From: a virus
Reading direction: 5' to 3' (one strand)
Length of the DNA stretch: 64,000 nt
Virus record (IMG/VR): IMGVR_UViG_3300005329_000012
Location: 25,544 to 89,543 of that record
A program made the translations under genes and the position numbers. Below, one piece after another: positions 1 through 64,000 of the stretch (positions are counted from its first letter, which is position 1; every line of letters begins with the position of its first letter). A model generated the notes under the pieces. The model made no database searches and had not been told where the DNA came from. It saw only the letters and a list, made by a program, of their open reading frames with translations.

Positions 1-1290
1 CTCCTTGACGCCCTTGTACTCGCCGTGGCCCTTGACGGTCCACTTGCCGGTGACGGTCGCGCCGACCTCCAGCGAGTAGGAGCCGAACCACTTGAAGACG
101 TTGCCGTCGGCGTCCTTGAGCTTCGTGATGAAGGTGGTGCCGTAGTCGCCGGGGTGCTCGAAGACCGAGGCGACGGTCAGGGTCAGCTCCAGCCGGTCCT
201 TGGGCTGGCCGACGTGCTCGCTCGCGGCGTCGTCCTTCGCGCGCTCGGCCCGCTCGACCTCGCGCTCCAGGAAGCGCGTGTGGGCGACGGGGAGGTAGGC
301 GAGGACGCCGAGGCCGCGCGACGGGGCGAAGTCCCCGGCGCAGGCGACGAGCATGTTGTGGTCGAAGTCGCTGGCCTTGCCCTCGTCCACGAGGCGGGCG
401 AAGTGCTCGCGGCCCCAGGCCAGCGCCTCGGCCGCGCGCTCGCCGTCCGCGGGGACCAGCTCGAAGTAGAGCGGCTTGCCGTCCCACGTCTTGCCGTAGT
501 CCTCCCAGTTCTGGAGCGCCTGCGCCTTCGTGGCGGGGTGGTTCGGGTTGTAGTCGCTCGCGGCGACCCAGCCGACGGTGCGGAGGCACCCGGCGACGTG
601 CGCGAGGAACTCCTCGGTGCCGACCTGCTGCTTCGCGCGCGGGCCGTAGGACTCCTCCTCGGAGAGCGCCTCGGTCGCGTCGCTGATGTAGGTGAGCCAG
701 CGGGCGATGTCGTGGGGGTCGGCGCCCAGGAAGTCGCGGAGGCAGTTGGCGCCCACCTGCTTGATCTCGCCGCCCGCGCGGGAGACGAGGTAGGTCTTCG
801 CGCGGTCGCGGTCGAGGTTGCAGTGGTCGCAGCGCGTCGCGGTCTCCACCTTCGCGAAGGACTGGAGGTTGAGCGCGTCCGCGGCGGGCGTCTTGCTGAT
901 CATGACGCCGCCCGGCTCGACCGTGAGGGTGGCGACGAACGTCCACCCCTCCAGGACGACCGTCTCGGCGTCGAGGACGAAGTAGTAGTACTTGGACTTC
1001 GCGGGCGGGACGTAGCCCAGCTCGACCGCGGCGATCATCGGGTCGATCGTCCGCTCGACGACCTCGACCTCGTTGTCCACGCGGTAGCTGACCTTCCCGG
1101 CCTTGAGCTTCGCGGCCCGCTTCGCGAGCTTGTCGAGCTTCTCGCGGAGCGACTCGGCGTTGCCCGCGGGGATGCGGTAGACGACGCCGCCGACGGCGGA
1201 CTGTGCCTCGCGCACCTGCAACGCGAGCGCCTCGTTCTCGGGCGCGTCGCGGAGGGCGAGTTGGAGCTGGTGTACCTCTCTCGCTGTCAT
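1..1290 (-). CDS. Conserved phage hypothetical protein (CxxC...VGxxC motif, OB-like C-terminus); 3' end runs off the window
   Basis: Open frame from ATG at 1290 (MTAREVHQLQ...RCDHCNLDRDRAKTYLV...KQVGANCLRDFLG...WTVKGHGEYKGVKE) with no stop before base 1. Absent from the ORF track for that reason. The + strand 25..1293 ORF is its shadow. Confidence 0.8.
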   Translation of the reverse strand, partial: MTAREVHQLQLALRDAPENEALALQVREAQSAVGGVVYRIPAGNAESLREKLDKLAKRAAKLKAGKVSYRVDNEVEVVERTIDPMIAAVELGYVPPAKSKYYYFVLDAETVVLEGWTFVATLTVEPGGVMISKTPAADALNLQSFAKVETATRCDHCNLDRDRAKTYLVSRAGGEIKQVGANCLRDFLGADPHDIARWLTYISDATEALSEEESYGPRAKQQVGTEEFLAHVAGCLRTVGWVAASDYNPNHPATKAQALQNWEDYGKTWDGKPLYFELVPADGERAAEALAWGREHFARLVDEGKASDFDHNMLVACAGDFAPSRGLGVLAYLPVAHTRFLEREVERAERAKDDAASEHVGQPKDRLELTLTVASVFEHPGDYGTTFITKLKDADGNVFKWFGSYSLEVGATVTGKWTVKGHGEYKGVKE

Positions 1291-1297
1291 TGACCTA

Positions 1298-1341
1298 AGT
1301 GTAGCCGCCGCTGGAGCCCGCCGCCTCCCCCGTTTGGGGGG
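1298..1341 (-). promoter_or_regulatory. Leaderless sigma-A-type promoter (-10 TACACT) with upstream CCCCC-N4-GGGGG palindrome
   Basis: Minus strand reads CCCCCAAACGGGGG-N23-TACACT-N7-ATG. Confidence 0.55.
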
Positions 1342-1495
1342 TCTGCCAGTTTCGGCCTCCGTCCGTCACGTAAGGGGTAGACAAAGAGACCGCGACGGCG
1401 CAGCCGCACATCGAGGGTTCCAGGGCGAGTCCCCGGCATGACGATCAGGCGAAGCCTAGCGGTGAACGAGGGGCAACCGAGGAGAGAGGAGACAG

Positions 1496-2359
1496 ATGGC
1501 ATTCGGATACGAGCGCGTCGGGCGCATCTTCCTCAACAACTCCATGGTCCTGAACGCGTACCTGTACACGACAGACGACCAGACCCTCGTCCCGCAGGCC
1601 AGCATCAGCGGCGTCAAGTTCACCGTCCTCAAGCCCACGGACGAGCCGGACACGCCGACGGTCCTCGACGACGACGGCGACGTGGTCGCCGACGGCGCGG
1701 GCCAGTACGTGGTCAGCGCTGCCGTCAACGACACCGAGGGCGAGTACCGCGCCTTCGCGACCTTCACGTACGACGACGGGACCCTCACCGGCCTCACCAA
1801 GAGCGTCCCGGTCTTCTACGACGTCATCGACGTCTTCGAGCGCGCGGGCGAGAGCCCGCTCGACCCGGCCGTGGACATGGCCTGGCTCAAGCTGGAGGAC
1901 TGCTTCGACTCCGAGTTCGGCGGCCCCTGGCTCCGCGACATGACCCTCCGCGTCTTCGACAAGACCAAGATCCGCGAGCTGGCCCCGTCGGTCATGCTCC
2001 AGATCAACTCGCAGATGCCCTTCACCGACTACACGATCGACGGCTACCCGTGGGCGTCCGGCGACTCCACCGCGCTGTTCGGCCAGGGGCTCCTGGTCGA
2101 GGCGATCCGGCACCTAATCCGCTCCTACACGGAGCAGCCGGACATCGTGTCGAGCCCGGTCGCGTTCATGGACCGCAAGCGGTACGCCGACGCCTGGAAA
2201 GCCGTCCTCGACATCGAGACGCCCCTCTGGGAGCGGTGGCTCACGCGCTACAAGCTGCGGAGCTACGACCTCACGCACGCGTCGCTCCTCCTCGGCTCGA
2301 AGGCCGGGCGCATGCTGCCCGCGCCGCTGCGGTCGAGGAACGTCGGCAGAGGCTACTAA
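1496..2359 (+). CDS. Putative head-tail adaptor/neck protein
   Basis: Strong SD (GAGGAG), phage codon bias, first gene of the structural operon upstream of the sheath. Confidence 0.6.
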   Translation: MAFGYERVGRIFLNNSMVLNAYLYTTDDQTLVPQASISGVKFTVLKPTDEPDTPTVLDDDGDVVADGAGQYVVSAAVNDTEGEYRAFATFTYDDGTLTGLTKSVPVFYDVIDVFERAGESPLDPAVDMAWLKLEDCFDSEFGGPWLRDMTLRVFDKTKIRELAPSVMLQINSQMPFTDYTIDGYPWASGDSTALFGQGLLVEAIRHLIRSYTEQPDIVSSPVAFMDRKRYADAWKAVLDIETPLWERWLTRYKLRSYDLTHASLLLGSKAGRMLPAPLRSRNVGRGY

Positions 2360-2365
2360 CCTCCC

Positions 2366-3076
2366 GTGTACATCAACTCTGTCAAGGAGGTCGGCCCCCC
2401 GTACACCCCGCAGGAGATCAAGCGCCTGCGCCGGGAGAACATGGACATGTGCCGCAAGATGGGCCAGCCGGTCGTGCTCCGGCACATGTGGAACGAGGCC
2501 GACGCCGACGCGGGCTTCGCCGAGCGGTGCCCGGCCTGCTTCGACGCCGCCTACGACCAGCCCCGCAACGACTGCCCGGTCTGCTTCGGCTTCATGTTCG
2601 TGAGCGCCGAGAAGACGATCGACCCCGACGTGTACATCGACCGCAACGGCCAGCTCGTGACGACCCCGACGCCGCCCGCCGACTACGTGCGGGCGCCCAG
2701 GTACGGCGGCTTCGCCGAGAGCGTCCTCACCTGGCTCATGGAGCCGGACGTGGCCGTGGACGTCTTCCGCATCAGCGACCAGGGCACCATGATCAGGACC
2801 TACGACGCGACCGGCGTCGCGCCGTGGTTCCCGATGCTGTCGGACAACGACCTCTGCGTCAACGTGCAGCTCGCCGAGAACGACTACTCGATCATCGGCC
2901 AGGGCGACGACCGCTTCCAGCTCAAGATGGTCCAGCCGATCACCGTCCGCGGCTTCGGCAAGCGCGGCAGGCCCCCGGGCGCGGGCGGCCAGGCGTACCG
3001 CGTCGCCCAGAGCTTCCAGATGGCGAAGGCGCCCGCGAAGAACTCCCTCTACGACGTGCCCCTGGACGTGGCGTGA
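2366..3076 (+). CDS. Putative head-closure/neck protein with CPAC...CPVC zinc motif
   Basis: ORF track, position in the neck module, Cys pairs. Confidence 0.55.
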   Translation: MYINSVKEVGPPYTPQEIKRLRRENMDMCRKMGQPVVLRHMWNEADADAGFAERCPACFDAAYDQPRNDCPVCFGFMFVSAEKTIDPDVYIDRNGQLVTTPTPPADYVRAPRYGGFAESVLTWLMEPDVAVDVFRISDQGTMIRTYDATGVAPWFPMLSDNDLCVNVQLAENDYSIIGQGDDRFQLKMVQPITVRGFGKRGRPPGAGGQAYRVAQSFQMAKAPAKNSLYDVPLDVA

Positions 3077-3468
3077 GGGCCGCCGCCGCGGAGAGCCAGC
3101 GCAAGGTCAAGCGGCACGCCGTCCAGGCGGCGAACGCCCGCATGCGCTCGGAGGTCCTGGAGGACGCCCTGCGGTCGCTCCTGAAGAACGACGCGGCCAC
3201 CGCCGACGGCGAGCTGGCGGGCGGCTGGAACCCGTGGGTGCTCGACGCGACCGACGGCTTCGGCGCCACCCTGCGCGTCGAGGACCCGATCGCCATGGAG
3301 GTCCTGAGGACCCCGGCGCTGCTCACGCGCGCGCGGGAGATCATGACGGAGGAGTTCGGCCGCGCGCTGTTCGAGTCCGACGAGACCGCGGGCTTCTACC
3401 AGGCGCTCCTGGAGGACATCGTCGAGCGCCCCGAGGGTGCCATCTACGTAGCGGAGACGGTGCACTAG
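3073..3468 (+). CDS. Hypothetical neck-region protein
   Basis: GTGA overlap with the upstream stop; C-terminal part of track ORF 1438..3468. Confidence 0.6.
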   Translation: MRAAAAESQRKVKRHAVQAANARMRSEVLEDALRSLLKNDAATADGELAGGWNPWVLDATDGFGATLRVEDPIAMEVLRTPALLTRAREIMTEEFGRALFESDETAGFYQALLEDIVERPEGAIYVAETVH

Positions 3469-4253
3469 TGGCGCTCAGGACCACCGACCTCGGCGTAGCG
3501 AGTCACAAGCGGCTCGTCTACCGCAACGTCGTCGCGGCCCTGAAGGCCGCGTTCGACGGCAGCTACGACCGCGAGCGCCAGCTCGCCGGGATCAAGGTCA
3601 CGCAGACGTACCCGAACAAGGAGCTGGACTTCCCGGCGATCGTCGTGGACTACCAGCCGCAGAAGGTCGTCGCCGCGGGCGTCGGCCACCTGGAGATCTT
3701 CCCGGACCCGCAGGGCAACCTCCGCAAGTGGAAGCACAGCCGCTTCGAGGGCTCGCTCGCGCTCCACATCTACGCCCTCTCGACGCTCGACCGCGACATC
3801 ATCGAGGACGCGGTGGCCGAGCTGGTCAGGTTCGGCAGCCTGGACGACCAGCTGAACAGGTTCTACGAGGTCGTCTACCCGTCGGACGAGGAGATGGAGG
3901 CCACGAAGGACGTCGAGGACGCCTACAGCTTCGGCCTGTTCGACCAGCTCATGCTCGACTCCGACCAGCTGTTCGCCGTCGGCAACTCGGCCACGATCGC
4001 GCCGTGGAGCCCGGAGGACGTGCTCGTCTACGCGGGCGGCTGGACCGTCAACCTCCACGGCGGCTACTACAACTGCTTCCCGCGCCACGACTGGTCCCTG
4101 GTGCGCCGCGTGGACATCCAGGCGTTCGAGGGCACGTTCGACTCGCCGCCCGTCGCGACGGCGGCGTTCAGCTGGGACTCGGAGGACGAGGGCGCCGCGA
4201 GCGGCTCGGGCTACGCGTCCTCTGAGGAGTCGTATACCGACGCCAGCCCGTGA
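3468..4253 (+). CDS. Putative tail terminator/completion protein
   Basis: TAG/GTG coupling, immediately upstream of the sheath, YPxxxxxFPAIVV motif. Confidence 0.55.
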   Translation: MALRTTDLGVASHKRLVYRNVVAALKAAFDGSYDRERQLAGIKVTQTYPNKELDFPAIVVDYQPQKVVAAGVGHLEIFPDPQGNLRKWKHSRFEGSLALHIYALSTLDRDIIEDAVAELVRFGSLDDQLNRFYEVVYPSDEEMEATKDVEDAYSFGLFDQLMLDSDQLFAVGNSATIAPWSPEDVLVYAGGWTVNLHGGYYNCFPRHDWSLVRRVDIQAFEGTFDSPPVATAAFSWDSEDEGAASGSGYASSEESYTDASP

Positions 4254-4312
4254 TCGGGACTAAGAAACCGCGGGCTGCGGCCCGCTAAGATACGAGACCG
4301 CAAAGGAGCATC

Positions 4313-6352
4313 TTGGCCCTTCCCTACACAAAGCCCGGAGTCAGCATCAGCGAGGTCGTCTCGCCCCAGCTGGCGCCGGTTCTGCTCGATCCGAACGTCA
4401 TCGCCATCGTCGGTCCCGGGCGGGGCTACGAGGAGCACGTCGAGGTCTTCGTTCTGGACGACAACACGGCGGTCGCGCTCGCGGCCACGGGCGTCGACCC
4501 CTCCACCGTGGTAGTCCGCGACGCCGCGGACGTCACCCTCACCCCCTTCACCCCCTCCGTCTACGGCGTCACGCCCGGCGTGGACGTCCTGGCGGACTAC
4601 GACGTCGACACGACCGCGCTGGCCACGACCGGCCTGGTGAAGGTCGTGCGCTCCATGCAGACGGCGATCGCCAACGGCGAGCGCGTCACGGTCTACTACG
4701 AGACGAGCGGCACGCCGACCCAGGCGGACGGCGAGACCGTCCAGTTCGCCCTCTCGGCCCTCGACTCCTTCACCTTCACCCAGGGCACCGTCTCGGGCAT
4801 CCAGGACGGCACGATCTTCGTCGTCAGCGACGGCCTGCTCGTCAAGGCCACCGACTACAACCTGGACGACCCCGACGACCCGACGACCCTCGTGTGGATC
4901 AACACGTCCGCGCGCTCGAAGAAGTACCAGACCGTCTGGCTCGACTTCTCCGTGACGGGCGGCGCGACCTACACGGACGTCGCCCTCCAGCTCAACAACC
5001 TGACGCCGGTCGCGCTCCCCGCGAGCGTCGTCGGCGCCTCGCTCGTGGTCAAGACCGCGCCCGGCAACGGCGCAGCGGCCCCGGCCTCGAACGCCGTCGC
5101 CTACGACCGCTCGACGACCGAGGAGGACGACTACACGATCACCGGCACGGGCGCCGCGACGGCCATCCGCCGCTCGCAGGGCTCGACCACGATCGGCGGC
5201 CAGAGCGACAGGCTCACGGTGCGCGTCTCCTACCGGGCGACGCCGACCGACTACTTCCTCCCGACGCGCTGCTTCTCGCAGAACGACGTCGAGCAGAAGT
5301 TCGGCCCGGCCTTCGACTCGGCTGGCAACGTCCAGAACCCGCTCGCGCTCGGCACGCTGTTCGCGTTCCAGAACGGCGCGACGCAGATCGTGGCCCAGGC
5401 CCTTTTCTCGGGCACGCTCGACTCCCCGGCCGCGCCCACGGGCGCCGTCGGCGACTGGTCGGTCTCGCTGGAGCGCCTGCGCTCCGTGCAGGACATCAGC
5501 GTGATCGTCCCGATCCTGGCCTCCGGCCTCTCGACCCAGCTGAGCGACTCGCTCGCCCTCTCGGTCTTCCAGGCGGTGCAGTCGCACCTGCGCTACATGG
5601 CGGCCCAGGAGAACCAGTTCATCGTCGCCGTGCTCGGCGAGGACGGCACGGACAGCGTGCTCGCCACCCCGGCCACCCTCCAGGCGCACGCCGAGGGGCT
5701 CGGGCAGGGCTTCAGCTCGGAGGCGGTCTCGCTCGTCTCCCCGAGCGTCTACACCTACGCGAACCCGGTCACGGGCGCGACCAACGACATCGGCGGCCAG
5801 TACGTCGCCGCCGCGATCGCGGGCATGGCGGCCCGGTACCCGGTGCAGATGCCGCTCACGCGCAAGCGCGTCAACGGCGTCACGTCGCTCAAGACGGTCC
5901 GCACCGAGACCCAGAAGGACCAGGACGCCCAGAGCGGCCTCATGGTCGTGGAGAACAAGCGCGGGCGCATCCAGGTCCGCCACTCCATCACCACCAACCA
6001 GGACACGCGCGCGCAGCAGGAGTTCTCGGTCGTCCGGGCCAAGTACTGGATGATGAAGAACCTCGTCGAGGCGCTCGACACGCAGGCCGTCGGCCAGCTG
6101 ATCCTCGACGCGGAGAGCAACTTCCTCGTCCAGGTGCTCGTCTCGGCCGAGCTGGAGCTGCTCATCCAGCAGGGCGCGATCGTCTCCTACGACGGCGTGT
6201 CGGTCAGGCAGGACCCGTCCGACGCGACGGCCCTCCAGGTGCGGTTCTCGTACCTCCCGGCCTACCCGCTCAACCACATCAACATCAGCTTCTCGATCAG
6301 CGCCGCGCAGGGCGTCGAGTTCGAGCAGTCCACCGCGACGCAGGGCTTCTAA
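4313..6352 (+). CDS. Contractile tail sheath protein
   Basis: N-terminal YTKPGVSISEV; C-terminal RIQVRHSITT...EFSVVRA...VRFSYLPAYPLNHINISFS typical of sheaths; TTG start with AAGGAG SD. Confidence 0.9.
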   Translation: MALPYTKPGVSISEVVSPQLAPVLLDPNVIAIVGPGRGYEEHVEVFVLDDNTAVALAATGVDPSTVVVRDAADVTLTPFTPSVYGVTPGVDVLADYDVDTTALATTGLVKVVRSMQTAIANGERVTVYYETSGTPTQADGETVQFALSALDSFTFTQGTVSGIQDGTIFVVSDGLLVKATDYNLDDPDDPTTLVWINTSARSKKYQTVWLDFSVTGGATYTDVALQLNNLTPVALPASVVGASLVVKTAPGNGAAAPASNAVAYDRSTTEEDDYTITGTGAATAIRRSQGSTTIGGQSDRLTVRVSYRATPTDYFLPTRCFSQNDVEQKFGPAFDSAGNVQNPLALGTLFAFQNGATQIVAQALFSGTLDSPAAPTGAVGDWSVSLERLRSVQDISVIVPILASGLSTQLSDSLALSVFQAVQSHLRYMAAQENQFIVAVLGEDGTDSVLATPATLQAHAEGLGQGFSSEAVSLVSPSVYTYANPVTGATNDIGGQYVAAAIAGMAARYPVQMPLTRKRVNGVTSLKTVRTETQKDQDAQSGLMVVENKRGRIQVRHSITTNQDTRAQQEFSVVRAKYWMMKNLVEALDTQAVGQLILDAESNFLVQVLVSAELELLIQQGAIVSYDGVSVRQDPSDATALQVRFSYLPAYPLNHINISFSISAAQGVEFEQSTATQGF

Positions 6353-6363
6353 GGGGCTAACGA

Positions 6364-6939
6364 ATGGCAACCAGCACCACCGCACTCGACACACTCCCCC
6401 GGCAGTTCCGCGTCGGCGGCTCCGGCTTCACGGCCTTCCAGTGGAAGGGCCACGTGATCGGGTTCGCCCAGAGCGTCCAGCACACGGCGCCGCAGCCCGT
6501 CGCCCCGCCGTCGCCGGTCCAGCCGCTCGACCAGCAGTACCCGATGCAGATCCTCGTCCCGGCCGCCATCGGCGCCGGAACGCTCCGCGTCCAGCTGTTC
6601 GAGATGTACAACAAGAAGGTCTGGGACCAGATCATGAAGATCACGGACACCCTCGACCCCTCGACGGCTGGCGTCAAGGACGTCTACAACGACCTCTCGG
6701 AGATCTTCCTGCGCCTCAGCGCGCTGGCCTCGCCGGTCACGTGCACCAAGATCGTCTACCCGCCCGGCACGGGCGTGCGCGGAGGCCCCGGCGTCCGCCA
6801 CTACGCCGACGTGTACTTCAACTGCATGATCACCGACGTCCGCGACGACGAGACGATCGAGATCGGCACCATGGAGGTCATCAAGAACATGACCATCATG
6901 TACACGCACTCCAGGCGCATCTTCGACAACAACGCCTAG
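6364..6939 (+). CDS. Tail tube protein
   Basis: 191 aa directly after the sheath; beta-rich pattern (YFNCMITDVRDDETI). Confidence 0.8.
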   Translation: MATSTTALDTLPRQFRVGGSGFTAFQWKGHVIGFAQSVQHTAPQPVAPPSPVQPLDQQYPMQILVPAAIGAGTLRVQLFEMYNKKVWDQIMKITDTLDPSTAGVKDVYNDLSEIFLRLSALASPVTCTKIVYPPGTGVRGGPGVRHYADVYFNCMITDVRDDETIEIGTMEVIKNMTIMYTHSRRIFDNNA

Positions 6940-6964
6940 CAGGCGCATTACACCCCCGCCGCTG

Positions 6965-6986
6965 CGAGGCCCCTCACGGGGCCTCG
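6965..6986 (+). terminator. Hairpin terminator after sheath/tube
   Basis: CGAGGCCCC-TCAC-GGGGCCTCG followed by TTCATT. Confidence 0.65.
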
Positions 6987-7007
6987 TTCATTCGAATAAG
7001 GGGTGTG

Positions 7008-7511
7008 ATGACTACAGCACCCGAAGCAGACCAGGACTACGGGGCCGCCGAGGGTCCGCCCGGGTTCGAGTTCGGCCACGACGGGACGGGCGCCCCGGTG
7101 CTCAACGCCGTCGAGGCCGACAGGTTCCCGGACCGCTCGCAGGAGGCCGTCAGCGGGCTCCTCTGGCTCGGCTACCTCACGGAGGAGGCCCACCTGTTCG
7201 GGCACTCCTTCACGCTCAAGACGCTCACGCGCGGCGACCGCCTCTCCGTCTCCCTGATCACCAAGGAGTGGGACGAGACGCTCGGCATGAACGACGCCTA
7301 CCAGGCGGCGGTCGTGGCCGCCAGCCTGCTCGCGTACGACGGCAAGCCCGTCGCCGACCTCGACAAGCGGGCCGACCGGCAGCAGCAGATCCGCGCGACG
7401 TTCGACGTCGTGCGCGGCTGGTACGACCCCGTGCTGGAGGCCCTGTACGAGCGGGCCGTCCTGCTCAACAACCGCCAGGCCGCGGCCTTCGTAGCCCTCC
7501 AGGGAAAATAG
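7008..7511 (+). CDS. Tail assembly chaperone (G-like)
   Basis: Lies between tube and tape measure; ends at slippery G GGA AAA TAG. Confidence 0.75.
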   Translation: MTTAPEADQDYGAAEGPPGFEFGHDGTGAPVLNAVEADRFPDRSQEAVSGLLWLGYLTEEAHLFGHSFTLKTLTRGDRLSVSLITKEWDETLGMNDAYQAAVVAASLLAYDGKPVADLDKRADRQQQIRATFDVVRGWYDPVLEALYERAVLLNNRQAAAFVALQGK

Positions 7512-7870
7512 ACGGCGGCTCAGAGAGCGCCCTCGCTCTTTGCCGCCTAGCGTTCGAGCAGGGGGTTCTCGTCGGCGACCTCAACGAGGTCCAGCAGCTC
7601 GCGCTCGTCGCCGTCCTCAGCAGGCAGGGCGAGGAGAGGTTCGAGGAGCGTTGGCGCGACTTCATCATGAGCGCGATCGCGGCGCACCCGGAGAACGCGC
7701 GCAGGTACGTCAGGCTCCTGGGCGGCGAGCCCGAGGCCGAGGGCGAGTTCGCGCCCGAGCTGACCGACGACGAGATGCAGGAGTACGTGCCGCTCCAGGA
7801 GCGCGAGGACTTCGCCGAGACGATGCGCGACCTGTCGAAGTTCGGCTTCGCCGTCGTGGACGACGACTAG
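7502..7870 (+). CDS. -1 frameshift extension of tail assembly chaperone (GT-like)
   Basis: GGGAAAA at 7502-7508; the -1 frame is open to 7870 (GK-IDGGSESAL...) with no obvious start of its own; strong downstream hairpin. Confidence 0.75.
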   Translation, partial: GKIDGGSESALALCRLAFEQGVLVGDLNEVQQLALVAVLSRQGEERFEERWRDFIMSAIAAHPENARRYVRLLGGEPEAEGEFAPELTDDEMQEYVPLQEREDFAETMRDLSKFGFAVVDDD

Positions 7871-8418
7871 ACGGCGCCGTGTTCGCGGTCGTAGAGCCCG
7901 CGGGCGGCGTGCGCCCTGGTCGGCGAGGTCGAGACGGTGGCGCCGCGGCTCGCCGGGCGGACGGTCGTCTTCCTGACCGGCGCCTTTCGCTCCGGCCTGA
8001 GACGGGGAGGCCCGACCGGAGCCGGGGGTCCGGTCCTGGCGGGCGGCCTGGTCGGCGCGGGGCCGTGGGCGACGGGCTGGTAGCCGCCGCGCTTGGGCAT
8101 GGGCACCGGCATGAGCGCGCGGCCCTCGCTCTGGAGCTTCGGGCGCGGCCGGTTGTACGGGCGCCAGATCCAGCCCATGATGCCCAGGCAGACGGCGCCC
8201 CAGGCGACCGCGATCGGCGGCGCCGCGAGCGTGACGAGCCAGCTAACCACGACCGGCACGGAGGCGGCGACCCGCCACAGGACCGGGAGCGCGCGGCGCT
8301 TCGGCTCGGCGGGCTCGGGGGCGGCCACCTTCGTCATGACGAGCGTCGGCTGCTCGCGCTCGCGCTTGCGGGCGATGTACTCCTCGTAGGAGTCGAGCGG
8401 GCGGTGGTAGTCCTCCAT
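7867..8418 (-). CDS. Inverted membrane protein with Pro/Arg-rich tail
   Basis: ATG 8418 preceded by CATAAT-N6 (leaderless promoter); two hydrophobic segments (WRVAASVPVVVSWLVTL / IAVAWGAVCLGIMGWIW). Confidence 0.6.
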   Translation of the reverse strand: MEDYHRPLDSYEEYIARKREREQPTLVMTKVAAPEPAEPKRRALPVLWRVAASVPVVVSWLVTLAAPPIAVAWGAVCLGIMGWIWRPYNRPRPKLQSEGRALMPVPMPKRGGYQPVAHGPAPTRPPARTGPPAPVGPPRLRPERKAPVRKTTVRPASRGATVSTSPTRAHAARGLYDREHGAV

Positions 8419-8496
8419 GCACTCATTATGCCCCGCGGGGCGGGCGAACGGGGGATAGAGCGACCTGTCCAAAGGACTAGATCAAGCCTGTAAGGG

Positions 8497-10644
8497 GTGA
8501 CGATGGCGCCGGACGACAACAGGATCCAGATCGACCTCAAGCTGCTCCAGGACAAGAACCTGGAGCTGCTCAGGGACTTCTCGGACAAGTTCGAGCAGTC
8601 CGTCACCAACCTGGTGAAGCGGATCGACGACCTGGAGGCGGGTCGCAAGCCGACGACGACGGGCGCCGCGGGCCAGCTGAGCGGGCGCCAGTCCGACGCG
8701 CGCGACGTCGGCGAGGCGATGGAGAGCGGCACCACCAGGGGCCTCTGGCGCCCGGGCATGCCGGTCAACAGCGCGTGGGAGTTCGCGGCCCTCCCGGCGG
8801 CCCAGCGTTGGGAGCTGGAGCGCCAGGCGCAGCGGTACGGCGGGCCTCCCGGCTCGGTCCCCGGCGGCCCGTCCGGCCCCCTCGGCCCGCAGCCGAACCC
8901 GCAGGCGAGCGTGGCCCCGCGGCCGGGCATCGGCGGCGCGCGGTACGGCTTCGACACGCCGGACATGAACGACTACGAGCGCGCGAGCTTCCGCCTCGGC
9001 CAGGTCGGCGAGGGCGGCCTCGCGACGACTCGGTACATGTCGCACCTGTTCCAGCGCATGGGCCAGAGCGGCAGGCTCGGCTTCCGCGGCCAGATGGTGC
9101 AGAACCCGGAGACGGGCGAGCTGGAGTTCGGCGAGGACACGAACACCCTCGGCCGCGCGATGACCCGCTTCGGCGGTCGCGTCGGCCAGGCGGCCCTCAT
9201 CGGCACGTACGGGATGCAGTCGCTCCAGACCGCGCAGGGCATGGTCCCGATGCTCGGCGACCTCATGCCGGGCCAGATGGGCGAGCTGGCCGGTTACGGC
9301 ACGGAGGTCGGCCGGAGCCGCGCGGGCCTCCTCGGGACGCCCTACCTGAGCCCGGCGTGGCGCACCGGCCTCTCGGCGCAGTACGAGGCGTTCCGCCGGT
9401 CGCGCTGGGGCAGCTTCAACTGGAACCCGCTCAAGGGCTTCGGCCTCATCTCCGACCCGAACTACTCGCGCCAGCAGGCCGAGGAGGCGCTGAACATCAC
9501 CAACCAGTTCGGCTGGACCGGCGGGCAGCAGGACCGCGCCCTCGACATGATGCAGCACTACACCAGGCGGTACGGCGGCGCGATCCCGCAGGAGACGATC
9601 ATGCGCCTGATGGAGCCGGTCCTCAGGTACGGGACGTCGTCGCAGACGGAGGTCGCCAACTCCCTCGACCAGATGGCCGAGGCGGCCAAGAGCGCCCACA
9701 TGAGCCTGACCGAGTTCTCGCAGCGCGCCACCGCGGCGGCCGAGGAGCTTTCGACCGCCCTCGGCATCAGCGGCCCGGCCGCGCTGAACCAGGTGTCGGC
9801 CTACGTCGGGGCGACCGGCCAGACACCGGAGAACGCCGCCGCCGTGCTCGGCAACACGCGCAACCTCGTCATCGGCGCCGCCATGAGCGGCAAGGGCCTC
9901 TACGCCACGGCCCACAGCGGCCCCGGCGCGCTCGTGCAGGCCCAGAACGCGATCCTCGGCCCGCTCGCCGACCCGAACCACTGGCGCGGCATGAACAAGG
10001 CCGAGCGGGCGCAGGCGATGGAGCAGCTCCAGATCTACTACATGAGCGACCCGTCGCTGCTGGGCGGCAAGACGCCCGACCAGTTCGTGCGGCAGATCAA
10101 CCTCCAGCAGGAGACCGGCGTCACCGAGGCGCAGGGCTCGCAGGCCCGGTGGCTCATCGACCAGGGGCGGGCGTTCAGCGGCCCCGACTTCGCGCTGAGC
10201 GGCGACCGGATGCAGAGCATCCTCAGGATGGGCGGCGCGTCCGCCAACGACATCCAGGGCTTCATGGAGGCCGCGCGGACCGGCCACACCGGCAACGCCA
10301 AGATCAGCGGGCTCATCAAGGACCTCGACCTCGGCGAGGTCAGCGGCAAGCGCGAGATCAGCCTCCTCGCGAAGCGCCTGCTCGGCGCCAACGTCGAGGC
10401 GGCCGGGAAGGACGCCAACAACAGGACCCGCGTGGACATCAAGGTCGCGCCGCCGTACGACGAGATCTTCAAGGCGCTCGTCAACGGCGACGACGCGTCC
10501 AGCCGCAACTCGCGCAAGGGCTTCGGCCGCGCGGCGTCGGGCGCGGGCGACATGCTCCTCGACCTCGGCAAGGGCCTCGGCCCGATGGGCCTCCCGGTGG
10601 ACGCGGCTGGCCTGGCGGCGAAGGGCCTGGGCTCGATCTTCTAG
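8497..10644 (+). CDS. Tape measure protein
   Basis: Follows the chaperone; Ala/Gly/Gln-rich helical sequence; start GTG 8497 or ATG 8503. Confidence 0.7.
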   Translation: MTMAPDDNRIQIDLKLLQDKNLELLRDFSDKFEQSVTNLVKRIDDLEAGRKPTTTGAAGQLSGRQSDARDVGEAMESGTTRGLWRPGMPVNSAWEFAALPAAQRWELERQAQRYGGPPGSVPGGPSGPLGPQPNPQASVAPRPGIGGARYGFDTPDMNDYERASFRLGQVGEGGLATTRYMSHLFQRMGQSGRLGFRGQMVQNPETGELEFGEDTNTLGRAMTRFGGRVGQAALIGTYGMQSLQTAQGMVPMLGDLMPGQMGELAGYGTEVGRSRAGLLGTPYLSPAWRTGLSAQYEAFRRSRWGSFNWNPLKGFGLISDPNYSRQQAEEALNITNQFGWTGGQQDRALDMMQHYTRRYGGAIPQETIMRLMEPVLRYGTSSQTEVANSLDQMAEAAKSAHMSLTEFSQRATAAAEELSTALGISGPAALNQVSAYVGATGQTPENAAAVLGNTRNLVIGAAMSGKGLYATAHSGPGALVQAQNAILGPLADPNHWRGMNKAERAQAMEQLQIYYMSDPSLLGGKTPDQFVRQINLQQETGVTEAQGSQARWLIDQGRAFSGPDFALSGDRMQSILRMGGASANDIQGFMEAARTGHTGNAKISGLIKDLDLGEVSGKREISLLAKRLLGANVEAAGKDANNRTRVDIKVAPPYDEIFKALVNGDDASSRNSRKGFGRAASGAGDMLLDLGKGLGPMGLPVDAAGLAAKGLGSIF

Positions 10645-10645
10645 C

Positions 10646-12466
10646 ATGGCGCTCGAACTCGTAGGGCAGCAGTCGATCGCGGTCGACCAGGCGGTCGAGC
10701 CCGCGCTGCGCTTCAGCCACCCGCAGATGGACACGGACCTCGTGATCCGGTCCGGCGCGAACTCCATCAAGTGGAGCTACGAGCTGAACACGCAGAGCAC
10801 GCCGACCCTCGGCGGCGAGGTCGTGCAGATCCTCTCGTGCTTCGTCGGCCCGATCACGATCGAGGGGATGGCCGCGGGCCTCCCGACCGACGGCTCGAAG
10901 GCGCGCTCGACCGGCTGGGCTGGGGGCTACACGCCCGCCGACGAGGCCCAGGACATCGTGCGCTGGTTCCTCCGCTACATGCACATGGCGGGCGGCGTGC
11001 AGGATCCGGGCGACTCCGACCGCAACCAGGCCGCGGTCCGGTTCACCTACGTCGCGCGCGGGTGGAGCTTCTTCATCATGCCGACGCAGCTCAGCGGCTT
11101 CGACTTCTCGGCCGACCAGGCGGGCGTCCCGTGGTCGATCACGGCCGAGATCGTGTCCGACGCCGGGCTCGACTACTTCCAGGCGGCGACGATGAACACC
11201 TTCACCGACTCGCTGACGGACCACGCCCTGCTCCAGACGGCCATCACGCCGGGCTTCGACTTCTCGCAGAACCCGTTCATCAACCCGACCCTGGCGGCGC
11301 CGGGCCTGGACAGCCTGGCCCAGCGGCTCGGCGACAACTTCCAGACGCTCGTGGCCTCGTGGGCGGGCTCGAACTTCATGACCTGGGGCTTCAACCCGCT
11401 CGGCGACCCGGGCGACATCAACAAGACCGACCCGTACTCGGTCTGGAACCAGCTCCTCGGCGGCGAGTACCTCGGCCAGATCCCGTCCGGCGGCTACACC
11501 GACTACCTCGGCAGCGCCTTCAACTCGTCGGTCTCGTCGGACGGCACCGACGGCGGCTCGGCGGTAACGATCGGCGGCGCCCAGGCCCCGCAGTGGGTGT
11601 CCGACGTGCTCAGCGGCCTCGGCTACCAGGCGACGCAGGAGAACGTCTGCTTCATGAAGTCCTGGTGGTCCGCCGAGGGCGGGGGCACCGGGTCGAGCAA
11701 GGCGAAGTTCAACTGGCTCAACGTCAACGCGGGGCCGCCGTCGCCCCCGGGCACGGACTTCTTCGTGTCCTCGAACGGCGTGCACATCGCCATCTTCCCC
11801 GACTACAAGACGGGCGTCGAGACGACCATTAAGTTCATCCGGGACACGGGGAACTACAACGACATCCTGGAGGCGCTCAAGAGCGGCAACCCGCTCCTGA
11901 ACTGGCCGACCACCGGGCTCGTGAAGTGGGTCGGCCCGGGCGGCGGGAACTACGGCGGCAACATCTACCAGGCGACCAAGCGGTGCGTCCAGGCGGCGCT
12001 CGACGCGGCGGACGCGCAGGTCGGCGACCAGGGCGGCAAGCGCGGCAAGATCCTGGAGTACATCCTCGCGGCCGAGGGCAACAAGGCGAACTGGCACTAC
12101 GCGTTCGGCGGCCCGGCGGGCAGGAGCGAGTTCGGCGTGGACCCGTCCAGGCGGACGCCGATCTACACCGACTGCTCGGGCTACACGGCCCTCTGCTACG
12201 ACGCCATCGGCATCCGCATCCCGGCCCAGAGCGACTCGCAGGGCCAGCTCTCGACCGCGCGCCACGTGACGGAGAACTACAAGTGCGGCGACCTCTGCAT
12301 CTACCCCGGCCACGTCACGATCGTCGCCACGGCGGGCAGCGCGTCCTCGGCCACGGTGTCGAGCTTCGGCGGCGACCCGCCGAGCTACGACGACCAGCCC
12401 GCCAGGCGGCAGGGCGTCAACTACCGCGGCGACCTGGAGTACGTCGTGAGGATCCTGGCGGACTGA
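10646..12466 (+). CDS. Tail/baseplate protein with C-terminal NlpC/P60 peptidase domain
   Basis: YAFGG...TDCSGYT...GDLCIYPGHVTI NlpC/P60 motif; central WWSAEGG...FNWLN lysozyme-like segment. Confidence 0.75.
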   Translation: MALELVGQQSIAVDQAVEPALRFSHPQMDTDLVIRSGANSIKWSYELNTQSTPTLGGEVVQILSCFVGPITIEGMAAGLPTDGSKARSTGWAGGYTPADEAQDIVRWFLRYMHMAGGVQDPGDSDRNQAAVRFTYVARGWSFFIMPTQLSGFDFSADQAGVPWSITAEIVSDAGLDYFQAATMNTFTDSLTDHALLQTAITPGFDFSQNPFINPTLAAPGLDSLAQRLGDNFQTLVASWAGSNFMTWGFNPLGDPGDINKTDPYSVWNQLLGGEYLGQIPSGGYTDYLGSAFNSSVSSDGTDGGSAVTIGGAQAPQWVSDVLSGLGYQATQENVCFMKSWWSAEGGGTGSSKAKFNWLNVNAGPPSPPGTDFFVSSNGVHIAIFPDYKTGVETTIKFIRDTGNYNDILEALKSGNPLLNWPTTGLVKWVGPGGGNYGGNIYQATKRCVQAALDAADAQVGDQGGKRGKILEYILAAEGNKANWHYAFGGPAGRSEFGVDPSRRTPIYTDCSGYTALCYDAIGIRIPAQSDSQGQLSTARHVTENYKCGDLCIYPGHVTIVATAGSASSATVSSFGGDPPSYDDQPARRQGVNYRGDLEYVVRILAD

Positions 12467-13518
12467 TGGCCTTCCGCCGACCCACCGACGACGACCGCCT
12501 CCCGTTCTACGCGAAGGGGACCGTCGACCGCAAGCCGCCGTTCCGGGCGACCGGCCAGGGGCTCAGCGTCGTGGACCCGGGGGCCAAGGCGGCCAGCGAG
12601 ATCACGTCCAACGCGTCGCTCAGCGCTAACGTCACGGCCGCGAACGGCTCGAAGTACCTGGAGAAGATCTACCTCTACGTCGCGCGCGTCTCCACCGGCT
12701 GGTCGCTCTCGGGCGACTTCGCCCAGGCGCTCAAGTCCCGCAGCTTCTACCCGCGCAACCTGAGCCAGGGCGACTTCGTGATCGAGGGCATCTGCCCGAG
12801 CCAGGACGAGTACGACAAGCTCGTGGAGTTCGTCCAGGCGCACCACCTGCGCATCGTGGACGACAGCACCGACCAGGACTTCTCCGAGTCGGCGGACCAG
12901 ACCGAGAGCGTCAAGTTCCGCATGGCGCCGTCCGGCCGCCCCGGCACGTACCGCCACGCGCCGAAGATCAGCTGGGACGTGGCCGTCACCAACATCGCCG
13001 CCGGGCACGAGCGGTTCAAGTTCCAGCCCGCGTTCACCCTCACCTGCAAGGTGCTGAACGACGACCTCCAGGGCGACGACGACGTCGAGTTCGACATCAT
13101 GACCAACCTGGAGTACAAGCAGGTGTTCACCGACGCCTTCGGCGACCTGTACCACCCGACGGCCACAGGCCCGGCCTTCTCGGCCGCGCTCGCGCCCGAC
13201 ACCCAGACCAAGTGGGACTTCACGGGCGGCGGCAACGGGGAAGCCGGGACCGGCGGGGGCGGGGGCGGCGGGTGCGACCGCGCGGCCGTCTTCGGCGACC
13301 ACGGCGACGGGAAGTGGGGCTACAGCAGCGACACGGAGTACATGGAGAAGAACAACCCCATGACGGGCTCGAACTTCGCGCCCGGCGTGGCCGCCCCGGT
13401 GAAGTTCCCCGGCGGCTGCCGCGGCCCCGGCTCGGACAACGCCTACGACGGGTCGTACATCAGGGACGGCGTGGACGGCGCGGGCAACCGCTACGACGAC
13501 AAGGGGCTCAAGCGGTGA
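12466..13518 (+). CDS. Baseplate/tail structural protein
   Basis: TGATG coupling; position in operon. Confidence 0.6.
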   Translation: MAFRRPTDDDRLPFYAKGTVDRKPPFRATGQGLSVVDPGAKAASEITSNASLSANVTAANGSKYLEKIYLYVARVSTGWSLSGDFAQALKSRSFYPRNLSQGDFVIEGICPSQDEYDKLVEFVQAHHLRIVDDSTDQDFSESADQTESVKFRMAPSGRPGTYRHAPKISWDVAVTNIAAGHERFKFQPAFTLTCKVLNDDLQGDDDVEFDIMTNLEYKQVFTDAFGDLYHPTATGPAFSAALAPDTQTKWDFTGGGNGEAGTGGGGGGGCDRAAVFGDHGDGKWGYSSDTEYMEKNNPMTGSNFAPGVAAPVKFPGGCRGPGSDNAYDGSYIRDGVDGAGNRYDDKGLKR

Positions 13519-16118
13519 GGAGGCTCGTCTACGCCCCCAAGGTCTGGGTCTTCATCCGGTCCTCGAACATCCTCGACGAGAAGGGCGACCCGAGGATCTA
13601 CGACGTGTCCAGCGACATCGTGCGCGGCTCCGTCACGCAGAACCTCGGCGACCTCTCGAAGGCGCGCTTCGAGCTGCGCAACCGCTTCCGCAAGTGGATC
13701 AGGAGCCCGAGCGACGGCTCGAAGCAGATCTTCCTGCCGATGGACCTCGTCACGATCTGGATGCAGCGCATCCCGGGCCACCCGGTCCAGGTCTTCACCG
13801 GCTACCTCGACTCGGTCCCGTACTACCAGGCGTACCCGGGCAACGCGATCTTCGAGGCGTCCTGCACGCTCAAGAAGCTGGCGTTCAACTGGTTCGACCC
13901 GGGCCTGCCGGTGTTCCGCAACTGGATGCAGGCGAACGGCTGGGCCTACGACCCGACGACCGGGAACGTGCTCGCCCAGACGCAGGGGAACACGAACTCC
14001 CCGAAGATCGCCTCGGACGCGAGCTTCGCCGACCTGCTCGGCCGGTTCCTGGTGGACATCGCCGGGTGGTCGCCGAAGGACATCGTGATCAGCAACATGC
14101 CGGTCGGCATCGCGGCCAAGGCGACCGAGCTGTACACGTCGGTCGAGGACGCGACCGAGCAGACCCTCCAGGACCTCAGCGGCCTGATGGGCAAGCTCCT
14201 CGGCGTGAGCGGCGTGACCGGCGTGGACAACAGCCCCGACGCCGCCCCGGACGACGACAGCGTGGCCGAGGCGGTCAAGAACTCCCTGCCGTCGGCGACC
14301 CTGGCCGAGGTCAGGAAGGTCTCGGCGGCGGCCACCGCCAGCAGCCTGCCGCCGTGGCTCCTCATCTTCGCGGGCCTGCTCGCAACCCACTTCCGCCCCG
14401 ACTACCACGTCACCGACACCAGCAACCCGGCGTGGGGCTACGGGCTCTACGCCCTGCGGCCCAACTCGGGCGGCCTCCTCAGCGGCGTGCCGATCATCGG
14501 CAGCGGCAACGACCAGATCGACGGCGTGGCCCCCGAGCGGGTGATGGACCCGACCCTCTCGGCGACCCTGTTCGCCAAGCGGCTCAACAAGAACAGGACC
14601 GACAAGGCCGACAAGGCCCTCGGCGGCGACGTGCAGGCCGCGCGCGAGTGGGTCGAGGCGGCGCTGGGCCGGAACGTCAGCCCGCCGGACACGCTCGACA
14701 ACCTCTACAAGGTCGCGCTCCAGGCGTCCGGCACGCAGAAGACCGACGTCGGCAAGCCGTCGGCGACGATCAGCGTGGACGTGAAGAACACGCCGCTCAC
14801 GGGCGACTTCGTCAAGGCACGCGTCACCCCGGCCGACTTCAAGGTCATCCAGTCGGGCAGCCTCAAGGACGCCGTGCCCGAGCTAGGCGCCGCGCTCATC
14901 CAGGCCAAGTCGATCGCGCCGAACATCCAGGTCCGCGGCGGCACGACCAACCCGCTCGACCTCGTGCTCACCGGCAGCGAGAAGGACCTCGCGCGCCTCT
15001 GGAGCTTCTACAAGGGGAAGCCCGAGTACCAGCGGATCGAGCTGCTCACCGCGAGCACGCACGTCGCCCTGGACAACGGTGTCACGAGCGGCATCCCGCT
15101 CACGATCGGCAACCCGCCCGCGATGCTCGTCAAGGTCAACGTGCCGCTGTTCGACAAGCTCGGGACGCTCACGCTCACCGACCCGCTCCTCGGCGGCGAC
15201 GCGGTGGACGCCGCGGGCGTCGAGGGAGGCATCACCTTCAAGCAGCTGGCCGCCTTCAGCGCCAACGCCGCGTTCGCGTCCAACTTCGCGTTCCCGGCCG
15301 ACTTCATCGCGTCGAACGTCCTGGTCGGCGACAAGGCGCTGATGAACGACGTGTCGTGCCTGAAGGGCGTGCAGCAGTTCTGCGCCGCCAGCCTCCGCAC
15401 CTTCCGCTCGCTCCCGGACGGCCGCTTCATGGCCTTCTACCCCGACTACTTCGGCGCGAGCCGCGACCCGTACTGGAAGATCTACGACATCGAGATCGTG
15501 GACTTCGGCATCCAGCTCAACGACGACGCCCTGGCGACGCACGTCTACGTCATCGGCGACTCGTTCGCGGGCGTCGGGGAGATGCAGGAGGCGTTCCAGC
15601 AGGCCGCCTCGCGCGGGCTCGCGACCCTGACCCAGCCGGGGATGCTCGACGCCTTCATCGTGCCGCTGAACATGACGAACGACGCGCAGGCGCGCGAGGG
15701 CGGCGACTCGGACTCGAACGTGACGATGGAGGAGGCGCGGCTCTCCAACGCCTTCAACTTCCTGGAGCACTACGGGGCCAGGCCGCACAAGGAGGACCAG
15801 CCGCTCATCCGCAACCCGTTCTACGAGTTCCTCATGGCCTGGCAGCGGTTCATGCAGCTCTGGGCGCAGCAGTTCGCGACGACGGTCCAGTTCTCCTTCC
15901 AGCCCGAGGTCATGGCGGGCGGCCTGATCGAGTTCCCGCAGCACCACATCCAGATGTTCTGCGACTCGGTCACGCACTCGTTCGACTACCAGGGCGGCTT
16001 CACCACGCAGGCGACGCTCACCGCGCCGTCCGTCTCGAAGGGCAAGGCGAACGCCTCGGCGACCGACCTGCCCGGCTTCGCGCTCGGCGGCACGATCAAC
16101 ACGGTGGGCGCGGCGTGA
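13515..16118 (+). CDS. Baseplate hub-like protein
   Basis: GTGA coupling; YDVSSDI...ARFELRN...VFTGYLD N-terminus and PEVMAGGLI...SVTHSFDYQGGFTTQATL C-terminus typical of hubs. Confidence 0.7.
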   Translation: MRRLVYAPKVWVFIRSSNILDEKGDPRIYDVSSDIVRGSVTQNLGDLSKARFELRNRFRKWIRSPSDGSKQIFLPMDLVTIWMQRIPGHPVQVFTGYLDSVPYYQAYPGNAIFEASCTLKKLAFNWFDPGLPVFRNWMQANGWAYDPTTGNVLAQTQGNTNSPKIASDASFADLLGRFLVDIAGWSPKDIVISNMPVGIAAKATELYTSVEDATEQTLQDLSGLMGKLLGVSGVTGVDNSPDAAPDDDSVAEAVKNSLPSATLAEVRKVSAAATASSLPPWLLIFAGLLATHFRPDYHVTDTSNPAWGYGLYALRPNSGGLLSGVPIIGSGNDQIDGVAPERVMDPTLSATLFAKRLNKNRTDKADKALGGDVQAAREWVEAALGRNVSPPDTLDNLYKVALQASGTQKTDVGKPSATISVDVKNTPLTGDFVKARVTPADFKVIQSGSLKDAVPELGAALIQAKSIAPNIQVRGGTTNPLDLVLTGSEKDLARLWSFYKGKPEYQRIELLTASTHVALDNGVTSGIPLTIGNPPAMLVKVNVPLFDKLGTLTLTDPLLGGDAVDAAGVEGGITFKQLAAFSANAAFASNFAFPADFIASNVLVGDKALMNDVSCLKGVQQFCAASLRTFRSLPDGRFMAFYPDYFGASRDPYWKIYDIEIVDFGIQLNDDALATHVYVIGDSFAGVGEMQEAFQQAASRGLATLTQPGMLDAFIVPLNMTNDAQAREGGDSDSNVTMEEARLSNAFNFLEHYGARPHKEDQPLIRNPFYEFLMAWQRFMQLWAQQFATTVQFSFQPEVMAGGLIEFPQHHIQMFCDSVTHSFDYQGGFTTQATLTAPSVSKGKANASATDLPGFALGGTINTVGAA

Positions 16119-16681
16119 GCAGCGTCTTCTCCACCGCGCCGCAGCAGCAGTACGAGTACGCGGCGGTCCTGATCGACGACGTCGACATCGAGGTCATGCA
16201 GGCGCACGCGCGCGACCGCACGGGCGCGATCATCCAGTGCTCGTACCGCGACCAGCCCGCCGGGCTCATGGCGATCCCGGCCCCGGGCGAGCGGTGGATC
16301 GCCATCCGCAAGGGGTACACGTGGTACCTCGAAAGCAGGATGGCGACGCCGGAGGAGATGGCGGGCCTCCAGCAGGGCGACCTCTCGATCGACGCCCCCG
16401 GGGACATCTACATCCAGGGCAAGAAGCTCTCGGCGATCGGCGGCAACGTCGTCCAGGACTTCGTCGAGCACCCGCTCGTCGGCGACGGGGGCTTCGCCAC
16501 CGCCGTCCTCACCCACGCGCCCCTGGGCGCCTCCAGCATCACGGTCTTCCTGAACGGCCTCCTCCTCTGGCCGGACCTGTGGACGTACGACGACGCGACG
16601 AAGACGATCACGTTCGACGCGACCATGGGGGAGATCGGCGCTCTCCTCGTCCGCTACGAGACCGCGGACGAGGTTAGCTAA
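16115..16681 (+). CDS. Putative baseplate spike (gpV-like)
   Basis: IPAPGERW OB-fold motif; lies between hub and wedge. Confidence 0.6.
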   Translation: MSSVFSTAPQQQYEYAAVLIDDVDIEVMQAHARDRTGAIIQCSYRDQPAGLMAIPAPGERWIAIRKGYTWYLESRMATPEEMAGLQQGDLSIDAPGDIYIQGKKLSAIGGNVVQDFVEHPLVGDGGFATAVLTHAPLGASSITVFLNGLLLWPDLWTYDDATKTITFDATMGEIGALLVRYETADEVS

Positions 16682-16705
16682 CGCGCCCTCTCAAGCGCGT
16701 AAGGG

Positions 16706-17179
16706 GTGAGCATGACCTGGAGTCTACAGATCAGGAACGGGGACCTCAACTTCGCTGGCCCGGGCGGCTTCGCCGTCGTCTCGGGGACGCAGAAGCTCGT
16801 CCAGGACATCCGCCACTGGCTGCTTGAGCCGCGCGGCACCGACCCGATGCACGCCGACTACGGCTCGACGCTCGACGGCGGGCAGCTCTCCGACGGCTCG
16901 ATCGTCGGCTCCTCGATCGGCGGCGTCTTTTCGGCCGAGGACACCCTCGTCATCGAGGCCGAGATCAGGCGGGTGCTCAACGCCTACCAGCTGCGCCAGG
17001 CCCAGCGCCTCCAGACGGAGGTCACGAGGTTCGGCGGCAAGAACACCTTCTCCACCGGGGAGATCCTCCGCACCGTCAACGCCGTCGAGGTTAAGCAGCT
17101 CGGCGACACGGCCGTCGTGACGATCTCCATCACCACCGCCAACGGCGACAACGTCAAGTTCGTCCAGCCCCTCGCGTAG
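16706..17179 (+). CDS. Baseplate wedge subunit (gp25-like)
   Basis: KLVQDIRHWLLEPRGTDPMHADYGSTL matches the gp25/GPW pattern. Confidence 0.8.
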   Translation: MSMTWSLQIRNGDLNFAGPGGFAVVSGTQKLVQDIRHWLLEPRGTDPMHADYGSTLDGGQLSDGSIVGSSIGGVFSAEDTLVIEAEIRRVLNAYQLRQAQRLQTEVTRFGGKNTFSTGEILRTVNAVEVKQLGDTAVVTISITTANGDNVKFVQPLA

Positions 17180-17182
17180 CCC

Positions 17183-19579
17183 ATGTTCACAGTCGAGCAG
17201 ATCACCCAGAACATCATCAACCAGCTCCAGCTGCTCGACCCGTCGGTCAGCGCGGAGGTCGGCACCCCGGAGCGGAAGCTCATCGAGGCCACGGCCGAGA
17301 TGGCCGCCAGCTCGCAGGTCGACTTCACGGTCCTCAACCAGCAGCACGACCTCGACGCGATGGCGGGCGGCAGGCTCGACGCCTACCTCTCGGTCTTCAA
17401 CTTCTCCCGCCAGTCGGCCGTCCCGGCGTACGGCTCGGTCACGTTCAGCAGGACGACGGCGGCCACCAACGCCATCACCATCCCGCTCGGGACGCAGGTG
17501 CAGGCCCTCATCGACGACCTCCTGTTCCCGACCGTCACCTACGTCACGGTCCAGCAGGCGGTCCTGGAGGCCGGGCAGCTCAGCGTGGTCGTGCCGGTCC
17601 AGGCGACCGTCGCGGGCACGATCGGCAACGTGGACGCGGGCCAGGTCACGGGCTTTGGCGGCCTGAGGTCGATCAACGGCATCACGAACGTCACCAACGC
17701 GGCCCCGCTCGTCGGCGGCCTCGACGCCGAGAACGACGCGGCCTACAAGACGCGCTTCCAGAACACCTTCCTCCGCAACATCAGCGGCACGACGGACATG
17801 TTCCTCGCGCTCGCGGTCGCGATGAGCGGCGTCACCAAGGCGAACGTCGTCGGCCCGATGAGCCGGTACCAGGAGTACGTCCAGGTGCCCGCCGCGCGCG
17901 ACGTGGCGCTGGAGACGCAGGCTGGCGGCTACGACGACGACGGCACGCTGTTCCCGCACAAGCGGACGACGGCCCAGAGCACGGTCCCGTACTCGAAGTA
18001 CACCTGGCCGACCAACTTCTACCTCACCAACTCGACGCTCGACCCGGCGACCGCGGTGTTCTTCCGGCCGGACGTGGACTTCGTGTTCAACTCGCCGCCG
18101 GTCGACGCGTCGGCCGCGGGCACGAACGAGGTCCAGACCATCACCAGGACCGCCACGGGCGGCACCTTCACGATCTCGTTCAACGGCGTCGAGACGGGCG
18201 TGATCGGCGCGGGCGCCGCGGCCCCGACGGCGGCGGCCCTCCAGACGGCCCTCCGGGCGCTGGCCACGGTCGGCGACGGCAACGTGAACGTCACGGGCTC
18301 CGACGGCGGCCCGTTCACCGTCACCTTCGTCAACGAGCTGGGCGGTGCGGACGTGCCGACCCTGGTCATCGACGCCGCGCTCGCGACCGGCGGCACCGTC
18401 ACGGTCGGCGTCACCACGCCGGGCGCCGCGGGCGCGCAGGCGGACGACACCCCGGCCACGAGCCCGAACGTGACCCTGCTCAACCCGTACGACGCGGAGG
18501 CGAACCCCTTCGGCAACGCGCTGGCGGCCACGGGCGAGATCCTGCTCCTGGAGCACGCCTACATGAGCGTCAACTCCAGGAACGACATCGAGTTCGGCAT
18601 CCTCAACTGCGTGGACATCTTCGTGGACGGCCAGAACATCGCCGCGGCCAGCTCGACCGAGGTCCTCCCGGGCGACACGCACAACGTCCAGAACACCAAC
18701 GCGCTCCTCTGGACGTACCAGAAGCTGACGGCCCCGAAGGTCGTCAACTTCCGGCGCAAGATCGACTCGGCGCCGTGCGGCATCGGCAACCGCCTCCAGC
18801 CGCTCTACTGGCAGCCGGTCGTGGACCTCCCCGACACGATCCAGGTCGGCGCGGCCCTGTTCTTCCGGGCGAACTACTACAACCCCGGCGACGCGACGTA
18901 CTACAACCAGTACGACCCCGCGACGGGGACGTACAGCTACAAGGCGCACTACGCGACCGCGGTCGAGGTCAACTCGCACCACGGCTCCGTGCGCGCGCGC
19001 AACGGGATCGAGTGGTTCCTGGCCGGGAACAACTACCTCCCGGGCCAGCTCCCGGAGGACGGCGAGGTCTACTCGGGCAACAAGATCGACGAGCTGTTCG
19101 GGACGGCGTTCACGGTGGACTCGTACCTCTACGACCAGAACGTCAGCGACCTCCAGGCGATCACGGAGAAGAACAAGCAGGTCACGCAGGACGTGCTCGT
19201 GCACCGCGCCAAGCTCCGCTACTTCCGCCCGATCGTGACGGTCATGTACACGCTCGGCGCGACCCGGTCGACGGTCGACGCCTCGATCAGCGCCGCGCTC
19301 TCGACGTACTACCGGAACCAGTACTTCGGCAGCGCCGTGCAGCTCAGCGACATCCTCCAGGTCATCCACAACGTGCCCGGCGTGGACAACGTGCGGTGGA
19401 CGAACGACACGCCGAGCGGGAACAAGCTGGAGGAGGTCGGCGCCGACGGCTCGACCCTCGACGGCGGCCCGTACTACGTGACGACCGACTTCTTCCTCCA
19501 GGACAACGAGCTTCCGGCCGTCCCGAGCCGGAACCAGATCACCATCTCGGTCAGGGCTCAGAACACCTGGGGAACCTAG
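17183..19579 (+). CDS. Baseplate J-like protein
   Basis: AYGSVTF..., VQATVAGTIGNV, VTNAAPLVGGLDAENDAAYKTR signature. Confidence 0.85.
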   Translation: MFTVEQITQNIINQLQLLDPSVSAEVGTPERKLIEATAEMAASSQVDFTVLNQQHDLDAMAGGRLDAYLSVFNFSRQSAVPAYGSVTFSRTTAATNAITIPLGTQVQALIDDLLFPTVTYVTVQQAVLEAGQLSVVVPVQATVAGTIGNVDAGQVTGFGGLRSINGITNVTNAAPLVGGLDAENDAAYKTRFQNTFLRNISGTTDMFLALAVAMSGVTKANVVGPMSRYQEYVQVPAARDVALETQAGGYDDDGTLFPHKRTTAQSTVPYSKYTWPTNFYLTNSTLDPATAVFFRPDVDFVFNSPPVDASAAGTNEVQTITRTATGGTFTISFNGVETGVIGAGAAAPTAAALQTALRALATVGDGNVNVTGSDGGPFTVTFVNELGGADVPTLVIDAALATGGTVTVGVTTPGAAGAQADDTPATSPNVTLLNPYDAEANPFGNALAATGEILLLEHAYMSVNSRNDIEFGILNCVDIFVDGQNIAAASSTEVLPGDTHNVQNTNALLWTYQKLTAPKVVNFRRKIDSAPCGIGNRLQPLYWQPVVDLPDTIQVGAALFFRANYYNPGDATYYNQYDPATGTYSYKAHYATAVEVNSHHGSVRARNGIEWFLAGNNYLPGQLPEDGEVYSGNKIDELFGTAFTVDSYLYDQNVSDLQAITEKNKQVTQDVLVHRAKLRYFRPIVTVMYTLGATRSTVDASISAALSTYYRNQYFGSAVQLSDILQVIHNVPGVDNVRWTNDTPSGNKLEEVGADGSTLDGGPYYVTTDFFLQDNELPAVPSRNQITISVRAQNTWGT

Positions 19580-19596
19580 TGAGGGGCAGGTAGCAG

Positions 19597-21642
19597 GTGC
19601 CCACCCTGACGGAGATCGCGAGCGGCAACGCGAGCCTGACGCAGACCGTCTTCACGACGGACAACCTCGTCGTGGAGCCGCTGAACGGCCCGCAGTCCGT
19701 CGAGGACCTGATGGACCGCTTCCCGGAGGAGGTCTACCACCAGGGCCGCGACACGCACCTGTTCCGCCTGCTCCAGGCGCTCTGCGGCGACTCGGGCGCG
19801 GGGCTCGCGAAGAAGCAGGCGTACGCCGCGCGGCTCAAGTACGAGGCCGAGTTCGTCAGCTTCGACATCCTGAACGACGTCTACGTCGCCCAGTTCCAGT
19901 TCCAGCGCCTCCGCAGCGAGACGTACACGTACAACGCCGACGCCGACGCGCTCACGCCGACGCAGTGGAACCTCGTCGAGCTGGCCGACCAGCGGTACTA
20001 CCAGCGCGTGGCGAAGTTCTGGACCGCGGTCCGGTACGGCAACAACGGCGAGGGCATCCGCCTGGCCGCCGAGAGCGGCACGGGCGTCACGTGCGACATC
20101 AGCCCGCAGTACCGCTTCATCTTCGACCAGTACAGCGACCTCGCGCTCGGGCTCAAGCCCGACGGCATCACGCCAGCGTGCGAGGAGGTCGCGGTGCTCC
20201 CGCGCTTCGACCCGGGCAACGACGTCTCGTACGTCACGCCCTACGAGCGCGTCTGGGAGTTCACGTCCCCGACCCTGGACGGCGGCGTCAGCCGCCCGGT
20301 GCCCGCGCCGGTCGCGCAGTTCGCGGCCGAGCTGTCCTACGTCCCGCCGCCCCAGGCGAAGATCGACGTCGTCGGCTCCGCGACCGGCGCGGGCGAGACG
20401 ATCGCCATCCCGCCGCACCTGCCCGGCGACCTGATCCTGATCGTGGCGGCCAACAAGAACCGGCAGCCGACCATCCCCGCCGCGGGCGGGACCGTCCCGG
20501 CGTTCTCCTCCCCGAACCCCACGGAGACGTCCTCGCAGACGATGGGCCTCTACCTCCTGGTGGGCACGGCGGTCGCGACCGACTCCGGCCACACGTCCGG
20601 CACCTGGGCTGGCGCCGCGGGCCTGAACGCGCTCGTGCTCCGGCCGACCAACGGCACCATCGCCCCCGGCAACTTCAGCGTCTACCGCTGGAACGAGCGC
20701 GGCGAGCCGCAGAGCCCGTACGTGACCTGGCCGTCGCTGGACCTCGACAACGAGAACGGCACGTCCGCGGTCGTCCGCATGGTGACCCAGTCGGAGACGA
20801 CGGACAGCAACCTCGACGCCCCGCCGGTCGGCTACACGTGGGCCGCGGGCGTCGGCCTGCCGTTCGCCAAGCCGTACGGGCTGGCGACGCACTACCGCGC
20901 GGCCGTGCTCGACGACCCGCCCGAGGAGCGCACCCGCGGCACCAGCTCGAACGGGCCGCTCGGCTTCGTCGCCTACAGCTTCGAGGTCAAGATCGCGCCG
21001 AACCCCGGCGCCTACGTCGAGACCAAGCCCGCGCGCGAGGAGCGGTACACGGTCGAGAGCGACCAGCTGCTCGTCAAGGATCCGTTCTTCCGCCTGCTTC
21101 CCGAGATCGAGCGCAACGCCGTCGAGCTGATCGACCGCCTGCGGCCGGTCTCGTCGGCCGTCACCTTCAAGCCCGAGACCGCCAGGTACGACATCGTGCC
21201 GATCGAGACGCCGCCCGTCGCCTCCTCCGAGAGGATGAACGTGACGCGGTTCGTCACCGGCAACGCCTCGGTGCCGTGGCCCGACACGGACCCGGAGAGC
21301 AACCTGTTCATGGTCGCGGGCGTCGAGACCGAGCCCGGCAACTACTACGGGATGAACCGCGACCTCCCGGTGGTCTTCCTGGACGTCGAGAGCGAGCACG
21401 CCTACACGGGCGAGGCCCTGCTCGACCCGACGTACGGCAGCAACAGCTTCTACACCGCGGTCAACAACGTGTCGCCCTACGAGCAGTACCGCTCGGAGCA
21501 CACGGGCGCGTTCTTCCCGGTCATCGGGGCGATCTTCCCGTTCCTGCTCAACGTCCTGCCGTCGGCGGGCTTCACCGCCGAGCAGGCCGTCGCCAGCCAG
21601 AACACCCCGCTCGTCTTCGAGGGGAGCTTCCTTGACAGCTAA
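19597..21642 (+). CDS. Baseplate wedge/tail protein (gpI-like N-terminus)
   Basis: Follows baseplate J; ORF track. Confidence 0.6.
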   Translation: MPTLTEIASGNASLTQTVFTTDNLVVEPLNGPQSVEDLMDRFPEEVYHQGRDTHLFRLLQALCGDSGAGLAKKQAYAARLKYEAEFVSFDILNDVYVAQFQFQRLRSETYTYNADADALTPTQWNLVELADQRYYQRVAKFWTAVRYGNNGEGIRLAAESGTGVTCDISPQYRFIFDQYSDLALGLKPDGITPACEEVAVLPRFDPGNDVSYVTPYERVWEFTSPTLDGGVSRPVPAPVAQFAAELSYVPPPQAKIDVVGSATGAGETIAIPPHLPGDLILIVAANKNRQPTIPAAGGTVPAFSSPNPTETSSQTMGLYLLVGTAVATDSGHTSGTWAGAAGLNALVLRPTNGTIAPGNFSVYRWNERGEPQSPYVTWPSLDLDNENGTSAVVRMVTQSETTDSNLDAPPVGYTWAAGVGLPFAKPYGLATHYRAAVLDDPPEERTRGTSSNGPLGFVAYSFEVKIAPNPGAYVETKPAREERYTVESDQLLVKDPFFRLLPEIERNAVELIDRLRPVSSAVTFKPETARYDIVPIETPPVASSERMNVTRFVTGNASVPWPDTDPESNLFMVAGVETEPGNYYGMNRDLPVVFLDVESEHAYTGEALLDPTYGSNSFYTAVNNVSPYEQYRSEHTGAFFPVIGAIFPFLLNVLPSAGFTAEQAVASQNTPLVFEGSFLDS

Positions 21643-24600
21643 CCTGCTCGTCAACGCGGTCTACCCGATCGAGTACTTCACGCTCCCGGGCGTGGACGAG
21701 GTCCAGTACCCGGACAAGTTCTGGTGGGCCAGCAAGCAGCGGTTCGCCGCGCTGTTCCCGGGCTCGGACGGCTCCGTCTACACCCCGCCCGACCAGGGCG
21801 GCCAGTACACCAAGGAGGTCCTGGAGATCGACCTCGGCCGCATCCGCGAGGTCAACTACGTCAACATGGACGTGCTCCGGGTGCCGGTCGACGTCACCAT
21901 CGAGTACGACGCGATCTCCGCGCCGGACCGCACGTCGCTCTGGACGCCGGTCGCCCCGGTCGAGGGCCAGCCCTTCGACGACCGGGTGTTCTTCGACGCC
22001 GGGAACCGGGCGGCGTGGCTCAACGCCGACTACGTGTTCGCTACCAAGCGCGGGAACATGGTCCACACGCGGTACCTCCGCTTCACGTTCACCCGGCGCA
22101 CGGACGCCTGGCCGGTCGCGACCAGCTCGCAGTTCAAGTGGGCGGTCATGGTCAAGCACATGCGGATCGGCCGCTTCATCTCGTCGGCCAAGGACACCGT
22201 GGGGCCGCTGCTCGCGCAGGACACCCCGGCCGACCTGGAGGCGTACGTCGTCCCCTCGACGGACAACGCGCTCACGCGCGAGGTCAAGCAGCAGTTCCGC
22301 GTCCCGGCCTCGGCCGCGCGCGGCGGCGACGTGTGGCCCAACATCCTCGGCTTCGGCCTCCTGGCGCAGGTCGAGCCGGTGCTGACGGAGGGGACCGAGA
22401 TGCCGACCGAGTCGGACGTCAGCCTGTCGTGGTCGCTGTGGGACGTGTCCGACGGCCTCGCCCCGAACCGGCTCCTCACCGGCATCCACGAGGGCAGCTA
22501 CGACGTCGGGCTCAACTGGATCAACTGGTACCTGGAGGACCAGGACGCGATCCCGACCAACCCGGACACGCTCTACGAGTTCCGCGTCCTCAGCCTGAAC
22601 GACACGACGGTCAACCAGGTCTCGCTGACCCAGCAGTTCCTCTCCAGCACCCCGCTCCCGGGCACGCTCGCGTTCGTCAGCGGCGACGCCACGGTGGCCG
22701 CCACCGCCCCGCAGGACCTCGTGCTGACCGAGGGCGCGTGGGTCCAGACGCCCGCGACCGGCGTGGCGCTCCAGGTGGACTCCATGACGAGCGACGTCGA
22801 GTTCGAGCTGACGACCGGCTTCCCGAGCGCGAGCGCGCCGACCGCGACCGCGAGCCGCGTCTACCCGGTCTCGAAGTACGACCCGGTGGTCGGCGACTAC
22901 GTGCAGGACGGCTCGCGCAACCTCGTGATGCGCGTCTGGGCGGACGTGGCCGACGAGGGCCGCGACTTCCTCGGCAACTCGTACCGCTACGGCGTCCGGC
23001 GCGAGAAGGCGCAGTACGTCGTGGACGGCAACAAGGCGGGCTGGATGAGCGACCCGGTCCCGAGCCCGGACGGCGTCGAGAGCCTCTACTTCGACCTCCG
23101 CGAGTGGAGCACGGACGACAACGAGTACCTGCTGCGCCTGATCGACGGCGTGCTCATCTCGGCCCGCACCCCGGGCGTCAAGATGAACGCCTACTACTCG
23201 CGCGAGAACGTGCAGGGCGACAAGCCGGTGCTGCCGGACGAGTGGGACCACCTGCTCTGGACGCCGGTCGCGCAGACGTCGTGGACGCTCCGCTCCAACG
23301 AGCACATCGAGTTCCCGCAGCCGGTCCGGTGCGCCTACGTCAAGCTGGAGTTCACGAGCCTGAACCCGCTCCCGTGGCGCGTGCCGACCTTCCCGCCGCT
23401 CCCGCCGAAGGTCTACCGCCGCTTCCCGACGTGGGTCGAGGACCAGTTCACCAACTCGCAGCTCCGCAACGTGGTCGAGGACTGGTGGCTCCGCTCGAAG
23501 ACGCCGGTCCAGACGCAGGTCCTCGACGACCTCACCGACCCGGTGCTGGAGTTCGAGTACAAGGAGCGCGAGTTCTTCTCCGCGCTGGCGCTCGGCGAGG
23601 TCAAGGAGTCGCAGCTCATCAACACGAACCTCGTGAACACCGACGAGCGCAGCGTCTTCGACCCGGTGACGGGCTCGAAGATCTTCCTGTCCTACTCGGA
23701 CAAGTACAAGTCGACCCTGCTCGCGAGCGTCGACCAGGACTCCGTGCTCGGCCGGATGGTCGTGCAGCGGTTCGACCCGTTCGCCTCGGGCACCACCGAG
23801 CGGCAGGTGAACCCCGTGCCGCTCGACGCCATCCCGACGGTCTCCAGCACCAACAACCGCGTCTCCGAGGCGTACTCCCACCTGGTCGGCGTCCCGATGC
23901 GGTTCAACCGCACCTGCCGCCACGTGTACCGCGAGGACGCCGCGGAGTTCAACCGCAAGGCGTACTTCGTCGGCATCGACGAGGTACAGTTCATCCGCAA
24001 CCGCTACACGGTCAAGCACGACGACGACATCATCAAGGACGTGCTCGCCGACGACGTGCTGCTGGAGGACAACACCTGGGAGCGCGAGACCGGCACGCAG
24101 ATCGAGGACGGCCAGACGGTCTACGTCACCTACCAGAACGACACGCAGTACACCGACGAGGCCGTGACCCTGACGGGCACCCTCCCGGTCAAGCTGGAGG
24201 GCCAGGGCGGCACCCTCGCGAACGTCCTCGTCTACAGCAGCCCCTCGAAGCTCGGCGTCCAGTACTGGCAGAACGACGACTGGGTCGTGGACCACAAGCG
24301 CGACGAGGACGGCGTGCTCACCCACTGGATCTCCCGCTCGGTCTACACCCAGCGCATGGGCGTCCCGGAGCAGCCGACGGTCTACGCGGACGCGGCCGTG
24401 GTCGTCGGGCGCGCGGCCATCCCGGCCCCGCCGACCGAGGACTCGGGCGTGGTCGTGGGCGCGGGCACCGTCCTGGCGGACGAGGGTCCGTACGCCCCGA
24501 GCTACGGCACCGGCACCTACGGCGGCCCCGGCCCGGCGCCGGGCGGCCAGTACGACAACATGGCGAGCGCCTACGCGGACGCCGCGACCTCGGTCGGCGA

Positions 24601-24703
24601 CGGCGACGCCTCCGTCACCGACGAGGGCATCCAGCACGACGACGGCGCGACCGCGACCGGCGTGGCGGTCCTCTCTGGCGCCGAGGACTTCACGGACGTA
24701 TAA
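21632..24703 (+). CDS. Large minor tail/baseplate protein
   Basis: 1023 aa with discoidin-like LEIDLG...YLRFTF motifs; operon position. Confidence 0.6.
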   Translation: MTANLLVNAVYPIEYFTLPGVDEVQYPDKFWWASKQRFAALFPGSDGSVYTPPDQGGQYTKEVLEIDLGRIREVNYVNMDVLRVPVDVTIEYDAISAPDRTSLWTPVAPVEGQPFDDRVFFDAGNRAAWLNADYVFATKRGNMVHTRYLRFTFTRRTDAWPVATSSQFKWAVMVKHMRIGRFISSAKDTVGPLLAQDTPADLEAYVVPSTDNALTREVKQQFRVPASAARGGDVWPNILGFGLLAQVEPVLTEGTEMPTESDVSLSWSLWDVSDGLAPNRLLTGIHEGSYDVGLNWINWYLEDQDAIPTNPDTLYEFRVLSLNDTTVNQVSLTQQFLSSTPLPGTLAFVSGDATVAATAPQDLVLTEGAWVQTPATGVALQVDSMTSDVEFELTTGFPSASAPTATASRVYPVSKYDPVVGDYVQDGSRNLVMRVWADVADEGRDFLGNSYRYGVRREKAQYVVDGNKAGWMSDPVPSPDGVESLYFDLREWSTDDNEYLLRLIDGVLISARTPGVKMNAYYSRENVQGDKPVLPDEWDHLLWTPVAQTSWTLRSNEHIEFPQPVRCAYVKLEFTSLNPLPWRVPTFPPLPPKVYRRFPTWVEDQFTNSQLRNVVEDWWLRSKTPVQTQVLDDLTDPVLEFEYKEREFFSALALGEVKESQLINTNLVNTDERSVFDPVTGSKIFLSYSDKYKSTLLASVDQDSVLGRMVVQRFDPFASGTTERQVNPVPLDAIPTVSSTNNRVSEAYSHLVGVPMRFNRTCRHVYREDAAEFNRKAYFVGIDEVQFIRNRYTVKHDDDIIKDVLADDVLLEDNTWERETGTQIEDGQTVYVTYQNDTQYTDEAVTLTGTLPVKLEGQGGTLANVLVYSSPSKLGVQYWQNDDWVVDHKRDEDGVLTHWISRSVYTQRMGVPEQPTVYADAAVVVGRAAIPAPPTEDSGVVVGAGTVLADEGPYAPSYGTGTYGGPGPAPGGQYDNMASAYADAATSVGDGDASVTDEGIQHDDGATATGVAVLSGAEDFTDV

Positions 24704-24709
24704 CAGGCG

Positions 24710-26917
24710 ATGCCCTTCCCCGTAGGAGACACCTTCGACGACCCGCGCGGGCGCTGGAACGTCCCGACCCCGTGGGACGACTCCATCACGGAGGAGGTCG
24801 CCAACCCCTCGGCGGCCGACTTCCTGGCGACGCAGGAGCACGTCGACCTGCGCTCGTTCCGCGTCGCGGCGGACTCCCTCGCGGTGCCGCAGTACCCCGA
24901 CCTGGACACGGTGCCCCAGGACCCGTACCTGGACGACGTCTTCCAGACGAACCTTGAGGTCAAGCTCGGCGACATCTTCTCCGAGGACTGGCTGACCGAC
25001 ACCCACAGCGGCCTGACGCACTCGTACAGGGGCGCGTGGGACGTGACGGTCGCCTACTCGTCGGGGGACGTGGTGGAGTACAAGGGGAAGCACTACTCCG
25101 CGACCGGCAGCACGACCGGCGAGGCGCCGACCGGCATCGGCGCGCCGTGGAGCGAGACGTTCTTCTACGGGAAGATCGCGTCGCGCGGCGGCTGGTACGG
25201 CCTCCAGGTCACGACCGACGGCTCGGCGCTGGACACCGCGCTCCGCAGCTCGATCCCCGGCGACGCGGTCGACATCTCGAACGAGGACAAGCTCTCGATC
25301 GTCTTCCCGGACTGGCACACGTTCACGGCCGCGACGAGCACGGTCCAGCTCACGTCGAGCCCCGACGGCTCGTTCGGGACGGCGGCCTTCAACTCGGCCG
25401 CGGTCGCGTTCACCGGCAACACCGCGACCCTCCCGGAGCTGAGGCTGGCCCTGTCCGGCTTCACGTCCGGCGCGGGCACGGGCTTCACCCTGTCGTCCGT
25501 CTCGGGCATCAAGATCACGCTGAAGGGCTCGCCCGGCGCGGCCCAGACGATCACCGTCATGGCCGTCAGGGCCGTGAAGGACTCCTGGGTGCCGAGCGCG
25601 CTCGACTTCGACACGCGCTGGGGCATCATCACCCCGCCGGTCACGCTCGACGGCGCCGCCTACGCGGGCAGCGTCGCCAGGGCGTTCGAGTTCATCCGCG
25701 GCAACGGCACGCCGGACGACCCGTTCCCGGTGGACGGCGCCTACACGCTGTTCTTCAGCGGCGGGGGCGGGACCTCCCCGGCCGACGCCGTGCCGCCGCT
25801 GGTCAACACGCTCGCGATCATCCTCCGCGAGACCAAGATCTCCGACTCCGACGACGGCTCCGCGATCGTGGTCAGGCTCAAGTGGAACGAGGACACGCTG
25901 GAGTTCGAGGCGCAGCGGCGCGACACGGCCGCGGGCGTCACGAGCTACACGACGCTCTACCAGGAGACGATCAGCGCGCAGGGGCCGGACCCCAACTCCC
26001 TGTACGCCTGGAACGTCAAGCTGGTCGGCAAGAGCCTCGACTCGCGCGTGCTCCAGGTCAACCGCTCGCACGACACCGTAAGCACGGTCTGGACGCTCGA
26101 CACGCAGAGCAGCGACGACTGGACCTTCCGCAACGGCCGCGTCGGCTTCATGGCCGACCTGCTCAACCGGGACGCCTACGTCTCCGAGCTGACGCAGGCG
26201 CCGGTCGGCTACGCCACCCTGACGACGCGCGTCTACGAGGCCAGGACGCCCGTGGACGGGGCGCGCCTCCAGGCGGTCTTCGCGCCGGACGGCGACCTGT
26301 TCCAGACGCTCGACGGCCCGGACGCCTTCCGCGACCAGACCAAGACCGTCTCGGGCGCGGGCGGCATCCGCACGCTCTCCGGGCTCGACACGAACCAGTT
26401 CGTCGTGGACGACTGGTACGAGACGTACCTGGAGGCGCAGATCTGGGTGCCCGCCAACGTCTCCCGGGCCAACCAGCCCACCATCTCGCTCCAGTCGGGC
26501 GGCTCCTCGTACCCGCTCGTGATGCCGAGCCTCCAGCCGTCGCAGTGGAACTCGCTCCGCTTCGAGCTGCGCCGCTTCAAGGACCTCATCACCGGCCTGC
26601 CGTACAGCTTCAACTTCGGCCCCGGCGAGGCGCCGGACACCCCGCTCGGCTTCTTCTGGGTCGACTCGGTCGTCATCGGCCGCCGCCGGGTCTCCTGGAG
26701 CGTTCGCGCGGTCGAGAACGGCCCGTGGCGGCGCTTCTACGGCCTGGTCAACGACCCGAAGGGCGCGGTCCACTTCAACCCCGACGAGAGGGGCCGGTTC
26801 CTCCAGCTGAGGGCCGAGGCGCTGACCAACGACGCCTGGGTCAGCGAGTTCACCCTGTTCCCGCACTACGCCGAGCTGGGCCTGCCGCTGTACGACCGCG
26901 GGTTCGAAACCCGCTAG
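24710..26917 (+). CDS. Minor tail protein with carbohydrate-binding-like module
   Basis: YRGAWDVTVAYSSGDVVEYKGKHY (CBM5/12-like). Confidence 0.6.
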   Translation: MPFPVGDTFDDPRGRWNVPTPWDDSITEEVANPSAADFLATQEHVDLRSFRVAADSLAVPQYPDLDTVPQDPYLDDVFQTNLEVKLGDIFSEDWLTDTHSGLTHSYRGAWDVTVAYSSGDVVEYKGKHYSATGSTTGEAPTGIGAPWSETFFYGKIASRGGWYGLQVTTDGSALDTALRSSIPGDAVDISNEDKLSIVFPDWHTFTAATSTVQLTSSPDGSFGTAAFNSAAVAFTGNTATLPELRLALSGFTSGAGTGFTLSSVSGIKITLKGSPGAAQTITVMAVRAVKDSWVPSALDFDTRWGIITPPVTLDGAAYAGSVARAFEFIRGNGTPDDPFPVDGAYTLFFSGGGGTSPADAVPPLVNTLAIILRETKISDSDDGSAIVVRLKWNEDTLEFEAQRRDTAAGVTSYTTLYQETISAQGPDPNSLYAWNVKLVGKSLDSRVLQVNRSHDTVSTVWTLDTQSSDDWTFRNGRVGFMADLLNRDAYVSELTQAPVGYATLTTRVYEARTPVDGARLQAVFAPDGDLFQTLDGPDAFRDQTKTVSGAGGIRTLSGLDTNQFVVDDWYETYLEAQIWVPANVSRANQPTISLQSGGSSYPLVMPSLQPSQWNSLRFELRRFKDLITGLPYSFNFGPGEAPDTPLGFFWVDSVVIGRRRVSWSVRAVENGPWRRFYGLVNDPKGAVHFNPDERGRFLQLRAEALTNDAWVSEFTLFPHYAELGLPLYDRGFETR

Positions 26918-26998
26918 CTCCGAGCGGGTAAGTAGCGACATCAGTGGTTCCCGCGCCGCGGTGGCGCGGACGAAACTGGGCAGGAGGACAACACTGAC

Positions 26999-27919
26999 AT
27001 GGCAACGAACGTATACATCCGAGGGCTGAGCAGGCGCGGCTTCCGCGTGAAGTCCGTCGGCGGCACCATCAAGACCGTCAAGTTCGTCAAGGACGCGACG
27101 GCGGTCAACAACGTCCAGGTCGACATCGACGACCCGGCCACGCAGCAGGTCCTCTCGCGCGAGCGGGACAACTTCATCCGCGTGGCGAGCGCCACCGCCA
27201 ACACGACGTCGATCATCGGCCTCGACCGACGCGGCTTCCGCCTCACGAGCGGCGGCACGACCTCGAAGGTCAAGGTCGGCAACGTCGCCGTGACGACCGT
27301 GGACCTCGGCGACTACCGCGTCGCCCGCGTCCTGAGGCGCGAGAAGCGCGACTGGCTCCGCAGCACGTCGGTCTCGTCCGTGGCCATCCGCGGCCTGACC
27401 GAGGCGCAGGCGAGCTTCAACCTCTCCCGCGAGGCCGCCGCGACGGCGGTCCTCAACTCGACCGGCACGGCCCCGGCCGACGGCGCGACCGTCACCATCA
27501 ACGACCGCACCTACACCTGGAAGACCGCCCTCACCCCGACGGCGGGCCAGGTGCTCATCGGCGTGTCCTCGGACACGGCGCTCGACAACCTCGTGGCCGC
27601 CGTCAACGGCGCCGCGGGCTCGGGCACCACGTACGCGGCGGGCACCCTCAAGCCGACCGGCGTCACCGCTGGCGCGCGGGCGGGCACGGGGGCGACCGGC
27701 ACCGTGACCTTCACGGCCGCCGTCACCGGCTCGACCGGCAACACGTTCGCCTCGACCGAGACGTCGGCGCAGAACGCCTTCACCAACGGGGCCACCTTCA
27801 CGGGCGGCAGCTCGGTGGACAAGGTGCGCAAGAGCGCCACGGTCACGGTGGACCCGCGGCTCGCCAAGAACTACCAGCAGCTCCGCAGGCACTACCGGAG
27901 CTGGGTCGAGTCCGCGTAG
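26999..27919 (+). CDS. Putative virion protein with three internal repeats
   Basis: AGGAGG SD; repeats IRGLSRRGF / IIGLDRRGF / IRGLTEAQ. Confidence 0.65.
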   Translation: MATNVYIRGLSRRGFRVKSVGGTIKTVKFVKDATAVNNVQVDIDDPATQQVLSRERDNFIRVASATANTTSIIGLDRRGFRLTSGGTTSKVKVGNVAVTTVDLGDYRVARVLRREKRDWLRSTSVSSVAIRGLTEAQASFNLSREAAATAVLNSTGTAPADGATVTINDRTYTWKTALTPTAGQVLIGVSSDTALDNLVAAVNGAAGSGTTYAAGTLKPTGVTAGARAGTGATGTVTFTAAVTGSTGNTFASTETSAQNAFTNGATFTGGSSVDKVRKSATVTVDPRLAKNYQQLRRHYRSWVESA

Positions 27920-27962
27920 ACCAGTTTCCCCACCATACCTCACAGGAAACGGAGGAAAGCTG

Positions 27963-28217
27963 ATGAAGAAGCTGTTCGCACTGCTCGCCGTCGTCGGCAC
28001 TCTCCTGGTGGCAGGCTTCACCGGAGCGACGGCAGCGGCACCGGCCGCGTCCAACGTCGGCGCGATCGCGTACAACGTCGACCCAGGGGGCGGGTCCCCG
28101 ACCTCGTTCTTCTACTACTCGCGCGTGTACACGTTCTACGACGGGTACTGGCACTGGCTCAACTGCGAGTGGGTCATCTACTCGGACGGCAGCGCGATCC
28201 TGAACCGCTGCTGGTAA
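27963..28217 (+). CDS. Small secreted protein
   Basis: GGAGG SD; MKK + hydrophobic + AxA signal peptide; aromatic C-terminus with 2 Cys. Confidence 0.7.
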   Translation: MKKLFALLAVVGTLLVAGFTGATAAAPAASNVGAIAYNVDPGGGSPTSFFYYSRVYTFYDGYWHWLNCEWVIYSDGSAILNRCW

Positions 28218-28242
28218 GCGCCTAGCAAGCAGACCGGCGAAA

Positions 28243-28266
28243 GAGAGGCCCCGGAAGGGGCCTCTC
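28243..28266 (+). terminator. Hairpin terminator
   Basis: GAGAGGCCCC-GGAA-GGGGCCTCTC. Confidence 0.65.
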
Positions 28267-28285
28267 ACTCGTCGAAAACCCGTTC

Positions 28286-28849
28286 ATGACGAAGATGTGG
28301 CGCCGCTGGGCTAGGGCCAGGTCCCGGATGGGCCAGAGCCGAGCGCACTCAGGCGGCCGGGTGCTGGGGATGGTGGCGTTCGCCGCCGTGGTCCTGGCGG
28401 ACGGCCTCACGAAGCTCCTCCTCCCGAGCGAGACGCAGGTCGAGGACCACGGCCGCTGGAGCATGGTCCTGCACGGGGACCACGCCGGGAGCCTGTGGCC
28501 GGGCTGGGTCCCGCTCGCGGGCTACCTGTGCTTCCTCGCCTTCGCCCTCTGGCCGCCGACGCGCGTCGCCGGGTGCGCGGTCCTCGCGGCCTCGCTCTCG
28601 AACCGGCTCTGGACTCTCGCGCCGGGCGGCGTGCCCAACCCGTTCGTGGCCGACGGCCGCGACGGCGCTGGTGCGCTCGACCGCCTCGTCGGCGCCGGGT
28701 GGGTCTCCTACAACGTGGCCGACGTGGTCATCATCGTCGGCTGCTGGGCCATCGTCGCCCTGGTGGCCGTCTACACCGCGCGGGCCGCGCTCCGGGTCGG
28801 CGCAGAGTGGCGTTCTCTGCGCGCCGCGGAGGCGGGCGGGAAAGGGTAA
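28286..28849 (+). CDS. Signal peptidase II (LspA)-like membrane protein; start uncertain
   Basis: LADGLTK, ASLSNRL and SYNVADVVIIVG correspond to LspA DxxxK, GxxGNxxD and FNVAD motifs. Confidence 0.55.
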   Translation: MTKMWRRWARARSRMGQSRAHSGGRVLGMVAFAAVVLADGLTKLLLPSETQVEDHGRWSMVLHGDHAGSLWPGWVPLAGYLCFLAFALWPPTRVAGCAVLAASLSNRLWTLAPGGVPNPFVADGRDGAGALDRLVGAGWVSYNVADVVIIVGCWAIVALVAVYTARAALRVGAEWRSLRAAEAGGKG

Positions 28850-28903
28850 GGGCGCGGGCGACCGCGCCCCACAGGTGCCCAGAGGCGGCCGGAGAGGGGC
28901 CTT

Positions 28904-29182
28904 CTAGCCGACGCGCTCGGTCGGCTTGAGCCCGAGGTCGCGCTCGGCCGCCGCGAACATGCGGGCGCCGGTCGTCCGGGCCAGCTCCTCGCCGTCGTGG
29001 TCCTCCAGGACGACGGTCGGCAGGCCGCGCACCCCGGCGGCCTCGGCCTGGTCGGGGTGCTCGTCCACGTCCACGTGCACCAGCTCCAGGCCGTAGCTCT
29101 CGGCGAGCCTCTGGATCACCGGCTCCCACGCGCGGCACGGGCCGCACCAGGACGCCTCGTACTTCACCAGCTTGCGGGTCAC
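28904..29182 (-). CDS. Thioredoxin
   Basis: ASWCGPC active site, VDVD, GVRGLPT; GTG start 29182 with GAGGAGG SD. Confidence 0.9.
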   Translation of the reverse strand: MTRKLVKYEASWCGPCRAWEPVIQRLAESYGLELVHVDVDEHPDQAEAAGVRGLPTVVLEDHDGEELARTTGARMFAAAERDLGLKPTERVG

Positions 29183-29356
29183 GCGATCCTCCTCGCGGCG
29201 AAGGCGGGCTTCCTGCCCTCGGCGGCCATGTCCGCCCGGATCTTCTCGATGGCCCGGGCGGTCAGCGGGTTCGTCGACGCGGCCTTGTCCAGGCAGATGC
29301 TCGGCGAGATCCAGGGGAGCGCCTGGAGCATCAGGCCGCAGTGCTCGTGGCCGCAC

Positions 29357-31084
29357 TCAGCTCCCACAGACGCCCCCGACGCACGACTCCTCGTTCTCCT
29401 CGAACACGACGCCGGTCTGGCCGAGCGCGACCTCGTACGGCACGACGCTGAGCGGCTGGCCGCCGCGGGCGCCGTCCGGGTAGACGGTGATGCCGCGGAG
29501 CCTCGGCAGGTAGCGGATCAGCATGTCGCCGAAGTCGCGCTGGTCCCGCCCGTCCGTGAGCGGGTGCGGGAGGTTGATCGTGCTGCTGATGCCGTGGTCC
29601 ACGTACCGCTGGACCCACGCCTGGAACGCCACGCGCCGCTCGACGTCGAGCGAGAGCGAGTAGGCGTCCTCGATGTCCGCCGGGTCTCCCCCGCGGGCGA
29701 CGTGCCGCTCGGCGGCCGGGTCGATGACGTACTGGAACTGCGTCACGTCGTTGCCGTCGGACTTCGCCGTCTTGTACCGGCGCTTGTAGGCGACGCAGAA
29801 CACCGGCTCGATGCCGGTCGTGGTCTCGGCGATGATGCCGATGGTGCCGGTCGGCGCGATCGCGCGCGTCTTCACCGGGACGGTCAGGCCGTGCTCGCCC
29901 GCGTACTCGCGCGCGTAGAGGTCGGCCTCCTCGTAGACCTCCAGCCACTCGGCCAGCTCGCCGTCCGGGCCGTAGGGCTTCCCGCGCATGACGAGCCACT
30001 CGGCGACGCCCATGAGGCCGAGGCCGAGGCGCCGGTTCTTCGAGCGGACCGCGTGGACCTCCTCGTACGGCAGGTGCGAGTACACCGTGCCCGCCAGGAG
30101 GAACAGCGTCCCGAGGCGGACGGCCTCGCGCATCTCGTCCTTGTCGCCGATGCGGCTCAGGTTGATGCTCCCGAGGTTGCAGATGTCGTCGCCGTCGGCC
30201 GACGTGACCTCCGTGCAGGCGTTCCGCAGGGTCTCGCCCGCGTTGCCGCCCGTGTCGACCGAGAAGCCGGGCTCGGCGGTCGTGAGCATGCGGTCGAGCG
30301 TGCCCCAGTAGACGGCCTGCGCCAGCTTGTGCCGGATGTGGTCCTCGTTGCCGAACGCCTCGAAGAACTCGTCGTCGAGGATGACGGACACGTTCGTCAT
30401 GTCCATCGGGGCGCCGAAGTTGAAGTCGCGCTCCTTGATCGAGCGCACGTCCTCGCTCCAGTCCTTGACGCGGATGAAGTCCATCACGTCGTCGTGCTTC
30501 CAGCTGAGCCCGGCCCAGATCGCCGAGCGGCGCGAGCCGCCCTGCATGACGTTCCGGCCGATCTCGTTGACGATCTTCATGAGCGCGATCGGGCCGCTCG
30601 CGAGGCCGCCGGTCTTGTGGATCGGCTGGCCGCTCGCCCGGACGTCGCTGTAGTCGACGCCGATCCCGGCGCCGGTCATCAGGGCCATCCCCGCCTTCCG
30701 CATCAGGTCGCTCCAGCCCTCGCGCGAGTCGTCCGCGCGCAGCAGGAGGCAGTTCTGCGTCTGGTGCAGGGGTCGGCCGGAGGCGTAGAGGTAGCGCCCT
30801 CCCGGGAGGAACTTGCGCTGCTCGACCAGGCGCAGGACGCCGTCGAACTCCTCGTCGCCGGGGCTGTAGCCGAGCGCGCCCATCACGTTCGAGACGACCC
30901 TGTGGGCCGTCTCCCGCCACGTCTCCACCGCGCCCGCCTCGTCCCTCATGGCGTACTTGGCCCGGAACTGCGTCTCCGCCCAGGCCGAAAACTGGTCGGG
31001 GTCGGGGGCTTCGGTGTCTGTGTCGGTCGCGTCGTGGAGGTGGCTCGTTTCCTTTGTTTCTGTCAAAACTTCCGCTGCGGACAT
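29357..31084 (-). CDS. nrdJ: Class II (adenosylcobalamin-dependent) ribonucleotide reductase
   Basis: FLPGGRYL, NC, LRNACTE, CNLGSINL, RRLGLG, AIAPTGT, GIEP, ISSTIN, C-terminal CVGGVC; no NrdB partner in window. Confidence 0.88.
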   Translation of the reverse strand: MSAAEVLTETKETSHLHDATDTDTEAPDPDQFSAWAETQFRAKYAMRDEAGAVETWRETAHRVVSNVMGALGYSPGDEEFDGVLRLVEQRKFLPGGRYLYASGRPLHQTQNCLLLRADDSREGWSDLMRKAGMALMTGAGIGVDYSDVRASGQPIHKTGGLASGPIALMKIVNEIGRNVMQGGSRRSAIWAGLSWKHDDVMDFIRVKDWSEDVRSIKERDFNFGAPMDMTNVSVILDDEFFEAFGNEDHIRHKLAQAVYWGTLDRMLTTAEPGFSVDTGGNAGETLRNACTEVTSADGDDICNLGSINLSRIGDKDEMREAVRLGTLFLLAGTVYSHLPYEEVHAVRSKNRRLGLGLMGVAEWLVMRGKPYGPDGELAEWLEVYEEADLYAREYAGEHGLTVPVKTRAIAPTGTIGIIAETTTGIEPVFCVAYKRRYKTAKSDGNDVTQFQYVIDPAAERHVARGGDPADIEDAYSLSLDVERRVAFQAWVQRYVDHGISSTINLPHPLTDGRDQRDFGDMLIRYLPRLRGITVYPDGARGGQPLSVVPYEVALGQTGVVFEENEESCVGGVCGS

Positions 31085-31249
31085 CTTCTCTTTCGGTCGT
31101 CGGGATGGGGGAACAGCCCCCCTTATGCGCCGCACCCCGGCGGAAGCATGGGCCGCCGCCGGGCCGGGCTCCGCAACGTGCGCGCGCGCCCGAAAACGGA
31201 TTGTAGCGACCCCGTAAGGGGCGAGAGGTACCCTTCGAAGGAGGTACGA

Positions 31250-31675
31250 GTGAGCAAGTTCAAGGAAGTGTTCAGTTCGGCGGCCAGGGCGTTCGCGATC
31301 GCCTTCGGCTCGTCCGCGCTGATCCTGGCTGGCCCGGTGCTGGACGCCGCGGACGTGAAGACGGCCGTGGCCCTCGGCATCGCGGCGCTGATCGCGTCCA
31401 TCGCGGCAGGCGTCAAGGCCCTCCAGGAGTACATCCCGCAGATCTCGGTCGGCAGCTACGTCAAGCAGCCGTTCGGGGCGTGGATCGACGCGTTCCTCCA
31501 GGGCGGCATCGGCGCGTTCGCCGTGCTGCTGTTCAACTGGCTGAGCGCGGGAGACGTGACCGACTGGAAGAACTGGATCGCCGCAGCCGCGATCGGCGCT
31601 CTCCAGGCGGGCCTCCGTGCCCTCCAGGGCGCGGTCACGAAGGGCGAGGACCCCGCCCCCGCGACGGGCTTCTAG
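31250..31675 (+). CDS. Holin-like membrane protein (duplicated two-helix unit)
   Basis: AAGGAGG SD; four hydrophobic segments; repeated AAGVKALQ / QAGLRALQ. Confidence 0.5.
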   Translation: MSKFKEVFSSAARAFAIAFGSSALILAGPVLDAADVKTAVALGIAALIASIAAGVKALQEYIPQISVGSYVKQPFGAWIDAFLQGGIGAFAVLLFNWLSAGDVTDWKNWIAAAAIGALQAGLRALQGAVTKGEDPAPATGF

Positions 31676-31720
31676 GTCGGCAACAGGCCGACTCAAGCTC
31701 CGAGCGAGGCAGGGAACGAA

Positions 31721-31744
31721 CGAGGGGGCCGGAAGGCCCCCTCG
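31721..31744. terminator. Hairpin between convergent genes
   Basis: CGAGGGGGCC-GGAA-GGCCCCCTCG. Confidence 0.7.
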
Positions 31745-31797
31745 CCCTTTCAAGGCTCAAGGCTCGAAACCCTAGGGGACCGAGCCTTGAGCCTTGG

Positions 31798-32739
31798 CTA
31801 CGCGCCGACGGCCTCCAGGACCGAGCGCGGCACGAGGACGCCCTCGGTCATGATCTGCTTAACGGTGGCGACCGCCACCGCGACGCGCTCCTCGGTCGTC
31901 CCGTCGAGGCGCTGGAAGTTCATCCCGAACCCGTCGAGCACCTGCCGGAGGGCGTTGTCCACCCGCGCGGCGTGGCGCTTGGCCGCGTCGGCCTCCTCGC
32001 CGGGGACCTCGATCGCCGGGGCCAGCGGGAGGTAGAACGCGAACTTCACGCCCATGTGCTCCAGCAGGAACGTCAGCGTCGAGAGCGTGGCCTGGAGCTG
32101 CTGCATCCTGACCTGCGTGTCCGGCGTGACCAGACCGCTCTGCTGGAGGCCGAGCATCACCATCTCGAAGTTCGCGCCCGCGTGGGCGATGTTGCCCAGG
32201 GCGGTCCCGTTGACGATGTAGCTCGCGCCGTCGCGGCGCGCCTCGGCCTCGCGGGCCTGCGAGATCCCCCACGCGAGCAGGTGCTCGCGGTAGCCGCCGA
32301 ACATGCCGACGGCGTCCCCGAGGGCCTCGACCTCCAGGCCGGGGTTGCCGATCTGCTGGAGGGCCTCCCGGCCCAGGAACTCGTCCTCGGCCCAGGCCGC
32401 GGCGAACCCCTCGACGAACGGGGCCTTGCCCGAGCCCGGCGCGCCGACGACGGCCACGCTGACCGGGAACTCCGGTACGACCAGCACGGGGTCGTCGCCG
32501 CCCTGCTCGGGCTGCTCGGGCTCCTCGCCTCCGGGCACGACGCCCGCCAGCTCGGCGTGCGCCTCGCCCGTGTGCGTCACCGGGTCGCGGACCTCGCCCG
32601 TCTCCGGGTCGAGGACCTTGCCCGTCGGCACGAAGACCTCGGTGCCGTCGAACGTCTTCCGCATCTCTCCGGTCATCGCGTAGTCGGCCTGCGGCTGGCC
32701 GCCCTCGCCCTCGAACCTCTCCAGGTCCTCCGCACTCAT
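31798..32739 (-). CDS. P-loop NTPase / nucleotide-kinase-like (AAA_28/NadR-like)
   Basis: VAVVGAPGSGK Walker A; C-terminal LDGTTEERV. Confidence 0.6.
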   Translation of the reverse strand: MSAEDLERFEGEGGQPQADYAMTGEMRKTFDGTEVFVPTGKVLDPETGEVRDPVTHTGEAHAELAGVVPGGEEPEQPEQGGDDPVLVVPEFPVSVAVVGAPGSGKAPFVEGFAAAWAEDEFLGREALQQIGNPGLEVEALGDAVGMFGGYREHLLAWGISQAREAEARRDGASYIVNGTALGNIAHAGANFEMVMLGLQQSGLVTPDTQVRMQQLQATLSTLTFLLEHMGVKFAFYLPLAPAIEVPGEEADAAKRHAARVDNALRQVLDGFGMNFQRLDGTTEERVAVAVATVKQIMTEGVLVPRSVLEAVGA

Positions 32740-33428
32740 GCGTCCTCCTTGAGCTGGCTGAACGGGAGGAGCCGCGCCGACACCTTGCCGGGGGTCGTGT
32801 GCCTGGCGAACACCGTGGCGCTCTCCGGGTTGGCGACCATGAAGCGTGTCGCGGCCTTCTCGTCCAGCTCGTAGATCGTGTGCTCCACGACTACATCTTC
32901 GGCGCCGAGGGCCTGGAACTGCTCGTCCTCGCGCAGGGCTCCCGCGTCGATCGTGGGCGCCGACGTGCTCGTGGTGCGGCCGAACTTGTAGTCGCCGACC
33001 GCGAACTCGAACTTGACCAGGGAGTCATTCTCCTGGATCTCCAGAGTGAACGTCTCGCCGTCGGTCGTCGCGTTCAGGAGCGTCCACTCCGGGTGGTGCA
33101 TGGCCAGCCAGGCCCGGACGTCGCCGCCGTAGACGTCGTCGACCTCGGCCTTGTCGGCCGGGACGACCTTCGTCGCCAGCGGTACCTCGTCGCGGACGAC
33201 CTCGCTGATCAGCTCCATGATCGGGCCGCGCAGCAGCTCCTTCTGCTGCTTCGCCGCCTTCTCCTTGATGTCGGCCTCCAGGTACAGCTCGGCAAGCTCC
33301 GTAAGCTCCTCGCGGGCCGTGGCGGTCTCGACCTCGGCCAGGACGACCGTCCCCTCGGGGACCGACTCGTCCTCGACCACCGGGATGCCCGCGACCTCGC
33401 CGACCTTCCTCCGCTTCAGGTTCGCCAT
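32736..33428 (-). CDS. Hypothetical protein (alternative start GTG 33497)
   Basis: GAGGAG SD before ATG 33428; ATGA coupling to the next gene. Confidence 0.65.
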   Translation of the reverse strand: MANLKRRKVGEVAGIPVVEDESVPEGTVVLAEVETATAREELTELAELYLEADIKEKAAKQQKELLRGPIMELISEVVRDEVPLATKVVPADKAEVDDVYGGDVRAWLAMHHPEWTLLNATTDGETFTLEIQENDSLVKFEFAVGDYKFGRTTSTSAPTIDAGALREDEQFQALGAEDVVVEHTIYELDEKAATRFMVANPESATVFARHTTPGKVSARLLPFSQLKEDA

Positions 33429-33493
33429 CGTCTCCTCTCTCGTAGCCGCCAGCCAAGCCTCGTCCAGCTCGCCGTGCAGCCGCTCCGTCCTGT

Positions 33494-33832
33494 TCACTCC
33501 TCGACCAGGACCGTGTTCCGCCCGCACCGCGGGCAGACGTGGTTCCTCCGCTGCTCCTCGCTCTGGGGCACCGGGTCGTTCGACGTCCAGTTGCAGATCT
33601 TCCGCATCGCCTCCCGCGTGTGGCGGCAGTACCCGCGGTACGTCCAGCTCGGGCAGTCGCAGGTGATGTCCTCCGTCCCCTCCCACGGCGGGATCGACAC
33701 GGAGTAGGTCTTCTTCGGGTCGGTCGACGACCTGACCTCGACCTCCTGCCACTCCAGGTTGGACTCGCACTCCTGAGCGAACTGCGTCACGCGCCCATTG
33801 TAACCGACGGTTGGGGGACCAAAGGACCTCAT
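33494..33832 (-). CDS. SWIM zinc finger protein with C-terminal Zn ribbon
   Basis: YSVSI...TCDCPSW...CRH and CPRCG. Confidence 0.75.
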   Translation of the reverse strand: MRSFGPPTVGYNGRVTQFAQECESNLEWQEVEVRSSTDPKKTYSVSIPPWEGTEDITCDCPSWTYRGYCRHTREAMRKICNWTSNDPVPQSEEQRRNHVCPRCGRNTVLVEE

Positions 33833-34005
33833 TTCCCTCGCGCGCGCGAGAAGGTTCTTAGCAGTTTTCATGCACCAGTGGTAGGTGTTGAAGGACCAAA
33901 CTGCTGGACACCACAGGTGTTCGTCGTTCCGGCGCGCTTTCCCCACGTCCGGCCCCGAACCCCCCGTTTGGGGGACGTCCCCTCCGCGCCGGTCACTATC
34001 CGGCC

Positions 34006-34596
34006 GTGGACCACTGGCTCAACCTTGAGACGTGGGTCGTCGCCGACAACCACTGGGGCCACGGCAACATCAGGGCCTACGGCGCGCGGCCGGACAACCA
34101 CTACGAGCTGATGCGGAGCCTCTGGCTCGAACGGGTCGGCGGGCGCGAGTCCGTCCTGCACCTGGGCGACCTGCTCTGGGGCGGCTTCACCGAGGACCCG
34201 CCCTGGTGGGTGCTCGACCTTCCCGGCATGAAGCGGCTGGTGCGCGGCAACCACGACAAGTACTCCGCGAAGTGGTACCGGGCCATCGGCTTCGAGGTCA
34301 TCGGCCGGGGCGACAAGGCCGTCCGGCGCCTGCACCTGCCCGAGCACGACCTGGTGGTCGCGTTCTCCCACGAGCCCCTGGTCGCCGACCGGGACGACGG
34401 CGGCTGGGACGTGAACGTCCACGGCCACGTGCACCAGAACCCGGTGAGGTACGTCACGGCCCCGCGCAGCCCCGCCGACTACGTGAACGCCTGCGTCGAG
34501 GCCATCGGCTACGGGCCGGTGCGGCTCCGCGAGCTGCTTGAGCGCGCGGGCGCCCTCGGGAAGCCCGGCGAAACGCCGAATAAGGGCGGCTCATGA
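34006..34596 (+). CDS. Calcineurin-like metallophosphoesterase
   Basis: ADNHWGH, HLGD, GNHD, SHEP, HGHVH motifs. Confidence 0.9.
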   Translation: MDHWLNLETWVVADNHWGHGNIRAYGARPDNHYELMRSLWLERVGGRESVLHLGDLLWGGFTEDPPWWVLDLPGMKRLVRGNHDKYSAKWYRAIGFEVIGRGDKAVRRLHLPEHDLVVAFSHEPLVADRDDGGWDVNVHGHVHQNPVRYVTAPRSPADYVNACVEAIGYGPVRLRELLERAGALGKPGETPNKGGS

Positions 34597-35480
34597 CACC
34601 ACCGCGACTCCGGCCTCCCGGCAAGGTTGAGGCCACAGCACTACGGGACCTCTGGGCAGAACGAGGCTACAGGGTCCCCCACACGCTCACCCCGTCCCAG
34701 GAGGCCGTCCTGGAGAGCAACACGCAGTACCGCAAGTCGCGCCGCGACGACGGCGGCTGCGTGGTCTGCGAGGGGCAGGGCGAACACTACTGGCTCGGCG
34801 AGCGGCTGGAGTGCCCCGACGACTCCTTCGGGCACCCCGCGCAGCGCCTCGCGGAGTGGTACTGGGTGCACAACATCCCGCTCCAGTACCAGCTCCTCGA
34901 CTGGCGCGACTGGCCGACGGACACCGGCGTCAAGCTCCAGGCGAAGGCGATCGCCGAGGCGTACCTGGACTCGTACAAGGGGCTGTCCTTCTACGGCCAG
35001 GGGCTCAACATCTACTCGAAGACGCAGGGCACCGGCAAGACGTGGGTCGCCACCGCGATCCAGAAGGACCTGACCAAGTCCGGCGTGGACACGTGGTTCG
35101 TCCGCTTCCTGGACGTCGTCTCCTTGTACGACTGGGAGGACAAGGCGAAGAAGGCCCTGTACACGGACCGCATCAAGGGCGCGTCGTTCCTGGTGCTGGA
35201 CGAGGTACAGCCCGGCTGGACGCCGAAGCAGGCGTCGCTCTACCGCGAGAAGCTGGAGGAGCTGATCCGGCCGCGCGAGAGCGACAACCTCGTGACCGTC
35301 CTGACCACCAACATGACCCGCGACGAGCTGGCCGACGAGTACGGCCGCGTGTTCTCCCTGCTGAGCGCCAAGAACGAGTGGATCAGCCTGGAGGGCGCGG
35401 TCGACGCGCGCATCAGCTCCGACCTCTGGCGCCAACAGGCCGAGGCGGGGGAGAACAACGAGAGGCCGCCGATCACATGA
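34593..35480 (+). CDS. DnaC/IstB-like helicase loader ATPase
   Basis: QGTGKT Walker A, LVLDE Walker B, TTN motif; upstream of DnaB. Confidence 0.8.
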   Translation: MTPPRLRPPGKVEATALRDLWAERGYRVPHTLTPSQEAVLESNTQYRKSRRDDGGCVVCEGQGEHYWLGERLECPDDSFGHPAQRLAEWYWVHNIPLQYQLLDWRDWPTDTGVKLQAKAIAEAYLDSYKGLSFYGQGLNIYSKTQGTGKTWVATAIQKDLTKSGVDTWFVRFLDVVSLYDWEDKAKKALYTDRIKGASFLVLDEVQPGWTPKQASLYREKLEELIRPRESDNLVTVLTTNMTRDELADEYGRVFSLLSAKNEWISLEGAVDARISSDLWRQQAEAGENNERPPIT

Positions 35481-36742
35481 CAGAGCTGTACGTGGGGCTG
35501 GACATCGACGAGCAGATCGTCGCCCACCTGGCGACGCCGGGCGGCGCGAAGATCGCCGAGGAACTCGACCCGGAGTTCCTGAGCGACGACGCCGCGGAGG
35601 CGCTGACGCGCTGGCGCGAGTACAAGGACCAGTACGGCGGGGTCATCCCGCCCGACATCCTCGCCGACGAGATGGACTGGGACGGCGAGTTCCCCGAGGC
35701 CCTCGGCGAGCCCGAGTACTGGCTCAACGAGGCCCGCACCCGGCAGCTGCGCCGCGAGGGCGCCGCGGCCATCAAGCGCGCGGGCGCGATGGGGAAGGAG
35801 GACCCGGTCGAGGCGTTCACCTGGCTCGGGAAGGAGTCCGTGCGGCTGGTCGAGCTGGCCGCGCCGCCCACCCGCGCCGTCCGCAGCCTCGGCACCGAGG
35901 GCGGCGCCGAGTGGTACCGCCAGCAGACGACCGAGGCGGCCAAGGGCCTCTCGTGGGGCTTCAAGGACATCGACGAGGCCGTCGGCGGGCTCCGCAACGG
36001 CACGCTGAACGTCATCGTCGCCCGGCTCAAGCGGTACAAGAGCTGGCTGGCGCAGAAGTCGGCCATGGAGACGTTCTACAACGGCAAGCGGGTCACGTTC
36101 GCCCCGCTGGAGCTGCCGGTGGGCGAGTTCAAGACGCGGCTCAACTGCATGATCGGCGACGTGCCGTGGTCGGTCGTCGGCCGCTACGTCGCCGGACCGG
36201 AGCACGTCGAGCGGATGGAGGAGGTCGAGGCTTGGATGCGCGAGCAGGCCAACCCGATCAACATCGTCAAGCCCGCGCCGGGCGCCGTCACGGCGGCCAC
36301 CCTGGCGGCCGAGGCGAAGCGGTACGAGAGCGACATCCTCTACGTGGACCAGCTCGACTTCATGGAGCGCGACCGCTCCCTCCCGGAGTGGGTCGAGTAC
36401 GGCCGCATCGCCACGGAGCTGAAGCAGGTGGCGATGGAGCTGGACATCCCGGTCGTCCTGGTCGTCCAGTTCAACCGGCAGGCCACCGTCAAGAAGTTCG
36501 TCGACCTGGGCGCGGAGTTCGTCGGCCACGCCGACAAGATCCCGCAGGTGCTCGACGTCCTGATGGCGAGCTTCGCCACCGGCCGGATGAAGGACAACGG
36601 CATCATCCACTACGGCATCCTGGAGTCCCGGTCGGCCACCGCTCCCCGCGCGTGGGAGATCAAGGTCGAGCTGGACGACAGAGCCGACTTCGTCCTCTCG
36701 CGCGAGCACGACCTCCACGCGGACGACGAGAGTGACGACTAG
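35477..36742 (+). CDS. DnaB-like replicative helicase
   Basis: GFKDIDEAVGGL, YVDQLDF, LKQVAMELDIPVVLVVQFNR motifs; ATGA coupling. Confidence 0.85.
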   Translation: MTELYVGLDIDEQIVAHLATPGGAKIAEELDPEFLSDDAAEALTRWREYKDQYGGVIPPDILADEMDWDGEFPEALGEPEYWLNEARTRQLRREGAAAIKRAGAMGKEDPVEAFTWLGKESVRLVELAAPPTRAVRSLGTEGGAEWYRQQTTEAAKGLSWGFKDIDEAVGGLRNGTLNVIVARLKRYKSWLAQKSAMETFYNGKRVTFAPLELPVGEFKTRLNCMIGDVPWSVVGRYVAGPEHVERMEEVEAWMREQANPINIVKPAPGAVTAATLAAEAKRYESDILYVDQLDFMERDRSLPEWVEYGRIATELKQVAMELDIPVVLVVQFNRQATVKKFVDLGAEFVGHADKIPQVLDVLMASFATGRMKDNGIIHYGILESRSATAPRAWEIKVELDDRADFVLSREHDLHADDESDD

Positions 36743-37856
36743 CTTCCGACGCGGCAAGCAGGGCCTCCCACGGGAGGCCCGCCGCCCGCGGCTGGACTGG
36801 GACGAGGTACGCGAGTCCCTGGCCGCGGACGAGGCCCTGGCGGCGCTCGACGTGGACGTGGCCCGGGAGTCGCGCGGCGAGATGTGGGCGTTCTGCCCGC
36901 TCCCCGACCACCCCGGCGCCGACCGCTCCGGGAGCAACTTCTCGATCCACGAGGGCTCCCTCGTCTGGAAGTGCTTCACCTGCGACGAGGGTGGGGCGTT
37001 CCCCGAGCTGGTGATCAAGCTCCGCGGCCTGGAGGACGGCCCCGAGGGCTCGGCGTGGCAGCAGGCGCTCCGGTTCCTGGCCGAGTACTCCGACGTGGCG
37101 CTCGACGGCACGGTGGACGAGGTCTACAACAAGCAGGTCGAGCGCGCCGCGAAGGCGGCCGACTCGTGGGGCGCCCGCCGCCAGCGCGACCGGCGGCAGA
37201 TGCCCGCGTTCGCGCCCGGCGTCCTCGACCGCATGGGCGGCCCGGCGCCGCTCTCCGTCCTGGCGAAGTGGCACGTCGACGACGAGGAAGTGGTCGAGGC
37301 GTACGGCGTCAGGTACAGCGCGGAGAGCGAGCACCACGGCTACGTCGCCCCGGCGATCACGATCCCGCACTTCTTCGGCGGCAGGCTGGTCGGCTACCAG
37401 CGCCGCTGGCTCGCCGACGACCGTCCCGACTGGGTCCCGAAGTACACGAACACGGAGGACTTTCCGAAGGCCGACACCCTGTACGGCTGGGACGTCGCCC
37501 TCCCGTTCGCGCGCGCGGGCCACACGACGGCGGTGGTCGAGTCGGCCATGACCGTCCTGCGGCTGGCGTGCCTCGGAATCCCGGCCGTCGGCACCTTCGG
37601 CGCCAGCGTGACGGACGAGCAGATCCGGCTCCTCGGGACGCTGCGCCCCGGGCTGGCGCTCGCGTACGACAACGACCGGCCCGGCAGGAAGGCCACCCGG
37701 CGCATCGCCGACGAGCTGAGCTACCTGCCGCTCGACGTCGTCCCGCCGCCCCGCGGGGCCAAGGCCGACCTGGCCGACGCCGACGAGGCGGGCGTCCGCG
37801 ACGCGTTCGCGAGGGCCTATCCTGCGTACGACTCCGACCGAATAAAGGGTGAGTAA
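36732..37856 (+). CDS. DNA primase (CHC2 Zn finger + Toprim)
   Basis: CPLPDH...WKCFTC; KYTNT; VVES; AYDNDRPG. Confidence 0.88.
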   Translation: MTTSFRRGKQGLPREARRPRLDWDEVRESLAADEALAALDVDVARESRGEMWAFCPLPDHPGADRSGSNFSIHEGSLVWKCFTCDEGGAFPELVIKLRGLEDGPEGSAWQQALRFLAEYSDVALDGTVDEVYNKQVERAAKAADSWGARRQRDRRQMPAFAPGVLDRMGGPAPLSVLAKWHVDDEEVVEAYGVRYSAESEHHGYVAPAITIPHFFGGRLVGYQRRWLADDRPDWVPKYTNTEDFPKADTLYGWDVALPFARAGHTTAVVESAMTVLRLACLGIPAVGTFGASVTDEQIRLLGTLRPGLALAYDNDRPGRKATRRIADELSYLPLDVVPPPRGAKADLADADEAGVRDAFARAYPAYDSDRIKGE

Positions 37857-37857
37857 G

Positions 37858-37980
37858 ATGGCATTCGTGAAGCGAACCCGAGCCGAGTCCTACGAGCCCG
37901 TCCAGAAGGACGAGCCCGAGGCCACGCAGAAGGAGATCAAGGAGCCGGAGCCCAAGGCCCCGGCGTCCCCCGCGAAGTAG
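37858..37980 (+). CDS. Small hypothetical protein (40 aa)
   Basis: ATG...TAG with typical codon bias (MAFVKRTRAESYEP...). Confidence 0.45.
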   Translation: MAFVKRTRAESYEPVQKDEPEATQKEIKEPEPKAPASPAK

Positions 37981-38029
37981 CTACAATCTTACCGCAAAGC
38001 CACAACACTCAACGTACAGGAGGCATTAG

Positions 38030-38929
38030 GTGGCACAGTTCCGTAGGGGCGCCGACGCGATCGCGCAGGCGGCCAAGCGCAAGGGAGGCGGCAAGTTCGC
38101 CCCGGTCTTCAAGTTCGAGGCCGACGAGACGAAGTACCTCCAGTTCCTCGTCCCGATGGAGGACATCCCGACGGTGCTCATGCACCAGTTCATCATCATC
38201 GGCTCCCGCGAGGACGGGTCGCCGAAGTACGAGCGGTTCATCTCGCGCCGCGACCCGGGCCTCGACGGGCCGGACGGGTACGACGAGATCATCGACCGCT
38301 TCGGCCTGACGCCGACGGAGCGCAGCGTCGCCCTCGCGGTCGAGGTCGAGCCCGTCTACGGCGAGGGCACCGGCCGACGCAAGAAGATCGAGGGCTTCGA
38401 CCTGGCCATGCGCCAGTTCGAGAAGGACGGCGAGACCGTGGAGGTCCCGGCGTTCCAGCTCGTGATCGAGAGCCCGAAGACCTTCTTCAACCACCTGGCG
38501 GCGCAGGACGACGTCAAGGCGATCGAGGAGACGATCTGGGCCGTCAAGCGGAATGGGAAGGGCACGGACACGACCTACACGTTCATCGACACGGGCGAGG
38601 ACGCCCTGGACGTGGAGGACGAGCTGAACGCCTTCACCGAGACGTTCGACTTCGAGGCGTGGCTCGACGAGCTGGCCGACGAGGAGCGCATGCGCGAGCT
38701 GATCGAGCCGCTCCCGGACGACCACCGCCTCAGCCGCTTCGGCGGCAAGGGGAAGAAGGACGACGACGCCGAGGCGCCGAAGCGGGGCCGCAGGGCCTCG
38801 TCCCGCGCCCGCGCGGCGGACGTCGAGGAAGACGACAGCGAGCCCGAGGCAGAGCCCGCGGCCGAGAAGCCCAAGGCGGGCGAGCGGTCGAAGCGGTTCT
38901 CGGCGCTTCGGGACTCCGTCAAGGCGTGA
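38030..38929 (+). CDS. Putative single-stranded DNA-binding protein (gp32-like)
   Basis: KRNGKGTDTTYTF motif, charged tail, between primase and polymerase; TACAAT -10 at 37982 and AGGAGG SD. Confidence 0.6.
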   Translation: MAQFRRGADAIAQAAKRKGGGKFAPVFKFEADETKYLQFLVPMEDIPTVLMHQFIIIGSREDGSPKYERFISRRDPGLDGPDGYDEIIDRFGLTPTERSVALAVEVEPVYGEGTGRRKKIEGFDLAMRQFEKDGETVEVPAFQLVIESPKTFFNHLAAQDDVKAIEETIWAVKRNGKGTDTTYTFIDTGEDALDVEDELNAFTETFDFEAWLDELADEERMRELIEPLPDDHRLSRFGGKGKKDDDAEAPKRGRRASSRARAADVEEDDSEPEAEPAAEKPKAGERSKRFSALRDSVKA

Positions 38930-38978
38930 CGGCCGCCAGCAACCCGGCCCCGGGCGACCCCCGGGGCCGGAGGGCCTC

Positions 38979-41900
38979 ATGATCCCCGTACACAACCACA
39001 GCGAGTACAGCGCCCTCGACGGCTACTCCAAGCCCGAGGAGATCGCGGCCCGCATCCTGGAGGTCGGCGCCCCGGGCGCCTTCCTGACCGACCACGGCAC
39101 TGTGGCCGGGTTCCCGGAGTTCCGCAAGGCGATGGAGAGGGAGGGCCTCAAGGTCGGCTACGGGATGGAGGCGTACCAGGCCCGCGGCAGCCGCCTCATC
39201 AAGAAGAACGCCGAGACGGACAAGAGCTACCGGAAGGGCGAGGACGCCTTCCACCTGGTCCTCCTGGCCATGACCAACGAGGGCTACAGGAACCTGCTCC
39301 GCATCAGCGACAAGGCCCACCGCACCGGGTTCCACTACGACCCGCGGGTGGACGCCGAGCTGCTCGCGCAGTACAGCGAGGGCATCGTCGCCACGACGGC
39401 CTGCATCGGCTCGCTGGTCAACCAGCGGCTCATGGAGGACGACCTCGGCCCGTTCGACGACCTGATCGGCATCTTCGGCGACAACCTCCTGGTCGAGGTC
39501 CACACCTACGACTCGAAGCTCCAGCGCGCCCTCAACGAGGAGCTTGCCCGCCTCGCGGCCGAGCGCGGCCTGCGTCTCGTCTACGCGAACGACGCGCACT
39601 ACGCCGTCCCGGAGCAGTACGACATCCACGAGGTTCTCCTCTGCGCGCAGATGAACGAGAAGTTCGGCAACCTGCGCTACGCCCACTTCCTGGACGAGAA
39701 CGGCGAGCAGCGCCACCACCCGCCCTGCCTCTACATCATGGACGAGGCCGAGGTCCGGGAGCGGCTCGCCGACGGCTACCGCCCCGGGCAGGGCGGCCTG
39801 ACGCCGGGCCAGATCGACGAGGCCATCGCGACGAGCGACTGGCTCATGGAGAGCAACGCGGTCTCGCTGGGGGAGAAGTCGAACCAGGTCTACCTGCCGA
39901 AGGTCAGCGAGAAGGGCCGCGGGGCCGACGACCTGCTCCTCGACCTCATCGAGTCCGGGCTGGCGCGGCGCTACCCCGGCGGCAAGCTGACGCGCGAGAT
40001 CGTCGACCGGGCCGAGGAGGAGTACGACACCCTCTGCGGGGCCATCGGCGGGATGGGCGCCGACTACTTCCTCGTCGTGCACGACTACATCACGTGGGCG
40101 AAGGCGCAGGGCATCCTCGTCGGCCCGGGCCGCGGCTCCGTCGGCGGCTCGCTCGTCGCGTACTTGATCGGCCTGACCAACGTGGACCCGCTCAAGCACG
40201 ACCTCCAGTTCCAGCGGTTCTGGAACGTGGGGCGCACCGACGGCCTGCCGGACGTGGACACCGATTTCCAGAAGACGCGGCGCCACGACATGATCGAGTA
40301 CGTCCAGGGCAAGTACGGCGACGACAAGGTGCTCATGATCGGCAGCCACGTCTACCTCGCGCCGAAGGCGGCCGTCCGCAAGGCGGCGACCGTGGTCTAC
40401 GACGACCCTCCCTACGGCCTGGTCAACAAGATCACGCACGACATCATGAAGAAGACCGACACGGTGCGCGCGGGCCAGCTGCTCACGTGGGAGGAGCTGT
40501 TCGAGAAGGACCCCGAGTCGTTCCTGGACGAGAAGGGCGCCGCCATCCTGCGGGACGCCCGGGAGGAGCTGGCGCCGTACCTCGCCGACGAGCAGTGGCA
40601 GCCCATGTTCGACGCGGCCGAGGGCCTGTCCGGCCGTCTCTCGACCTACGGCGTGCACGCCTCCGCGGTCGTCATCAGCGAGGTCCCGCTGGACGAGCAC
40701 CTGCCCGCGCGGTCGGCGTCGGACTCGGACATCGCGAAGGACCGCGTCATGGTGACGCAGGCAGAGATGGACGTGGTCGAGAAGGCCGGGTTCCCGAAGT
40801 TCGACTTCCTGGGCCTCAAGACGCTCGACATGCTGATGCGCGCGGCCAAGCTGGCCAACCCCGGCTGGACGGACCAGGACGCGGTCGAGTACTACTGGTC
40901 CCTCGACGTCGAGGACCCGGAGACCGTCAGCGAGGAGTACTACGAGCTGATCGACAAGGGCCAGACCCTCGGCCTGTTCCAGATCGACGACAAGTACGGC
41001 GCGAAGAAGATCGGCCGGGACCTCAAGCCCCGCACGCTCGCGCACCTGGGAGCCATCGTGGCCCTGAACAACCCGGGGCCGCAGCGCACCGGGGTCGTGG
41101 ACGCCTACCTGGCCTGCCGCAACGGCGAGGCCGACCCGCAGGAGCGCGACGCGATCCTGGCGCCCATCCTCACCGACACCTACGGCGAGTTCGTCTACCA
41201 GGAGCAGGTCATCGCGTACTTCACGGAGCTGTACAAGCGCAGCCACCCGCGCGGGTTCGACGAGGACGACAAGGACCTCCAGAAGGCGATCCTCTCCGAG
41301 GCGGACCACATCCGCAAGATGGTCGGCAAGCGGCTGTTCCGCGACATGGCCGCCTACCTCCCCGTCTACGTGGCGATCGCCACCGACGGCGACATCCACC
41401 GCTGCATGGAGAAGTACGGCGACGAGGTCGACCCGCGCGACCGCGAGGAGATCATCAAGGACTTCGAGAAGGCCGGGTACACCGGGGCCAGGATGCACGA
41501 GGACGACGCCCTCGCCAACTGGGACGACATCGTGGCCTTCTCCCTCTACGGCTTCAACAAGGCGCACGCGATCGAGTACGGCACGGTGCTCGCCTGGACG
41601 CTCCACGCGAAGGGCAAGTGGCCGACCGAGTTCGGGATGGCCGGAATCGAGTACGCCGACAAGCCGGAGAAGGTCGCCGGGTACGTCAACGAGTCGCGCG
41701 CGAGGGGCGTCGCCGTCCTGCCGCCGGACGTCAACCGCTCCGAGGAGGTCATCTCCAAGGCGGGCGACGGCGAGATCATCTACGGCCTCGCGGACGTCAA
41801 GGGCGTCGGCGTGGCGTCCGCGCGCTGGGTCGTGCAGAACCGGCCGTACGCGAGCCCCGAGGCGTTCGTCCAGAAGCTCAAGCTCCAGGACAAGCCCGCG

Positions 41901-42512
41901 TGCAACATGGGCCACTTCAAGGTGCTGATGGAGGCCGGGGCGTTCGACCCGTTCGGCCACCGCCTGCGCGAGTGCGACTTCGACTCGTGCGCGGGCACCG
42001 GCCGCGCGGTCCGCATGGTCCCGAAGAAGTCCGGCGACGGCGAGAAGCGCGAGCGGTACGAGTGCCCCGAGTGCGGCGGCGTCGGCTGGGTGCCGTGCGA
42101 CCTCCCGACCGAGGGCAAGCGCGCGGCGGCCGAGAAGGCGCTGCTCGGCGTCGAGCTGACCAACAGCTACGAGAAGCTGATGAAGAAGCACGCGAAGCGG
42201 CTCGGCAAGCTGCCGCCCCTGTCCACCGTCGAGGACAAGGAGTTCCCGAAGGGCGAGACCACCATCACCGTGGCGGGCGTCATCACCGACGTCAGGGACA
42301 TCGTGATCCGGTCGGACGCGCACGCGCGCGTCGCGGGCCGGAAGATGGCACGCGCCACGATCCAGTGGGAGGGCGAGGAGCTTTCGTTCGCCGTGTTCCC
42401 CGACACGCTCGAAAACTACGAGTACCTCGTCCAGGAGAACACGCTGGGCGAGTTCACCCTCAAGCAGTCACCGAAGGGACCCTCCCTTGTGAAAGGATGG
42501 AAGGCGCTTTGA
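38979..42512 (+). CDS. dnaE: DNA polymerase III alpha subunit
   Basis: HNHSEYSALDG, TDHG, GPGRGSVGGSL, PDVDTDF, HASAVVI, KFDFLGL, YGFNKAHA. Confidence 0.96.
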   Translation: MIPVHNHSEYSALDGYSKPEEIAARILEVGAPGAFLTDHGTVAGFPEFRKAMEREGLKVGYGMEAYQARGSRLIKKNAETDKSYRKGEDAFHLVLLAMTNEGYRNLLRISDKAHRTGFHYDPRVDAELLAQYSEGIVATTACIGSLVNQRLMEDDLGPFDDLIGIFGDNLLVEVHTYDSKLQRALNEELARLAAERGLRLVYANDAHYAVPEQYDIHEVLLCAQMNEKFGNLRYAHFLDENGEQRHHPPCLYIMDEAEVRERLADGYRPGQGGLTPGQIDEAIATSDWLMESNAVSLGEKSNQVYLPKVSEKGRGADDLLLDLIESGLARRYPGGKLTREIVDRAEEEYDTLCGAIGGMGADYFLVVHDYITWAKAQGILVGPGRGSVGGSLVAYLIGLTNVDPLKHDLQFQRFWNVGRTDGLPDVDTDFQKTRRHDMIEYVQGKYGDDKVLMIGSHVYLAPKAAVRKAATVVYDDPPYGLVNKITHDIMKKTDTVRAGQLLTWEELFEKDPESFLDEKGAAILRDAREELAPYLADEQWQPMFDAAEGLSGRLSTYGVHASAVVISEVPLDEHLPARSASDSDIAKDRVMVTQAEMDVVEKAGFPKFDFLGLKTLDMLMRAAKLANPGWTDQDAVEYYWSLDVEDPETVSEEYYELIDKGQTLGLFQIDDKYGAKKIGRDLKPRTLAHLGAIVALNNPGPQRTGVVDAYLACRNGEADPQERDAILAPILTDTYGEFVYQEQVIAYFTELYKRSHPRGFDEDDKDLQKAILSEADHIRKMVGKRLFRDMAAYLPVYVAIATDGDIHRCMEKYGDEVDPRDREEIIKDFEKAGYTGARMHEDDALANWDDIVAFSLYGFNKAHAIEYGTVLAWTLHAKGKWPTEFGMAGIEYADKPEKVAGYVNESRARGVAVLPPDVNRSEEVISKAGDGEIIYGLADVKGVGVASARWVVQNRPYASPEAFVQKLKLQDKPACNMGHFKVLMEAGAFDPFGHRLRECDFDSCAGTGRAVRMVPKKSGDGEKRERYECPECGGVGWVPCDLPTEGKRAAAEKALLGVELTNSYEKLMKKHAKRLGKLPPLSTVEDKEFPKGETTITVAGVITDVRDIVIRSDAHARVAGRKMARATIQWEGEELSFAVFPDTLENYEYLVQENTLGEFTLKQSPKGPSLVKGWKAL

Positions 42513-43606
42513 GCAAGAAGGTACGGCAGATCGCCAGCGCCGGGGCCATGGACGGCCTCGTGTCGTCGCTCCAGAAGTCGTTCGGCCAGAACTCGGCCCG
42601 CAAGGGAGGGCTACAGCGCGCCCTCCGCTCCGTCCCGACGGGCTCCCTCGCGCTCGACTTCGAGCTGGGGACCGGCGGCTGGCCGCTCGGCTACCTCTGC
42701 GGCGTCTTCGGCCCGCGCGACATCGGCAAGTCCTCGATGGTCGGCTTCAACGCCATCCGCAACGCGCAGGCGATGGGCCTGAACTGCGCCTACATCGCCG
42801 TCGAGCCCGCGGGCTCCGAGAACTGGGAGGCGTGGGCCACGCTCAACGGCGTGAACGTGGACGAGCTGCTGCTGACCTGGCCGGAGACCGGCGAGGAGGC
42901 GTTCGAGATGCTGCTCAAGATCCTCCGGTCGGAGGTCGTGGACTTCGTCGTCTTCGACTCCATCGGCGCGATCCTCGGCGAGGGCGAGCTGAAGGAGGAC
43001 GGCAAGGCCCGCCAGGGCGGCCAGTCCTCGCTCATCAGCTGGGGCGTCAAGGCCGCGGCCCCGCTCGCGTTCAAGAACGACGTCGGCGTCCTCCTGTTCA
43101 ACCAGGTGAGGCACCTGATGAGCCCGGGCGTCCGCGGCACCGTGTACAAGCAGCCCGGCGGCGAGGCCCTGGAGCACTCCGAGGCCATCATCGTCCAGCT
43201 CAAGCGCGGCAAGGCGAAGTACACCGTCAAGGACAACGGCAACGACGTCACGATCGGCGGGGAGATCGTCGCCGACATCCGCCGCAACAAGCTGAGCCAG
43301 GGCACCGGCAAGCGCGCGGCGTTCGACTACTACCACACGCAGGCCGACGGCTACCCGTTCGGCATCGACGCCGACTCGGACGTGGTGAACACCGCGGTCC
43401 GCACGGGCGTCATCGAGCGGGCCGGGTCGTTCTACCGGCTGCCGGACGGCACGCAGCACCAGGGCATGACCAAGGTCGGCGAGCACATGGCGGCCAACCC
43501 CGAGGCGTTCGCCCAGGTCCGCGAGGGCGTCCTCCAGGCGATGCTCGCGCGCGGCCAGACCGCCAACCCCAAGACGCTGGAGGAGGTCCAGTCCGATGCA
43601 GGCTAA
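42509..43606 (+). CDS. recA: RecA-like recombinase
   Basis: PTGSLALDFELGTGGWP, FGPRDIGKS, VFDSI, NQVR, PGGEAL; TTG start overlapping dnaE stop. Confidence 0.92.
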   Translation: MSKKVRQIASAGAMDGLVSSLQKSFGQNSARKGGLQRALRSVPTGSLALDFELGTGGWPLGYLCGVFGPRDIGKSSMVGFNAIRNAQAMGLNCAYIAVEPAGSENWEAWATLNGVNVDELLLTWPETGEEAFEMLLKILRSEVVDFVVFDSIGAILGEGELKEDGKARQGGQSSLISWGVKAAAPLAFKNDVGVLLFNQVRHLMSPGVRGTVYKQPGGEALEHSEAIIVQLKRGKAKYTVKDNGNDVTIGGEIVADIRRNKLSQGTGKRAAFDYYHTQADGYPFGIDADSDVVNTAVRTGVIERAGSFYRLPDGTQHQGMTKVGEHMAANPEAFAQVREGVLQAMLARGQTANPKTLEEVQSDAG

Positions 43607-43928
43607 CAGGTTCCGCAAGAAGCCCGTCGTCGTCGTGGCGGCGCAGTGGGACGGCACGAACGAGGAGGCCGGGGAGATCGTCGAGTGGATCAAGCGGCTC
43701 AAGGGCGACGCCCAGCTCACGAGCGTCCCGAACCTGACGCACACCATCTCGATCTACACGCTGGAGGGCGTCATGCACGCGATGCCCGGCGACTGGATCA
43801 TCCGCGGCGTCAAGGGCGAGTTCTACCCCTGCAAGCCCGACATCTTCGAGCAGACCTACGAGCCGAACGGTACGACGCTCATCACCGACATGGAGGTCAC
43901 GGGACTGTCGTATGGCGAAGCGGGGTAG
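43596..43928 (+). CDS. Phage PGDYG-like protein
   Basis: RKKPVVV...TLEG...PGDWIIRGVKGEFYPCKPDIFEQTYE. Confidence 0.8.
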   Translation: MQANRFRKKPVVVVAAQWDGTNEEAGEIVEWIKRLKGDAQLTSVPNLTHTISIYTLEGVMHAMPGDWIIRGVKGEFYPCKPDIFEQTYEPNGTTLITDMEVTGLSYGEAG

Positions 43929-44295
43929 CACGAAGGCCCTCTCCGTCCTCCAGGAGGAGCGGGTCGCGCGGGCGTACGGCGGCAAGCGGTCGCCGTCGTC
44001 CGGCGGCGCCGTCACCGACAACGGGGACGTGCGCGTGACAGCGTTCAACACGCTGGTCGAGTGCAAGCACACCGGCACGTACGACAAGCCGTCCAAGAGC
44101 GTCAGCGTCAAGCTCTCCGACCTGGAGAAGGCGCACGACGAGGCGGCGGCCGAGGGCAAGATGGTCCTGGTCGCCCTCTCGATGTACGCGCCCGACTCCG
44201 TCCTCGCCGACCGCAACGGCTTCGTGGACCTATCCGTCCGGCTGATGCGGGACGACGCGAACCTCCTGGACGAGTACTACCGCTACCGTGGCTAG
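43912..44295 (+). CDS. Holliday junction resolvase-like PD-(D/E)xK nuclease
   Basis: QEERVA...SSGG...GDV...VECK. Confidence 0.7.
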   Translation: MAKRGSTKALSVLQEERVARAYGGKRSPSSGGAVTDNGDVRVTAFNTLVECKHTGTYDKPSKSVSVKLSDLEKAHDEAAAEGKMVLVALSMYAPDSVLADRNGFVDLSVRLMRDDANLLDEYYRYRG

Positions 44296-45058
44296 GGTCG
44301 GCCAGACGGCGCGGCGCAAGCCCCTCGGCTCGCAGTTCGCCAAGCACTTCCAGAAGGGCGAGGTCCTCGTCCCGCACCTGAACAACTGGTTCGCCAACGG
44401 CGAGTTCCCGGACGAGATCCCGATCACGCTCCGGCCCAACAAGGAGCACGACGACGCCTTCCACCCGTCGAGCGCCCTGATGTGCGAGCGGGCGCTCTAC
44501 GCGAAGCTGGAGGGCGACCTCCCCGCCGAGGAGACCGCGATGGACATGCAGAAGGTCTTCATGATCGGCCGGTACTACCACGAGCTGGTCCAGTGGATCG
44601 TGGTCGAGGGGCTCGGCTTCGCCACCTGGGAGGACGTCGAGAAGGAGCACGACCTCCACTTCGCGACCGCGAAGGGCAACCCGTACCGCGTCCGCGGCTT
44701 CATCGACGTGGCCCGGATGGCCCTCCCCGGCCTGGACACGGCGGTCCTGCTCGACGTCAAGACGATGGCCTCGCGCCTGTACGGGATGGGCGAGCCGCCC
44801 CGGTCCCTCATGGAGAAGTACGAGGCCCAGGTGAGGCTCTACCTGGAGTTCGAGGACCTGCCGCGCGGCATCATCCTGTTCATGGAGAAGGACAACCCGC
44901 ACCGCTTCCGGGAGGCCGTCGTCGAGCGCGACGGCGCCCAGGTCGACAGGATCATGGAGGGCTGGGAGTTCGTCACCGACAGCCGCGCCGAGGGCCTGGT
45001 GCCCGACTGCACGTGCTCCAGCCCGTCCTCCTGCCCGGCCAAGAACGTCTACCTCTAG
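44288..45058 (+). CDS. Cas4-like PD-(D/E)xK exonuclease
   Basis: HPSS..C, GFID, LDVKT, QVRLY, C-terminal Cys cluster. Confidence 0.75.
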   Translation: MARVGQTARRKPLGSQFAKHFQKGEVLVPHLNNWFANGEFPDEIPITLRPNKEHDDAFHPSSALMCERALYAKLEGDLPAEETAMDMQKVFMIGRYYHELVQWIVVEGLGFATWEDVEKEHDLHFATAKGNPYRVRGFIDVARMALPGLDTAVLLDVKTMASRLYGMGEPPRSLMEKYEAQVRLYLEFEDLPRGIILFMEKDNPHRFREAVVERDGAQVDRIMEGWEFVTDSRAEGLVPDCTCSSPSSCPAKNVYL

Positions 45059-45120
45059 AGCGGATCGTCTCAAACAGTGGGTTCCCGGCGCCCCCGCCGA
45101 ACAGGGGTGGCAGAGACCCT

Positions 45121-45510
45121 ATGGCGACCAAGAGAAAGAGACAGTGGACGTGCCGCGGCTGCAAGGCCGTCCACGCGAACACACGGCTGAGGAAGTGCCC
45201 CGCCTGCAAGAAGGCGAGGCCCGCTCCCCGGCGCGCAGCCCACATGAAGGCGCTGGACCACCCGTACGAGTTCTACGTCGAGCTGAACGGCGGCGAGCAC
45301 TGCGGCATCTGCGGGAAGAAGCCCAAGAAGCGCGCCGACGGCACCGTCACCAGGCGGCTGGACCGCGACCACGACCACCGCACCGGGAAGCCCCGCGGCC
45401 TCCTCTGCGGCGGCCGGATGGGCTGCAACCGGCGGCTGGGGCGCGTCGACGACCGGAAGTGGCTCAACGCTACGATCGCCTACCTCGACCGCGCGGACGG
45501 CGCGCTGTGA
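45121..45510 (+). CDS. Endonuclease VII-like protein
   Basis: CGICG...DRDHDHRTGKPRGLLC...CNRRLG; N-terminal Zn ribbon. Confidence 0.8.
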   Translation: MATKRKRQWTCRGCKAVHANTRLRKCPACKKARPAPRRAAHMKALDHPYEFYVELNGGEHCGICGKKPKKRADGTVTRRLDRDHDHRTGKPRGLLCGGRMGCNRRLGRVDDRKWLNATIAYLDRADGAL

Positions 45511-45863
45511 GCGTCATGCCAGGGGTCGAGAAGCACCGCGTCCTGCGCGAGGTCCTGAGGCACTACCTGGAGTTCCGCAGCTACGTTTCGTGGACGGACA
45601 ACAGCTCGTCGGCCGGAAGCTCCGGGACCGACCGCTGGGAGATCGAGCACAAGGGGCTCCGCATCAGCTTCCTGGACCTGCGCGACTGCCTCGCCCAGCT
45701 GAGCGTCCGCAAGAAAGAGGCGGTCTTCTGGAACGTAATCATGGACAAGAAGCAGAAGGACGTGGCAGAGATCATGGGAATCACCACGGGGTCGGTGAAC
45801 CAGTACGTCGAACAGGGCATGCTCCAGATCGCGCAGACGCTCTGGCCCGAGGAGGGCGAGTAG
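45507..45863 (+). CDS. Sigma-70 region-4-like HTH DNA-binding protein
   Basis: LAQLSVRKKEAV...QKDVAEIMGITTGSVNQY. Confidence 0.7.
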   Translation: MSVMPGVEKHRVLREVLRHYLEFRSYVSWTDNSSSAGSSGTDRWEIEHKGLRISFLDLRDCLAQLSVRKKEAVFWNVIMDKKQKDVAEIMGITTGSVNQYVEQGMLQIAQTLWPEEGE

Positions 45864-46211
45864 GTGCCGGGCTGGAAGCGCCGCCCGAGCTTCGCCCGCC
45901 AGGAGGCGATCGTCTTCGAGGAGGGGAAGGACTACACCCCGCGCGAGCTTGAGCAGCTCGCCGACCAGCTGCTCCGCGCCGAGGCGAGGTCGATCGACCC
46001 CGAGACCGGCAAGGAGCGCGGCATCGGCGGCGACAAGCCGATCCTGTTCGAGGAGCACATCCACCAGCGCAGGAGGAGGGAGATCCTGAACGAGAACGGC
46101 GTGCCGGACCCGGCCCTCGGCCGCGGCCTCTACTTCCGCACCCACCCGGAGGGCCGCAAGGTCAACTCCGAGGAGGCCAGGAAGAAGCACGGCGCCTCGT
46201 ACTACCGCTGA
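45864..46211 (+). CDS. Hypothetical protein
   Basis: ORF track, coupled, good codon bias. Confidence 0.65.
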   Translation: MPGWKRRPSFARQEAIVFEEGKDYTPRELEQLADQLLRAEARSIDPETGKERGIGGDKPILFEEHIHQRRRREILNENGVPDPALGRGLYFRTHPEGRKVNSEEARKKHGASYYR

Positions 46212-46891
46212 TGGCCACGTTCAAGAAGACCGACGCGCCCGCGCGCAAGCAGCGCCTCGTGGCTGGCGGCACCGTGCCGGTCGCGGCCCCGCTCGGGACG
46301 TTCCTGGTGGTCGCTCCGCTCTGCAAGGTCTGCAACCACCCGAACCGCCGGGAGATCGACATGATGCTCGCGCTCGGCTGGAGCCAGCGCGAGTGCACCC
46401 GCTACTGGAACGACCTGATCGAGGCCGAGACCGGCGACGTTGACTTCTTCTCGAAGTCCGGTATGGGGACGCACGCCCAGAAGCACCTGTCGGTCAAGGA
46501 CGCGGCGATCGTCCGCATCATCGAGGAGCGGGCGCGCCTGGAGGGGATGGACGTCGAGGCGGTCCGCGGCTTCATCCTGACCAAGCAGGCGGTCGCCGAG
46601 GCGATCGTCCACCGCGGCCTGGAGCTGATGCAGCGGGACGACGCGGTCGTGGAGCCGAAGGACGTGCTCGCGGCGCTCGACCTCCTGATGCGGCTGGAGG
46701 AGAAGCGCAGCGTCGTCGCTGAGGAGACCATGCTCAGGGAGATCAGGGCCTTCATGAACGCCGTCCGCCGGAACGTGGACGAGAGCCTGCTGGAGCAGAT
46801 CTACGCCGACTACCGGATCGAGCTGGGCGAGGTCCCGCCCGCCGTCCAGCTGCTCCCGCCCGACGAGGAGGACGACGATGGACATCAGTGA
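46211..46891 (+). CDS. Hypothetical protein, possible terminase small subunit
   Basis: CKVCNHP...H..KH motif, helical C-terminus, upstream of TerL. Confidence 0.45.
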   Translation: MATFKKTDAPARKQRLVAGGTVPVAAPLGTFLVVAPLCKVCNHPNRREIDMMLALGWSQRECTRYWNDLIEAETGDVDFFSKSGMGTHAQKHLSVKDAAIVRIIEERARLEGMDVEAVRGFILTKQAVAEAIVHRGLELMQRDDAVVEPKDVLAALDLLMRLEEKRSVVAEETMLREIRAFMNAVRRNVDESLLEQIYADYRIELGEVPPAVQLLPPDEEDDDGHQ

Positions 46892-47237
46892 CCTGTACGA
46901 CCACGAGATCGCCAAGATCGGCCCGCTCTGGCAGGGGCTCATGCAGCGGTTCGCCCGAAAGGCGAACAGCCGCCGGAACCTGGAGGAGCTGGCCCGCGTC
47001 GCCGCCGACGAGTTCCAGAAGATCGGCCTGGTGGTCGAGGTCAACACGGCCCCGTGCCTGATCTTCAACCCGATCACCCAGACGACCGGCAGCCCGGAGA
47101 TCATCGTCGTCGGCCGCGTCCCCGGGACGCACTACGCCGAGGACGGCACGGTCCTGTTCGACCACGAGCGCAAGCGGGACGAGGTCCTGCGCAGCCGCGA
47201 GCGGGGAGAGGACTTCCTGGGCCAGAAGGGGGGCTGA
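46878..47237 (+). CDS. Hypothetical protein
   Basis: ORF track; GAGGAGG SD. Confidence 0.65.
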   Translation: MDISDLYDHEIAKIGPLWQGLMQRFARKANSRRNLEELARVAADEFQKIGLVVEVNTAPCLIFNPITQTTGSPEIIVVGRVPGTHYAEDGTVLFDHERKRDEVLRSRERGEDFLGQKGG

Positions 47238-47503
47238 TGGGCGAGAGCTACCACTACGTCTGCGAGGGGTGCCGCTTCGACATCGTGGCGGGCTCGCTCT
47301 GCGTCGAGTGCCCGCGGTGCGGCGGCGGCCTCAAGCTGATCAACGTGGGCCAGCTCTCCCTCCCGATCGCGCCGCTCAGGGACGGCCCGCCGGTCACGCC
47401 GGGCGGCATCGTCCGCACGGCTGCCAACGACGGCACGCTCGACAAGCTGTTCGAGGACCTGGGGAGCATGCTGCGCCAGGCGGCCGAGGAGCACGGCGAG
47501 TGA
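47237..47503 (+). CDS. Small zinc-ribbon protein
   Basis: CEGC...CPRCGG; TGATG coupling. Confidence 0.6.
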   Translation: MGESYHYVCEGCRFDIVAGSLCVECPRCGGGLKLINVGQLSLPIAPLRDGPPVTPGGIVRTAANDGTLDKLFEDLGSMLRQAAEEHGE

Positions 47504-49527
47504 GCATCATCGACAACTACATCAAGAAGACGGTCGCCATGCGGCACGTCAGCGTCGCCGAGTTCGCCGAGAGCAGCGACTACTGCGGCAAGCCCCTCTA
47601 CCCGCTCCAGCGCGTCCTCCTGAAGACGATGTTCCTGGAGGAGCTGTCCGGCAAGGAGGAGGACCAGCTCACCTGGCTCATGAGGGGCGGCCGGTCGGGC
47701 GAGGTCTTCATGTCGCCGGACGTCCGCCGCCGCCGCGACATCATGCGCGAGCGCGGCGCGGCCCACTTCGGCGAGATCAACCTCGTCGGCGGCAGGCGGT
47801 CCTCGAAGGGCCACATCACCGGCCTCGCGGGCGCGTACAAGCTCTGGCTGGTGCAGCAGCTCGACGACCCGGGCGAGTACTTCAACCTTGACCCGGACAA
47901 GGTGCTCGACTTCGTCTGCGTGGCGGCCTCGTTCGACCAGGCCAAGACGCTCCAGTTCGCCGACCTCCGCGCGTCCATCTCGGCGTGCAAGCCGCTCCAG
48001 CCGTACCTCTCGAAGGACCTGGAGGAGATCCTCACCATCAAGACCGACGCCGACATCGAGCAGGTACGCGAGCGCGGCTCCAGCGGGCGCGACTTCGCGC
48101 GCCTCCGCGTCCGGCCGATGGCCGCGAACTCGGACACCATCCGAGGCACCGCGAGCCTCCTGCTGGTCTTCGACGAGTTCGCGTTCTTCCTCCCCGGCGA
48201 GAGCCGCCAGTCGGCGCAGCAGGTGTACGGCGCCGCCGAGCCGTCGCTGGCGCAGTTCGGCCACCACGCCCTCGTCTTCGCCAACTCGTCGCCGTGGACC
48301 AGGGTCGGGCAGTTCTTCGAGCAGTACAGCCTCTCGATGCGGCCGGAGGACCACCCGGAGGGCTGGTACCCGCAGAACCTCGCGGTCCAGTTCCCGTCGT
48401 GGGCGCTGTTCGACAAGTGGTGGGAGGACGAGAACGGCCGGTGGAAGAACGCCATCATGGTCTCGCCCGACTGGCCCGACCTCCTGGAGCCCGAGGAGCC
48501 GCGCTCCGCGCTGGACCCGATGTCGCAGGGCAAGCGCGAGAACGAGAAGCTCAAGGAGAAGGCCAACAAGGAGACGTACAAGGTCGAGCGGCGCGCGCAG
48601 TGGGCCGAGGTCCTGGACGCGTACTTCGACCCCGACGTCGTCGACCGGGTGTTCAGCGGGTGGCTGCCGGACGGCAGGCAGTGCGGCGCGAACTACAGCG
48701 GCACCTACAGGTTCGCCTTCGTCGGCCACTGCGACCCGTCGAGCACGACGGCGGGCTTCGGCTTCGCCATGGGCCACGTCGAGGAGTTCCCGTGCGTCGA
48801 CCCGGCGATGGCCGAGATCTGGCCCGGCGGCATGGAACGGCACGTCGTCTTCGACTTCGTGAAGCGGTGGAACCCGGACGACTTCGCCGGGCACACGATC
48901 AACTACATCGAGGTCCGCAAGGAGCTGGCCCACTGGGTCAGCATCTTCCGGCCCGTGTCGCTCACCTTCGACCAGTACAACAGCGTCGGCCTGATCCAGG
49001 AGCTTCGCGAGGACGCGCGCAAGATGGGCGTCTTCAACACGCAGATCGGCGAGGTCACGGCCACCGCCGCGATCAACTGGAACCGCTGGGAGGCGACCAA
49101 GACGGCGTTCAACCTCGGGCTCGTGCACATCCCGCCCGACTGCCTCGACCCGAGGACCGGCTTCGACCACTCGGGCTACGCCTCGCTGGAGCTGAAGTTC
49201 CTCCAGGAGATCCAGACCGGCCAGACCAAGCGCGTCGACAAGCAGAGCATGGGGCCGGTCCAGACGAAGGACGTCGCGGACTGCATCGCCGAGGTCACGG
49301 TCAAGTTCCTCGGCTCGTACCTGGGCGACATCACCGGCAAGGCGTTCACCGAGGCCCAGCTGGCGACGGGCGCCGAGGGCGGCTACCAGATCGGCGGCCG
49401 GAACCCGAACGCCCCGCGCGGCGGCGAGAGGTTCGAGGAGTTCATGAAGGGCCGCGGCCAGGCGGGAGCCCAGGCCGCGAGAGGGTTCGACATGACCGGG
49501 CGCCACCCGCGCCGCCGCGGCCGCTGA
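47500..49527 (+). CDS. Terminase large subunit
   Basis: YPLQ, GGRRSSKG Walker A, LLVFDE Walker B, NSSP, nuclease HCDPS / DQYNS / KDVAD; GTGA start. Confidence 0.88.
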   Translation: MSIIDNYIKKTVAMRHVSVAEFAESSDYCGKPLYPLQRVLLKTMFLEELSGKEEDQLTWLMRGGRSGEVFMSPDVRRRRDIMRERGAAHFGEINLVGGRRSSKGHITGLAGAYKLWLVQQLDDPGEYFNLDPDKVLDFVCVAASFDQAKTLQFADLRASISACKPLQPYLSKDLEEILTIKTDADIEQVRERGSSGRDFARLRVRPMAANSDTIRGTASLLLVFDEFAFFLPGESRQSAQQVYGAAEPSLAQFGHHALVFANSSPWTRVGQFFEQYSLSMRPEDHPEGWYPQNLAVQFPSWALFDKWWEDENGRWKNAIMVSPDWPDLLEPEEPRSALDPMSQGKRENEKLKEKANKETYKVERRAQWAEVLDAYFDPDVVDRVFSGWLPDGRQCGANYSGTYRFAFVGHCDPSSTTAGFGFAMGHVEEFPCVDPAMAEIWPGGMERHVVFDFVKRWNPDDFAGHTINYIEVRKELAHWVSIFRPVSLTFDQYNSVGLIQELREDARKMGVFNTQIGEVTATAAINWNRWEATKTAFNLGLVHIPPDCLDPRTGFDHSGYASLELKFLQEIQTGQTKRVDKQSMGPVQTKDVADCIAEVTVKFLGSYLGDITGKAFTEAQLATGAEGGYQIGGRNPNAPRGGERFEEFMKGRGQAGAQAARGFDMTGRHPRRRGR

Positions 49528-49596
49528 CGACCCTGTTTTTCGCCCCCGTCCGAAAAGGTAAGTTGCGTGAACCAACACGCACCAACGGCGGCGTAA

Positions 49597-49639
49597 CCCC
49601 CAGGTGGGGGACGCGCTTCCCCCGCGGTGCAGGTATGAT
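49597..49639 (+). promoter_or_regulatory. Promoter of RNA array (-10 TATGAT) with CCCCC-N4-GGGGG element
   Basis: CCCCCAGGTGGGGG-N23-TATGAT upstream of the first tRNA. Confidence 0.55.
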
Positions 49640-49885
49640 TCGCAACAGATAGCTCAGGGTGCCTCCGTCCCACAGCAGGGATGTGAAGGTCGTCAGTGGC
49701 CTCGGCCACCAGGAAAGGCGACCGGATCGGATGGCCCGCCAGTCAGATCGGCGGGGCAGAGAGAGCCTCCTGAGGGATTCGTCCCTCAGGGAAACACGGG
49801 GCCGCTGCATGCCCCGTGACCGAGTCGGCGCAGGATTCGACGCCTGCCGTCACGCTGGAAGGCGCGGCCCGGAATGCAGCTGCGA

Positions 49886-49959
49886 CGCGGGGTAGAGCAG
49901 TTTGGTAGCTCGCCAGGCTCATAACCTGGAGGTCGTGGGTTCAAATCCCACTCCCGCTA
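49886..49959 (+). tRNA. tRNA-fMet(CAT)
   Basis: Cloverleaf, C1:U72 mismatch, loop CTCATAA. Confidence 0.92.
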
Positions 49960-50154
49960 CTTGAGGTACAAGTTCGAGCCCGCCACGGCGGGCAGCCCCG
50001 CAAGGGGCGATTGAGCCCGGGCCGAGCCCTCCCGGGACCTAAAAAGGGGCTTCTGGCTTCGCTGTTACCAGGAACCGAACAGCGTGGTGGAGGCTGGCGT
50101 ACCGCGTCAGGCCCTCGCACGGGGAGGCACGGCGTCAACTGGTGCCTCAGAATA

Positions 50155-50229
50155 CAGGGTGTAGCTCAGTCTGGTGAGAGTACTCCGTTGGGGACGGAGA
50201 GGTCGTGGGTTCAAGTCCCACCACCCTGA
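50155..50229 (+). tRNA. tRNA-Pro(GGG)
   Basis: Cloverleaf, loop TTGGGGA. Confidence 0.92.
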
Positions 50230-50279
50230 TGGCGACCGCGGCCGGTAACGGCGGGGACGGCTCGGAGAGACGAGCGCAT

Positions 50280-50353
50280 CAGCGTGTAGCTCAGTCTGGC
50301 AGAGTCGCCGCTTCGGGAGCGGATGGTCGCAGGTTCGAATCCTGCCACGCTGA
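50280..50353 (+). tRNA. tRNA-Pro(CGG)
   Basis: Cloverleaf, loop TTCGGGA. Confidence 0.9.
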
Positions 50354-50412
50354 CTGGCCCCTTCGGGGGCCGTGTCCGACCGGGCGCGGGAACACCTTCC
50401 CCGGTCGGCCCT

Positions 50413-50786
50413 GGGCCAGCCATGGCTTTCGACAGTCGAGCATGGACGGCGAGATCGCAGCGGGTCGCGGCCTACCGCGCCTAGCCCCGGATCGGGCAAA
50501 CCCAAATGCGAACGACAACGATCGCATCGAGGTCGCGGACACGTTCCCGGCAGAGTGGCTCGCCGCTCCCGCCGAGTCGGCCCTCGTCGCTGCCTGACGA
50601 GCACCAACAGGTAGACCGCACCCGCCGGTAGCGGGTGACGCCCCGGAGAGACGGGTCGCCGCAGGGGTGAACGGCGCTAAACCGATGGACCCCCGAGCCC
50701 GGGGTACGCTGGCCGGGCACACAAGCTGCTAGAAGGTCTTGACGGAACCACCCGGCTGGACGCGGGTTCGACTCCCGCCTGGTCCA
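50413..50786 (+). ncRNA. ssrA: tmRNA; tag reading frame 50508-50597
   Basis: Acceptor GGGCCAG/CTGGTCC-A with G3:U70, GGCTTTCGAC 5' motif, T-arm GCGGG-TTCGACT-CCCGC, tag ANDN...ALVAA-TGA. Confidence 0.93.
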
Positions 50787-50927
50787 CTCCACTGCACCAA
50801 GCGTTGCCCCGACGGCGACGGGTCCCGGCTCTGCGGAGCACACTGCAACCGGGCCGCGGACGTGCTCACCGCGCGGTCGCTGATGAACGACGGAGGCCCG
50901 ACCAGTTCGGGGCTGAGGTCTCCACCT

Positions 50928-51001
50928 ATGCCGCTAGCTCAATCAGGCAGAGCAGGTGTCTCCAAAGCACAAGGTTCCGGGTTCGATTCCTGGGCGGCAT
51001 G
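50928..51001 (+). tRNA. tRNA-Trp(CCA)
   Basis: Cloverleaf, loop CTCCAAA. Confidence 0.88.
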
Positions 51002-51015
51002 CCTCGCACCACCCT

Positions 51016-51088
51016 GTCCGGTTCGTCTAGTGGACCAGGATGCCGCCCTCTCACGGCGGAGACACGGGATCGTAGCCCGTACTGGACA
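51016..51088 (+). tRNA. tRNA-Glu(CTC)
   Basis: Cloverleaf, loop CTCTCAC; atypical T-loop ATCGTAG. Confidence 0.85.
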
Positions 51089-51125
51089 TAGGGCACGCTC
51101 GGCCGCGAGGCCGCCGTGCCCGCAT

Positions 51126-51198
51126 TGGCGGGTAGCTCAGTCGGTAGAGCGGCTCCCTGTTAAGGAGAAGGTCGTGGGATCGAAGCCCACCCTGCCAG
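51126..51198 (+). tRNA. tRNA-Asn(GTT)
   Basis: Cloverleaf, loop CTGTTAA. Confidence 0.9.
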
Positions 51199-51246
51199 CT
51201 CACAGCGCCCTAGCAGGGGGCGCGGACACAAGTACCCTGCGCGCGT

Positions 51247-51319
51247 AGCCCGTTCGACTAGCGGACAGGTCGCCGCTCTTTCAAGGCGGTAGGCGCGGGT
51301 TCGAATCCCGCACGGGCCA
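51247..51319 (+). tRNA. tRNA-Glu(TTC)
   Basis: Cloverleaf, loop CTTTCAA; 1:72 mismatch. Confidence 0.85.
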
Positions 51320-51352
51320 TTGCCAGGCAGCACAGCAAGACCGCAGCGCCAC

Positions 51353-51423
51353 TGGGAGGTCGTCTAATGGTAGGACGCCGGGTTCTGGCCCCGGAAACTG
51401 AGGTTCGACCCCTTGCCACCCAG
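51353..51423 (+). tRNA. tRNA-Gln(CTG)
   Basis: Cloverleaf, loop TTCTGGC. Confidence 0.85.
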
Positions 51424-51435
51424 CTCGCAACACCC

Positions 51436-51508
51436 GCCTCGCTAGCTCAGTCGGTAGAGCAGGGGACTTTTAATCCCAAGGTCCTAGGTTCGAACCCTAG
51501 GCGGGGCA
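51436..51508 (+). tRNA. tRNA-Lys(TTT)
   Basis: Cloverleaf, loop CTTTTAA. Confidence 0.92.
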
Positions 51509-51660
51509 CTGCAACAACTTCTCGACGTGGCGTCCCGCGAGGGGCGCTGGCGAAGCCGTCCGACGCATCCCTGGATCGCGACCAGGCTCTCAGTGGCGGG
51601 GGAACGCGGGTTCGATTCCCGCAACGCTCCTAACCGGGCGGGCCTGGCACGTCGGGGCGC

Positions 51661-51733
51661 GGACCGCTAGCTCAGTCGGCAGAGCAGGGGCCTCTTAAGC
51701 CCAAGGTCCAGGGTTCGATCCCCTGGCGGTCCA
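51661..51733 (+). tRNA. tRNA-Lys(CTT)
   Basis: Cloverleaf, loop CTCTTAA. Confidence 0.92.
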
Positions 51734-51821
51734 CTCAGGGAGGCGCGACGGAGTTCGGCCTGACGGCCGCCGTTGGGAAGCCCCGGCCCCGGTGCCGGGT
51801 GGCCTACCCCTCCCTGTACAC

Positions 51822-51903
51822 GCTCCTGTGGCGGAACAGGTAGACGCGCTGGTTTCAGGAACCAGTGTCTTCGGACGTGGGGGTTCGGATCCCTCCGGGA
51901 GCA
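51822..51903 (+). tRNA. tRNA-Leu(CAG)
   Basis: Type II cloverleaf, loop TTCAGGA. Confidence 0.9.
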
Positions 51904-51974
51904 CTTGACAACCCCGGCTTCGGCCGGAGACGCGCGGGGCGGCGTGGGCCTTCGGGCCGGGACAGCCCCAACAT

Positions 51975-52058
51975 GCGCTCGTGGTGGAATCGGTAGACAC
52001 GTCGGCTTGAGGAGCCGGTGGCCGCGAGGTCGTGGGGGTTCAACTCCCTCCGGGCGCA
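51975..52058 (+). tRNA. tRNA-Leu(GAG)
   Basis: Type II cloverleaf, loop TTGAGGA. Confidence 0.9.
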
Positions 52059-52157
52059 CTAGGCTGGCCGTCAGACGGTGAGAACGCGGCCCGCTCAGGG
52101 AAGGCACCTACCCGGGCCGACTGCTCACCTCTTTGCCCGGACGTAGCCTTCCCGCAC

Positions 52158-52230
52158 GGCGACGTAACTCAGTCGGTAGAGTGTCTGTCTGAAAAGCAGA
52201 AGGTCGGCGGTTCAAGTCCGCCCGTCGCCA
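52158..52230 (+). tRNA. tRNA-Phe(GAA)
   Basis: Cloverleaf, loop CTGAAAA. Confidence 0.92.
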
Positions 52231-52372
52231 TCGAGAGAGGGAAACATCCCGGAAGCGGTAGTGTGTTGAGGCCGGGGCCGAACCGCCTGACGCTGGCGGG
52301 GGAATGGGAGCACCCGGGCGCACCCGGAGTCCCGGTTCGAGTCCGGGCCGCGAGACCCTCCCTCGGAACCGC

Positions 52373-52454
52373 GCCCGCCTGGCGGAACAGGTAGACGCCC
52401 CGGCTTCAAACACCGGCGCCACCAGGCGTTCGGGTTCGAGTCCCGAGGCGGGCA
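52373..52454 (+). tRNA. tRNA-Leu(CAA)
   Basis: Type II cloverleaf, loop TTCAAAC. Confidence 0.88.
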
Positions 52455-52469
52455 TAGCAAGACCAGCAT

Positions 52470-52542
52470 GGAGGACGTAGCTCAGTGGTAGAGTCGCGGG
52501 TTGTGGTCCCGTCGGTCGTGGGTTCGATCCCCACCGTCCTCC
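52470..52542 (+). tRNA. tRNA-His(GTG)
   Basis: G-1:C73, loop TTGTGGT. Confidence 0.9.
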
Positions 52543-52640
52543 CTCCCTGTGGCCCCGCATTGCCAAAGCAGAGGAACCACCGGCCCGTTACGCGGGGAAG
52601 CACCGGGCGCCGTCGGCCTGTGAACAGAACGGACGGACAC

Positions 52641-52714
52641 GTGGGAGTAGCTCAGTTCGGTAGAGTGTCGGCTTGCCAAGTCGAAGGTCGCGGGTTCGAT
52701 CCCCGTCTCCCACA
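52641..52714 (+). tRNA. tRNA-Gly(GCC)
   Basis: Cloverleaf, loop TTGCCAA. Confidence 0.9.
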
Positions 52715-52755
52715 CTGCCGCCCAGGCCCGGAAGGGAGCAAGCGGCCACAGCAGT
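52715..52755 (+). ncRNA. SRP RNA helix-8 (Ffh-binding) hairpin
   Basis: CCGCC-CAGG-CCC-GGAA-GGG-AGCA-AGCGG: conserved symmetric loop and GGAA tetraloop of SRP helix 8. Confidence 0.7.
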
Positions 52756-52847
52756 CCGCCGGGGGCACGCCGAGGCGCATGCGCCGAAGCAGCCCTAAGA
52801 CAGAGCCGCGTTCCGGTCGCGGCCTAATCCCTAAGCGGGCTGCACAC

Positions 52848-52921
52848 GCCACCGTAGCTCAGTCGGCAAGAGCGCCCGCCTTGTAAGCGGGAGGTCCGGG
52901 GCTCGACCCCCCGCGGTGGCT
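52848..52921 (+). tRNA. tRNA-Thr(TGT)
   Basis: Cloverleaf, loop CTTGTAA. Confidence 0.88.
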
Positions 52922-52930
52922 CTCGTACAC

Positions 52931-53003
52931 GCCCCGCTAGCTCAGCGGAAAGAGCGACGGGTTCCTAACCCGCAGGTCGCAGGTTCGATCCCTGCGCGGG
53001 GCA
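52931..53003 (+). tRNA. tRNA-Arg(CCT)
   Basis: Cloverleaf, loop TTCCTAA. Confidence 0.9.
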
Positions 53004-53138
53004 TCCACCGAGGCTGGGCGCGCGAGGTCCGTCGCCGGACGCGTCCGCTGCCGTAGTACCCTCTGACGACACGGGAGAGCGGCAGGCGCCTTCGGGCGCG
53101 TGAAAGGCTTAGCGGCCCGGTAGCCAACTCGGTGATTT

Positions 53139-53212
53139 GCGCTGGTAGCTCAGTCGGATAGAGCCACGGGCTTCTAACCCGTCGGTCGGGGGTTCGAGTC
53201 CCTCTCGGCGCA
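53139..53212 (+). tRNA. tRNA-Arg(TCT)
   Basis: Cloverleaf, loop CTTCTAA. Confidence 0.9.
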
Positions 53213-53311
53213 TCGTGGGTCCTCCAGGAGGGGTGACAGCGAGGACATCTGGCCGGGCATTCGTGGAGCCGCCCCTGCCCGGGAACAACTGGCGGCCTAG
53301 ACCCTCCACCC

Positions 53312-53385
53312 GCACGCATAGCTCAGTCTGGCAGAGCGACGCGCTTCCAACGCGTAGGTCAGGGGTTCGAGGCCCCTTGCGTGCT
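53312..53385 (+). tRNA. tRNA-Gly(TCC)
   Basis: Cloverleaf, loop CTTCCAA. Confidence 0.9.
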
Positions 53386-53392
53386 TCATCGC

Positions 53393-53466
53393 TGCTCCGT
53401 AGCTCAGTCAGGCAGAGCGTCCGGCTCATAACCGGCAGGTCGAGGGTTCGAGTCCCTCCGGAGCGA
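53393..53466 (+). tRNA. tRNA-Met(CAT), elongator (Ile2 not excluded)
   Basis: Cloverleaf, loop CTCATAA. Confidence 0.85.
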
Positions 53467-53669
53467 CTGGGGACAGCGGGGCGGACCGCCCGCCGGGAAC
53501 ACACTTCGCCGTGCACGGCGCAAGGCACGTCCTGGCAGCAGTGGCCACCGGACGGAATCCGATCGACCGCGCCCTACCTAACTGCTGGCCACCGGCCGAT
53601 GGTCATTCCGCCGTTCGACTCGGCGAGCCGGGGAGGGTGGCTCCCTCCAGCCAGGCCAGCAGGTCTTTC

Positions 53670-53743
53670 GCCCGTGTAGCTCAGTCAGGCAGAGCACTTC
53701 CCTCGTAAGGAAGGGGTCCGGGGTTCAACTCCCCGCGCGGGCT
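53670..53743 (+). tRNA. tRNA-Thr(CGT)
   Basis: Cloverleaf, loop CTCGTAA. Confidence 0.9.
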
Positions 53744-53909
53744 CTTGGGTGCCGGTTCGTCGATCGTGGGCCGGTCCCCAGCAGCTTCATGAAGAACCGC
53801 GCGATGCATCGCGCATAGGAGGGCCGGGGTGCGAATCCCTGTAGAGAAAACGGTTGCCTCCGAACCGGGAGCGGTTGACGGGCCAGATCACCCGCGGCGC
53901 TCCCGACCC

Positions 53910-53984
53910 GCCGACGTAGCTCAGTCAGGCCAGAGCACTTCCTCGGTAAGGAAGGGGTCCAGGGTTCAAGTCCCTGCGTCGGCT
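53910..53984 (+). tRNA. tRNA-Thr(GGT)
   Basis: Cloverleaf, loop TCGGTAA (C33). Confidence 0.88.
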
Positions 53985-53990
53985 TCGCAC

Positions 53991-54063
53991 GGCCCGTTAG
54001 CTCAGTGGACAGAGTGTCCGGCTTCGAACCGGATGGTCGGGGGTTCGACTCCCTCACGGGCCG
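53991..54063 (+). tRNA. tRNA-Arg(TCG)
   Basis: Cloverleaf, loop CTTCGAA. Confidence 0.9.
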
Positions 54064-54170
54064 CTTCCGTGGAACGTCGGGTAGGTCGCCACTGGCGGCC
54101 AGGCCCGGCGCGATCGGTTCACGCGGGAGGCAGCGCGTGAGAGGGGTGGAAGTCCCCACTGCCACAACAC

Positions 54171-54245
54171 GGACCGTTAGCTCAGCATGGTCAGAGTAGC
54201 GCCCTGTCGAGGCGATGGTCACGGGTTCGAATCCCGTACGGTCCG
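54171..54245 (+). tRNA. tRNA-Asp(GTC)
   Basis: Cloverleaf, loop CTGTCGA, G73. Confidence 0.9.
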
Positions 54246-54342
54246 CTCCGTTTCAGAACGCACGAAAACGGGTAGAAACAACCCACGGGGCCGTCTTCGG
54301 GCGCCCCGTCCAAACCAAGCACCAGGGGGCAAGACAGCAACG

Positions 54343-55044
54343 ATGGCAGACCAGAAGTACTACGACTCGACGGACACCGAGCGGACCAACCCGCTCAGCC
54401 GTCAGCAGGCGGCGCAGGTCCAGATGGGCGGACACGCGGTGGTCGACGAAGACGGCCAGCCCGCGACACTCTACGCGTACGACGTGCTCCACGGCCGCGA
54501 GGCCGTGACCGGCGAGGTATCGGCGGACCAGCTCGACCGCGAGGCCCTCAAGGCCAACGGCGGCGAGGCCCGCGACGCCTGGCAGGAGCAGGCCGACGAG
54601 AACGCCGCCGACGGCGGCGACGAGCCCGAGCGGCTCACGATCCCGCAGCTCAAGGAGCAGATCGCGGACCTCAGCGACGAGGACCTCGACAGCTACGCGA
54701 ACGACGACCGCAAGGGCGCCCAGGAGGCCGCGAAGGCCGAGCAGGCGCGCCGCGCGGAGGCCGCCGAGGCCGACGAGAAGAACGAGGACGAGAACAGCAC
54801 GGCCAGCGGCGCCGAGGGCGTCGAGGCCGCCGTCCAGGGCGTCCTGGAGTCGCAGCAGGCCGCCAGCAACCGGCCGCCCGACTCCGACGAGGCGCAGGCG
54901 CTTCTCGCGCAGGCCACCGTCGGCGGCGACAGCGGCGACGCGACCGTGGAGGGCGTCGTCGAGGACGACGGCTCCCCGGGCGACAAGGAGTTCGACCCGG
55001 ACGCCGCGGCGGACGAGAAGGACTCCGAGGACGAGGACAAGTAG
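54343..55044 (+). CDS. Highly acidic hypothetical protein inside the tRNA array
   Basis: ATG 54343 (MADQKYYDST...), D/E-rich, normal codon bias, followed by hairpin 55050-55071. Confidence 0.8.
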   Translation: MADQKYYDSTDTERTNPLSRQQAAQVQMGGHAVVDEDGQPATLYAYDVLHGREAVTGEVSADQLDREALKANGGEARDAWQEQADENAADGGDEPERLTIPQLKEQIADLSDEDLDSYANDDRKGAQEAAKAEQARRAEAAEADEKNEDENSTASGAEGVEAAVQGVLESQQAASNRPPDSDEAQALLAQATVGGDSGDATVEGVVEDDGSPGDKEFDPDAAADEKDSEDEDK

Positions 55045-55075
55045 CACACGAGGCCCCCGCGAGGGGGCCTCACCA

Positions 55076-55148
55076 GGGCGGCTAGCTCAGTAGGGAGAGC
55101 GCCGGTTTCACACGCCGTAGGTCGCAGGTTCGAGCCCTGCGCCGCCCA
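55076..55148 (+). tRNA. tRNA-Val(CAC)
   Basis: Cloverleaf, loop TTCACAC. Confidence 0.9.
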
Positions 55149-55439
55149 TCGACCGTAGGACCGTTGGCCTAAAAGCAGCCACCGGCTAAGGAGTGGCGAG
55201 GCAGGGATCGGGGACCGGAACCAGAAGGGTCGATCCGATCTTCAAAGATTCACCGGGCCTGGTAAGGGAGAAGCCCGGGCATCTGCCGCGAAGGCCCGAC
55301 GCAAGGAGAAGCGTCGGGGAGAAGCCCGGAACGGAAGCGAGCCGCATACCCTGCGCGGCGAGCCGACGAGGACTGACCGTCCTACCGGGATGCCGACTTC
55401 GCACGTGAGCCTTTGGCGTAGCAGCACACCTTCGGTCGA
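55149..55439 (+). ncRNA. Candidate novel ncRNA mimicking the 23S rRNA GTPase-associated centre (H43-H44, uL11 site) with ~220-nt insertion
   Basis: Terminal stem TCGACCGTAGG/CCTTCGGTCGA; GGACCGTTGGCCTAAAAGCAGCCACCGGCTAAGGAGTG ... GCGTAGCAGCACAC aligns with 23S nt ~1055-1104. Confidence 0.7.
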
Positions 55440-55445
55440 ACCCAT

Positions 55446-55680
55446 TCGAAGGGGAAGACACGCGCGGCGCGGTGCTTCGAGACGCGTCGAGGAAAGTCAG
55501 GCCACCTGCCGCCCGGGGACGGGACGGCAAACGCGCGGCGACCGAGCGGGAGGGCTCCGGCCCGTCTCACCGCCAGGACCGGCGGGGTGCAACCCCAAGC
55601 GCGGCGCCCAGACCGGGCGTCCAGGTAGGGGGCACAGATGGATGCGTGTCCTAGACAGAAGCCTGCTTACGAACCTTCGA
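55446..55680 (+). ncRNA. rnpB: Minimal RNase P RNA
   Basis: P1 TCGAAGG/CCTTCGA, P2 GACACGC/GCGTGTC, CR-I GAGGAAAGTCAGG, CR-IV AGATGGATG, CR-V ACAGAAGCCTGCTTA; P4 pairing has a compensatory change. Confidence 0.88.
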
Positions 55681-55729
55681 GACACGGTCCCTAACCGCTT
55701 AGGCTAACAACCGCGGGGCGGGGCCTCCA

Positions 55730-55803
55730 GACCGCGTAGCTCAGTCGGGACGAGCGCCACGTTGACATCGTGGAGGTCGGTGGTTCGAGCCCACCCGTGG
55801 TCA
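55730..55803 (+). tRNA. tRNA-Val(GAC)
   Basis: Cloverleaf, loop TTGACAT. Confidence 0.9.
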
Positions 55804-55809
55804 CTGCAA

Positions 55810-55882
55810 GTCCCAGTAGCTCAGAGGACAGAGTGCAGCCCTGCGAAGGCTGAGGTCGGCGGTTCGATCCCGCCCTGGGACG
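55810..55882 (+). tRNA. tRNA-Arg(GCG)
   Basis: Cloverleaf, loop CTGCGAA. Confidence 0.9.
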
Positions 55883-55897
55883 CTACACTTTGGGGCA

Positions 55898-56100
55898 TGG
55901 CGAAGAAGATCAACGCGAAGAAGGAGAAGGCCCTCCGCAACGAGGCGTACGCGAAGCAGTTCCGCAAGCGGACGCCCGGCCGGAAGGACCGGGACAAGAA
56001 GCGGCTCGGCGGCCCCTGGGGCAACTGGTGCCGCATCAAGGGGCACCCGCAGAACTGCGGTTGCGTGTACGGCGTAGGGACTGGTAGCTCAGCTGGTTAG
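55898..56100 (+). CDS. Small basic protein with C-x4-H-x3-C-x-C tail
   Basis: TACACT -10 just upstream of ATG; MAKKINAKKEKALRNEAYAKQFRKR...; 3' end overlaps tRNA-Ile. Confidence 0.6.
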
Positions 56101-56151
56101 AGTGGCGCTCTGATAAGGCGCAGGTCGGTGGTTCGAGTCCACCCCAGTCCA
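56078..56151 (+). tRNA. tRNA-Ile(GAT)
   Basis: Cloverleaf, loop CTGATAA. Confidence 0.92.
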
Positions 56152-56252
56152 TCGGAAGGTAGCTCAGACCCCATGCGAGCGCAATGGCGTGTCGCGGAGA
56201 GCTGGCCCTAACGGGTCGAGACGGCGCGGTGGGAGGCGCCCCTTCCGTACAG

Positions 56253-56323
56253 GGCGACGTGGCCGAGCGGTTAGGCGGTTGGCTGCAACCCTTCACACAC
56301 AGGTTCGAGTCCTGTCGTCGCCT
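56253..56323 (+). tRNA. tRNA-Cys(GCA)
   Basis: Cloverleaf, loop CTGCAAC, U73; two U-U pairs in anticodon stem. Confidence 0.8.
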
Positions 56324-56434
56324 CTAGGTGGCCCCTACGCGGCCACCAGTGCCCCACTCTGGCCCACCGAGGGCCGGGGCGGGGAGTTCCATTGCTTCGC
56401 GAGGTCGGCGCCAGAGGCGCCCACTCTCGTGCTC

Positions 56435-56507
56435 GGGCCGGTAGCTCAGTCGGGAGAGCGACGCACTCGCACTGCGTAGGTCAAGGGTTCGACTCCCTTC
56501 CGGTCCA
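56435..56507 (+). tRNA. tRNA-Ala(CGC)
   Basis: G3:U70, loop CTCGCAC. Confidence 0.92.
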
Positions 56508-56599
56508 CTGCTCCGTCGGGGTACCCGGGTGGTTCCCGGGACTGTCTGAGGAGCGCCCTCTCGGCAGAGGCCGCGTAACCGCGCGGTGTCGGGAGGCCC

Positions 56600-56672
56600 G
56601 GGGCGTTAGCTCAGCTGGGAGAGCATTTGGCTGGCAGCCAAAAGGTCGAGGGTTCAAGTCCCTCACGCTCCA
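56600..56672 (+). tRNA. tRNA-Ala(GGC)
   Basis: G3:U70, loop CTGGCAG. Confidence 0.92.
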
Positions 56673-56818
56673 TGGGTGATCCGGGTTCGAGTCCCGGGCG
56701 CACCTGCCCCGATAGCAGGCCCCGCGAAGGGCCGCAAGCCATGGCTGGCGGGCAAACGTCGGCCCGGTTCGCGCCGGTCCCGGCGGGGAGCGTTGGTGCA
56801 ACGGCAGCACACCCTCAC
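56673..56818 (+). ncRNA. Circularly permuted tRNA-like RNA (T-arm first, D-arm last, no anticodon loop)
   Basis: T-arm 56681-97, 3' acceptor strand 56698-704, then 5' acceptor strand 56787-93 and D-arm GTGC-AACGGCA-GCAC 56796-810. Confidence 0.6.
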
Positions 56819-56906
56819 GGAAGGGCTAGCCGACAGTCGGCGACGGCACCCGGTTGCTAACCGGACGAGGCGCAAGCCCTTGAGGGATCATCCCCCTCCC
56901 CTTCCG
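56819..56906 (+). tRNA. tRNA-Ser(GCT), atypical
   Basis: Type II cloverleaf, loop TTGCTAA, T-loop ATCATCC. Confidence 0.78.
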
Positions 56907-56957
56907 CTCGTTTCGACCGCCCCTACCCCGGGTACAATCACGGGGGAGGAGGCAAAC

Positions 56958-57128
56958 ATGGGAGTGATCGGAGTCATCCTGCGCGTGGTCGCGTTCGTGC
57001 TGTTCGTCGTGGCGGGGGTCAACGAGACCCTGCTCAACCAGCCGCCCGCCGACCTCGTCGCATTCGGCCTGGCCGCCTGGGTCCTCGCCGTCCTGCTGGA
57101 CGGCGTCGACGTCGGCCGCCTCGGCTGA
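56958..57128 (+). CDS. Small two-TM membrane protein
   Basis: TACAAT -10 at 56933, GGAGGAGG SD, two hydrophobic helices. Confidence 0.75.
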   Translation: MGVIGVILRVVAFVLFVVAGVNETLLNQPPADLVAFGLAAWVLAVLLDGVDVGRLG

Positions 57129-57159
57129 GACACGGACTGGCCGCCCCTAGCGGCCACAC

Positions 57160-57248
57160 GGAAGGGCAAGCCGACGGTTGGCTGACGGCACCGGATTCGA
57201 AACCCGGCGAGGCGAGAGCCCTTGTGAGTTCGATCCTCACTCCTTCCG
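57160..57248 (+). tRNA. tRNA-Ser(CGA)
   Basis: Type II cloverleaf, loop TTCGAAA. Confidence 0.82.
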
Positions 57249-57253
57249 CTCAC

Positions 57254-57342
57254 GGAGAGGCAACCCGACGGCTGGCGACGGGACCCGCTTGGAAAGCGGA
57301 CGAGCCTTTGCGGCCTTGCGGGATCGTTCCCCGCCTTCTCCG
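57254..57342 (+). tRNA. tRNA-Ser(GGA)
   Basis: Type II cloverleaf, loop TTGGAAA. Confidence 0.82.
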
Positions 57343-57356
57343 CTCGCGTAAGGGGT

Positions 57357-57470
57357 GTGAGGATCATCCCGACGCAGAAGGGTCCCGACCGGGACCTGGC
57401 AATCCTCCTCTGGACCACGGTCGCCGTCCTGGCGACGGTGATCTTCGTCGCGTACCACGCATTCCACTGA
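57357..57470 (+). CDS. 37-aa single-TM peptide
   Basis: GTG after CGTAAGGGGT motif; MRIIPTQKGPDRDLAILLWTTVAVLATVIFVAYHAFH; stop abuts tRNA-Tyr. Confidence 0.5.
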   Translation: MRIIPTQKGPDRDLAILLWTTVAVLATVIFVAYHAFH

Positions 57471-57550
57471 GCCGACGCTGGGGCTGGGACCCCGACCTGG
57501 CTGTAAACCAGGCGTCTCGTACTAGGCAGGTTCGATTCCTGACGGCGGCA
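57471..57550 (+). tRNA. tRNA-Tyr(GTA), divergent
   Basis: CCTGG-CTGTAAA-CCAGG anticodon arm, T-arm, acceptor with one mismatch. Confidence 0.75.
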
Positions 57551-57613
57551 TCACGCCCCGCGCCAAACACCCTGAGCTATCTGTGCCCCCTCCCGGGCAG
57601 CTACACTTCGTCC

Positions 57614-57913
57614 GTGAGCCAAGTCACGCCGGTCCACGACCCCACCCTCGTCCTCAGCGCGCCGCTCCCGAGCTACGGGTTCGACGCCGCGATGGCGGGC
57701 GACGCGGCCTACGAGGCGAGCCCGCTCCCGGGCGACTTCCACACCCACCGCGACGAGCGCGGCCTCGCGGTCCGCTGCTACCACACGTGCCGGTCGGCCG
57801 TCCTCAGCTGGCAGCTGTGGCTCGGCTTCACCCTGAGCTTCCCGTTCGAGCACGCGCTCTGGGAGAAGGTGCCGCCGTTCAACCTCATCGCCCAGAGGCT
57901 CGGGCTGCTCTGA
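57614..57913 (+). CDS. Hypothetical protein
   Basis: TACACT-N6-GTG leaderless start; coupled to the next gene. Confidence 0.6.
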   Translation: MSQVTPVHDPTLVLSAPLPSYGFDAAMAGDAAYEASPLPGDFHTHRDERGLAVRCYHTCRSAVLSWQLWLGFTLSFPFEHALWEKVPPFNLIAQRLGLL

Positions 57914-58254
57914 TGGGGATGTTCGACTGGGTCCAGTGCGACGCGCCCCTGCCTGACGGCTGGGAGCCGCACCGCGGCCTCTACAGCGACTTCAGCGACG
58001 GCGGCTTCCAGACCAAGAGCTTCGAGTGCCTCCTGCTCACGTTTACGATCACGGCCGAGGGCCGCCTGACCGTCCAAGGCTACGGTGGCGCGCGCGAGGA
58101 GTACGAGCCCGAGGGCGTGCCCTACTCCGGGACGTTCGTCTTCTACGGGACGGATGACCACACGGACGGCGGACGCTGGCACGAGTACGCCGCCGAGTTC
58201 CAGGGCGGCCAGCTCCAGGGGATCGTGGCGCATGACCGCAGTGGCGGCGCCTGA
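57913..58254 (+). CDS. Conserved phage hypothetical protein (MGMFD...FQTK...)
   Basis: TGATG coupling; MGMFDWVQC...FQTKSFEC...WHEYAAEF. Confidence 0.7.
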   Translation: MGMFDWVQCDAPLPDGWEPHRGLYSDFSDGGFQTKSFECLLLTFTITAEGRLTVQGYGGAREEYEPEGVPYSGTFVFYGTDDHTDGGRWHEYAAEFQGGQLQGIVAHDRSGGA

Positions 58255-59968
58255 CGTCCGCGTCGAGAGCGGCCTCGAAGGGCGCCTCGACCGCGCCGGG
58301 AACCCGCTCAGGCTGACCAACGGCTTCCTGCCCTTCCAGTGGGAGGGCGTCCAGCACATCGCCGCCATGGACCGCGCGGCGTACATGCGCTGGGACACCG
58401 GCACCGGCAAGACCCTGGCGGCCGAGGCCGCCATCCTCCTCAAGCGCCAGGAGGGCTTCCAGCTGACGCTCTACGTCGTCCGGCCGAACCACCTGGAGGG
58501 CGCCCGGCGCAAGCTGCGGCAGCACACCGGCATCGAGGCCCACATGCTCACCGGCACGGCGAAGCAGCGCCAGAGGGTCTTCCTGGAGGTCGACGACGCC
58601 GTGTACGAGCGCGAGCAGCCGGTCCTCATCTTCAACCCCGAGAAGCTCAGCACCGACACGGAGAACTTCAAGGAGCTGATCGAGGGCCGCTCCGTCCTGC
58701 TGATCCTGGACGAGGCCCAGAAGCGGTTCGGCAACCGGGCCACCAAGCTGTACCGGAACGCCTGCGAGGTCCTGTACACGAGCAAGACCGACCGCGGCAT
58801 CCACTACCCGCGCGGCGGCTACGAGCGGCCGAGCCACATGTTCGCCGTGGCCCTGAGCGCGACGCCGATCACGAAGTCGCCGGACAACCTGTTCAACACC
58901 GTCCGGCTCATCTACCCCGGCCTGCTGGGCTCGGTCCAGGACTTCAACAACAAGTACGCCGGGCCGCGCAACCGCTGGAACGAGGTCGTCTACTGGAAGA
59001 ACCTCGACCTCCTCGCCGAGGAGGTCGCGCCGATCGTCCACCAGGCGAGCAAGAGCGACCCGGAGATCGCGGCCCAGTTCCCAGAGGTCATGGAGGAGAC
59101 GGCCTTCTGCGCCATGGACGACGCGACGTCGCGCCTTTACGAGAGGCTCCAGCGCGAGTACAGCAACATCGGCGCCGCCTCCCTGCTGTCCTACGACGAG
59201 GTCCTCGCCGCGATCAACTGCCTCCAGCAGCTCGTCTCCAACCCGAAGGCCGTCCTGCACTCCGCGATGGAGCGCGACGCCTACGAGCTGGAGCTGGAGC
59301 GGTTCCTGGAGGAGCCGCGGAAGGCGGCCGAGATACGCGAGTTCGAGAAGAAGCACAAGCGAGGCTCGGACGTGGCGCTCAAGCTGCGCGCGCTCGTGGA
59401 CAACGACTTCGCCTTCACGGATGGCAACAAGAAGGGCGAGGCGACCAACGGGAAGCTCGTCGTCCTCCGGGAGTACCTGGAGGAGCACGACGGCAAGGCG
59501 GTCGTGTTCTGCTCCGAGGTCGTGATGCAGGAGATCATCAGCCAGTGGCTCACCACCTGGGGCGTCCGGCACGTCCTCTACCGCGGCGGCATGACGCCCA
59601 AGAGCGGCCAGTGGGCGATCGACCACTTTCGCACCGACCCCGACTGCAAGGTCTTCCTCTCGACGGACGCGGGCCAGGACTCGATCGACCTCCCGGAGGC
59701 CAGCCTGACCATCCACTACGACTACCCGATGGACTGGTCGTGGTCGGCGTGGCTCCAGCGCGGCAATCGGCAGCACCGCATCGACTCGGAGCAGGACTCC
59801 GTGCGCGTCGTGACGCTCACGGTCCCCGGCACGGTCGAGGACCGGAAGGCCGAGGTCGTCGCCAAGAAGAAGGGCTACCACGACGCGATCTTCGACGGCG
59901 CCGAGGCGCCCGAGGAGGAGATGGAGCCGACGGACTACCTGTACGTGCTGACGGGGCAGGAAAGCTAG
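58232..59968 (+). CDS. SNF2-family (SF2) helicase/ATPase
   Basis: DTGTGKT, ILDEAQ, LSATP, QRGNRQHRI motifs. Confidence 0.9.
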   Translation: MTAVAAPDVRVESGLEGRLDRAGNPLRLTNGFLPFQWEGVQHIAAMDRAAYMRWDTGTGKTLAAEAAILLKRQEGFQLTLYVVRPNHLEGARRKLRQHTGIEAHMLTGTAKQRQRVFLEVDDAVYEREQPVLIFNPEKLSTDTENFKELIEGRSVLLILDEAQKRFGNRATKLYRNACEVLYTSKTDRGIHYPRGGYERPSHMFAVALSATPITKSPDNLFNTVRLIYPGLLGSVQDFNNKYAGPRNRWNEVVYWKNLDLLAEEVAPIVHQASKSDPEIAAQFPEVMEETAFCAMDDATSRLYERLQREYSNIGAASLLSYDEVLAAINCLQQLVSNPKAVLHSAMERDAYELELERFLEEPRKAAEIREFEKKHKRGSDVALKLRALVDNDFAFTDGNKKGEATNGKLVVLREYLEEHDGKAVVFCSEVVMQEIISQWLTTWGVRHVLYRGGMTPKSGQWAIDHFRTDPDCKVFLSTDAGQDSIDLPEASLTIHYDYPMDWSWSAWLQRGNRQHRIDSEQDSVRVVTLTVPGTVEDRKAEVVAKKKGYHDAIFDGAEAPEEEMEPTDYLYVLTGQES

Positions 59969-59990
59969 CCCCCGCGCGCCGTAAAGTTCG

Positions 59991-62093
59991 ATGCACTCCG
60001 AGCGGTTCCAGGTAAACAGCCCGGTCGGGCTCCACGGCGGCCCCATGAGCGGGCTGATGAAGGTCCCGGTCATGATCAACGGCCAGCCGGTCAACCGGGA
60101 GACCGCCGACCAGCTGTACGGCCTCGGCCGCGACGAGCCGATCCACGTCTCGGCCGACACGGGCAACCCCCAGCTCGACCGCGACGTCGTGCACCTGGCG
60201 CAGGGCGTCATCAACCTGGAGCGCGACCCGTGGCCCGGCAACCGGGAGCCGATCCCGCCCGAGCACGTGAACCTCTGGGCCAACTTCGCCAGGAGCGCCC
60301 CGACGTTCGGCCTCGGCATCCCGCAGGAGGGGCCGAACCAGATCGACCCGGCGAAGATCGAGGCGCTCACCAGGAAGTACCTCCCGCAGGAGGGCGCCGC
60401 GCCCACCACCAGCAAGACCGAGAAAAGCTCTGCCCGCGAGCCGGTAAACGGTGAGATGACCGCCCGACTGAGCAAGTGGCACGTCGTCGCGCTCGGCGAG
60501 ATGCAGCAGCCCGGCGGCGTCGGCGCGGCCGACTACAACCCCGTGCTCGACGGCGCCAACCCCGACGACCCGCCGCAGTCCGACACGTCGCAGAACAGCT
60601 TCGAGCAGGACGTGGCCCTGGAGACCTGGGTCAACGCGGCCGTGGACATGCTCAACCGCGGCGAGCCCGAGGAGGCCATCCTCGCGCAGCTCGCGCACGA
60701 CGGCTGCCCGAACCCGCAGGAGATCCTCCAGCGCGCCCAGGAGCAGCCGCTCGGCGAGGAGAAGCCGATCAGCGACGAGATCGGCCAGGATCCGTTCAAC
60801 GCCCCGCCGTCGGCCGACGCGCCGTCCGGCCAGATGGAGAGCGTCAGCCAGCAGCCGCCCGTCCTCGGCTCGATGGTCAAGGAGGCACCCGGCAAGGAGC
60901 ACATGAAGGGCGTCTCGGACAAGCGCAACCGCCAGTACGAGCACGTGCTGGAGAGCTGCAAGGAGTCGCACCCCGAGTGGGACGAGGACCGCTGCAAGGA
61001 GTACGCCGCGCGCACCGTCAACAAGACGCGCAGCGAGAAGGGCGAGACCAAGTCCGCCGCGGGCTACTGGGAGCAGCAGGGCGTCGAGACGTCCGGCGCC
61101 CCGGAGGTCGGCGACACCTACACCTTCCAGCCCGAGGGCACGACCCTCTACGTCCAGGCGGTCACGCCGGACGGCGTCTCCGTGACGGAGAGCGGCATGG
61201 ACCCGCAGGAGGCCAAGCACCTGAGCATGGAGGAGTTCCTCGGCATGGTCGGCGAGGGCACCCTCATCAAGGACGAGGGGCCGCTCGACCCCGACACCGA
61301 CATCACCAACCCCGACTACCCGCTGTTCGAGGCCGGGGACACGGGCAGCGGCGGCGCCGGAGGGCGCTTCGCCCAGAAGGTACGCATCGCCAACACGAGC
61401 ATGACAGGAACCGTGATCGACCGCTACGAGGACACCTGGGGTCAGGGCCTCGTCATGGTCGCGCTGGACGACGGGGGCACAGTCACCGTCGCGCCGACCG
61501 CGGTCGAGGAGGTAGACGCCGAGAGCGCGCCTCACCCCGTCTCGCAGATCCAGGAGTTCATCGACAGCATGGAGCCCGTGCAGCCGACCCGGCCGCACAT
61601 CGAGGCCCGCATCGCCAACCTACGGCTCGTCCGCAAGGCGTGCCAGAGCGCGGTCAGCAGGCTCGGCTTCAGCGACCAGGTCAAGGTCGCGTCGATCGAC
61701 TCGGACGCGCAGGCGGAAATCGCAGCCCTGGAGGACTTCTTGGGCGCGGTCGCTTCGCAGTCTGACGTCGCCTACCTGAGCGGGCTCCAGACATACCGCA
61801 CCCACGGCCTGGAGCTGCCCGGCGTGAAGCGCGCCTCGCTCCAGGGAACTTTCGCCGCCGAGCAGCCCGCCATCTTCGTGGCAGAGCTGGACGAGGCGGT
61901 TTCGCGCGACCCCGAGGCGACTGCCTACGCAGCCGCCCGGCACGCGCAGGCAAACAACCTGAACATCCCCGAGTTCGTCGCCGCCGCGGAGGACCACCGC
62001 AAGGTGCGCACCGAGGAGTTCGCGGACGTGGAGCACACCACGACCGAGCCCGAAATCGACGCCGAGGGACCGGCAGAGCAGCTGTTCGTCTAG
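59991..62093 (+). CDS. Large acidic head-region protein (start may be 60045)
   Basis: ORF track; upstream of portal; internal KRNRQYEHV...AARTVNK module. Confidence 0.65.
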   Translation: MHSERFQVNSPVGLHGGPMSGLMKVPVMINGQPVNRETADQLYGLGRDEPIHVSADTGNPQLDRDVVHLAQGVINLERDPWPGNREPIPPEHVNLWANFARSAPTFGLGIPQEGPNQIDPAKIEALTRKYLPQEGAAPTTSKTEKSSAREPVNGEMTARLSKWHVVALGEMQQPGGVGAADYNPVLDGANPDDPPQSDTSQNSFEQDVALETWVNAAVDMLNRGEPEEAILAQLAHDGCPNPQEILQRAQEQPLGEEKPISDEIGQDPFNAPPSADAPSGQMESVSQQPPVLGSMVKEAPGKEHMKGVSDKRNRQYEHVLESCKESHPEWDEDRCKEYAARTVNKTRSEKGETKSAAGYWEQQGVETSGAPEVGDTYTFQPEGTTLYVQAVTPDGVSVTESGMDPQEAKHLSMEEFLGMVGEGTLIKDEGPLDPDTDITNPDYPLFEAGDTGSGGAGGRFAQKVRIANTSMTGTVIDRYEDTWGQGLVMVALDDGGTVTVAPTAVEEVDAESAPHPVSQIQEFIDSMEPVQPTRPHIEARIANLRLVRKACQSAVSRLGFSDQVKVASIDSDAQAEIAALEDFLGAVASQSDVAYLSGLQTYRTHGLELPGVKRASLQGTFAAEQPAIFVAELDEAVSRDPEATAYAAARHAQANNLNIPEFVAAAEDHRKVRTEEFADVEHTTTEPEIDAEGPAEQLFV

Positions 62094-62101
62094 GAGGAAC
62101 A

Positions 62102-63049
62102 ATGAGCGTTTTCGAGGTACTCGCAAGCAACGACCAGTCCGCCGCCGACGCCCAGCGCCGGGCCGAGATCGCGGCCCAGGAGCGCGCCAAGGCGCGGTTC
62201 GGGTCGTTCCTCGCCAACGCGGGCGACGACAAGGAGTTCGAGTCGCGGCGCTTCCTCGTCGAGGACGAGGTACGCGCGATCGGCCAGGCCGTCGCGGCCG
62301 AGTACGGCGGCGACGCCGAGCTGGCCATCACCGCCGCCAACGAGGCCCTGGAGGCCCACGTGCTCGCGGCCCACGACGCCGACTGCAAGTGCGGCTTCTG
62401 CGCCAACAAGGGCAAGCTGCCCGGCGCGAAGAAGGACGAGGACAAGGACGACGGCAAGAGCGACGAGAAGAAGGACGGCAACCCGTTCGCGGAGAAGGGC
62501 AAGGACGACGACGACGAGGACGACAAGAAGGAGTCCGCCGTCAAGACCGCCTGCTCCTGCGAGGACGGGTGCGACTGCGGAGGGTGCGGCGCCGACTGCG
62601 AGCACTCGAAGAAGACCGCGCGCTGGTCCGTCGTCGCGGCCGGGGCCACCCTGGAAGACGTCGACCACTACCAGACCGAGCGCGTCGACGTGCAGGGCAC
62701 CGAAGGCCCGGTCCCGAAGATCGACAAGTCCAAGAGCGGAGACGTGGACGGCTGGACCACCGAGCCGATCGACGTCGGCTCCGTCCGGCACCGCAACGTG
62801 GGTCAGGACGCCGAGGGCATCGACCACTGGAAGGCCGAGCAGCCCGAGGGCGAGGACGGCCCGGTCGTGCTGGTCAACAAGGACATCAACGCCGACCCCT
62901 TCGCCGACAGTGGCCCGCTCCTCAAGAGCGTGGACGCCGACTCCCCGATCGGCTCCGAGGAGACCGGCACCGCCGACTCCTGGAGCGGGACGGAGCGCCA
63001 GGCGGACCCCGTCACGAGCCGCTACCACATCATCGCGACTGAGGACTAG
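62102..63049 (+). CDS. Acidic head-region protein (scaffold-like?)
   Basis: AGGAGG SD; charged low-complexity linker and Cys cluster. Confidence 0.6.
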   Translation: MSVFEVLASNDQSAADAQRRAEIAAQERAKARFGSFLANAGDDKEFESRRFLVEDEVRAIGQAVAAEYGGDAELAITAANEALEAHVLAAHDADCKCGFCANKGKLPGAKKDEDKDDGKSDEKKDGNPFAEKGKDDDDEDDKKESAVKTACSCEDGCDCGGCGADCEHSKKTARWSVVAAGATLEDVDHYQTERVDVQGTEGPVPKIDKSKSGDVDGWTTEPIDVGSVRHRNVGQDAEGIDHWKAEQPEGEDGPVVLVNKDINADPFADSGPLLKSVDADSPIGSEETGTADSWSGTERQADPVTSRYHIIATED

Positions 63050-63060
63050 GGAGTGCAGGC

Positions 63061-63483
63061 TTGGGGGCTGAGTCGCGCCGAAAGCGGGACGCCCTCTCGC
63101 CTCGGCACTGTGAGATCCCCGGGTGCTGGTGGCCGCACAAGATCCAGCGTCACCGGATCGTCCGCGGCGAGCACGGGGGCAAGTACAGGCTCGGCAACGT
63201 CATCTCCCTGTGCCCGAACCACCACTGGATGGCGGACCGGGACATGTTCGACGCCGAGTACCTGCTGGAGCTAGTCCGACTACGAATAGAAGACGATGGC
63301 CGACGACCTGAACAAGACGATCCAGAACCTGCGGAAGCAGGGCGTCGTCCTGCCCCGGAACCCGAGCAGGGCGATGGAGACGGCCAGGTCGATGGCGAAG
63401 CAGGCGACGACCCCGGGCTCGCTCCAGAAGGACGTCGCCGGGATCGACGCGCTGGACAGGTGGTCGAGCCGACAGGGGGGTGA
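63061..63483 (+). CDS. HNH endonuclease
   Basis: CEIPGC...HRIV...GG...GNVISLCPNHH. Confidence 0.75.
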   Translation: MGAESRRKRDALSPRHCEIPGCWWPHKIQRHRIVRGEHGGKYRLGNVISLCPNHHWMADRDMFDAEYLLELVRLRIEDDGRRPEQDDPEPAEAGRRPAPEPEQGDGDGQVDGEAGDDPGLAPEGRRRDRRAGQVVEPTGG

Positions 63484-64000
63484 GGACAGCCCCGAGGTCG
63501 CCTCCATCCGCAAGAACAACGCGGCGCTGATGAGCGCCATGGGCCAGTCCCGCCGCATCGGCTCCATGCAGCGCACCGCCTCGTCGCAGGACGTGGCGAT
63601 CGCCATCCCGCGCTTCTACGACCCGCTGGAGTACTGGGACCTCTCGGGCCTGCCGTGGAACATGGCGGACGAGGGCCACCGCCACAAGCTGCACAAGTGG
63701 CTCCGGCTCTACTACGCGACCCACTGGCTCGTCCCGATCCTCATCGACATCTTCACGCGCTTCCCGCTCATCGGCATCCACATGTACTCGAAGGACCGGA
63801 AGATCACCGAGTTCTACGAGGACCTGTTCCTGAACGAGCTGAAGTACGAGGACTTCCTCGTCAACATGGGGCGCGAGTACTGGACCGTCGGCGAGGCGTT
63901 CCCGCTCGGCTCGTTCAACGAGTCCCTGGGCGTCTGGGAGCGCGAGGAGCTGCTCAACCCCGAGGACATCATCATCGAGAACTTCCCGCTGCTCGGCACG
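63296..64000 (+). CDS. Portal protein (5' part; runs off window)
   Basis: Open from ATG 63296: ...WLRLYYATHWLVPILIDIFTRFPL...REYWTVGEAFP...LLNPEDI, resembling portal N-termini; absent from the track (no stop). Confidence 0.7.
   Translation, partial: MADDLNKTIQNLRKQGVVLPRNPSRAMETARSMAKQATTPGSLQKDVAGIDALDRWSSRQGGEDSPEVASIRKNNAALMSAMGQSRRIGSMQRTASSQDVAIAIPRFYDPLEYWDLSGLPWNMADEGHRHKLHKWLRLYYATHWLVPILIDIFTRFPLIGIHMYSKDRKITEFYEDLFLNELKYEDFLVNMGREYWTVGEAFPLGSFNESLGVWEREELLNPEDIIIENFPLLGT

Follow-up and report, generated by a model that had tools for sequence, protein, structure and literature searches.

Large phages are known to carry dozens of co-oriented tRNA genes together with a tmRNA gene, as in the cluster C mycobacteriophages Bxz1 and Myrna and in the huge phages of Al-Shayeb et al. 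(2020; PMC7162821), in the text of which tmRNA is mentioned and RNase P, SRP and 4.5S appear nowhere. The array described here is of this kind but additionally encodes RNase P, SRP and rRNA-domain mimics. Its RNase P RNA has the P1 to P5 and P15 helices, the P4 pseudoknot and the CR-I, CR-IV and CR-V regions of bacterial type A RNase P RNA (RF00010; E. coli M1 RNA), amounting to the full catalytic core, and resembles the naturally reduced archaeal type T RNA (PMC3579882) in that the catalytic domain is kept and little of the specificity domain remains. It differs from the type A form in being phage encoded within a tRNA array, in having ~63 nt in place of P7 to P14 and in lacking P18; the match to RF00010 ran from end to end (model positions 1 to 367) at 46.4 bits (E 3e-13), below the Rfam gathering score of 100 bits.

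The SRP element shares the symmetric loop, a 3-bp stem and the tetraloop with domain IV of the bacterial small SRP RNA (4.5S, ffs; RF00169), whereas helix 5, the asymmetric loop and the distal end are absent from its 30 nt, which start 3 nt past the tRNA-Gly discriminator. Relative to the 23S GTPase-associated center (GAC; E. coli positions 1051 to 1108, the uL11/thiostrepton site), the phage mimic keeps the noncanonical 1060-1078 position of H43 as a mismatch, A1067 in its loop, the UAA junction, and A1095 in the GCGUANNAGC loop of H44, and a closing helix replaces H42. Unlike the rRNA domain, it is free-standing and phage encoded, members of its family have an insert of 58 to 382 nt between rRNA positions 1090 and 1091, and the family has a fixed ACAC (GCACAC) where rRNA has UCAC (GCUCAC). 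Ribosomal protein mRNA leaders that mimic rRNA sites are alike in concept, but the GAC mimic lies upstream of no ribosomal protein gene. A further element recalls circularly permuted tRNA genes and two-piece (permuted) tmRNA in that a T-arm and 3' acceptor strand precede the 5' acceptor strand and D-arm; it differs in having no anticodon loop, CCA, mRNA-like part or ARAGORN call, and in the weak acceptor pairing of its counterpart in a relative.

Content of the tRNA array

The array lies in an 89.5-kb contig (69% GC, ~56% complete) of an uncultured phage from soil and rhizosphere. Positions (Table 1) refer to the window, the 64,000-nucleotide stretch of this record that was analyzed. ARAGORN detected 36 tRNAs and the tmRNA, every one on the + strand, and 32 of the tRNAs reached the Rfam gathering score. 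A tRNA-Ser(CGA) gene, with 82% identity to the tRNA-Ser(cga) genes of L006 and of the L008 array, was overlooked by ARAGORN because of an A.C mismatch, and its addition brought the total to 37 tRNA genes covering 20 of 20 amino acids. An earlier note on this DNA had claimed a co-oriented array of 36 tRNAs for all 20 amino acids with no encoded CCA; the orientation, the amino acid coverage and the lack of CCA held, and the count rose by one. None of 38 acceptor ends was followed by an encoded CCA, and a U was present at +1 or +2 past the discriminator at 36 of them, against a T background of 14%. The aberrant tRNA-Ala(CGC)-like gene attained only 23.5 bits, with the tRNA-Sec model. A second, permuted tmRNA call made by ARAGORN (50697-51339) was taken as false; five ordinary tRNAs lie within its span.

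No terminator-like or sigma-70-like sites were found on the + strand inside the array, and none of the partner proteins RnpA, SmpB, uL11, Ffh (M domain) and CCA-adding enzyme was encoded in the 89.5 kb of this incomplete record. A syntenic relative, L007, has retained the tmRNA, the RNase P RNA, the tRNA-like RNA, the permuted tRNA-like RNA and one multihairpin spacer.

Table 1. Features of the array, with window positions
Feature	Position	Strand	Basis
Co-oriented tRNA array	49886-57550	+	ARAGORN, Rfam tRNA matches, acceptor-end analysis
tmRNA, G3:U70 acceptor stem, 29-aa tag ANDNDRIEVADTFPAEWLAAPAESALVAA (then stop)	50413-50787	+	ARAGORN
Aberrant 91-nt tRNA-Ala(CGC)-like gene, G3:U70 and extra arms	51541-51631	+	ARAGORN, fold
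Conserved tRNA-like RNA with a T-arm, a long extra arm and a noncanonical "anticodon" loop	52255-52351	+	L007 homology
Mini SRP RNA hairpin: helix-8 symmetric loop CAGG/AGCA, GGAA tetraloop	52717-52746	+	RF00169
233-aa very acidic protein gene	54343-55044	+	GC3 profile, ORF
Free-standing 23S GAC mimic (H43/H44, uL11 site)	55149-55440	+	23S alignment, family motifs
Miniature RNase P RNA, 241 nt	55445-55685	+	RF00010 match
63-aa basic, Cys-containing small ORF	55897-56087	+	Translation
Structured Ile-Cys spacer: terminal stem around three hairpins	56152-56252	+	L007 comparison
Candidate circularly permuted tRNA-like RNA	56673-56818	+	Sequence, fold, L007 counterpart
56-aa two-helix membrane-type small ORF	56958-57128	+	ORF scan, GC3 0.95
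tRNA-Ser(CGA)	57160-57247	+	Rfam tRNA-Sec model (29.6 bits), fold
Possible further ORF	57357-57470	–	Tentative

Identity of the RNA elements

Five elements had been named in the earlier note, namely, the tmRNA, a minimal RNase P RNA, an SRP helix-8 hairpin, a 23S GTPase-center mimic and a permuted tRNA-like RNA, and all five identifications proved correct. The tmRNA scored just 24 bits in Rfam, with the match confined to the 3' tRNA-like part. Its L007 homologue, with 80% identity, scored 56.7 bits, which is above the cutoff, and the tag reading frame was conserved between the two.

In the miniature RNase P RNA, CR-I GAGGAAAGUC, J18/2 AGAUGGAUG and CR-V ACAGAAGCCUGCUUA were intact and P4 was preserved by a compensatory CAGG/CCUG change, while the specificity domain, the part that reads the tRNA elbow, was reduced to the ~63-nt stub. 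In E. coli RNase P RNA, the C-domain by itself has catalytic activity (excerpt of PMC5839562). The L007 homologue occupies the syntenic place, adjoins tRNA-Ile, scored 49.4 bits and exhibited compensatory changes in P1 and P2. Comparable RNAs were detected in five other viral contigs and in one bacterial tRNA array, the 32-tRNA array of an Achromobacter genome; these miniature forms (207 to 242 nt) adjoin tRNAs in unrelated viral contigs, and one scored 118.5 bits.

The two ends of the 292-nt GAC mimic rebuild the H43/H44 uL11-binding domain around an insert of ~230 nt, and a terminal stem closes the RNA. All family motifs were present, and the resemblance was seen in a side-by-side comparison with a real 23S sequence. 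The Rfam LSU match was weak (E 1.5), at the matching region of the model. Pattern scans of IMG/VR yielded at least 117 matches to this family, and none of 80 loci examined was inside a 23S gene. Both core halves and the closing stem were common to 51 unique members. One outer pair of H43 was paired in 98% of members, versus 43% of shuffles, with six pair types, and the stem in the insert was 87 to 100% paired, versus 46 to 59% in shuffles, indicating strong covariation in the family. A tRNA ended 11 to 18 nt upstream of the core motif in 12 of the 51 members, and in ~10 a tRNA started 9 to 20 nt past the 3' end. In the array, P1 of the mimic begins 1 to 2 nt past the tRNA-Val discriminator, and its junction with the RNase P RNA consists of 4 nt without a punctuating tRNA. 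Family members are carried by aquatic T4-like and jumbo phages and also by soil phages, and lie in unannotated gaps of the cultured phages pf16 (between tRNA-Asn and tRNA-Pro), XacN1 and GAP32. The mimic is absent from L007, where tRNA-Ile(tat) occupies the slot.

The SRP hairpin matched RF00169 positions 33 to 60 at 27.1 bits, with agreement at all conserved unpaired bases and pairing of all stems, and folded as a separate hairpin in the MFE structure. The E value was 0.028 in a 9.5-kb all-family Rfam scan, and the motif was expected by chance 0.06 times per window when the pairing requirement was dropped. Short SRP-like hairpins were found on the tRNA strand in ~11 independent phage tRNA arrays, some of which add the asymmetric loop; this loop and the distal helix are lacking here, and therefore binding of Ffh may be weak or nonproductive. 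The hairpin was absent from L007, the closest usable relative.

The conserved tRNA-like RNA had 74% identity to L007 7486-7570, and RNAalifold of the pair gave 26 base pairs, 5 with compensatory changes; its T-loop motif falls outside all annotated tRNAs. A terminal stem closes the candidate permuted RNA, which runs from a T-arm through a 3' acceptor strand, an 82-nt linker and a 5' acceptor strand to a D-like arm. The T-arm, the D-like segment GUGYAASGGCAGCAC and a terminal stem recur in L007 8714-8821, the stem with different bases on both sides (GGGUG/CACCC here versus ACCGA/UCGGU in L007); the 3' part did not align with the L007 counterpart in MAFFT/RNAalifold.

Other spacers and small protein genes

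The syntenic L007 spacer (8439-8563) has the same architecture as the structured Ile-Cys spacer and a different sequence. About eight more spacers with pairing ends had been claimed, for which the support was weak: 11 of 24 spacers had at least four terminal pairs, whereas shuffling gave an expectation of 6.4, an approximately twofold enrichment. Conservation or covariation among phages, proposed as a check, was found for the named families and the Ile-Cys spacer and not for most unnamed spacers, whose folding was slightly above that of shuffles (z of -1 to -2) and not clearly nonrandom.

Several spacers were protein coding. The 233-aa acidic protein, for which searches of Pfam and PHROG found no family, had a homologue (P0061) with 77% identity and a weak one in the L008 array. 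The 63-aa ORF, the stop of which overlaps the start of tRNA-Ile, had nearly all G/C at third codon positions (by inspection), and no protein family was found for it. The 56-aa ORF is preceded by a strong Shine-Dalgarno sequence, GGAGGAGG. With small protein genes in three or more of the spacers, the array is not a pure RNA operon, and the claim of a small-RNA library was overstated.

Proposed function and alternatives

The locus is probably an operon with which a large soil phage supports translation, and in which the mimics would be released between 37 CCA-less tRNAs. The array would be transcribed as a single long + strand unit. RNase P would cut the tRNA 5' ends, an RNase Z-type enzyme would cut past the discriminators, where U is nearly always next, and the host CCA-adding enzyme would complete the tRNAs. 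The same cuts would free the RNAs situated between tRNAs, as the earlier note had proposed, and its interpretation is supported in part; the anatomy is compatible with such release because the SRP hairpin, the GAC mimic and the L007 RNase P RNA adjoin tRNA ends and a U lies past nearly every discriminator. Four of these RNAs correspond, in reduced form, to the core of a host ribonucleoprotein, either the part that binds protein or the catalytic one. The tmRNA would partner with host SmpB, and the miniature RNase P RNA would most likely assemble with host RnpA and supply extra 5'-processing capacity for the phage pre-tRNA load. The SRP hairpin may bind Ffh, and the H43/H44 RNA may bind uL11 or another reader of that site, either as substitutes or as titrating decoys.

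Alternatively, in line with the second option of the earlier note, the SRP, GAC and tRNA-like RNAs could be decoys that sponge toxins of host defenses or competitors, or thiopeptides binding the uL11-GAC complex, with the real ribosome and SRP being protected. Recognition cores alone are kept and functional extensions are dropped, the phage comes from the soil and rhizosphere inhabited by thiopeptide producers, and helix 44 of the GAC is reportedly the target of a toxin acting on 23S rRNA. This toxin ADP-ribosylates 23S rRNA and inhibits translation (excerpt of PMC8661411), and phage tRNAs have been proposed to counter tRNA-targeting defenses (PMC10264068). Decoy action is nevertheless unlikely, as no defense aimed at SRP RNA or the GAC is known from the hosts concerned, the GAC family also occurs in aquatic phages, and a high copy number would be required to rival ribosomes. 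The retention of binding cores only could also reflect a dominant-negative takeover, with titration of free Ffh, uL11 and perhaps RnpA damping host membrane protein targeting or the uL11-dependent stringent response. Late targeting steps require a distal portion of 4.5S RNA, which the SRP stub lacks, and uL11 is required for RelA activation. This explanation seems very unlikely to us, however: free RNA would not strip uL11 from assembled ribosomes, and selection has kept every catalytic-core motif of the miniature RNase P RNA, which favors activity over mere titration.

It is highly improbable that the elements have no independent function, being captured host fragments, attP-like remnants or chance matches among spacers that insulate tRNA folding and guide processing. 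The unnamed spacers, mostly unconserved and with end pairing and folding slightly above those of shuffles, fit such an account, and it holds solely for them. A phage attachment site within ffs is documented (PMC12540744), and the SRP and LSU E values are modest, but what the phage carries of SRP RNA is the central apex, closed by a stem of its own, rather than a 3' gene fragment. Furthermore, unrelated phages carry members of the RNase P, SRP and GAC families on the tRNA strand, with covariation, no examined GAC locus was in a 23S gene, and the GAC family has its own fixed difference from rRNA.

Occurrence in other phages

The IMG/VR pattern scans indicated that the RNase P, SRP and GAC mimics are recurring phage families, usually located within tRNA clusters. 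Literature searches found no paper describing a phage RNase P, SRP or GAC RNA family, in agreement with the earlier note, according to which a system with all of these elements together is not known to have been described. The combination is uncommon among phages with one of the families: the three families seldom co-occur, an RNase P RNA being present in 4 of 50 GAC-bearing records, and joint action is therefore not required. The tRNA-Met of the array had 93% identity to that of Mycobacterium phage Myrna.

Organization of the tRNA array

The window comprised bases 25544 to 89543 of a single 89,543-bp contig, which was assigned to a phage because it encodes a DnaE-type polymerase, an SNF2 helicase, a RecE-like exonuclease and a weak terminase-like protein. 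Completeness was ∼56% (CheckV), and G+C content was 68 to 73% along the whole window. The DnaE protein had only ∼30% identity to those of the nearest isolate phages, and the closest relatives by helicase had 73% (P0002) and 70% (P0003) identity. Searches of isolate phages with the array and RNase P region (megablast and blastn) detected tRNA-sized matches only or none, and single-protein searches for related loci found none. Comparisons were drawn from L007 (47%), a syntenic contig with its own tRNA array, and from two further relatives, L008 and the short L006. Near-identical DNA with few strain variants was present in soil or rhizosphere metagenome contigs from four studies; the public runs searched for the phage yielded matching DNA contigs, with no RNA run among them.

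The 36 tRNAs and the tmRNA detected by ARAGORN span 49886 to 57550 and share the + strand, and in Rfam 32 tRNAs exceeded the gathering score, the class II tRNAs falling below it. A tRNA-Ser(CGA) gene was skipped by ARAGORN because of an A.C mismatch in its anticodon stem. An earlier note on this DNA was therefore correct in finding all 20 amino acids represented, while its count of 36 tRNAs becomes 37. Its observation that CCA is not encoded also stood, with CCA following 0 of 38 acceptor ends. An ARAGORN call of a permuted tmRNA (50697 to 51339) was discarded, as five normal tRNAs lie inside the span.

A U was present at position +1 or +2 past the discriminator in 36 of the 38 acceptor ends, the T content of the region being 14%, and about ten 5' leaders ended with CAC or ACAC. 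These features are possible recognition signatures of RNase Z and RNase P. In B. subtilis, endonucleolytic 3' processing of CCA-less precursors by RNase Z is favored when a U directly follows the discriminator. Neither a terminator-like site nor a sigma-70-like promoter was detected on the + strand inside the array. Judged from its sequence, the array fits one long transcript, which is not proof of one.

Features of the tRNA array (window coordinates)
Feature	Coordinates	Strand	Description
tmRNA	50413-50787	+	tRNA-like domain and tag frame; ARAGORN call
Aberrant "Ala(cgc)"	51541-51631	+	91 nt (ARAGORN)
tRNA-like RNA	52255-52351	+	Supported in L007: 5 compensatory of 26 pairs
SRP hairpin	52717-52746	+	GCCGC-CCAGG-CCC-GGAA-GGG-AGCAA-GCGGC; RF00169 33-60, 27.1 bits
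Gene for 233-aa extremely acidic (D/E-rich) protein	54343-55044	+	Mid-array; homologue P0061, 77% identity; weaker homologue in L008 array
GAC mimic	55149-55440	+	Begins directly 3' of tRNA-Val discriminator
Mini RNase P RNA	55445-55685	+	RF00010, model 1-367 in 241 nt, 46.4 bits, E 3e-13
63-aa Lys/Arg-rich ORF	55897-56087	+	CxxxxxxxxCxC tail; stop overlaps first bases of tRNA-Ile
Ile-Cys spacer	56152-56252	+	Stem and three hairpins, as in L007 8439-8563; sequence differs
Candidate permuted tRNA-like RNA	56673-56818	+	Counterpart L007 8714-8821; both beside tRNA-Ala genes
tRNA-Ser(CGA)	57160-57247	+	82% identity to tRNA-Ser(cga) genes; same place in relatives

The tmRNA had an acceptor stem with G3:U70, in which 5' GGGCCAG pairs with 3' CUGGUCC, and a T-arm made by GGUUCGACUCC. 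Its tag of 29 codons ended in a hydrophobic degron, ALVAA, and a stop, and that of the L007 tmRNA (80% identity in aligned columns), of ∼30 aa in the same frame, ended in SLVTV and a stop; the frame was kept despite differing codons. In Rfam (RF00023), only the 3' part of the window tmRNA matched, at 24 bits and below the gathering score of 47, and the L007 tmRNA scored 56.7 bits, above the cutoff.

A reduced RNase P RNA

The RF00010 model (bacterial type A RNase P RNA) was matched end to end by the mini RNase P RNA, at a score below the Rfam gathering score of 100 bits. Helices P1, P2, P3, P5 and P15 of the catalytic domain were present, as was J18/2 (AGAUGAAUG), and GAGGAAAGUC, AGAUGGAUG and ACAGAAGCCUGCUUA, which are conserved universally, were intact. 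The P4 pseudoknot, in which CR-I (GAGGAAAGUC) pairs with CR-V (ACAGAAnCCnGCUUA), contained a compensatory CAGG/CCUG change and was unchanged in 9 mini RNase P RNA forms. The specificity domain (P7 to P14, CR-II/III), which reads the T/D-loop elbow of tRNA, was gone: at least 106 model positions were deleted and an unaligned stub of ∼63 nt was present instead.

The homologue in L007 (242 nt, 49.4 bits) occupied the same place in the syntenic array, directly 3' of a tRNA, and differed by compensatory changes in P1 and P2 (for P2, GACACGC/GCGUGUC versus GACAAGC/GCUUGUC). A clade-specific RNase P 20-mer matched only the L007 contig across IMG/VR. A pattern specific to the short form matched five IMG/VR contigs of 42 to 51% G+C, all confirmed by Rfam (28 to 118 bits, 207 to 227 nt), with tRNA genes called near the mini form in four of the five. 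Among prokaryote genomes, the same pattern detected a mini form (L066:6083-6296) in Achromobacter anxifer LMG 26857 (NZ_CAHLAR010000005.1), a cultured bacterium, between the tRNA-Pro and tRNA-Arg of a 32-tRNA array that probably belongs to a prophage or another mobile element. With a mini RNase P RNA as the query, blastn of isolate phages matched only host-contaminated records. This comparative evidence indicated that the window element is a genuine RNase P RNA in reduced form and belongs to a type that recurs.

The isolated C-domain of RNase P RNA is reported to be active (PMC5839562). From this activity and the intact core, the mini RNase P RNA is predicted to be catalytic. Such RNAs constitute natural tests of the minimum ribozyme needed.

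Two reduced RNase P RNA-like sequences in Spirochaetes and Rhizobiales MAGs (L064:4040-4296, - strand, and L065:7565-7797, + strand) did not adjoin tRNAs and may belong to the organisms themselves or be phage DNA binned in error. At a further locus, a 100-nt tRNA near a mini RNase P RNA (L003:2339-2438) was recognized by Rfam (60 bits) and not called by ARAGORN; it may be intron containing or otherwise interrupted.

A free-standing mimic of the 23S GTPase-associated center

The 23S rRNA GTPase-associated center (GAC) binds uL11 and thiopeptides. The Rfam LSU match of the GAC mimic, at the matching model region, was only 8.9 bits; its identity was decided by comparative evidence. The 5' half, CGACCGUAG-GAC-CG-UUGGCCUAAAAGCAGCCA-CCGG-CUAAGGAGU with flank pairs G-C, C-G and C-G, parallels H43 and the junction of a real 23S rRNA (Achromobacter, L067), GAGGUUGGCUUAGAAGCAGCCAUCCUUUAAAGAAAG; the 1060-1078 mismatch of 23S is retained, and both sides of the outer stem pairs differ from L067. 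The 3' half consists of CCUUUGGCGUAGCAGCACAC followed by CUUCGGUCG, and within it GCGUAGCAGCACAC parallels 23S H44, GCGUAAUAGCUCAC. The insert stem is GGC/GCC, and the closing stem (55150-55158 with 55431-55439) has 8 of 9 pairs, the exception being U.U. Unlike the GTPase-associated center, the mimic is not part of any rRNA gene.

The GAC family was defined here from IMG/VR matches, no published name having been found. Its 5' half comprises a closing stem, G(G/A)N, the H43 hairpin UUGGCYUARAAGCAGCCA with paired flanks and the junction YUAARGAGU; its 3' half comprises an insert stem and UUUGGCGUANNAGCACAC, directly followed by the 3' strand of the closing stem. At least 117 IMG/VR stretches were matched by TTGGCNTANAAGCAGCCA, and at the 80 loci checked for context there was no 23S gene, similarity to 23S extending over at most 62 nt at each. 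Common to 51 unique members were the 5' half, an insert of 58 to 382 nt, the 3' half (UUUGGCGUAAUAGCACAC) and the closing stem in a fixed register. The outer pair of H43 was paired in 98% of members versus 43% with shuffled partners, with six pair types, and the insert stem was 87 to 100% paired versus 46 to 59%; values for the closing stem (67 to 98% versus 38 to 78%) are inflated, since only members forming 5 or more of 8 closing pairs were chosen. A tRNA ended 11 to 18 nt upstream in 12 of the 51 and started 9 to 20 nt downstream in ∼10. Every family feature was present in the window copy, and with the change G55421A, seen in a strain variant, its H44 loop reads GCGUAACAGC, which is commoner in the family. 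A compact member without an insert (L172, around 2101, - strand) was a near-bare 58-mer with a 4-bp closing stem.

The core was also detected in cultured phages: in the unannotated tRNA-Asn/tRNA-Pro gap of Pseudomonas phage pf16 (L229, KU873925.1, about 29402-29656), in an unannotated gap just downstream of the 2'-5' RNA ligase gene of Xanthomonas phage XacN1 (L230) and in Cronobacter phage GAP32. With these cultured carriers, the questions raised by the family are directly testable. The free-standing domain offers a naturally occurring counterpart, off the ribosome, of a classic site bound by antibiotics and factors. A sarcin-ricin-loop mimic was sought in the array and not found.

The SRP hairpin and co-occurrence of the RNA families

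The SRP hairpin folds separately and has the symmetric helix 8 loop CAGG/AGCA and a GGAA (GNRA) tetraloop, all conserved unpaired bases matching RF00169. It closes after 5 bp and lacks the asymmetric loop and extended helix 5 of bacterial small SRP RNA (a hairpin of about 100 nt), and its score was below the gathering score of 40. The bare motif was expected 0.06 times per window, before counting the eight required pairs. Bases 52630 to 52780 were identical in a contig from another study, and the hairpin was absent from L007.

Across IMG/VR, the motif CAGGNCCGGAAGGNAGCA was detected at 43 loci, some of which were full-length ffs genes beside tRNA-Ser in host-like flanks, and ∼11 of which were short hairpins on the tRNA strand within phage tRNA arrays. 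Examples are a stub in the 73-nt tRNA-Glu/tRNA-Arg spacer of L092, which also keeps the asymmetric loop, and one between tRNA-Gln and tRNA-Phe (L101); the window copy was the most stripped of the phage stubs. Contigs G054, G055 and G063 (those of L069, L076 and L106), comprising huge-phage contigs of 372 to 497 kb and one 94-kb contig, combined an SRP stub, located in a tRNA array, with near full-size RNase P RNAs (339 to 343 nt, 247 to 262 bits).

The earlier note had placed four mimics or homologues of host RNAs in the array, and each was upheld: the SRP hairpin by its conserved bases and the similar phage stubs, the RNase P RNA by its end-to-end match, the L007 changes and the recurrent mini forms, the 23S mimic by both halves, the closing stem and covariation across the family, and the tmRNA by the ARAGORN call, acceptor stem, T-arm and conserved frame. 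Of 50 viral records with the GAC mimic, 4 also had an RNase P RNA, as did 3 of 11 SRP stub records, in which all three were near full size; of 16 records tested for the GAC motif, 1 had it. This low co-occurrence indicated that the families are mixed and matched and that a phage with all of them is unusual. Full-text literature covering few subscription journals contained no paper on a phage-encoded RNase P RNA, SRP RNA stub or GAC mimic, which may be described elsewhere; of these RNAs, only tmRNA appears in the huge-phage paper (Al-Shayeb et al. 2020, PMC7162821).

Possible working of the embedded RNAs

The array is best read as a polycistronic tRNA operon in which cuts at tRNA ends would also free the embedded RNAs. 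The GAC mimic and RNase P RNA are joined by 4 nt without a tRNA, and so either another nuclease would cut there or the two would stay joined. Genes for RnpA, SmpB, uL11, an Ffh M-domain and a CCA-adding enzyme were sought in the incomplete 89,543-bp record, and none was found. Most plausibly, the mini RNase P RNA would join host RnpA and process the heavy pre-tRNA load of the phage, and the tmRNA would work with SmpB from the host. The SRP stub and GAC mimic are predicted to display precisely those surfaces that Ffh and uL11 recognize; they could substitute for the host RNAs, titrate these proteins or serve as decoys.

A wider proposal, which we put forward tentatively and with less than even confidence, is that large phages have, as a modular toolbox, small versions of the parts of host ribonucleoproteins that bind protein (the RNase P catalytic domain, the SRP helix 8 tip, the 23S uL11 site and tmRNA), placed between tRNA genes and freed by tRNA-end processing, which would capture RnpA, Ffh, uL11 and SmpB into phage-controlled mini-RNPs; the window phage would have a rare whole-set operon. 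If the RNAs are made and their partners bound, phages would manipulate three universal machines (tRNA maturation, co-translational targeting and the ribosomal GTPase center) by RNA mimics and not by proteins only, in a layer invisible to protein-centered annotation.

Other spacers and small genes

At least four terminal pairs were present in 11 of 24 window spacers versus 6.4 expected and in 12 of 21 L007 spacers versus 5.0; no clear excess was detected in L008 or four unrelated arrays. The previous claim of end-paired spacers is weaker as a general one. Several spacers are protein genes. The T-arm, a D-like segment and a fully covarying terminal stem of the candidate permuted tRNA-like RNA recur in L007, with 6 of 7 acceptor pairs formed in the window and only ∼4 in L007. 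ARAGORN made no call, and RNAalifold on the two sequences left the 3' halves unaligned. In permuted tRNA and two-piece tmRNA, the 3' half (T-arm and acceptor strand) is encoded upstream of the 5' half (acceptor strand and D-arm) and pairs with it, an arrangement that the candidate may share.

Neither the 233-aa acidic protein nor the small ORFs of the array matched a family in Pfam or PHROG. Third codon positions of the 63-aa ORF were nearly all G/C, as in real genes of the contig, and spacers also contained a gene for a 56-aa membrane peptide, with a strong Shine-Dalgarno sequence, and perhaps one for a 37-aa peptide. The most strongly folded spacer (z = -4.7), between tRNA-Cys and tRNA-Ala at 56325-56434, formed three GC-rich hairpins and had no match in L007 because the Cys and Ala genes there are 3 nt apart.

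Follow-up and report, generated by a model that had tools for sequence, protein, structure and literature searches.

The hairpin examined here belongs to IMG/VR virus record IMGVR_UViG_3300005329_000012, an 89.5-kb sequence whose right-hand 64 kb constitute the window, i.e., the whole stretch of 64,000 nucleotides that was analysed, in whose coordinates the features below are given. The genome is GC-rich, with a GC content at the third codon position of about 0.97, and encodes a tail sheath protein, a baseplate J protein, an SNF2 helicase and a DnaE-type polymerase, the last being only about 30% identical to the DnaE of Streptomyces, Gordonia and Rhodococcus phages. The contig is read as a fragment of a deeply diverged GC-rich myovirus, and its host is probably a soil actinobacterium. 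The record is about 56% complete and absences of genes are to be read with that limit; within it, the domain search found neither an SRP_SPB nor an SRP54 domain, that is, no phage version of Ffh or FtsY, and no Phage_integrase domain of a tyrosine integrase.

A co-oriented array of stable-RNA genes, recognised by ARAGORN and Rfam, extends on the plus strand from 49886 to 57550 and comprises 36 tRNAs, a tmRNA-like gene and a reduced RNase P RNA-like gene. The tmRNA-like gene (50413-50787, plus strand) is an ARAGORN call with an unusually long tag, ANDNDRIEVADTFPAEWLAAPAESALVAA, and the match of the Rfam tmRNA model is restricted to 50732-50779 (24 bits). A permuted tmRNA call at 50697-51339 is probably false, as it spans several tRNAs and overlaps the other tmRNA call. 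The RNase P RNA-like gene (55445-55685, plus strand, 241 nt) is located between two tRNA-Val genes and is matched end to end by RF00010 with 46.4 bits (gathering score 100; E 3e-13). It retains P1-P4 and the CR-I and CR-V sequences (GAGGAAAGUC and ACAGAA..GCUUA), and about 63 nt replace most of the specificity domain. The array contains, besides the hairpin, other cut-down host stable RNAs, one of them tmRNA-like and the other resembling an RNase P RNA with the catalytic domain only. The sole protein gene within the tRNA array (54187-55044, plus strand) encodes a very acidic product with no Pfam or PHROG match; its one homologue (77%) is P0002 (from a JGI contig of 1.2 kb), in which the C-terminal 140 residues are identical and the N-terminus has diverged. 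Two further stretches may represent degenerate or non-canonical tRNA-like RNAs, namely a T-arm-like sequence at 52330-52350 within the 142 nt that separate tRNA-Phe from tRNA-Leu (family D17), and an 88-nt tRNA-like stretch at 57160-57247, which is 74% identical to part of the tRNA-Ser at 56819-56907 and scores 29.6 bits with the tRNA-Sec model, ARAGORN making no call there.

The gene immediately upstream of the hairpin is tRNA-Gly(GCC) (52641..52714, plus strand; ARAGORN, Rfam tRNA 68 bits), with discriminator A52714 and no encoded CCA. The same holds for the other array tRNAs whose 3' ends were compared in the window between 49886 and 56672, where none of 32 has an encoded CCA. In all 32 the position following the discriminator (+1) is a pyrimidine, C or U, and in 19 of them the dinucleotide CU directly follows the discriminator; this pyrimidine/CU feature may be a phage-specific signature of 3'-end processing. 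Behind tRNA-Gly the CU occupies 52715..52716 (plus strand), and the released trailer RNA would begin with it. Downstream of the hairpin, the remaining spacer (52747..52847, plus strand) lies outside the conserved element, has no Rfam match and extends to tRNA-Thr(UGU) (52848..52921, plus strand; ARAGORN, Rfam). The fold of the whole spacer has a z-score of -1.27. A repeated spacer module around the hairpin was not found, the only similarity being that of tRNA to tRNA.

The hairpin itself covers 30 bases (52717..52746, plus strand) and has the layout G-CCGC-C/CAGG/CCC-GGAA-GGG/AGCA/A-GCGG-C. A basal stem of five base pairs is formed by GCCGC (G52717-C52721) and GCGGC (G52742-C52746), and C52722 stands opposite A52741 beneath a symmetric loop composed of CAGG (52723-26) and AGCA (52737-40), an exact match to the SRP consensus. 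The tip consists of CCC (52727-29), the GGAA tetraloop (52730-33) and GGG (52734-36), and aligns to the consensus of the Bacteria_small_SRP model. The universally conserved core thus amounts to 18 nt (52723..52740, plus strand) and, judging by its identity with the SRP consensus, would comprise the site for the M domain of Ffh/SRP54 together with the GGAA tetraloop on which FtsY docks. The first-pass annotation had described these letters and this fold, which hold true on reading the sequence and on aligning 52718-52745 without mismatch to the SRP models. It had also placed the hairpin directly after the tRNA discriminator; the element does adjoin the end of tRNA-Gly, but it starts two bases past A52714, with C52715 and U52716 in between. 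Since CU is the trailer signature of the array itself, the hairpin is as near to tRNA-Gly as this signature permits.

In cmscan, 52718-52745 matches positions 194-221 of Archaea_SRP with 26.6 bits (E 1.6e-4), every position being matching or compatible, and positions 33-60 of the 97 positions of Bacteria_small_SRP (RF00169) with 27.1 bits. The latter match has an E-value of 6.3e-5 in the 89.5-kb record and of 0.025 when the 8.4-kb array is compared with all 4227 families. The check with the bacterial model proposed in the first-pass annotation thus gives a match, with a score below the Rfam gathering threshold of 40 bits; it falls under this cut-off because the element contains no other part of an SRP RNA. 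A search of the window for the degenerate core CAGGNCCGGAAGGNAGCA gives a single occurrence, with 0 mismatches. The zero-order expectation based on composition is 1e-4 exact matches per window, and even when 2 mismatches are allowed the core is found only 0.11 times per window in shuffled sequences. The minimum free energy of the hairpin is -14.1 to -14.9 kcal/mol and the hairpin is retained in folds of the whole precursor; compared with shuffled sequences, the hairpin taken by itself has an ordinary fold energy (z -0.91).

The remainder of the SRP RNA is missing. The asymmetric internal loop, which has a 5' strand resembling UGAAY and lies below a stem of 3-4 bp, is absent from the hairpin, a plain 5-bp stem being found instead. 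Helix 5 with its distal GTPase-activating site is likewise absent from the element, as the model match ends at positions 33 and 60 of 97. The earlier remark that the long distal helix is not apparent is in agreement with these limits and with RNAfold, which retains only the 5-bp basal stem followed by unpaired ends. A split SRP RNA interrupted by tRNA-Gly was considered, as the upstream sequence CUGUGAAC is similar to the 5' side of the asymmetric loop, and was rejected: when the spacers on either side of the tRNA are joined, the gain is -5.3 kcal/mol, compared with -4.0 +/- 2.8 kcal/mol in shuffles, 31% of which do equally well, and the closest counterpart in another phage, G001 (described below), has no such upstream spacer. 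The element is an apex-only derivative of SRP RNA, and it stands outside RF00169 by that family's own criteria.

The comparison with cellular SRP RNAs covered 185,579 species genomes, with one genome per species. The 28-mer of the hairpin is absent from all of them, so that it is not a fresh copy of a host gene. A 22-mer of the apex occurs in 74 genomes, mostly of Bacteroidota, Chlorobiota and Archaeoglobi, and the cellular RNAs that contain it all carry the asymmetric loop UGAAY / GGUA(G/A)G, AAGCG being present in none. As the apex is always accompanied by the asymmetric-loop sequence in cells, the phage element has been remodelled into a plain stem. The replacement of the asymmetric loop by a plain stem is found independently in several phage versions (see below). 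High-GC contigs carrying full SRP RNAs (L021, L033 and L037) have other closing pairs and CCC/GGG stems.

The exact 18-mer core was found at 13 loci of IMG/VR and the degenerate core at 43 loci. These loci fall into three groups, which are full-length SRP RNAs of the cellular type, chance matches in coding regions, and short hairpins in phage tRNA arrays; the coding-region matches have no flanking complementarity and no such stems. At least eight other large uncultured phages have apex-only SRP hairpins in their tRNA arrays, on contigs of 46 to 497 kb and often at 17-60 nt from a co-oriented tRNA. The array loci are L006, L007/L014, L005, L009, L013, G001/L048, G002/L047, G003/L046, G004/L049 and L016. 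In L006 (46 kb) the hairpin is located between tRNA-Glu and tRNA-Arg, and L007/L014 (101 and 175 kb) carry a 44-nt element (40.7 bits) downstream of a TTGACA-type promoter. The SRP RNA is nearly full-length in L005 (194 kb; 42.1 bits), in L016 and in L009 (84 kb), where a stem followed by a U-run resembles a terminator. The tRNA arrays of L013 (94 kb), G001 (82 kb), G002 (436 kb), G003 (183 kb) and G004 (417 kb) also hold such hairpins. According to folding, the basal stems of G002, G003 and G004 measure 9-16 bp without an asymmetric loop, and a small asymmetric loop is present in those of L006 and L013. These elements share with the window copy the core, the setting among co-oriented tRNAs, the short stems and the covarying basal pairs. 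The window copy differs in its basal stem of 5 bp, the shortest among the phage elements seen, the others having either 9-16 bp or an asymmetric loop in the stem, and in directly following a tRNA instead of preceding one or being equipped with its own promoter or terminator (as in L007 and L009).

The nearest counterpart is that of G001 (CUGCGUC-core-AGCGCGAGCAG), which is separated by 17 nt from the preceding tRNA-Gly(CCC) and by 24 nt from the following tRNA-Ser(GCU). It belongs to the same subtype as the window copy, with C opposite A and the same AGCAAGCG, and its stem differs by one pair that is altered on both sides, from C-G to G-C, i.e., by a compensatory change. No counterpart of the downstream extension (52747..52847) of the window copy is present in G001, and no match to the DnaE, helicase or terminase-like protein of the window was found there, both records being fragments.

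For the analysis of covariation, 12 phage elements found with the core as the search key were aligned over the core together with the adjoining six bases at either end. The three pairs below the symmetric loop are paired in 100% of the elements, with three to five pair types each, and the pair that closes the tetraloop stem also covaries. The covariation score is 0.659, against 0.177 in shuffles, none of 500 of which reaches it, and at most 0.131 when the partners are slid; this covariation may in part be inherited from different cellular SRP RNA ancestors. Taken with the covariance-model matches and the recurrence in phage tRNA arrays, the covariation of the stem supports the first-pass annotation in taking the hairpin for an isolated SRP helix-8 apex.

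Several other observations concern these contigs. A mini-SRP hairpin lies 17-20 nt upstream of tRNA-Arg(CCG) in two unrelated phages (L006:642-764 and L047:1504-1629), and a linkage between such hairpins and tRNA-Arg may be recurrent, a weak joint with a tRNA-Arg(CCU)-like gene having also been seen in a soil run (see below). Sub-threshold matches to YrlA, a Y RNA-like family, are located between the tRNAs of L013 at 1927-2482, 3860-4007 and 6208-6357 (minus strand), with 24-35 bits. The small viral contig L004 carries (389-550, 3109-3193) a P1-type C4 antisense RNA and a near-complete 4.5S-like RNA (37.6 bits), and L002 and L011 are one 18-kb viral contig with two SRP RNA copies of 77.8 and 33.6 bits; the SRP RNAs of L004 and L002/L011 may be duplications of integration sites or carry-over from the host. 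BLAST of the 41-nt region gave a match to the Xanthomonas phage Xp12 group in an unannotated spacer, which was discarded as an SRP element since cmscan shows no SRP there. The element of L005 used as a query matched only records of 'Acinetobacter phage MD-2021a' (105-207 kb).

The phage itself was met again in three other metagenomes, in near-identical copies with 0-1 differences, which are the only near relatives found. Contigs of 151 nt from a wastewater run of 2025 and a soil run of 2019 span the hairpin without a difference, and a 230-nt contig from a soil run of 2018 (52637-52750) retains tRNA-Gly and the hairpin with one difference. In this last strain the 91-nt spacer between tRNA-His and tRNA-Gly (52545-52637) is skipped or replaced and a different upstream spacer is joined. 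The 2018 run also contains a weak joint, with 20 letters on one side, that sets the SRP core beside a tRNA-Arg(CCU)-like gene and hints at a rearranged relative. No relatives were retrieved by megablast against 50,697 phage records, nor in viral contigs by using the helicase or the pattern of the tRNA-Gly 3' half as an anchor, and no diverged relatives were retrieved in metagenomes by alignment of the in-array ORF or with CAGGCCCGGAAGGGAGCAAGCG.

From these data, the hairpin probably represents a genuine phage RNA with the host's SRP proteins as its partners, an interpretation drawn from sequence comparison. It would be transcribed as part of the phage tRNA operon and then be freed by the maturation of the neighbouring tRNAs. 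Precursors of tRNAs lacking an encoded CCA mature by cleavage or trimming at the discriminator; given that no CCA is encoded and that a pyrimidine occupies +1 throughout, tRNA maturation is expected to leave a trailer starting at C52715 as a by-product. Its 5' end would therefore be set by 3'-end processing of tRNA-Gly after A52714, and its 3' end by RNase P cleavage at tRNA-Thr (52848), as the outer limit, followed by trimming.

The symmetric loop and the GGAA tetraloop displayed by the released RNA would allow binding to the M domain of the host Ffh and, possibly, docking of FtsY. In Escherichia coli, Ffh binds through both the symmetric and the asymmetric loop, the latter contributing to high affinity (PMC5115805). 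Through the tetraloop, FtsY is tethered in the early complex and assembly becomes about 100-fold faster (PMC4091067, PMC5454536), and the distal site activates GTP hydrolysis by the Ffh-FtsY pair (PMC5454536, PMC4091067). Without the asymmetric loop and the distal site of helix 5, the phage RNA would not support a complete targeting cycle, so that a diversion of the host SRP is likelier than a replacement of its RNA. We hold with moderate confidence that the hairpin released by tRNA processing binds the host Ffh and presents a tetraloop for FtsY docking, thereby diverting or reprogramming the SRP cycle of the host; during infection it would titrate or reprogram SRP components, rather than replace the full 4.5S RNA.

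That a bare apex could act in this way is suggested by analogy with a GGAA-tetraloop hairpin mimic, which binds FtsY-NG, competes with 4.5S RNA and prevents the formation of the SRP-FtsY complex in vitro (PMC11404819), and which may be taken as a proof of principle for a decoy. Some features argue in the opposite direction: the asymmetric loop for high-affinity Ffh binding is missing and the basal stem has only 5 bp, the companions in the operon (tRNAs, tmRNA-like and RNase P-like genes) have the appearance of helpers and hence favour a helper over a decoy, and the nearly full-length SRP RNAs of L005, L009 and L016 would be superfluous under a pure decoy model. For binding to Ffh, hairpins of domain IV with a length of about 45-50 nt are equivalent to the full-length 4.5S RNA. 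More tentatively, the capture of Ffh and FtsY by copies of the SRP tip encoded in tRNA operons could be a property of large phages of many lineages, which in the present phage would form part of a miniaturised stable-RNA kit released by tRNA processing.

The helper-type stable RNAs of the same operon lend themselves to the chief alternative explanation, in which the hairpin is a streamlined but functional substitute for the SRP RNA that forms an active minimal SRP with the host Ffh when host RNA synthesis is shut down, and sustains the targeting of membrane proteins, for example those of the phage, much as the neighbouring tRNA, tmRNA-like and RNase P-like genes would act. The nearly complete SRP RNAs of L005 (42.1 bits), L009 and L016, found in the same setting, suggest a graded series from complete to minimal, and the tetraloop alone gives a large acceleration of SRP-FtsY assembly (PMC4091067). 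Nevertheless, we consider this somewhat unlikely, given the loss of the distal GTPase-activation site and of the flexible helix 5 (PMC5454536) as well as of the asymmetric loop (PMC5115805). There is in addition the matter of the host supply: 4.5S RNA is a stable RNA, so that a phage replacement may not be needed. The same losses, which leave only 28-30 nt, could also be those of a non-functional relic, i.e., part of a cellular ffs gene that was acquired along with tRNA genes and is now recognisable only at its apex. This origin is unlikely, because neutral decay should affect the core and its flanks alike, whereas the portion left here coincides exactly with the functional core, which shows 0 mismatches, and its stem is intact; moreover, the stem is unlike that of any cellular SRP RNA in the 185,579 species genomes, and clean stubs with compensatory changes recur in many phages.

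The position next to a tRNA 3' end, in a kind of array in which many spacers are structured, and a folding energy that is not exceptional would fit a GNRA-capped hairpin serving only the processing or the stability of the tRNA precursor, as a block to exonucleases or a processing spacer, with a coincidental or convergent likeness to SRP RNA. This is very unlikely: about 1e-4 occurrences per window are expected of an exact 18/18 SRP core combined with a compatible stem, other phage arrays contain this core as well, and selection for stability alone would not favour a four-by-four symmetric loop, which has a high thermodynamic cost. Integration of a phage into ffs is on record (PMC12540744), and the hairpin could in principle be the remnant of an attP site for such an event. 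Sites of this kind copy the 3' part of the target gene, however, and only the apex is present here; the 89.5-kb record, about 56% complete, has no tyrosine integrase, the 28-mer occurs in none of the cellular genomes, and the element sits inside the tRNA operon of a myovirus with DnaE, all of which makes an attP origin extremely improbable.

The SRP, through which all cells deliver membrane proteins, is essential and universal, and an RNA mimic of it from a bacterial virus was not found in the literature: the search across about 8.4 million full texts returned the integration of a phage into ffs (PMC12540744) and no phage-encoded SRP RNA or mimic. If the hairpins bind Ffh or FtsY, they would represent a previously unrecognised handle of phages on the membrane-protein biogenesis of their hosts, with a bearing on lysis timing, superinfection exclusion and host shut-off, as well as natural minimal ligands that define what Ffh and FtsY need from RNA. 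Were the capture through SRP tips to extend across many phage lineages, it would amount to a direct phage control of co-translational membrane-protein targeting. The arrangement as a tRNA trailer, with the processing outlined above, would furthermore offer an example from a bacterial virus of a small RNA that arises as a by-product of tRNA maturation.

Among known systems, the closest is domain IV, or helix 8, of the 4.5S RNA (ffs; RF00169), with which the phage hairpin shares an identical CAGG/AGCA loop, 3-bp closing stem and GGAA tetraloop. The position beneath the loop, where C is opposite A (or U faces G), is also present in the phage hairpin as in cellular SRP RNAs. From the 4.5S RNA it differs in keeping only about 30 of about 100 nt, without the asymmetric loop, helix 5 and the distal GTPase-activating site, and in being encoded within a tRNA operon, adjoining a tRNA 3' end. 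As small non-tRNA RNAs within a phage tRNA cluster, the species 1 and 2 RNAs of T4 (rnaC/rnaD) are comparable as well, and they are released by tRNA-processing enzymes. They have neither a known likeness to SRP RNA nor a known function; the likeness of the window hairpin, on the other hand, points to a specific protein partner in the host. Finally, the synthetic GGAA hairpin mimics are artificial peptide nucleic acids devoid of the symmetric loop that binds Ffh (PMC11404819), whereas the phage hairpin keeps both sites.

Follow-up and report, generated by a model that had tools for sequence, protein, structure and literature searches.

A candidate free-standing RNA copy of the uL11/thiostrepton domain of 23S rRNA in phage tRNA arrays

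The base of the uL11 stalk is the site of EF-G, EF-Tu-tRNA, RelA, thiopeptides and at least one interbacterial toxin on the ribosome, and its isolated rRNA domain with uL11 has become a classic in vitro system. Munishkin and Wool reportedly found in 1997 that oligoribonucleotide mimics of the thiostrepton and sarcin-ricin domains bind EF-G in vitro, so that a domain taken off the ribosome may still be recognised by a translation factor; those mimics were laboratory constructs, whereas the RNA described here belongs to a natural gene family. Off-ribosome imitation of an r-protein's rRNA site also occurs in r-protein mRNA leaders (the L10 leader RF00557 and the L1, S8 and L20 sites), but these are cellular, act in cis upstream of r-protein genes and copy part of the site only. 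The isolated 58-60-nt domain folds autonomously, L11 binding requires its folded tertiary form, and thiostrepton binds the folded isolated domain together with L11 (PMC6239185). The ACT domain of RelA contacts the tip of H43 (PMC5291266). Among phage RNAs, the large, ornate ROOL and GOLLD RNAs are structured and often lie beside tRNA genes (PMC12286853), and pseudo-ToxI is likewise a phage-encoded non-coding RNA, a small repeat antitoxin mimic with a demonstrated mechanism (PMC3475682). Like pseudo-ToxI, the present RNA may imitate a host RNA; unlike it, it copies a ribosomal domain and its partner is putative.

We analysed a 64-kb stretch of DNA (the window), which is the last 64 kb of an 89.5-kb contig of a large soil phage in IMG/VR with 69% GC and an estimated completeness of ~56%. 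Protein genes of the window include those for a DnaE-type polymerase, a primase, an SNF2 helicase and a ribonucleotide reductase, together with a tail sheath and baseplate proteins. The tail sheath is ~34% identical to those of the large actinobacterial myoviruses (Mycobacterium phages Myrna and Phabba, Rhodococcus phage E3 and Gordonia phage Skog), and this distant protein similarity, together with base composition, suggests a high-GC actinobacterium as the probable host. No gene for uL11, RelA/SpoT, MazG or RnpA was found in the ~56% of the phage genome that the record covers. A co-oriented array of 36 tRNA genes and a tmRNA occupies 49886-57550, and within it a 581-nt gap separates tRNA-Val(cac) (55076-55148, + strand; predicted by ARAGORN, Rfam tRNA score 62.2 bits, no encoded CCA) from tRNA-Val(gac) (55730-55804). 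A 291-base non-coding RNA gene lies in this gap at 55149-55439 on the + strand. Its first base is the base right after the discriminator of the CCA-less tRNA-Val(cac), so tRNA 3' processing would create the 5' end of the RNA. On the 3' side the neighbour is a miniature RNase P RNA, whose match begins at 55445, with five bases (ACCCA) between the terminal stem of the element and the P1 helix. Open reading frames that overlap the element have a flat codon-position GC of 0.64-0.68, compared with a GC3 of 0.89-0.96 in the real genes of the window, and by this measure the region is non-coding.

The first-pass annotation of the window had described 55149-55439 as a mimic of the uL11/thiostrepton domain of 23S rRNA, and all the features that it listed were located in the sequence (all on the + strand; numbers of the form A1067 are E. 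coli 23S positions). The terminal H42-like stem is formed by 55149-55159 (1045-1055) and the complementary 55429-55439 (1104-1114); its 11 positions make 10 Watson-Crick pairs and one U.U, in agreement with the single mismatch originally reported. A1056 is at 55160 and is followed by H43 (1057-1081) at 55161-55185, with the loop CUAAAAGCA and A1067 at 55171, by the junction C-UAA-G (1082-1086) at 55186-55190 and by GAGU (G1087-U1090), the 5' strand of lower H44, at 55191-55194. The variable insert of 217 nt (55195-55411) exits H44 between 1090 and 1091, and a UUUG linker (55412-55415) stands between its closing stem and G1091. The sequence GCGUAGCAGCACAC at 55416-55429 supplies G1091-C1104; within it, upper H44 (G1091-C1100 and C1092-G1099), the loop GUAGCA with A1095 at 55420, and A1101, C1102 and A1103 occupy 55416-55428. 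The H43 loop with A1067, the C-UAA-G junction and the GUAGCA loop are therefore all in place as had been claimed. The compensatory stem changes described earlier stand at the base of H43, where the compensated pairs C1057-G1081 and C1058-G1080 replace A-U and U-A, but the H44 stem GUGC/GCAC was wrong: the correct pairs are G1087-C1102, U1090-A1101, G1091-C1100 and C1092-G1099, with A1088 and G1089 unpaired as in the rRNA fold, and the G after U1090 belongs to the insert, where it opens a closing stem that covaries in the family as a whole. The 21-nt H43 motif matches GTTGGCYTARAAGCAGCCAYC exactly at 55163-55183 and the 18-nt 3' motif matches TTTGGCGTARNAGCACAC exactly at 55412-55429; each occurs once in the 64-kb window with up to two mismatches allowed, none of 100 shuffles matched either, and the number expected by chance is 0. 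The minimum free energy of the whole element (z -1.6 vs shuffles) is uninformative at 65% GC.

The phage RNA has the helices of the 23S GTPase-associated centre (the top of H42, H43 and H44; E. coli 1051-1108), the loops 1065-1073 and 1093-1098 with A1067 and A1095, and the 1082-1086 pair. It also has U1060, A1088, G1071, C1072, G1091-C1100 and C1092-G1099, which, from the crystal structures, are presumably tertiary contacts. It differs in being free-standing in a tRNA array without surrounding rRNA, in the interruption of H44 between 1090 and 1091 by an arm and the UUUG linker, in U1090-A1101 replacing the rRNA arrangement, in an H42 cut down to a plain helix of 9-11 bp and in the free variation of positions 1096-1097. 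The real 23S copies that we examined read GAGUGCGUAA or GAAAGCGUAA, without a UUUG linker, and GAGUGCGUAAYAGCUCAC or GAAAGCGUAAUAGCUCAC, uninterrupted; they have A1096 and U or C at 1097. C1082-G1086 is also present in some real rRNAs (Chloroflexota and several archaea), so a covarying 1082-1086 pair is a property of the genuine domain as well. One 23S comparison locus, L234, had been sought as actinobacterial and turned out to be of the proteobacterial type.

Among the outcomes named in advance as counting against the mimic were an absence of homologues that keep both halves and a match to an already characterised Rfam family with an unrelated function. Homologues with both halves are in fact numerous. 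We scanned IMG/VR twice by exact pattern, and the scan anchored on H43 returned at least 117 contigs and the scan anchored on the 3' half at least 118; positions inside each search pattern are fixed by that search, and the true size and diversity of the family exceed the sample. IMG/VR and metagenomes together gave at least 79 distinct complete elements of one architecture, with the insert always between 1090 and 1091. Among the matches listed from the H43 scan, only L099 and L112 run on as real 23S. In the remaining listed contigs the divergence from 23S begins right after GAGU, and nearly all of them have xxUUUGGCGUARNAGCACAC 50-374 nt downstream, followed by the reverse complement of the 5' flank. 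The scan anchored on the 3' half alone brought in 5' halves with more varied H43 stems among the matches listed. As to the second outcome, Rfam 15 has no family over 55149-55439, either at gathering score or at E up to 10, and 20 other loci of the family gave nothing but tRNA matches at gathering score. A full-text literature search found no published description of a phage-borne or free-standing mimic of the GTPase-associated centre. This is, on the sequence comparisons made, a large phage RNA family absent from the databases and literature searched. We know of no ROOL or GOLLD RNA that copies a ribosomal domain, and neither of these families matches the window element in Rfam at E up to 10. 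It also stands apart from the r-protein leaders: it is apparently a processed stand-alone RNA that copies the whole tertiary domain, no r-protein gene is nearby, the next genes are the RNase P-like RNA and tRNAs, and no leader family matches in Rfam.

The window copy agrees with the family in the following traits. Its 55158-55194 (GGACCGUUGGCCUAAAAGCAGCCACCGGCUAAGGAGU) fits the 5'-half pattern GG-R-NN-GUUGGCYUARAAGCAGCCAYC-NN-YUAAR-GAGU, and 55412-55429 fits the 3'-half pattern UUUG-GCGUARNAGCACAC with A1101 opposite U1090. Its terminal stem of 11 positions starts at G1055-C1104, like the stem of ~9 bp or more that marks the family, and the arm lies exactly between 1090 and 1091, with its first bases pairing with the bases before UUUG. 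Among the listed members the linker is UUUG in 71 of 79 and UUUA in 7, and GUAGCA, the H44 loop of the window copy, is the second commonest variant (15/79). Pseudomonas phage pf16 and Aeromonas phage 4_4572, both of which are cultured, each carry a complete, unannotated copy in their tRNA region. Partial matches, to the 5' half, were found in Xanthomonas phage XacN1, Ralstonia phage RSP15, Acinetobacter phage ME3, Rak2-like jumbo phages and one Paenibacillus phage, and there are partial matches in Erwinia phages as well. Contigs binned with bacterial genomes also carry members, for example a 24-tRNA array in a Chloroflexota MAG. In BLASTN against GenBank phages, the 701-nt region matched tRNAs only, while the 42-nt 5' half of the window copy matched one phage and the consensus 5' half matched more. 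The only other copy of the exact window sequence among the matches listed from the exact-pattern scans is a 1.2-kb soil metagenome fragment (L122). The window thus extends the family to a phage related to the actinobacterial myoviruses, with the RNA beside a miniature RNase P gene.

To assess conservation in the 5' half without bias from the search pattern, we used the listed sample of 69 elements recovered by way of the 3' half. G1055, G1059, U1060, G1063, C1072, C1075, A1077 and C1079 are invariant (69/69), as are A1085, G1087, A1088, G1089 and U1090; the base is retained in 68 of 69 sequences at G1071 and in 62 of 69 at A1067, and the 1060-1078 mismatch persists as U.U or U.C. The window copy has the consensus base at every invariant or near-invariant family position that is common to rRNA. 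We take these near-invariant nucleotides to be the base triples and long-range contacts of the domain in the L11-RNA crystal structures.

Covariation supports every variable helix of the family as judged from these sequences. Among the 79 listed members, the terminal stem (1047-1055/1104-1112) is paired in 67-97% of sequences per position, with 4-6 pair types at most positions; 1058-1080 is paired in 100% with five pair types, 1057-1081 in 97% with two, and 1082-1086 in 95% with three (U-A, C-G and A-U). The first four pairs of the insert closing stem are formed in 100, 97, 89 and 70% with 4-6 types. For all of these the observed pairing was reached in none of 1000 shuffles, and the four pairs of H44 never vary and are uninformative for covariation. 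We also aligned 19 compact members with MAFFT and imposed the specified structure. Pairing is then seen in 92% of cells vs 69% in shuffled alignments, both partners vary in 17 of the 25 pairs, and covariation scores 0.605 compared with 0.153 when shuffled and at most 0.194 with slid partners; the terminal stem behaves here as it does among the 79. A covariance model (R1) was built from 19 other members with the window copy left out. It recovered the 5' half of the window copy at 37.6 bits (E 2e-11) and the 3' half as a separate match at 11.9 bits (E 0.017); the halves were not joined, because the 217-nt insert exceeds the tolerance of the model. Comparative evidence from sequence thus supports a structured, free-standing non-coding RNA that copies the uL11/thiostrepton domain.

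We consider the chances about even that this RNA adopts the GTPase-associated-centre fold off the ribosome and binds free uL11. The RNA would be co-transcribed with the tRNA array and freed by the tRNA-processing cuts; its two ends would reassemble the top of H42, H43 and H44, with the variable arm leaving H44, and the folded RNA would bind free uL11, which recognises exactly that fold. A highly expressed copy might then withhold uL11 from new ribosomes, or the uL11-RNA surface might be offered to docking factors such as the RelA ACT domain, EF-G or tRNA elbows. Strains without uL11 (relC/rplK) are relaxed, and for the phage the most plausible benefit would be that the stringent response, as far as it depends on uL11, is weakened in the infected cell. 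The window copy keeps the nucleotides of the tertiary fold recognised by uL11, as a uL11-binding RNA is expected to do. Against this reading, the extra arm enters H44 itself, the ~56%-complete record has no uL11, RelA/SpoT or MazG gene to connect the phage with the stringent response, and a 93%-complete relative does without the RNA. The free variation at 1096-1097 and the loss of A1067 in ~10% of members suggest that the factor-facing surface is less constrained than in the ribosome. Binding of uL10, which had been offered as a further possibility, now looks less likely, because the terminal stem covaries freely and has no conserved H42 feature beyond G1054/G1055. If uL11 binding is correct, the RNA would represent a new viral way to manipulate translation or the stringent response, and a natural case in which an entire rRNA tertiary domain has become a gene of its own.

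A broader version of uL11 binding, which we regard as tentative and rather unlikely, sees in the whole tRNA operon a set of tools that copy host translation RNAs in miniature. Besides the copy of the GTPase-associated centre, the set would comprise a tmRNA, the tip of SRP helix 8 and an RNase P RNA that lacks most of the specificity domain. Loaded with host uL11, the copy would serve as an off-ribosome platform on which RelA or a translational GTPase is caught, so that either the stringent response or a defence that senses ribosomes is turned off during infection.

Alternatively, the RNA may be a decoy substrate or target that sequesters a host enzyme or toxin directed against this centre (an ADP-ribosyltransferase, a nuclease or a methyltransferase) and so protects the ribosomes; we judge this possible, though unlikely. 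An enzyme that attacks the site does exist, since the Tre23 toxin ADP-ribosylates 23S rRNA within 1095-1098 of H44 (PMC8661411), but 1096-1097, inside the target stretch of Tre23, are the very positions that vary freely in the family. The use of RNA mimics by phages against abortive-infection toxins, as with the ToxI mimic (PMC3475682), provides a precedent. A decoy might also be read into the sarcin-ricin-loop-like AGUACGAGAGGA hairpin in the insert of one member (L121; 1/79 among those listed). The window itself has no sarcin-ricin-like motif. The RNA is distributed patchily among close relatives, as an accessory counter-defence gene might be: a related 150-kb contig, 93% complete, keeps a syntenic tRNA array and the RNase P-like gene and has no copy of the RNA anywhere, the matching site being tRNA-Val(tac), a 116-nt spacer and tRNA-Ile(tat). 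Since this 93%-complete relative lacks it, the lineage can do without the RNA, which is thus an accessory gene, gained and lost within tRNA arrays. Against a decoy, the literature searched yielded no anti-phage defence system that targets this centre, and to our knowledge none is known; moreover, the hosts of the phages that carry the family are very diverse, and a partner common to all of them is therefore more likely than one particular toxin.

It is improbable, in our estimate, that the ribosomal domain is a mere handle, recruiting uL11 or folding stably, and that the phage-specific insert is the working part. The inserts range from 42 to 366 nt (median 132; n=79 among the matches listed) and are unrelated between lineages, and 24 of the 79 listed share the module CACCCCGnAAnnGGUAAGG at a fixed distance, 18 nt before the insert end; such a module, like the sarcin-ricin-like hairpin of the single insert mentioned above, is what a working insert might contain. 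However, the inserts of the most compact members (42-59 nt) hold little beyond a hairpin, which leaves the ribosomal core as the constant and most conserved part. The window insert also argues against a handle: an nhmmer search with the profile of the module (24 members) gave no match in it, and its predicted minimum free energy of -91.9 kcal/mol (z -1.3) is no more stable than that of shuffles. The ~220-nt insertion in helix 44 noted at the outset is real (217 nt), but it is not peculiar to the window copy, since all members have one.

We find it very improbable that the element is a cis-acting spacer, useful only for processing or stabilising the polycistronic tRNA transcript and idle after excision. 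The terminal stem abuts tRNA ends in the window and in many members, as a spacer would: in 17 of the 78 other listed members the upstream tRNA ends at most 60 nt before the terminal stem, often 0-6 nt, and all tRNA genes that lie within 1.5 kb of a member (45 of 78 have one) share its strand. No tRNA was found within 1.5 kb in the other 33 listed members, however, and a generic spacer needs none of the exact tertiary-fold nucleotides of the ribosomal domain.

Still less credible is a thiopeptide sponge, in which the RNA and uL11 would bind the thiostrepton-class antibiotics of soil actinomycetes so that translation continues. The window copy keeps A1067 and A1095, the two adenines of the thiostrepton site, its host is probably a high-GC actinobacterium, and the isolated domain with L11 does bind the drug (PMC6239185), but A1067 is replaced in ~10% of the members listed, and the family is common in phages of Gram-negative bacteria, with the complete element also in those of Pseudomonas and Aeromonas, which makes this early suggestion less likely. 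Finally, the 5' half is close to real 23S sequence, but a functionless, decaying fragment of host 23S rRNA is scarcely conceivable, since covariation throughout the family refutes it to the extent that sequence can do so. In addition, a 217-nt insert splits H44, no rRNA adjoins the element on either side, no Rfam rRNA family (LSU, SSU) matches anywhere in the 64-kb window, BLAST against loci carrying real 23S matched the core and no further rRNA sequence (so that the earlier statement that this is no captured rRNA fragment holds), the insert site, UUUG linker, U1090-A1101 and plain terminal helix are family features absent from rRNA, and the compensated stems are common to dozens of unrelated phages.

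As for the insert of the window copy, BLAST against the 78 other members matched the core halves only, and the interior is without comparative support because the only relative with the same sequence is the soil fragment. Its closing stem pairs GGC (55195-55197) with GCC (55409-55411), and the arm base GGC-GA.../...GA-GCC would allow a tandem G.A beside the three Watson-Crick pairs; similar G.A mismatches are found at the same level in other members. Two candidate features were set aside: the heptamer GGUAAGG of this insert as a shared module, a chance match given the negative module profile, and Shine-Dalgarno-like bait loops, as such 5-mers are not enriched in the window insert or the family (z -1.4). 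Within the GC-rich interior, hairpins are predicted at 55295-55318 and 55369-55383, and GGAGAAGC, from which the bait loops had been proposed, occurs three times within 59 nt.

The GTPase-associated-centre mimic (55149-55439, plus strand), located directly 3' of tRNA-Val(cac), is followed after 5 nt by a miniature RNase P RNA gene (55445-55685, plus strand). The Rfam model RF00010 matches this gene from end to end with a score of 46.4 bits (E 3.7e-13), which does not reach the gathering score of 100. P1, P3 and the P4 strands (GAGGAAAGUC...ACAGAA) are retained, as is the GGU motif for pairing with the CCA end of tRNA, whereas the specificity domain has for the most part been replaced by ~63 nt. 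The syntenic array of the phage contig L119 contains a homologue in which P1 and P3 show compensated changes. No RnpA gene was found in the phage record that carries the window, and a literature search for a miniature phage RNase P RNA found no paper.

L119 (IMGVR_UViG_3300032401_000002; 150 kb, 93% complete; region 4704-5330) is the closest relative among the matches listed. Its tRNA order is identical to that of the window and the RNase P-like gene is present; no copy of the GTPase-associated-centre mimic occurs anywhere in the L119 record. At the site corresponding to the element, L119 has tRNA-Val(tac) and tRNA-Ile(tat), separated by a spacer of 116 nt.

The tRNA array of the window encodes further genes. 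ARAGORN calls a tmRNA gene at 50413-50787 (plus strand) with a predicted tag peptide ANDNDRIEVADTFPAEWLAAPAESALVAA; the Rfam match to it covers the 3' end only, at 24 bits. Directly after tRNA-Gly lies a hairpin (52715-52755, plus strand; GCCGCCCAGGCCCGGAAGGGAGCAAGCGGC) whose sequence resembles that of the SRP RNA helix 8 tip (AGG...GGAA...AGCA); it has no Rfam match at E <= 0.01. Just upstream of tRNA-Val, a gene at 54187-55044 (plus strand, GC3 0.89) encodes a very acidic 285-aa protein with no match in Pfam or PHROG.

The variable insert that enters H44 of the element carries repeats in the window and differs among the other family members. Five copies of the octamer GGAGAAGC occur in the 64-kb window, three of them inside the insert within 59 nt (55267-55325, plus strand), and two of the insert copies are in or adjoining predicted hairpin loops. 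Shine-Dalgarno-like enrichment was tested for the GGAGAAGC repeat idea and none was found. In 24 of the 79 distinct members among the matches listed (the complete copies of Pseudomonas phage pf16, L205:695-888, and Aeromonas phage 4_4572, L206:696-984, and 22 more loci), the insert ends on its 3' side with a conserved module. It consists of AGUR, ~8 nt and CACCCCGnAAnnGGUAAGG, ends 18 nt before the UUUG linker, and is paired on its 5' side with GGGAC(A/G)AAG-like starts. The member L121:4906-5324 (minus strand), from a metagenome contig of 32% GC, has a 349-nt insert with CCACCAUAGUACGAGAGGAAAUGUGGG, which closely copies the sarcin-ricin loop; such a copy is found in this member alone among the 79 (among the matches listed).

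Two compact members of the family, L209:1781-1930 and L225:1339-1486 (both minus strand), have an insert of 80 nt and come from contigs binned as Chloroflexota/Anaerolineae MAGs. These contigs carry a phage-like array of at least 24 tRNA genes with encoded CCA, in which the family member sits between two tRNA-Ser genes, and its H43 base (C-C/G-G) is identical to that of the window's copy. In genuine 23S rRNAs, positions 1082-1090 (E. coli numbering) read CUAAGGAGU in Dehalococcoidia and other Chloroflexota, in 'Bacterium 3DAC' (complete genome) and in several archaea (real 23S genes L207, L210-L212, L215-L217, L221, L224 and L227), and thus the C1082-G1086 variant of the phage family also exists in real ribosomes.

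Follow-up and report, generated by a model that had tools for sequence, protein, structure and literature searches.

A reduced homolog of bacterial type A RNase P RNA within the tRNA array of a phage contig

Introduction

The locus described here raises the question of whether a phage that carries a long array of tRNA genes also carries an RNA of the kind that processes them. RNase P RNA is the ribozyme that trims new tRNAs, and its specificity domain (S-domain), with the conserved regions CR-II and CR-III, reads the tRNA elbow. To our knowledge, this near-universal ribozyme is regarded as strictly cellular. We analysed a 64,000-nt stretch (hereafter, the window), which forms the final 64 kb of a viral contig of 89.5 kb from IMG/VR with a GC content of ~69% and an estimated completeness of ~56%. 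The contig encodes a tail sheath, a baseplate wedge protein, and a DnaE-like DNA polymerase, as in a contractile-tailed phage, and it is present in rhizosphere and soil metagenomes among public runs. An initial annotation of the window, made by eye, proposed a phage-encoded RNase P RNA with an intact catalytic domain and a degenerate S-domain.

Results

Match to the bacterial type A family

The covariance model of the bacterial type A RNase P RNA (RF00010) gave a global match at 55445-55685 on the + strand, which covered model positions 1-367 with 46.4 bits. The E value was 3e-13 in a search of 581 nt, 4e-12 in 8 kb, and 1e-14 in the whole contig, where this match was the sole one. The gathering score of the family is 100 bits, and permissive thresholds were needed to obtain the match; at gathering thresholds, the Rfam search over the tRNA array reported only tRNAs and no RNase P RNA. 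A search with the bacterial model, which the initial annotation had named as a check, was thus significant (E 1e-12 to 1e-14) but missed the gathering threshold. When all Rfam families were compared using cmscan, RF00010 was the best member of the RNase P clan, and one lower-scoring, unnamed clan match was suppressed. These results indicate that the element is a full-length, sub-threshold match to bacterial type A RNase P RNA and a phage-borne homolog of it. We refer to it as the mini-RPR.

55445..55681, + strand: whole mini RNase P RNA, 237 nt, 70% GC (RF00010 match and pair-checked hand structure)

The RF00010 alignment keeps P1, P2, P3, CR-I, P5, J5/15, P15-P17, CR-IV, and CR-V. P18 is deleted (0 nt for 24 model positions), as the initial annotation had noted, and so is the S-domain core (~121 positions), where 63 nt stand as an insertion. 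Two other approaches to the element were set aside. Single-sequence folding was uninformative at 70% GC, the fold energy being no better than that of shuffles (z = -0.98). In regards to a protein-coding reading, the six ORFs that overlap 55186-55707 gave no credible Pfam match, and a 71-aa ORF lacked the codon-position GC pattern of the phage. A blastn search of the element against cultured phages gave no match.

Structure of the catalytic domain

The structure was written by hand, and each pair was confirmed by a script. The helices and conserved regions, all on the + strand, are as follows.

55445-52 / 55674-81, +: P1, 8 bp; all 8 pairs changed on both sides across 26 homologs
55457-63 / 55644-50, +: P2, GACACGC/GCGUGUC; 6 of 7 pairs compensatory
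55465-71 / 55483-89, +: P3 hairpin (55465..55489), 7 bp with an 11-nt loop; 100% of cells paired in the homolog alignment
55489-98, +: CR-I (GAGGAAAGUC), from the RF00010 alignment
55494-501 / 55662-68, +: P4 pseudoknot, AAG-(U55497 bulge)-CAGG with CCUGCUU; script-verified
55503-07 / 55585-89, +: P5, CACCU/GGGUG, followed by CAA; script-verified
55589-55592, +: J5/15, GCAA; kept in 23-25 of 26 copies
55593-96 / 55628-31, +: P15, CCCC/GGGG; CCUC/GAGG in the relative L016
55603-09 / 55615-22, +: P16/17 hairpin; script-verified
55624-27, +: internal loop L15 with GGUA; G-G-U invariant wherever the region aligns
55636-44, +: CR-IV (AGAUGGAUG); A26, G25, A26, U25 of 26 conserved, outside every search pattern
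55655-69, +: CR-V (ACAGAAGCCUGCUUA), including the P4 3' strand; RF00010 alignment and pair check

P1, P2, P3, P4, P5, P15, the P16 hairpin, CR-IV, and CR-V had all been read by eye in the initial annotation, and each is found at its place with every pair verified. The helices differ in sequence among the relatives in other viral contigs: P2 is GACAAGC/GCUUGUC in L016 and CGCAUAC/GUAUGCG in L038, and P5 is CAUC/GAUG in L038. P4 covaries at one pair, which is A-U in 11, C-G in 10, and G-C in 4 of the 26 RNAs, with P4 standing outside the covariance model. No P6 is evident in the mini-RPR. A P6-type pairing between the loop of hairpin H1 and L17 is plausible in L016 (GAGA/UCUC) and L038 (GGAG/CUCC); it was not found in the window RNA, and we do not claim it. 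The predicted catalytic domain is complete in architecture, with P1-P5, P15-P17, CR-I, CR-IV, and CR-V.

Structure of the S-region

The strands of P5 enclose 77 nt, close to the ~80 nt estimated by eye, in place of an S-domain core of roughly 120 nt.

55508..55584, +: S-domain remnant, 77 nt (RNAalifold on the clade and covariation)
55509-27, +: hairpin H1 with a GGGA loop, directly after P5 (RNAalifold and by-eye comparison of the clade)
55532-38 / 55579-84, +: P7-like helix continuing P5, CGC-g-CGG/CCG-GCG in the window and CGU-ga-CGA/UCG-GCG in L016
55546-49 / 55570-73, +: inner helix GCGG/CCGC, covarying in three forms (GCGG/CCGC, GUGG/CCAC, and GAGG/CCUC)
55550-52, +: GAG, fixed in module copies
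55552-63, +: hairpin H2 (RNAalifold on the clade)
55564-69, +: J strand GUCUCA; a 6-8-nt strand ending in A in the clade

The P7-like helix also covaries (CGA/UCG vs CGG/CCG). The inner part forms a small unit, which we call the mini S-module, composed of a helix, GAG, a hairpin, CGN5A, and the closing strand of the helix; in the window (55546-73), it reads GCGG, GAG, hairpin, (C)CGUCUCA, CCGC. The module lies just inside P5 in at least 19 short RNAs, including a copy in Achromobacter anxifer and copies in planctomycete bins (Gemmataceae, Planctomycetia), and its helix covaries while GAG, CG, and the last A remain fixed. These features lead us to a different view of the S-region from that of the initial annotation: since its helices covary among relatives and the module is conserved in at least 19 phage or array copies, the predicted S-region is reduced, not degenerate. 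The absence of CR-II and CR-III agrees with the first reading, since those model parts are unmatched in the RF00010 alignment; no canonical CR-II or CR-III was found in the window RNA, and the mini S-module could not be equated with them. A T-loop within the module was considered, as the J strand ends in U-N-N-N-A in many copies, and was rejected because position 1 varies within the clade.

The tRNA array and its flanks

49886..57550, all +: array of 36 tRNA genes and a tmRNA-like gene (Rfam tRNA and ARAGORN)
55730..55804, +: tRNA-Val(GAC), 48 nt downstream of the mini-RPR P1
51015-51089, 51126-51199, 52848-52922, 56819-56907, and 57254-57343, +: array tRNAs with odd T-loops, by T-loop position 54

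Within the array (49886-57550), we found no promoter-like site and no + strand terminator, which is consistent with a single long precursor that needs cutting. The 5' cleavage of tRNA-Val(GAC) would release the 3' side of the mini-RPR. CCA is encoded in none of the 36 array tRNA genes; the discriminator is followed by CU in 21 of the 36, as counted from the tRNA table. Neither a CCA-adding enzyme (PF01743) nor rnpA (PF00825) was matched in the 89.5-kb contig, which is ~56% complete; the initial annotation had likewise seen no rnpA in the window.

The 5' leaders of the tRNAs are conserved, with C at -3 in 29 of 36 (background 0.33) and a consensus of R-C-A-C before the cleavage site. In other arrays with a mini-RPR (L028, L035, and L038), C(-3)A(-2) is the commonest combination; the leader CCAU is invariant in L028 and L035, and UCAU in L038. 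The T-loop carries a base other than U54 in 6 of the 36 tRNAs, in line with the non-canonical T-loops that had been noticed by eye, and is canonical in the other 30. The tRNAs for Glu(CUC), Ser(GCU), and Ser(GGA) have A54 with U58, which looks like an exchange of the two bases of the usual T54-A58 pair, and the T-loops of tRNA-Asn and Thr(UGU) have A54 and C54, respectively. Because 30 of 36 tRNAs are canonical and 6 are non-U54, the earlier suggestion that the mini-RPR tolerates odd T-loops is a conjecture.

Several further features of the array were observed. ARAGORN called a tmRNA at 50413-50787 with an unusually long tag, ANDNDRIEVADTFPAEWLAAPAESALVAA; the Rfam match to it was confined to the tRNA-like 3' end (50732-50779) and, at 24 bits, lay below threshold. 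A 91-nt tRNA-Ala(CGC) at 51541-51631 was called by ARAGORN and not reported by the Rfam tRNA model; it may be interrupted or aberrant. A 285-aa ORF (54187-55044) within the array has the phage coding signature (GC3 0.89) and no Pfam match, and many array-adjacent ORFs are without a family match.

The polymerase is only ~28% identical to the DnaE-like enzymes of actinobacteriophages. RF00010 gave no match in Gordonia phages Pupper and Skog or in Mycobacterium phage Cane17, which by their polymerases are the nearest cultured relatives; two of these three genomes are 152 and 160 kb. The mini-RPR is therefore dispensable for at least those relatives and would be optional equipment. A SNF2-type helicase (58085-59968), used as a protein marker for relatives, retrieved nothing in viral contigs.

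RNA-library contigs

55226..55429, strand not given by the contigs: non-coding stretch just upstream of the mini-RPR (RNA-library contigs)

Three metatranscriptome runs were considered. Two gave contigs, which cover 55226-55429 only, and the third gave none. No contig lay over 55445-55685 in the three runs; contigs of this kind cannot show absence. The two RNA contigs (X3, 204 nt, and X5, 154 nt) come from two rhizosphere studies, show 0 differences, and both end at 55429, which is 16 nt before P1. The covered stretch lies between tRNA-Val(CAC) and the mini-RPR; its GC3 is 0.68 vs 0.98 in real genes, and it matches no Rfam family. It contains hairpins whose loops are AAGGAGAA and GGUAAGGGAGAA, and a 60-nt part of it has three copies of RGGAGAAGC. 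The stretch may be a stable phage RNA of no known family.

Homologs in viral contigs

We searched viral contigs with a spacing pattern that consisted of CR-I, then 110-200 nt, then CR-V, and obtained 34 further loci (GC 0.35-0.63) in contigs of 10-389 kb. Eight of these loci were scanned; all are embedded in tRNA arrays, on the same strand as the tRNAs, and give global RF00010 matches of 28-105 bits over 209-247 nt; the size range of the class of array mini-RPRs is 190-280 nt. Short RNAs of this kind thus recur in many phages, in the same context wherever checked. Four close relatives of the window RNA were found, among them L016 (in a 150-kb viral contig), L036, and L038, and two extra clade-specific DNA patterns added no members. 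Within this close clade, compensatory changes were found in P1, P2, P3, P5, and P15. MAFFT alignments of the clade misplaced P1-P3 and P16, and the covariance-model alignment was used instead.

A covariance model (R1) was built from the window sequence alone and the hand structure. It retrieved 25 other loci at full length and, within the window, only the mini-RPR itself. On the resulting alignment of 26 RNAs, which is fitted to the model structure and therefore somewhat inflates the pairing, standard pairs occupy 96.0% of cells, compared with 64.2% in shuffles and 33-39% when the partners were slid; the P4 pseudoknot stands outside the model and yet covaries. Two-sided changes occur in 51 of 66 pairs, and the covariation score is 0.437, compared with 0.097 for shuffles and ~0.04-0.05 for slid partners. 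The conservation of CR-I and CR-V among the copies is partly circular, because both are in the search pattern; CR-IV, the GCAA of J5/15, and the G-G-U of L15 lie outside it and are near-invariant. These results indicate selection on both the structure and the core motifs.

A variant from a soil DNA run (X2), compared with window positions 55579-55945, has an identical 3' half of the RNA, a different S-region, and 16 changes in the next tRNA. Its loose end has the sequence ...GUCUAACCUCCUAU ahead of 55579, and evolution of the element appears to be mosaic. Another viral locus (L009:352-587) shows a different reduction: it keeps P7-P11, CR-II/CR-III, and P18, while P15-P17 (48 model positions) are replaced by 4 nt, and it scores 105 bits, above the threshold. 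By their predicted structures, phage lineages have trimmed different parts of the RNase P RNA.

Short RNase P RNAs in cellular genomes

In species-representative genomes, the spacing pattern was found at 60 places of two kinds, inside tRNA arrays and without an array. The array-embedded copies occur in several MAG bins and in the cultured bacterium A. anxifer LMG 26857 (L090 / L104, contig 5, ~8-16 kb), where a phage-like region packs 32 tRNA genes into 8 kb. On its flanks are genes of a kind typical for large phages, which code for a GyrB-like subunit, an RNA ligase, and a thymidylate synthase. The short copy in A. anxifer (contig 5, 14076-14299) is 224 nt in length with 82.7 bits, its S-domain is replaced by ~45 nt, and P18 is absent; blastn against cultured phages gave no match. 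Since A. anxifer also has a native RNase P RNA on another contig (405 nt, 202 bits), the array copy is clearly accessory.

The short copies without an array were found in genomes of Elusimicrobia, CPR, and DPANN. For both L102 (Elusimicrobia) and L103 (Dojkabacteria), the short RNA is the sole RF00010 match in the genome, and the Elusimicrobia RNA keeps canonical CR-II and CR-III. Two side observations concern other genomes. Pseudomonas sp. NPDC096917 (L101, contig 20, 9169-9417) has a 249-nt RNA with 187 bits as the sole RF00010 match in its 5.2-Mb isolate genome, in which P10-P14 (103 model positions) are replaced by 3 nt and P1-P9 and P15-P18 are intact; it would be odd as a sole RNase P RNA for such a genome and could be accessory if the assembly lacks the native gene. 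In many archaeal DPANN MAGs, including Iainarchaeum (L045, L046, L065, L071, L074, L078, L087, and L096), CR-I and CR-V are separated by only ~140-170 nt, which implies unusually short RNase P RNAs. This set includes a complete 1.05-Mb Iainarchaeum chromosome, in which RF00010 gave no match at E ≤ 0.001.

Discussion

Proposed function

The mini-RPR retains the parts that we take to form the active site and to contact the protein and, on the tRNA side, the acceptor stem, leader, and 3' end. According to PMC4919922, the bacterial catalytic domain (C-domain) alone cleaves pre-tRNA with or without RnpA, at a lower rate and with weaker affinity, and the RNase P RNA that Pyrobaculum uses has almost no S-domain (Lai et al. 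2010, as cited there). Because of the retained parts, this C-domain biochemistry, and the Pyrobaculum RNA, the best reading is an accessory ribozyme that uses a host protein. We therefore regard the mini-RPR as probably an accessory phage RNase P RNA of the bacterial type A lineage, which most likely acts with host RnpA and cleaves the leaders of phage pre-tRNAs.

The mini-RPR would be made within a long polycistronic transcript of the tRNA array and would be freed by the processing of neighbouring RNAs. The freed RNA would fold into the standard catalytic domain (P1-P5 and P15-P17, with the bulged U in the active-site helix P4), would most likely bind the host RnpA protein, and would cleave the 5' leaders of the phage's own 36 pre-tRNAs, which would provide extra tRNA-maturation capacity during infection. 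With the elbow-reading S-domain apparently replaced by a small conserved module, substrate choice would rest mainly on contacts with the acceptor stem and leader, plus the pairing of the L15 GGU with the tRNA 3' end. That pairing would form once CCA has been added; as CCA is absent from all 36 tRNA genes and the contig gave no match to a CCA-adding enzyme, either the host would complete the 3' end first or the GGU would serve another contact.

Alternative explanations

A specialised enzyme, which would be catalytic but have an unrecognised phage protein as its partner or non-canonical array RNAs as its main substrates, is unlikely in our estimate. Its targets might be the tmRNA precursor, the abundant upstream RNA, or the tRNAs with odd T-loops, and it might read a leader signature instead of the elbow. 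The strikingly conserved leaders, including the C(-3)A(-2) of the three other arrays, would suit such an enzyme, but this motif is not tied to the RNA and could equally reflect a preference of the host enzyme or the duplication history of the array. Similarly, the six non-U54 tRNAs, three of them with the A54/U58 swap, are offered as special substrates, whereas the other 30 are ordinary. The mini S-module without a known counterpart, the RNA contigs that stop 16 nt before P1, and the many array-adjacent ORFs without a family match also fit; the regions that bind RnpA in bacterial holoenzymes are, however, all kept. A bolder form of this idea, which we likewise hold to be unlikely, is that the mini S-module and the leader C at -3 together constitute a new mode of substrate selection, by which an RNase P private to the phage would preferentially mature CCA-less phage pre-tRNAs without elbow reading. 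If this were true, a shutdown of, or an attack on, host RNase P or host tRNA pools would leave phage translation still supplied.

It is also unlikely that the RNA is a decoy or regulator, which would bind host RnpA or pre-tRNAs without useful catalysis and thereby divert the protein or titrate a factor acting on RNase P. The half that is retained is the protein-binding half and the half that is lost is that of substrate affinity, and RNAs consisting of the C-domain only bind substrate poorly according to PMC4919922. A decoy would have no need of the L15 GGU that binds the tRNA 3' end, yet the GGU is invariant where aligned, and the position on the tRNA strand inside tRNA arrays fits a processing role. 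The near-invariant CR-IV and P4 pairs also speak against a decoy but discriminate weakly, because the P4 strands are in the search pattern and both regions bind RnpA in known holoenzymes. An inert relic, that is, a decaying fragment of a captured host rnpB, might account for the sub-threshold score, the large deletions, and a fold energy no better than that of shuffles, but it is very improbable given the compensatory changes in every helix among distant phages spanning GC 0.35-0.70, the same core kept by different lineages, and a soil variant that retains an identical 3' half next to a tRNA differing at 16 places.

Comparison with known RNase P RNAs

The mini-RPR, read as an accessory RNase P RNA, shares P1-P5, P15-P17, the bulged U of P4, CR-I, CR-IV, CR-V, J5/15, and the GGU of L15 with bacterial type A RNAs (RF00010), such as E. 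coli M1 RNA (rnpB) and the T. maritima P RNA. Type A RNAs are typically 340-420 nt in length, as given in PMC4919922, whereas the mini-RPR is 237 nt, with P7-P14 and their CR-II/CR-III replaced by 77 nt, no P18, and no evident P6. It also differs in being virus-encoded, an extra copy in a tRNA array, and at 46 bits against a 100-bit threshold. From its predicted structure, this viral RNA, embedded in an array, derives from bacterial type A RNase P RNA by minimisation of the S-domain.

The minimal RNA of Pyrobaculum and other Thermoproteaceae (Lai et al. 2010, as cited in PMC4919922) likewise keeps the catalytic domain with nearly the whole S-domain gone, and it shows that a natural RNA without most of the S-domain can serve as a real enzyme. 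The Pyrobaculum RNA is archaeal, is the only RNase P RNA of the cell, and works with several archaeal proteins. The mini-RPR, unlike it, belongs to the bacterial type A lineage, keeps L15 and P15-P17, and has its own mini S-module. C-domain-only bacterial RNAs that were engineered in the laboratory (references 75-77 of PMC4919922) retain the same parts and cleave pre-tRNA with or without RnpA, at reduced rate and affinity; those are constructs, whereas the mini-RPR occurs in nature as a conserved gene and carries a small module besides.

Diverged or reduced RNase P RNAs have been reported for CPR bacteria (Lui et al. 2021, PMC8172020). Together with the compact Elusimicrobia and Dojkabacteria RNAs found here, they are short type A derivatives near or below the Rfam thresholds, without P12-P14 and/or P18. 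The compact cellular RNAs are the sole match in their own genomes, and the Elusimicrobia one has canonical CR-II and CR-III, unlike the mini-RPR. In regards to other translation-related phage RNAs (tRNA arrays and tmRNA), the mini-RPR shares the locus, the strand, and the logic of importing parts of host translation. For the megaphage genomes in PMC8172020, only tRNAs and a tmRNA were reported, and our full-text literature searches found no description of a phage-encoded RNase P RNA.

Implications

Standard annotation misses the mini-RPRs because they score below the Rfam threshold, and they would thus be overlooked in many large phage genomes. With the accessory copy in the cultured A. anxifer LMG 26857, the idea is open to bench tests. 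As natural minimal bacterial-type RNase P RNAs of ~200-240 nt, the mini-RPRs would be useful for dissecting the need for the S-domain. They would also explain how phages with dozens of tRNA genes handle the processing load, and, with a conserved viral RNase P RNA, the translation parts known from phages would come to include a catalytic RNA.
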